Origin: Candidatus Rokuibacteriota bacterium
GTDB taxonomy: Bacteria; Methylomirabilota; Methylomirabilia; Rokubacteriales; CSP1-6
Direction of reading: 5' to 3'
Assembly (NCBI GenBank): GCA_016184305.1
Contig: JACPCX010000029.1
Span: 1-11,747, forward strand
Length of the DNA stretch: 11,747 bases
A program made the position numbers and the translations under genes. This document shows, one piece after another, positions 1 to 11,747 of this stretch. How positions within the stretch are numbered: position 1 is the stretch's first letter; each line of letters opens with the position of its first letter. The notes under the pieces are model-generated. The model was not told the origin of the DNA, made no database searches, and saw only the letters and a list, made by a program, of their open reading frames with translations.

Positions 1-531
1 GACCACCCGGCGCATCACCGCCTCGGCGATGTCGCGGATCGTCTGCCGGGTGTCCCGGACCCGGAAGAGGTAATGAATCGGGTCCTCGATCCGGTACTGC
101 ACGATCCACTGGACGTCGATCACGTTCAGGTCCCCGGTCAGCATCAGGGACACATCCTTGAAGGCCTTGCTATCCGCGTATTGCGTTCGCTGGCCCGCAG
201 CCGTGGCGGCCGTCCGGAACCCGAATTCCTCCTTGAGGACCCGTGCCGTGGGCACCAGGCGAACCGTCTCGACCCCGTACGGGGCCTTGAAGTGCAGGCC
301 GGGCCCTACCGTCCGGACCACCGCTCCGAACCGCTGCACCACGCCCGTCTCCTCGGGCTGCACCGTGAACCAGCTCGACCAGAACAGGATGACAATCACC
401 AGGACGGCCAGAGCGGTCAGGAACCCGCGCGGCCGGAAACTCCTCAGCTGCTGCCGCGCGCGATCAGCTGCGGCCCTCAGATCATCGGGCCAATCATTGC
501 CGCGGCCCGGCCCTCGCCATTGGTCGTTCAT
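1..531 (-). CDS. hflK: FtsH protease activity modulator HflK (SPFH/band-7 family), 3' end outside the window
   Basis: Translated by hand because it is absent from the ORF track. ATG at 531 follows an AAGGAGG SD. Reads MNDQWRGPGRGNDWPDDL...FLTALAVLVIVILFWSSWFTVQPEETGVVQRFGAVVRTVGPGLHFKAPYGVE...SLMLTGDLNVIDVQWIVQYRIEDPIHYLFRVRD...IRDIAEAVMRRVV. The N-terminal TM helix and the PGLHFK and MLTGD-N-VQYRI-DP--YLF motifs are typical of HflK. The frame is open to base 1. Confidence 0.93.
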   Translation of the reverse strand, partial: MNDQWRGPGRGNDWPDDLRAAADRARQQLRSFRPRGFLTALAVLVIVILFWSSWFTVQPEETGVVQRFGAVVRTVGPGLHFKAPYGVETVRLVPTARVLKEEFGFRTAATAAGQRTQYADSKAFKDVSLMLTGDLNVIDVQWIVQYRIEDPIHYLFRVRDTRQTIRDIAEAVMRRVV

Positions 532-594
532 CACACCCCTCCTTGCCCTATGATGTCGAGCACTTCCTCTCCGGCCATCGCGTCAACGCCGCGA

Positions 595-894
595 TCACAC
601 CGCCCGATCACTGCACCCCACGTGGCTGCTCGTCAGGATGTCGCCGCGCCGGCCGACGATGATCCCCGACCCGAGCCCACAGCTCGTCACCGGCTCACCC
701 CGCTCGATCTCCTCGATCTGCCGCGTCGTGATGCTCACGATCGCGGGCAGGATGCGCGCCACCACCGCCGGAACAACGCCAGGCCGGCCTTCGACGTGAC
801 TCCGGGCCTCGTCGCGGCCTCCCGGCGCGCCCACGAGGGCGACCGTCAGGGCACCGAGCAAGACCGCGCGGTACCTCCACGAATTCTTCGACAT
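595..894 (-). pseudogene. Truncated HtrA/DegP-family serine protease (signal peptide plus start of the trypsin domain only)
   Basis: GGAGGAGG SD then ATG at 894. Signal-like MSKNSWRYRAVLLGALTVALVG, then VVARILPAIVSITT...GLGSGIIVGRRGDILTSSHV, matching the HtrA PAVVSI / GSGFII / ILTNxHV motifs. Stops 8 codons after the catalytic His, with no catalytic Asp or GNSGG Ser before hflK. Confidence 0.8.
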
Positions 895-963
895 GCCTCC
901 TCCGTACTGCAGGCGGAGAGCGCCTGCGTCGTGAATGGACCCCTTGTAAGCGAGCACGCGACT

Positions 964-995
964 CCTCCGCGCACCCGTACGGCCAGGGGCAGAAG
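964..995 (-). promoter_or_regulatory. Putative mRNA hairpin sequestering a Shine-Dalgarno sequence just downstream of the 1003..1290 ORF
   Basis: Minus-strand CUUCUGC (995..989) can pair with GCGGAGG (970..964) using two G-U pairs, with CCC/GGG pairing inside. The GGAGG is the SD of the GTG at 957. Confidence 0.4.
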
Positions 996-1002
996 GGATC
1001 GA

Positions 1003-1290
1003 CTAGAAGACTGTCGCGAACTTCGGGGGGGCGTCCAGCAGGTGGAGCGTGACGGGGCGAAACAGCGACAGCGGCTCAGCCGGCAGAGCACCGAGTTCGG
1101 CGACGTAGGGCAGGGCCACGAGGAAGCTCACCAGGAAGAACCCGGAGCACATCTCCGGCGACATGCCGGCATGATGGGCGCCGGTGCTGGCGACGTGAAC
1201 AAGACAGAGACTCAGGGCCACGGCCACAAGGACCATCACGATCGGAACTGAACGCCCTGTCCAACTCGTCATCGAGGATCGTCTGCTCAT
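1003..1290 (-). CDS. Small membrane protein with Cys/His cluster and C-terminal DAPPK; DUF2946/CutF/CruR-like candidate leader peptide
   Basis: 95 aa: hydrophobic helix VPIVMVLVAVALSLCLVH, then HHAGMSPEMC, a second hydrophobic stretch, and a Pro-rich tail LHLLDAPPKFATVF. The start could also be the ATG at 1272. Family assignment rests on architecture only. Confidence 0.6.
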   Translation of the reverse strand: MSRRSSMTSWTGRSVPIVMVLVAVALSLCLVHVASTGAHHAGMSPEMCSGFFLVSFLVALPYVAELGALPAEPLSLFRPVTLHLLDAPPKFATVF

Positions 1291-1310
1291 ATCGCGTTCC
1301 GGCGTAGACT

Positions 1311-1326
1311 AGCAATTAATATACCC
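1311..1326 (-). promoter_or_regulatory. Candidate sigma-54 (-24/-12) promoter in an AT-rich patch
   Basis: Minus strand GGGTATATTAATTGCT has GG-N10-GC spacing and fits TGGYAYR-N4-TTGCW except at the first base. It also contains a sigma-70-like TATATT hexamer, so the assignment is ambiguous. Confidence 0.45.
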
Positions 1327-1335
1327 AGGGGGAAG

Positions 1336-1357
1336 GTTGGTCCCGCCTGGGATCAAC
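1336..1357. promoter_or_regulatory. 22-bp imperfect palindrome, candidate operator
   Basis: GTTGGTCCC-gcct-GGGATCAAC: 9-bp arms with one mismatch, about 10 bp upstream of the AT-rich promoter patch. Confidence 0.4.
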
Positions 1358-1530
1358 TCACTGAAATCCGGGCGTCGCATGACTGGCCCGCCCGTCGACT
1401 GACGATCGGGAGCTATCCGAGTGAGGCAATGGCGTCTCACGTCCGCCCCACGGCCTGCTCGCAGTTCCTGCCCCTGCCCGGACGGAGGGCCTCCCCGCCC
1501 CTTCGGCCTCGACCGAGGGCTGCCGATTTG

Positions 1531-1770
1531 TCAAGGGCGTTCCCCGAGACTGACATCCTGTCCTCCGGTCCCAGCCCTGAGCGATCGCACCAGGCCGACG
1601 ATCACGATGCCCCAGAACAGCAGCATCATGAGCCCGATCCCCAGCCCCCACACGCCCCACATGGGATGCATCCCCCAGCCCCACCCGTACCCGCGCTCCT
1701 GCGCGGCGGCCGCCGCCGGCAGGAGCCACGGCGCGAGGGCCGTCAGCGCCCCGGTCCAGACCCGTCTCAT
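1531..1770 (-). CDS. Small membrane protein resembling the N-terminal part of SHOCT-domain proteins; SHOCT domain absent (probably truncated)
   Basis: GGAGGG SD then ATG at 1770; 79 aa. Signal peptide ending AAAAA-Q, then GYGWGWGMHPMWGVWGLG and the TM segment MMLLFWGIVIVGLVR. No LxxRYARGEIxxEEF SHOCT motif was found in the downstream frames. Confidence 0.65.
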   Translation of the reverse strand: MRRVWTGALTALAPWLLPAAAAAQERGYGWGWGMHPMWGVWGLGIGLMMLLFWGIVIVGLVRSLRAGTGGQDVSLGERP

Positions 1771-1822
1771 GTCCGCCCTCCCCGTCAGGCCCTCGCACGC
1801 TTCCCGTGCTGGGGCCGGTCGG

Positions 1823-2287
1823 TCACCGTGCCTTGCGCTGGAGCTGGTACCCCGCCTCCGTCCAGGCGGCCATCCCCCCGTCGAGGTTCCAGACATCCGT
1901 GTAGCCGAGCTTGACCAGCGTGCGCGCGGCGATGTCGCTCATCGGGCCGCTCAGGCAGTACACGACCAGCCGCGCGCTCCTGTCGGCCGGCAGCTTGCGG
2001 GCGTTCACCTCCACCTGATCGAAGGGGATGAACAGGTCCGTTCGGCCAATCTCGCCCGCATAGGGGATGTGAACATTGATGAGCGGGAAGCTCTTGGGCT
2101 CGAGCAGCCTGGCGAGCGCGGCCGGGCTCACGTTGGTGTAGCTCCGGCCGGCCCCGACGGACACCTTCCGGCCTCCGGGATCCCGCGCATCGGCCCCGAC
2201 CGCCACTCCCGTGCCGAGCAGGGTCACGATGGTCATGCCGAGAGCCAGCCGCACGAAGTACCGGCCCTCCCAGCCTCTTCCCAGCAT
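1823..2287 (-). CDS. Single-domain rhodanese-like sulfurtransferase with N-terminal signal/TM segment
   Basis: AGAGGAAGG SD then GTG-ATG (2290/2287); 154 aa. Contains LINVHIPYAGEIGRTDLFIPFD, the active-site loop VVYCLSGPMS, and the C-terminal rhodanese signature LGYTDVWNLDGGMAAW. The ORF-track extension to 2860 overlaps the cytochrome c gene and is rejected. Confidence 0.9.
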   Translation of the reverse strand: MLGRGWEGRYFVRLALGMTIVTLLGTGVAVGADARDPGGRKVSVGAGRSYTNVSPAALARLLEPKSFPLINVHIPYAGEIGRTDLFIPFDQVEVNARKLPADRSARLVVYCLSGPMSDIAARTLVKLGYTDVWNLDGGMAAWTEAGYQLQRKAR

Positions 2288-2408
2288 CACGCCTTCCTCT
2301 CTGTCACGGGTTGACCATCCCCTTCGATGAGGACATCTTACCTCCCGCCATCCCGGCCCGCGTTGGCCGTACCGCCTGGGCGAGCCACGATGAACGCGGC
2401 CCTGCCTG

Positions 2409-2444
2409 CCACTCCACGACGATCTTGCCGCGAAACATCCCCAT
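2409..2444 (-). pseudogene. Possible remnant of the C-terminus of a cupredoxin-like domain
   Basis: Reads MGMFRGKIVVE-W, resembling the final strand of Cupredoxin_1/CupA-type domains (F.CGMGM.RG.I.VE-stop). The upstream Cys is missing, and TGG stands where a stop codon would be expected. Confidence 0.4.
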
Positions 2445-2451
2445 GACCGGC

Positions 2452-3111
2452 TCATCTTCCCTGCCGCTTCGGAGGCCGGACCGCCGACCGGATGTAGGTG
2501 ATCACGTCGACCATCTCGTTCTCCTGGAAGGTGGGCCACTCCAGCCCCAGCTCCCTCATCTTTTGCTCCATGTTCACCGCGTGGGTCCACATGACCTCGG
2601 CCCACAGGATGGGAGAGGCATACTCGCTGAACCGCGACAGCGAAGGCCCGATCCCGGGCCGATCTCCCGCCACCCGATGGCACGTCGCGCACCCCTTGCT
2701 GGCGAACAGCCGCTCGCCGCGCCTTGCGCTGCCGGGCTGGTCGAGGAAGTGAAGGGAATAGAGGTAGGTCAAGAGATCCAGCATCTCGGGTTCTGTCAGG
2801 GGCTGGGGAGCCAGCCCCTTGGACTCCCGGAGCTGGCGCATCTGGGGAGCGTGGTTCCACATCACGCCCGCCATCTGGGTCACCGTCTTGTGGCGAACCG
2901 GCGGCCGGCCCAGGTCGGGCGCCAGGCCCCCTCCCACCCCGTTGATCGCGTGGCAGATGGCGCAGCCGTGCTCGGCATAGACCTTCCGTCCTTTCTGCGG
3001 GTCCCCCCAGAGAGCGTAGGTTTCCTGGCCCCAGGCCCCGCCGGCCAGGAGCGTGATCCCGACAAGTCCGATCGTGAGAATCACGCGGTCCGTCCTCATG
3101 GCTGTCCTCAT
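2452..3111 (-). CDS. Periplasmic diheme c-type cytochrome with two tandem class I-like repeats
   Basis: Start at 3111 (ATGA overlap with the cytochrome b stop) or 3099. Signal peptide ending AWG-Q. Hemes CAICH and CATCH, each followed by MW(N/T)HA..M and EM.D..TY. The ORF-track start at 3231 lies inside the cytochrome b gene. Confidence 0.9.
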   Translation of the reverse strand: MRTAMRTDRVILTIGLVGITLLAGGAWGQETYALWGDPQKGRKVYAEHGCAICHAINGVGGGLAPDLGRPPVRHKTVTQMAGVMWNHAPQMRQLRESKGLAPQPLTEPEMLDLLTYLYSLHFLDQPGSARRGERLFASKGCATCHRVAGDRPGIGPSLSRFSEYASPILWAEVMWTHAVNMEQKMRELGLEWPTFQENEMVDVITYIRSAVRPPKRQGR

Positions 3112-4478
3112 TTCAGGGAGGAGAGGTAGCCGACCAAGGCGCTCAGATCCTCCTCTCGCAGATCCTTGGAGTCGGGCATGGCCGAGCCAGCCTTCACCGC
3201 TTCGGGATCTCTGACGAAACGCCCCAGCCATGCGGCGTCCCGGAGGCTTCCAACGCTAGACAGCTCCGGCCCCGACGCGCCGCCTTGGCCGGCGACCGTG
3301 TGACAGGCCCCGCATCCCTGGGCCTCGAAGACTTCGCGTCCCTTCTGGAGCTCGGGGGAAAGGATGGCGCCCGCGACCGGAGCACGCCCGGGCGGGGCCG
3401 GGGCCGTCGCGCCCTTGTAGGTCAGGAACAGGACGCCCCCGAGCACGGCGGTTGCCGCGAGCGATGCCACGGGGCGCCGGAGCGGGCTCCGCGCCGGCCC
3501 TCGGTCCAGGAACGGGAGCAGGAGCAGCGCGAGGAAGCCCAGAACGGGGATCCAGAAGGCGGGGAGCACGGTCCAGCGTCCGGGAAAAACCCAGAGCAGC
3601 TCGAAGAGGAAGTAGAAGTACCACTCCGGACGGGGAACGTAGGTGGTCGTCGTGGCATCGGCGATCTCTTCCAGCGGCGCCCCGTATCTCAAGGCCAGCC
3701 ACGAAGCGAACAGGAGAAGCGCCAGCGCCACCACGCTATCCCGGGTCAGGTGCTCGAGGAAGCTGGCCCCCTCGGCCTTGGATTCCTCGTAGCGGGCCCG
3801 GTACTCCTCCGGGCGGATCACGGCCAGGCGCCCGACAGGCGACGGAGCGATGCCCTGTCGGATAACCATGAAGAGGTGGACGGCCACCAGGAGCCAGAGG
3901 AAGGCCGGCAGAAACAGGACGTGAAAGGCGAAGAAACGCCCGAGGGTCCTGATTCCCACCTCGGGGCCGCCCCTGAGCAGCCGGGCGGCCACATCGCCCA
4001 CTCCGGGCGCCCACTCGGCGATGTGCGTCCCCACCACCGTGGCCCAGTAGGCCTTCTGGTCCCAGGGAAGGAGGTAGCCGGTGAAACCGAAGGCGAAGAT
4101 GATTCCGAGCAGCAGCACCCCGACCACCCACGACGTCTCCCGCGGGTACTTGTAGGCGCCCATGAAGAAGACCCGGACCAGGTGCAGGACCGCGAAGATC
4201 ACCACGAGGCTCGCGCTCCAGCGGTGGAGCCCCCGCACGTAGGCGCCGAAGGGGACCTGCTCGGTGATGTACTGGACGCTCCCGTACGCGTGCTCGACGG
4301 AGGGAACGTAGTAGAAGGCCAGGAAGATGCCCGTCACGGTCTGCACGAGCAGCAGAAAGAGCGTGGCGCTCCCCAGGGTGTGAGGCCATCCGACGGCCCT
4401 CGGGATGCGCCGGTAGAAGAACCCCGCCGCGAGCGACCGGGTACCCAGCCGGTCGTCGAGCCATGCGCCGAGACTCAC
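3108..4478 (-). CDS. qcrB: Cytochrome b of a Rieske/cytochrome b complex (b6-like domain plus subunit IV) fused to a C-terminal monoheme cytochrome c
   Basis: GTG start overlaps the Rieske stop (GTGA). Heme b His pairs RGLHRW...VLHLVR and AFHVL...AVHLF; GYLLPWDQKAYWATVVG; Qo motif RPEWYF; LLPFLDR; C-terminal GCGACH...GPELSSVG...SAMP. Confidence 0.95.
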   Translation of the reverse strand: MSLGAWLDDRLGTRSLAAGFFYRRIPRAVGWPHTLGSATLFLLLVQTVTGIFLAFYYVPSVEHAYGSVQYITEQVPFGAYVRGLHRWSASLVVIFAVLHLVRVFFMGAYKYPRETSWVVGVLLLGIIFAFGFTGYLLPWDQKAYWATVVGTHIAEWAPGVGDVAARLLRGGPEVGIRTLGRFFAFHVLFLPAFLWLLVAVHLFMVIRQGIAPSPVGRLAVIRPEEYRARYEESKAEGASFLEHLTRDSVVALALLLFASWLALRYGAPLEEIADATTTTYVPRPEWYFYFLFELLWVFPGRWTVLPAFWIPVLGFLALLLLPFLDRGPARSPLRRPVASLAATAVLGGVLFLTYKGATAPAPPGRAPVAGAILSPELQKGREVFEAQGCGACHTVAGQGGASGPELSSVGSLRDAAWLGRFVRDPEAVKAGSAMPDSKDLREEDLSALVGYLSSLK

Positions 4479-5014
4479 GAGTGGTACCGCCCCACACGCT
4501 CGAGCCGCTCGTTCACGCTATAGATCTCGCCGGCGTAGAGCACCCCCTTCTCCACCTTCATCTCGTGACGGTCCAGCGGGCGCGGAGGCGGCCCGGCGAG
4601 CACGCGCCCGCTCCGATCGAACACCCCGCCGTGGCATGGGCTGAAGAAGCGCTGCGCGGCGGGATTCCAGTTGACGGGGCAGCCGACGTGGGTGCAGTGG
4701 TTGTGGAACACCTCGAATGTGCCGTCGGCCTTCCGGGACACGAAGGCTCCCATCCTCGGCGCCTCCTCCGGCCACACCGGGCGCCGGAGCGGCATGAGCG
4801 CGACGAACCTGATCTCGCCGACCTTGAAGCCTTCCACCGGTCCCGCTTCGGCCCAGGCGAACTCCCGGCTCCTCAGCGCCGGAAGCCCGAAGAAGCCTCC
4901 CAGGGGGATACCGAGAATCCCCCCGATGGCCCCCGAGATGGTGCCAAGGAGGACCACCGTGAACCGCCGGCGGGATCGAGGCAATGACGCCTGGTGATGT
5001 GGCTCGCTCGACAT
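4475..5014 (-). CDS. qcrA: Rieske [2Fe-2S] subunit of a quinol:cytochrome c oxidoreductase, with atypical box 2 (SPCHGG)
   Basis: GGAGG SD; Tat motif SRRRFT followed by a TM helix; box 1 CTHVGC; box 2 FFSPCHGGVF; C-terminal G.VLAGPPPRPL. Confidence 0.93.
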   Translation of the reverse strand: MSSEPHHQASLPRSRRRFTVVLLGTISGAIGGILGIPLGGFFGLPALRSREFAWAEAGPVEGFKVGEIRFVALMPLRRPVWPEEAPRMGAFVSRKADGTFEVFHNHCTHVGCPVNWNPAAQRFFSPCHGGVFDRSGRVLAGPPPRPLDRHEMKVEKGVLYAGEIYSVNERLERVGRYHS

Positions 5015-5175
5015 GAAAGGGTTCCTCCGTTCAGCTCACCATGTGGGGCTCCCGGATCCGCTTCAGGAACAGCGCCTCAAGCTCTGCTCCGGCGCTGGAG
5101 CCGGGCTGCGCATGCGCCCCGGCTGACGCTCTCGACCAGGAGGACGACGGTCGCGTCCCACACGACCCGCCGGTC

Positions 5176-5484
5176 TCATCGCTCTGGTGCCTCCGGGAGC
5201 TCGCCGAGCCGAACCTTCACGGCGAGCTCCGTCCCGCCGCGACGAACCTTCAGCGCCGCGTCGCTTCCGGGAGGCGCGTTCGCCGTCAGCCGCCGAAGCT
5301 CGTCGGCGCGCCGGAGCGGCTTTCCCTGGAAGGCCACGATCACGTCCCCCGGCCATATGCCGGAGCGGGCCGCGAGAGCGAGGCTGACCAGGGGCGTTAC
5401 TGCCGCCACGACCTCGCCTATCTCCACTTCCCGCCGCCGGCGCGCCCGCGCGGGGCTTGCCCTGACACCGGCGCCCGCGCTCAT
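5176..5484 (-). pseudogene. Orphan HtrA/DegQ-type PDZ domain (probable gene remnant, possibly translated)
   Basis: VVAAVTP...AARSGIWPGDVIVAFQGKPLRRADELRRLTANAPPGSDAALKVRRGGTELAVKVRLGELP matches the HtrA PDZ C-terminal pattern. No carboxylate-binding LGI/GLGF loop and no signal peptide. ATG at 5484 overlaps the permease stop (ATGA). Confidence 0.75.
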
Positions 5485-6599
5485 CCGAGCTGCCGCCCGA
5501 ACCTCCACAGGCCCAGCCCGAGAATCGCCAGCCCGAGGCCCGCCATGGCCAGCGCCTGCGGCCAGAGCACGTCCATCCCGACGCCCTTCATGAAGATCCC
5601 GAGGCCGATCTCCATGTAGTACCGCAGCGGGCTCAGGACCGACAGGAGCTGGATGGGCCCGGGCATGCTCTCCACCGGGACGATGACACCGGAGATCACC
5701 ATGACCGGGAAGATGATGAAGAAGCCCAGCAGGAGGGCCTGCTGGAGGTTGCCGGCCACGGTCCCGACCAGGAGGCCGAGCCCCAGGCTGCTGAAGAGGA
5801 AGAGGGCGGACAGCGAGAAGAAGAGCGGCAGGCTGCCACGGATCGGGACCGCGAACCACCAGGGGACCCAGAGCGCGAGGGCCAGCGAGGCCAGGCTCAC
5901 CACGAAGGTCGGGATCACCTTGGCCAGCATGAGCTGCCACGACGCGAAGGGCATCACCAGCAGCTGCTCGATCGTGCCCGCTTCCTTCTCCCAGGCCAGC
6001 CCCGCCGCCGGGAGGATGACGGCGATCATCATCACCGCCAGCGTGAGCATCGAGACGACCTCGAAGTCCACGCTCCGCAGCGCGGGATTGTACCAGGCGC
6101 GGCGCTCGTTGCGAACAGCCGGCGCCACGCTGGCCCCCGGTCCTGCGAGCCTCCGCATCTCCACCTCGCCCGAGTACTGGCGCACGATCCTGGTGGCGTA
6201 TCCCAGCGCGATCAGCGCCGAGTTGGAGTTCGATCCGTCCAGGAGCAGCTGCACCGACGCGGGGCGCCGCTGCTCGAGCTGGCGGGAGAAGTCCGGCGGG
6301 ATCACCAGGCCCACCGTCGCGCGCCCGGACTCGAGGAGGTCATCGAGCGCCGCGGCGCTCCGCGGGTGGTAGCGGACGTCGAAGTACTCCGTCGGTTCGA
6401 AGCGGGCGACGAGCTCGCGGCTGGCAGGCCGCCCGTCCAGGTCCTGCACCGCCATCGCGATATGGGTCACATCGTACGTGATCGCGTAGGCGCAGATCCC
6501 GATCTCCACGGAGATCGTCCAGATCACGAGCACGATGAGCGGCTTGCGCCGGAAGAACTGGATGAACTCCTTCCTGACCAGCGCGGCCAGCGGCCCCAT
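5481..6599 (-). CDS. ABC-2 type exporter permease (YbhR-like)
   Basis: LVRKEFIQFFR start, periplasmic domain, AWYNPAL, WEKEAGTIEQLLVMP, SGVIVPVESMP..IQLLSVLSPLRYY, six predicted TM segments. Confidence 0.95.
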   Translation of the reverse strand: MGPLAALVRKEFIQFFRRKPLIVLVIWTISVEIGICAYAITYDVTHIAMAVQDLDGRPASRELVARFEPTEYFDVRYHPRSAAALDDLLESGRATVGLVIPPDFSRQLEQRRPASVQLLLDGSNSNSALIALGYATRIVRQYSGEVEMRRLAGPGASVAPAVRNERRAWYNPALRSVDFEVVSMLTLAVMMIAVILPAAGLAWEKEAGTIEQLLVMPFASWQLMLAKVIPTFVVSLASLALALWVPWWFAVPIRGSLPLFFSLSALFLFSSLGLGLLVGTVAGNLQQALLLGFFIIFPVMVISGVIVPVESMPGPIQLLSVLSPLRYYMEIGLGIFMKGVGMDVLWPQALAMAGLGLAILGLGLWRFGRQLG

Positions 6600-6602
6600 G
6601 GC

Positions 6603-7745
6603 TCACCCGATCTTCTTCCGGAAGAGGAGCGAGGCGGCCGCCAGGAGCGCCGCCCCGTACGCGAGAAGGATGGCGGCCTCCGGCCACAGGCGCCCGAGCC
6701 CGACCCCCTTGAGGGAGATCCCGCGGGCGATCTCCAGGAAGTAGGGAGCCGGGAAGAGATGCGCGTACCACTGGAAGGCCGCCGGCATGCTCGCGATCGG
6801 GAAGAGGAAGCCGGAGAAGAGGAATGCCGGCATCAGCGTGAGCACGATCGAGAGCAGCAGCGCCACCACCTGGGTGCGGGTCACGGTGGAGATCAGGAGG
6901 CCGATCCCCACCGTGCACAGGACGTAGACGAGGGAGAGGCCAAGGAGCAGGGCGAGGCTGCCTCTGACAGGCGCGCCGAACCAGAGGCGGCCGACGACGA
7001 GCAGCAGCAGCATCTCGAGGAACGCGATGCCGGCATAGGGCAGGAGCTTCCCAGCGAGGAACTCCCAGGGACGGACCGGCGAGACATAGATCTGGAGCAC
7101 CGACCCCCGCTCGCGCTCCCGCACCACGGCCAGCGCCGTCAGCAGCGGCGGGAAGGCCATGAGGATCACCGCGAACAGGCCCGGGACCACGAAGTGCTCG
7201 CTCCGCAGTCCCGGGTTGTACCGGACCCGGGGCTCGAGCCGGATTGCGGAGGCCCCCTCGCGGGTCCCCCCCGCCTGGACAGCCAGCCGGCGCTCCTGGA
7301 CGCGGCGCGCATAGGCCTCGGTGATGGCATCGACGTAGTTCAGCGCGATGATCGCCGTGTTGGCGAACGAGCCGTCCAGCAGCGTCTGCACCTGCGCGGA
7401 CAGCCCCTGCCCCAGATTCCGAGCGAAGCCGGCCGGGATCACCAGCGCCACCCGCACGGCTCCCTGGTCGAGGAGGCGCTCGACCTCGCCCGGGCTCCGG
7501 ACGACCCGGTGGAGCCGGAAGTAGCCCGACTGCAGGAAGCTCGCCGCGAACTCGCGGCTCTCGGGGCTGCCGTCCTCGTCCAGCACCGCGAGCCGGACCG
7601 CCCGGACGTCCAGCGTGATGGCGTAGGCGAAGAGGAACATCATGAGGACCGGCAACGCGATGGCGATGCCGAGAGTGATCGGGTCCCGCAGGATCTCGCG
7701 CGTCTCCTTCCTGGCCACCGCGAGGAGGCGCCGCAGGCTAGCCAC
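6603..7745 (-). CDS. ABC-2 type exporter permease (YbhS-like)
   Basis: VARKETREILRDP, RYNPGLRS..FVVPGL, VRERERGSVLQIYVSP, LFSGFLFPIASMP. GTG start overlaps the ATPase stop. Confidence 0.95.
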   Translation of the reverse strand: MASLRRLLAVARKETREILRDPITLGIAIALPVLMMFLFAYAITLDVRAVRLAVLDEDGSPESREFAASFLQSGYFRLHRVVRSPGEVERLLDQGAVRVALVIPAGFARNLGQGLSAQVQTLLDGSFANTAIIALNYVDAITEAYARRVQERRLAVQAGGTREGASAIRLEPRVRYNPGLRSEHFVVPGLFAVILMAFPPLLTALAVVRERERGSVLQIYVSPVRPWEFLAGKLLPYAGIAFLEMLLLLVVGRLWFGAPVRGSLALLLGLSLVYVLCTVGIGLLISTVTRTQVVALLLSIVLTLMPAFLFSGFLFPIASMPAAFQWYAHLFPAPYFLEIARGISLKGVGLGRLWPEAAILLAYGAALLAAASLLFRKKIG

Positions 7746-9477
7746 CGGCCTCCCTCCGCCCCTGCTCTTCCATGTCGATGAAGATGACGAAGAGATCCTC
7801 CAGCGAGAGCGGGACGGGGCGCAGGCCCTCGAGCGACAGGCCTGCGCCCGCCAGGGTGTCGCGGATCACGGGCTCCGCCGCGGCGGGATCCTCCACGAGC
7901 ACGTGCACCCGGCTCCCGAACAGGCTCGTCCGGCCCAGCCCGGGTACGGCTCTGAGCGCGCGAAGCGCCGTGAACGGCACCCGGCACGCCAGCTCCAGCA
8001 TGACGCCCGCCCGCATCCCCTCCTTCAGGGCCCGTGGATCTCCCTCCGCGATCAGCCGCCCCTGGTACATGAGCCCGAGCCGGTGGCAGCGCTCGGCCTC
8101 GTCGAGATAGTGGGTGGTCACGAACACCGTGGTGCCCGCCGCGGAGAGCGTGCCGATGAGATCCCAGAACTCCCGCCGCGCCATCGGATCCACCCCGGCC
8201 GTCGGCTCGTCGAGGAACAGGACCTCGGGCTCGTGGAGGATCGCGCACCCGAGGGCCAGGCGCTGCTTCACCCCGCCGGACACCTCGCGGGCGAGGCGGC
8301 GCTCCTGTCCGCTCAGCCCGCCCATCTCCAGCGCCCACGCCGAGCGCTCGGCCAGCCGCCGGCGCGAGAGCCCGTAGCCCCGCCCGAAGAAGGCCAGGTT
8401 CTCCTCGACCGTCAGGTCGTCGTAGAGCGAGAAGCGCTGAGACATGTAGCCGATCCGGGCCCTGATCCCCCGGGCATCCCGGGAGGTGTCGTAGCCCAGC
8501 ACCTCGCCGAGCCCGGCCGAGGGGGGGAGGACGCCGCAGAGCATCCGGATGGTAGTGGTCTTCCCTGACCCGTTGGGCCCGAGGAAGCCGAATACCTCGC
8601 CGCGGTGTACCGCGAGGGAGACATGGTCCACGGCGACGAAGCCTCCGAAGGCTTTCGTGAGGCGGTCGAGCCTGACCACGACTGCGTCCCGCGCCATGGC
8701 GGCCTGGACGCGCGGCGCCGGCACCGCGCCCCGGCCCATCGCCGCCCGATCCCTGCCCGCCACGAGCGACACGAAGGCATCCTCCATCGATGCGCCGGGC
8801 CCCGCCTCGGCCTTGAGGGCCCCGGGCGGACCCGAGCGGATCACGCGTCCCCGGTGCATGAGGGCCACGCGGTGGCATTGCTCGGCCTCGTCCATGTAGG
8901 GCGTGGCGACCATGAGCGTGAGGCCGCGCTCGACGAGATCATGCAGGATCTCCCAGAGCTCCCGGCGGGACACCGGGTCCACGCCAGCGGTGGGCTCGTC
9001 GAGCAGGAGAATCTCCGGCTCGTGGATCAGGGCGGAGCAGAGGTGGAGCTTCTTCTGCATCCCTCCCGAGAGGTGTCCGGCCCTTCTCGCGCGGAAGGGC
9101 GCGAGGCGGCTCCATGCCAGCAGCCTCTCCTTCCGGCTGCGCCGGAGCGCGCCCGGCACGCCGTGCAGGTCCGCGAAGAAGTCCAGGTTCTCCTCGACGG
9201 TGAGAGTCCCGTAGAGCGTGAACTCCTGGGAAACGTAGCCGATCCTCTGCCGGAGCGTGGTGGCGTCGCGCGTAACATCCAGCCCGAGCACCGTCGCACG
9301 CCCCGCCGTCGGATCCAGGAGGCCGGCCAGGAGCCGGAGCAGCGTGGTCTTCCCGGCGCCGTTGGGACCGAGCAGCCCGAAGATCTCCCCCGGCGCCACG
9401 TCCAGTTCCACGCCCTCGACAGCCGGCGTGGCGCCGAACCGTCTGCTCAGGCGCTCGACCTCGATCGCCGCGGGCAT
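7738..9477 (-). CDS. ABC transporter ATP-binding protein with two fused NBDs (YbhF-like)
   Basis: Two Walker A motifs (GPNGAGKT, GPNGSGKT), two signatures (LSGGM, VSGGV), two Walker B/D-loops (DEPTAGVDP). Start overlaps the HlyD stop (TGATG). Confidence 0.96.
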   Translation of the reverse strand: MPAAIEVERLSRRFGATPAVEGVELDVAPGEIFGLLGPNGAGKTTLLRLLAGLLDPTAGRATVLGLDVTRDATTLRQRIGYVSQEFTLYGTLTVEENLDFFADLHGVPGALRRSRKERLLAWSRLAPFRARRAGHLSGGMQKKLHLCSALIHEPEILLLDEPTAGVDPVSRRELWEILHDLVERGLTLMVATPYMDEAEQCHRVALMHRGRVIRSGPPGALKAEAGPGASMEDAFVSLVAGRDRAAMGRGAVPAPRVQAAMARDAVVVRLDRLTKAFGGFVAVDHVSLAVHRGEVFGFLGPNGSGKTTTIRMLCGVLPPSAGLGEVLGYDTSRDARGIRARIGYMSQRFSLYDDLTVEENLAFFGRGYGLSRRRLAERSAWALEMGGLSGQERRLAREVSGGVKQRLALGCAILHEPEVLFLDEPTAGVDPMARREFWDLIGTLSAAGTTVFVTTHYLDEAERCHRLGLMYQGRLIAEGDPRALKEGMRAGVMLELACRVPFTALRALRAVPGLGRTSLFGSRVHVLVEDPAAAEPVIRDTLAGAGLSLEGLRPVPLSLEDLFVIFIDMEEQGRREAGG

Positions 9478-10655
9478 CAGTCAGGTCGCCCGTCAGCCCA
9501 CGCCGCGCCGGCCATCCACCGGATCCGGCCGTCCACCGCCATCCCCGGCTTGAGCACCCCCGCCGGATTCTCCAGGGCGAGCTTGGCGGCGAAGACCAGC
9601 TTCGCGCGCTCATCCTTCATGTGGACGTCCCGCGGCGTGAACTCCGCCTGCTGCGAGATCTCGACCACCGCGCCCTTGAAGTGCCGCCCCGGGAAGGCGT
9701 CGGTGTAGACGCGGGCGGCATCGCCGAGCTTCACTTTGCCGAGGTCGCGCTCGGCGACATAGACCTTGGCGTGGAGCCTCGACAGATCGACGAGAGTGAC
9801 CAGGGGCGTTCCCGCCGCCACGACCTCGCCCGCCTCCACCATCCTGGTGAGGACGGTGCCGGAGAAGGGCGCGGGCACGCGCGTATCGTCCAGGTTGGCG
9901 CGGGCGAGCTTCACACCGGCGGCTGCGGACTGGATCCGCGCCTCCGCCGTCGCCACCGCCGCGCTGGCCTCGCGGACGCGCTCGGCCGCCGTGCGGCCCT
10001 CGCTCCGGCGCAGCTCCACCGCGATCCGGGAGGCGCGGGCCAGCTCGAGCGCGGCCTGCGCCTGGGCGACCTGCTCCCGGGCGGCTGCCACGCGGGCGCG
10101 GGCGACCGCGTCGGCGGCCCGCGCCTCATCCAACTGCTGGGCGGCAATCAGATCCCTGGCGAAGAGCTCGCGGGAGCGCCCGTGATCCCGGGCCGCCTTG
10201 TCCTGATCGGCCTCCGCTTGCGTGAGCTGCGCCCGTATGGCTCCAAGCCCGGCCTCGGCCTCTTCGGTCCGGGCCGCCGACTCACGCTCAGCCAGCGTCA
10301 CGGCCGCCTCGGCGCTCTCGGCCTGCCGCTGCGCCAAGACGACCCCGGCGCGCGCCTCGCCCAGCTGCTCGCGGGCGGTGTGCAGCGCGTGCTCGGTCTG
10401 CTCGAGCTGGGCGCGTGCCTGCTCGGAGCTGAGCTCGGCGATAGGCTGGCCGGCCGCCACCCTGTCCCCCTCCCGGACCGCCAGTCGGACGATCTTTCCC
10501 CCGACCCTGGCGCCGATCGCCGCCTGGTCTCCCTCGATCCGCCCGCTGATCTCGAGAACGCCGGGGGGAGGCAGCGCGGGCCGCCAGAGCATCCAGGCTC
10601 CGACGGTGAGCGCCCCCGCCAGCGCACCCGCGAGAACCATCTTCCATCTGGACAT
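9477..10655 (-). CDS. HlyD-family efflux membrane fusion (periplasmic adaptor) protein (YbhG-like)
   Basis: GAGGT SD; N-terminal TM helix; ISGRIEG, VREGDRVAAGQ lipoyl-like halves; long Ala/Gln coiled coil; APFSGTV, AEFTPRDV, LKPGMAVDG. Confidence 0.95.
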   Translation of the reverse strand: MSRWKMVLAGALAGALTVGAWMLWRPALPPPGVLEISGRIEGDQAAIGARVGGKIVRLAVREGDRVAAGQPIAELSSEQARAQLEQTEHALHTAREQLGEARAGVVLAQRQAESAEAAVTLAERESAARTEEAEAGLGAIRAQLTQAEADQDKAARDHGRSRELFARDLIAAQQLDEARAADAVARARVAAAREQVAQAQAALELARASRIAVELRRSEGRTAAERVREASAAVATAEARIQSAAAGVKLARANLDDTRVPAPFSGTVLTRMVEAGEVVAAGTPLVTLVDLSRLHAKVYVAERDLGKVKLGDAARVYTDAFPGRHFKGAVVEISQQAEFTPRDVHMKDERAKLVFAAKLALENPAGVLKPGMAVDGRIRWMAGAAWADGRPD

Positions 10656-10702
10656 CGGCTACCTCGCTTCGGCTCCCCGCCCCGTTGCGTCGGCCTGGCG
10701 AC

Positions 10703-10722
10703 GTGGCGGCTCGCGCCGCCAC
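10703..10722 (-). other. Perfect 8-bp hairpin with GNRA tetraloop in the 5' leader of the ABC operon
   Basis: Minus strand GUGGCGGC-GCGA-GCCGCCAC; extendable with bulges (CGG/UCG, GGC-CUGG/CCAGGCC). No U-tract follows. Confidence 0.5.
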
Positions 10723-10793
10723 CCGATCCAGCGCCACTTCCAGCACCACGACATTGACGATCTGGCTCACCGGGCACTCCGTGGAGGGGGTGG

Positions 10794-10809
10794 TGCAAGC
10801 GGCCTGCCA
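10794..10809 (-). promoter_or_regulatory. Sigma-54 (RpoN) -24/-12 promoter upstream of the ABC exporter operon
   Basis: Minus strand TGGCAGGCCGCTTGCA versus consensus TGGCACG-N4-TTGCW: one mismatch and exact GG-N10-GC spacing. It is intergenic, correctly oriented, and adjacent to a sigma-54 activator gene. Confidence 0.85.
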
Positions 10810-10819
10810 GCCGCTCGGA

Positions 10820-10834
10820 GGACAGAACGTGTCC
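10820..10834. promoter_or_regulatory. Palindrome GGACA-N5-TGTCC just upstream of the sigma-54 promoter, candidate regulator site
   Basis: ggaca gaacg tgtcc: perfect 5-bp arms, 10 bp upstream of the -24 element. Confidence 0.35.
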
Positions 10835-10922
10835 GTCCAACGGCCGCATCCAGCCGCGGCCCCGTCACGCCGGGCGGTGGCCAGCGGGGCCGGCTCTCTG
10901 CTGCCTGGCGGGATGCCGCCTA

Positions 10923-11747
10923 TCAGGGACGCCGCTGTGCGTCGCCTTCGTAGACCTTCAGCTTTCGCCACAAGGTGTGCAGGCTGATCCCGAGCGCCTT
11001 GGCGGTGCGGGTGCGGCTGCCGTGATGCCGCTCGAGCGCCGCGAGGAGCGGCCCCGTGAGCCCGCCCAGCGCCGGAGATGCCCCGCCCTCGCGCAGGGCC
11101 GGTGGCAGGTCGGCGACCGTGATGCGGTCGCGCGTGGCCAGGACCACGGCGCGCTCGAGCGCGTTCTGGAGCTCGCGGACATTGCCCGGCCAGGCGTAGC
11201 CCGTCAGGAGATCGAGGGCCTCCGCCGAGATGGCGCGGATCTCCTTTCCCTGCGCCGCGGCATGCCGCTCGAGGAAGAGCCGGGCGAGCGAGACGATGTC
11301 CTCCCGCCGATCCCGGAGCGGAGGGATCACGATGTTGATGACGTTGAGCCGGTAGTAGAGGTCATGCCGGAACTCGCCGCCGGCCACCGCCTGCTCCAGG
11401 TTCCGGTTGGTCGCGGCAAGGACCCGGACGTCCACCCGCACCGAGGTCGTCGCGCCGACACGCCGGATCTCGCGCTCCTGGAGCGCCCGGAGCAGCTTGA
11501 CCTGGATGGCCGGAGGCGCCTCGGCGATCTCGTCGAGGAGAAGGGTCCCGCGGCCGGCCTCCTCGAAGAGCCCCTTCTTGTCCGCGACGGCGCCCGTGAA
11601 GGATCCCCGCAGGTGCCCGAACAGCTCGCTCTCCAGGAGCGGCTCCGGAACCGCCCCGCAGTTGATCGCGACGAACGGCCCCTTCGCCCGGCGGCTCCGC
11701 TCGTGGATGTACCGGGCCACCAGCTCCTTGCCCGTCCCGCTCTCCCC
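10923..11747 (-). CDS. Sigma-54-dependent transcriptional activator (NtrC/AtoC-type AAA+ domain with Fis-type HTH), 5' end outside the window
   Basis: The frame is open from the window edge: GESGTGKE (Walker A), ESELFGH..GSFTGA, LLLDEI (Walker B), [19 protein letters not shown], and HTH AKALGIS..TLWRKLK. Ends with TGA TAG. Confidence 0.97.

What the first reader, a model, noticed from the sequence alone, without database searches (positions are those of the whole stretch)
4631..4705. Rieske protein with Ser at a canonical iron-ligating Cys (SPCH instead of CPCH)
Seen in sequence: the motif reads HNH-CTHVGC-PVNWNPAAQRFF-SPCH-GGVF, and the codon at 4642..4640 is AGC, one base from TGC. Established: in the Rieske motif C-x-H-x15..17-C-x-x-H, the first Cys of CPCH ligates iron (bovine Cys158), while the second forms the disulfide with the last Cys of box 1. 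Spacing here is exactly 15, so a ligand position is replaced, not a disulfide position. The rest of the gene and its partners look intact (Tat signal, GPPPRPL, PEWY, all four heme b histidines). Inference: either a new cluster coordination (Ser, the neighbouring PCH Cys, or one of the two extra His in HNH), a repurposed non-catalytic subunit, early decay, or a base-call error.
Basis: partly seen in the sequence, partly recalled or inferred. Interest (0 to 1): 0.78.

Follow-up and report, generated by a model that had tools for sequence, protein, structure and literature searches.

The report
Rieske protein with serine ligand swap
A respiratory iron-sulfur (Rieske) protein carries serine where one of its four cluster-holding residues is normally cysteine, and this is a real, inherited and recurrent natural variant that nobody seems to have characterised, not a sequencing error or a dying gene.

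Summary
Window 4475..5014 (-) encodes a 179-aa Tat-type Rieske subunit whose box II reads SPCH, with Ser125 = AGC at 4642..4640. Contigs from three other studies carry the same codon.

The swap is fixed in a clade: 110 of the 120 nearest homologues have SPCH and 10 have CPCH. A second, unrelated Chloroflexota clade has it in 117 of 120. Smaller lineages have it too, with AGC, TCC and TCG codons.

In 389 unfiltered relatives this position is only Ser (236) or Cys (153). The other ligands and the disulfide pair are invariant, except in one fragment, one decayed copy and one His-to-Asp variant. Trees need at least 12-19 Ser/Cys switches, with no recurrent compensating change.

The partner genes are intact. 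Genomes with this operon usually also hold a canonical CACH Rieske/cytochrome b operon.

Best reading: a working low-potential Rieske centre with Ser in place of the Cys on the inner iron. Ligand swapping to a neighbouring Cys is not excluded. The scan met the same variant earlier on other DNA (e1-5314405). No paper describing it was found.

The parts
4475..5014 (-). Rieske iron-sulfur subunit gene, 179 aa, with an N-terminal Tat motif and a membrane helix
   Evidence: ORF. Pfam PF00355 36.1 bits against a cut-off of 20.3. AF2 model with mean pLDDT 84.9 and helix 13-47. Foldseek best matches are b6f, Kuenenia and Chlorobaculum Rieske proteins.
4961..4972 (-). Twin-arginine motif RRRF (residues 15-18)
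   Evidence: Read from the sequence. R15 and R16 are invariant in the 30-sequence alignment.
4679..4696 (-). Box I, CTHVGC: ligand Cys107, ligand His109, disulfide Cys112
   Evidence: Among 389 unfiltered relatives, C107 is Cys in 388 of 388 aligned, H109 is His in 386 plus 2 Asp, and C112 is Cys in 387 plus 1 Ala.
4631..4642 (-). Box II, SPCH: Ser125 (AGC, 4642..4640) at the ligand-Cys position, disulfide Cys127, ligand His128
   Evidence: Aligned to CPCH of solved Rieske proteins. The same codon stands in contigs of three other studies. The position is Ser in 236 and Cys in 153 of 389 relatives, with no other residue.
4574..4594 (-). GPPPRPL 'Pro loop' (residues 141-147)
   Evidence: Invariant in alignment A1.
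3108..4478 (-). Unsplit cytochrome b with a fused C-terminal mono-haem cytochrome c, 456 aa. Its GTG start overlaps the Rieske stop (GTGA).
   Evidence: Pfam PF00033 164 bits, PF00032 31 bits, PF00034 40.4 bits. The N-terminal half aligns gaplessly with cytochrome b6 1vf5_A, with His85, 99, 186 and 201 kept and the haem-cn Cys position occupied by Thr. PEWY is at 3618..3629 and CGACH at 3300..3314.
2452..3231 (-). Di-haem cytochrome c (CAICH, CATCH). The true start is probably an internal Met close to the cytochrome b stop.
   Evidence: Pfam PF00034, 2 stretches. Motifs. The same gene follows cytochrome b in L005, L007 and L086, and lies upstream in L006.
1823..2860 (-). ORF whose C-terminal part is a single rhodanese domain. 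The real gene is probably much shorter and starts at an internal signal-peptide-like Met.
   Evidence: Pfam PF00581 39 bits at residues 278-335. A rhodanese homologue also lies beside the SPCH Rieske gene in L088 and in L005.

Best explanation
The gene encodes the working iron-sulfur subunit of an accessory, low-potential (probably menaquinol-oxidising) Rieske/cytochrome b-c/di-haem-c complex. Its [2Fe-2S] centre is most likely retained, but with one Cys, one Ser and two His as ligands. Ser125 O-gamma would take the place of the Cys thiolate on the inner, non-His iron, and the Cys112-Cys127 disulfide would be kept.

Shown here: the codon is real; Ser is fixed in whole clades; Ser and Cys, and only these two, interchange repeatedly at this site; the rest of the site and the partner genes are conserved.

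Inferred, not shown: that a cluster is bound, that Ser is the fourth ligand, and that the substrate is menaquinol.

My odds: about 0.85 that this is a functional, selected variant that still binds a cluster, and about 0.5 that Ser itself is the ligand.
For: (1) The codon is real: AGC appears in contigs of three other studies.

(2) It is fixed in clades. SPCH occurs in 110 of the 120 nearest homologues at 50-98% identity. All 9 nearest hits (E of 3e-35 or better; one, L109, has no parsed motif) in the 251 genomes of the same phylum carry it where readable, in 7 genomes, found by six-frame search without a word index. The top 4 of 150 HMMER representatives carry it. A second clade has it in 117 of 120.

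(3) Ser is encoded by AGC (window, L005-L007, L009, L086-L091, L108, L021, L026, L065, L068), TCC (L008, L015) and TCG (L035). AGY and TCN are each one step from TGY and two steps from each other.

(4) Only this site toggles. In 389 unfiltered relatives it is Ser 236 / Cys 153 and nothing else. C107, C112, C127, H109 and H128 are invariant apart from a fragment (P0125), one decayed copy (P0133) and one His-to-Asp variant (P0263). Restriction to Ser or Cys is what a metal-ligand position would show. A position freed by ligand swapping or by cluster loss should also accept Ala, Gly or Thr.

(5) The disulfide partner Cys112 is kept in all 130 Ser forms of the 341-row set and in 120 of 120 in the second clade. 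This argues that Cys127 is still engaged in the disulfide.

(6) The fewest Ser/Cys changes are 18 on a 341-row FastTree (200 shuffles: mean 104, minimum 85). On a 93-row IQ-TREE the figure is 19, with at least 12 forced by starred branches and none of 200 bootstrap trees showing a single origin. In 15 Ser/Cys sister pairs no second position changes consistently, so the two residues behave as near-equivalents in one scaffold.

(7) The rest of the machine is intact: Tat motif, Pro loop, four haem-b His, PEWY, a fused haem-c CGACH and a di-haem c. Rieske-then-cytochrome b-c synteny holds in SPCH loci L005-L009 and L086-L091. Against the same-genus locus L086 there are 8 synonymous and 2 non-synonymous codon differences in Rieske, and 15 and 11 in cytochrome b.

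(9) G130 and F132 sit at the Ser/Tyr positions that raise the Rieske potential when present (PMC3509893 and bioRxiv 10.1101/2025.06.25.661457, passages). An MqnA/MqnD-family gene lies in the same genome.
Against: There is no biochemical, spectroscopic or expression evidence of any kind, and no RNA run was listed.

From my recollection of classical bc1 mutagenesis (not checked here), Cys-to-Ser at Rieske ligands abolished the cluster.

Conservation of Cys112 could also be explained by the frequent reversions to Cys forms.

The protein searches collect candidates by shared 5-residue words, which favours Ser forms when the query is a Ser form. The locus scan used the pattern FF[SC]PCHGG, which admits only Ser or Cys. 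Frequencies from these calls are therefore not unbiased; the 150 HMMER representatives and the phylum search are.

Every genome checked also has another cytochrome b gene, and 5 of the 6 have a canonical Rieske gene beside one. The organism need not depend on this complex.
Confidence: 0.5

Rival explanations
1. Ligand swap. The cluster is retained but its fourth ligand is a neighbouring cysteine (Cys127 of SPCH, or Cys112 of box I). The disulfide is given up and Ser125 is a passive small residue.
For: Three Cys remain close to the site. Ligand rearrangement after Cys-to-Ser changes is known in a clostridial [2Fe-2S] ferredoxin (recalled, not checked here). Cluster insertion precedes Tat export, when all three Cys are still reduced (established knowledge of Tat substrates).
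Against: Both Cys112 and Cys127 stay invariant in every Ser form examined: 130 of 130, and 236 of 236 apart from the fragment P0125 and the decayed copy P0133. One of the two would be dispensable after a swap. The freed position should then tolerate Ala, Gly or Thr, yet only Ser or Cys occurs in 389 relatives. Ser and Cys forms differ by as few as 4 residues in the cluster domain (P0089 against P0084), so the same loops would have to support two different ligations.
Confidence: 0.2
2. The cluster is held by three protein ligands (Cys107, His109, His128) plus water or hydroxide, with Ser125 only hydrogen-bonding.
For: This reading is compatible with the strict Ser/Cys restriction if a polar group is needed at this spot. 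Incomplete protein ligation of Fe-S clusters is known in other families (established knowledge).
Against: The data give no positive evidence for it. Thr or Asn would be expected to serve as hydrogen-bonding residues but never occur in 389 relatives.
Confidence: 0.1
3. The subunit has lost its cluster and serves a structural or regulatory role in a complex that no longer runs a Q cycle.
For: Other notes of this scan describe cluster-less Rieske subunits in other lineages (unchecked AI notes). The genomes that hold this operon also hold another cytochrome b gene, which would relax selection.
Against: The other three ligands, the disulfide pair, the Pro loop and the Tat motif are invariant across two large Ser clades. 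Tat export is the route for cofactor-loaded proteins. PEWY and all four haem-b His are kept in the partner. The one copy that does look cluster-less (P0133: CPD, Ala at C112, SPCR) shows what loss looks like, and it is a single case among 389.
Confidence: 0.08
4. A sequencing or assembly error, or a recent inactivating mutation in this one genome.
For: AGC is one base from TGC.
Against: The same codon stands in contigs of three other studies and in a same-genus genome (L086). Ser is present in 110 of 120 and 117 of 120 homologues of two clades, encoded by three different codons.
Confidence: 0.01

Closest known systems
Rieske iron-sulfur subunits of low-potential Rieske/cytochrome b complexes. 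Nearest solved structures: Chlorobaculum tepidum soluble domain 8hn2, Thermus thermophilus 1nyk/3fou, cyanobacterial and plant b6f PetC (2zt9_D, 7qrm_D), Kuenenia stuttgartiensis 9rk3/9rk4.
   Same: They share the fold (Foldseek E 1e-7), box I CTHxGC, a 15-residue spacing, the xPCHG box II with the disulfide Cys, the Pro loop (GPPPRPL here, GPPPRPV in Thermus), the Tat-type N-terminus and linkage to cytochrome b. The Thermus box II, CPCHGGVYD, is nearly identical to SPCHGGVFD.
   Different: The first Cys of box II, a cluster ligand in all solved members, is Ser. Gly and Phe replace the Ser/Tyr pair of high-potential members (for the role of that pair). The partner cytochrome b is unsplit, lacks the haem-cn Cys and carries a fused C-terminal cytochrome c.
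CPCH-type relatives of the same subfamily, automatically annotated 'menaquinol-cytochrome c reductase iron-sulfur subunit, bacillus type' or 'ubiquinol-cytochrome c reductase iron-sulfur subunit', in Bacillota, Actinomycetota, Chloroflexota, Elusimicrobiota and other MAGs.
   Same: They are 33-79% identical and have the same operon of Rieske followed by a cytochrome b-c fusion (L013, L014, L018, L030). Some sit inside the Ser clade itself (P0003, P0007, P0013 and others).
   Different: They keep the canonical Cys. In sister pairs little else differs in the cluster domain.
Engineered Cys-to-Ser variants of [2Fe-2S] ferredoxins with serinate ligation.
   Same: They have one O-donor Ser in place of a Cys thiolate on a [2Fe-2S] cluster. 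Such clusters are stable enough to have catalogued Raman frequencies (PMC6006211, passages).
   Different: Those are laboratory mutants of all-Cys ferredoxins. Here the swap is natural, fixed in clades and lies in a 2His Rieske site. I know of no natural Rieske example, and none was found in the searches.

Membership tests
Rieske [2Fe-2S] protein (PF00355), iron-sulfur subunit of Rieske/cytochrome b complexes | Rieske fold | tested here: met
   Pfam 36.1 bits against a cut-off of 20.3. AF2 model pLDDT 84.9. Foldseek matches to b6f, Kuenenia and Chlorobaculum Rieske proteins at E 1e-7 to 1e-6.
Rieske [2Fe-2S] protein (PF00355), iron-sulfur subunit of Rieske/cytochrome b complexes | Box I C-x-H (ligand Cys and ligand His) followed by the disulfide Cys (CTHxGC) | tested here: met
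   CTHVGC at residues 107-112.
Rieske [2Fe-2S] protein (PF00355), iron-sulfur subunit of Rieske/cytochrome b complexes | Box II C-x-x-H, with the first Cys as the fourth cluster ligand (2Cys/2His set) | tested here: not met
   The motif is SPCH. Ser125 aligns with the ligand Cys of 8hn2, 3fou and 1nyk. By descent and fold the protein belongs to the family, but it does not satisfy the canonical ligand definition.
Rieske [2Fe-2S] protein (PF00355), iron-sulfur subunit of Rieske/cytochrome b complexes | Spacing of 15-17 residues between the two boxes | tested here: met
   15 residues here and in 120 of 120 close homologues.
Rieske [2Fe-2S] protein (PF00355), iron-sulfur subunit of Rieske/cytochrome b complexes | Disulfide-forming Cys pair of respiratory-type Rieske proteins | tested here: met
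   Cys112 and Cys127 are present and invariant in relatives. Whether the disulfide actually forms is not testable with these tools.
Rieske [2Fe-2S] protein (PF00355), iron-sulfur subunit of Rieske/cytochrome b complexes | Binds a [2Fe-2S] cluster with a Rieske-type EPR signal | not testable with these tools
   This needs expression, EPR and Fe/S analysis.
Rieske/cytochrome b quinol:cytochrome c oxidoreductase (bc-type complex) | Adjacent cytochrome b with four haem-ligating His and a Qo-site PEWY motif | tested here: met
   Start and stop codons overlap with the Rieske gene. His85, 99, 186 and 201 align with the cytochrome b6 ligands. PEWY is at residue 284.
Cytochrome b6f-type ('green clade') complexes | Split cytochrome b6/subunit IV and a CxGG Cys for haem cn | tested here: not met
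   Cytochrome b is a single 456-aa protein. Thr stands at the position of the b6 Cys ('WPHTLGSATL' against 'FYCLGG'). The motif definition comes from PMC5600118 passages.
Low-potential (menaquinol-type) Rieske centres | Absence of the Ser and Tyr hydrogen-bond donors after box II (CPCHGS-x-Y in high-potential forms) | tested here: met
   SPCHGGVF has Gly130 and Phe132. These residues are found in all Ser forms compared. The role of the pair comes from PMC3509893 and bioRxiv 10.1101/2025.06.25.661457 passages. The actual potential was not measured.

The most novel reading that the evidence does not exclude
These proteins carry a natural [2Fe-2S] Rieske centre with Cys1-Ser1-His2 coordination. 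That would be a serinate-ligated respiratory Rieske cluster that arose many times, is fixed in at least two large bacterial clades, and interconverts freely with the all-canonical form. It would be the first natural oxygen-ligated Rieske centre. It would also offer ready-made natural Ser/Cys pairs that differ by a handful of residues, useful for studying how the inner-iron ligand tunes potential, the pKa of the His ligands and oxidative stability.
Probability: 0.5. Interest if true: 0.8.

Novelty: new variant of a known kind. Interest (0 to 1): 0.62.

Why it matters
The 2Cys/2His ligand set is treated as the defining and invariant feature of Rieske centres. From recollection, laboratory Cys-to-Ser changes at these ligands in bc1 complexes destroyed the cluster.

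Here Ser at one ligand position is fixed in two large clades, appears in several smaller lineages, and switches back and forth with Cys without visible compensation. Either nature uses an oxygen-ligated Rieske cluster, or the site re-ligates in a way not seen before. Each outcome bears on how the reduction potential and stability of this key Q-cycle cofactor are set.

It also matters for annotation. These proteins are automatically named ubiquinol- or menaquinol-cytochrome c reductase iron-sulfur subunits with no flag that a ligand is missing.

The natural Ser/Cys sister pairs (for example P0089 and P0084, or P0096 and P0098) make the question directly testable by expression and spectroscopy.

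Tried and rejected
A compensating residue. I looked for a position that changes together with Ser/Cys in 15 sister pairs and for residues shared by both Ser clades but rare in Cys forms. Nothing was specific. T108, G130 and F132 are universal in Ser forms but are also the majority state in Cys forms. T108S accompanies S125C in only 3 pairs.

The HNH histidines as substitute ligands. Rejected: H104 is variable, and H106 is independent of the Ser/Cys state and absent from the second clade.

Another genetic code or recoding of AGC. Not pursued, because Ser is also written TCC and TCG.

RNA evidence. No RNA holder was listed for the stretch, so nothing can be said about expression.

Metal geometry from the AF2 model. 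The tool returns no coordinates, so Ser-to-cluster distances could not be measured. Complex prediction was not used, because it scores only protein partners and would not report ligand coordination.

AU test of a single origin. Not run, because the starred-branch minimum of 12 and 0 of 200 bootstrap trees already answer the question.

Literature. Full-text searches were 'SPCH'+Rieske, Rieske+'serine ligand'+2Fe-2S, Rieske/cytb phylogeny terms, Rieske+Rokubacteria, Rieske+serinate, Rieske+'cysteine to serine', Methylomirabilis+Rieske+bc1 and atypical/non-canonical/unusual Rieske. None gave a paper describing a natural Ser at this ligand. Ten Brink et al. 2013 (BBA 1827:1392) is not held. Lebrun 2006, Schneider and Schmidt 2005 and the classical mutagenesis papers were not seen either, so a mention there cannot be excluded.

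Full report
WHAT IS THERE

Window 4475..5014 (- strand) is a 179-aa ORF. Pfam assigns it to the Rieske [2Fe-2S] domain at 36.1 bits against a cut-off of 20.3. Its N-terminus carries RSRRRFT, followed by a helix modelled at residues 13-47.

The cluster region reads FHNH-CTHVGC-PVNWNPAAQRFF-SPCH-GGVFD, and GPPPRPL lies further on. Both alignments put Ser125 on the first Cys of CPCH. In the canonical site, as I recall it from the bovine structure, that Cys ligates iron and the second Cys makes the disulfide with the last Cys of box I. The Kuenenia Rieske preprint restates the two-His, two-Cys plus disulfide arrangement (10.1101/2025.06.25.661457, passages).

An AF2 model built from a 30-sequence alignment has mean pLDDT 84.9. 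Its best Foldseek matches are b6f PetC (7qrm_D, 2zt9_D), Kuenenia Rieske domains (9rk4, 9rk3) and 8hn2.

IS IT AN ERROR?

No. Public-run contigs from three studies other than the likely source (X5 soil, X7 and X12 groundwater) each span the whole gene with 5-7 differences and none at 4640-4642. The nearest is a synonymous change at 4637. These are assembled contigs, not raw reads. A same-genus genome (G221, locus L086) has the same AGC.

HOW WIDE IS THE SWAP?

Of the 120 best homologues of the window protein (50-98% identity, out of 1278 with E up to 0.001), 110 read SPCH and 10 read CPCH, all with spacing 15. This search collects candidates by shared 5-residue words, which favours Ser forms, so I checked with searches free of that bias.

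- The HMMER scan of 1.84 billion cluster representatives returned SPCH in its four best hits. Overall it gave 8 SPCH and 139 CxCH among 150, plus a fragment with SPCH (P0125), a decayed copy (P0133) and a CTD...CPCH variant (P0263).
- A six-frame search of the 251 genomes of the window's phylum found nine hits with E of 3e-35 or better, in 7 genomes. Eight are readable, and all read SPCH with AGC; one, L109, gave no parsed motif. The more distant hits (33-38% identity) are a CPCH type. The Ser-type operon is therefore patchy: 7 of 251 genomes, and 2 of 4 in the window's own genus.
- In the species-representative genome collection, SPCH also turned up in Actinomycetota (L015), Gemmatimonadota (L009) and several Chloroflexota lineages (L021, L026, L035, L065, L068). 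That makes 11 Ser and 62 Cys among the 73 of 80 loci whose motif could be parsed. One of the two patterns used for that scan admits only Ser or Cys.
- Searching with the Chloroflexota Ser form P0146 showed a second large clade: 117 SPCH and 3 CPCH among its 120 best homologues.

Ser is written AGC in most loci, TCC in L008 (inside the main clade) and in L015, and TCG in L035.

ONLY THIS POSITION MOVES, AND ONLY BETWEEN SER AND CYS

I aligned all 389 proteins returned by the three searches, without filtering.

| Position | Residues found |
|---|---|
| 125 | Ser 236, Cys 153, nothing else |
| Cys107 | Cys 388 of 388 aligned |
| His109 | His 386, Asp 2 |
| Cys112 | Cys 387, Ala 1 |
| Cys127 | Cys 389 of 389 |
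| His128 | His 388, Arg 1 |

The exceptions are the fragment P0125, the single decayed copy P0133 (CPD..A...SPCR) and P0263. The ratio 236:153 reflects my choice of two Ser-form queries and is not a frequency. In the filtered 341-row set, the box-I disulfide Cys, which the filter did not require, is present in 341 of 341, including all 130 Ser forms.

HOW OFTEN DID IT SWITCH?

On a FastTree of 341 rows (170 columns, trait column removed) the fewest Ser/Cys changes are 18. Label shuffles gave a mean of 104 and a minimum of 85 over 200 trials.

On an IQ-TREE of 93 rows the count is 19. I chose these rows to include every Cys form inside the main Ser clade and every Ser form outside it, so the set is enriched for transitions. 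At least 12 changes are forced by starred branches, and none of 200 bootstrap trees has a single origin.

The main Ser clade (128 leaves in the FastTree, support 89) holds about ten scattered Cys forms. Outside it there are at least six further Ser lineages.

In 15 Ser/Cys sister pairs no other cluster-domain position changes consistently. P0089 and P0084 differ at four positions between residues 95 and 150. No residue is specific to Ser forms in both big clades. T108, G130 and F132 are universal in Ser forms but are also the majority among Cys forms.

THE REST OF THE MACHINE

The Rieske stop overlaps the GTG start of a 456-aa cytochrome b (3108..4478, -). Its N-terminal half aligns gaplessly with cytochrome b6 (1vf5_A), with His85, 99, 186 and 201 at the haem-ligand positions and Thr at the haem-cn Cys position. 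It has PEWY at residue 284 and a fused C-terminal cytochrome c domain with CGACH.

A di-haem cytochrome c follows (CAICH, CATCH), and then an ORF ending in a rhodanese domain. Rieske followed by the cytochrome b-c fusion is conserved in the SPCH loci L005-L009 and L086-L091. The same arrangement is found in the CPCH relatives L013, L014, L018 and L030.

Against L086 there are 8 synonymous and 2 non-synonymous codon differences in Rieske, and 15 and 11 in cytochrome b.

The window's genome (88.8% complete) also has a second operon with a canonical Rieske protein (CTHLSC...CACH) next to another cytochrome b and a multihaem cytochrome, plus a third cytochrome b gene. Four of five other genomes with the SPCH operon have the same CACH-type pair. 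The Ser-type complex is thus an additional Rieske/cytochrome b complex, not the only one.

An MqnA/MqnD-family gene in the genome and the Gly/Phe at the two potential-raising positions after box II (for their role) point to a low-potential, menaquinol-type centre. That is inference.

READING

Sequencing error and recent decay are excluded. A cluster-less subunit fits poorly, because three ligands, the disulfide pair, the Pro loop and the Tat motif are all held constant over two large clades, whereas the one decayed copy has lost several of them.

The strict Ser-or-Cys restriction, the use of both Ser codon families, the repeated switching in near-identical backgrounds and the retention of both disulfide Cys are best explained if position 125 still contacts the inner iron and Ser O-gamma can do what Cys S-gamma does. 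[quoted passage not shown] In rubredoxins such a swap lowers the potential by 100-200 mV (same source). In a Rieske site the Ser would sit on the iron that stays ferric, so I expect a smaller effect, but that is inference.

A swap to Cys127 or Cys112, or a solvent ligand, cannot be excluded without spectroscopy or a structure. My odds are:

- Cluster retained and variant functional: about 0.85.
- Ser as ligand: about 0.5.
- Cys swap: about 0.2.
- Solvent ligand: about 0.1.
- Cluster-less: about 0.08.

Why Ser is favoured in some lineages is open. Possibilities are potential tuning, or avoiding mis-paired disulfides or thiol damage in a site with three neighbouring Cys. These are speculation.

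COMPARISON AND NOVELTY

By fold, descent, operon and every other motif this is a Rieske iron-sulfur subunit of a bc-type complex. It is closest to the low-potential 'bacillus-type' or green-sulfur-type proteins. It fails the one defining feature of the canonical ligand set, so I class it as a new variant of a known kind.

Public annotations call these proteins ordinary ubiquinol- or menaquinol-cytochrome c reductase subunits. Eight full-text searches found no description of a natural Ser at this ligand. Key subscription papers were not available.

My own searches agree with that.

Noticed in passing
L061 (about 3300-3400) and protein P0263: A Chloracidobacterium-labelled Rieske relative reads NCTDLSCPV...FFCPCHGG. 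The first His ligand of box I is Asp while box II is canonical. This is a different non-canonical ligand set, seen in two sequences.
   Followed up: no
protein P0133 (127 aa): This is a relative of the Ser clade with box I CPDVGAP and box II SPCRGS: His to Asp, disulfide Cys to Ala, His to Arg. It looks like a truly decayed or cluster-less copy and served as a contrast.
   Followed up: partly
L065 2068-5981 (also L068): The second Ser clade (Chloroflexota...Y[IV]SPCHDGHF) is not next to a recognisable cytochrome b. Its neighbours are a CsoR-like metal-sensing repressor, a small membrane protein with a CCAHH stretch, a lipoprotein-like ORF and a redoxin/AhpC-family protein. Its partner and role are unknown.
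   Followed up: partly
L005 3537-4907: This is the 98%-identical locus in a MAG labelled Deltaproteobacteria. It has an in-frame stop at codon 354 of cytochrome b and Pro144Gln in the Rieske Pro loop (GPPQRPL). This could be assembly error or a damaged strain.
   Followed up: no
window 1823-2860 (-); L088 2605-2949; L005 6306-6536: A rhodanese-domain ORF lies just downstream of the di-haem cytochrome c. Homologues lie beside the SPCH Rieske gene in another genome. This hints at a recurrent link between this complex and a sulfurtransferase.
   Followed up: no
G047: L087 and L108 (contig C1): One genome of the phylum carries two SPCH Rieske genes (64% and 50% identical to the window's). The second (DIRCTHGGCPVRW...SPCH) has no cytochrome b hit within its 3.5-kb locus.
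   Followed up: no
G000:C123:24523-25077: The window's genome holds a third cytochrome b family gene in a 656-aa open frame, at 72 bits to PF00033. No Rieske hit was reported on that contig.
   Followed up: no
proteins P0013, P0081, P0099: Three of the ten Cys forms inside the main Ser clade read CSH instead of CTH in box I, while every Ser form examined reads CTH. This may be a weak coupling between the two positions or chance.
   Followed up: partly
window 5481-11747 (-): Upstream of the respiratory operon lie a small PDZ-domain ORF, two ABC-2 permeases, a fused double ABC ATPase (579 aa), a HlyD-family adaptor and the C-terminal part of a sigma-54 activator. A Band 7/SPFH gene fragment lies at 1-534.
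   Followed up: no
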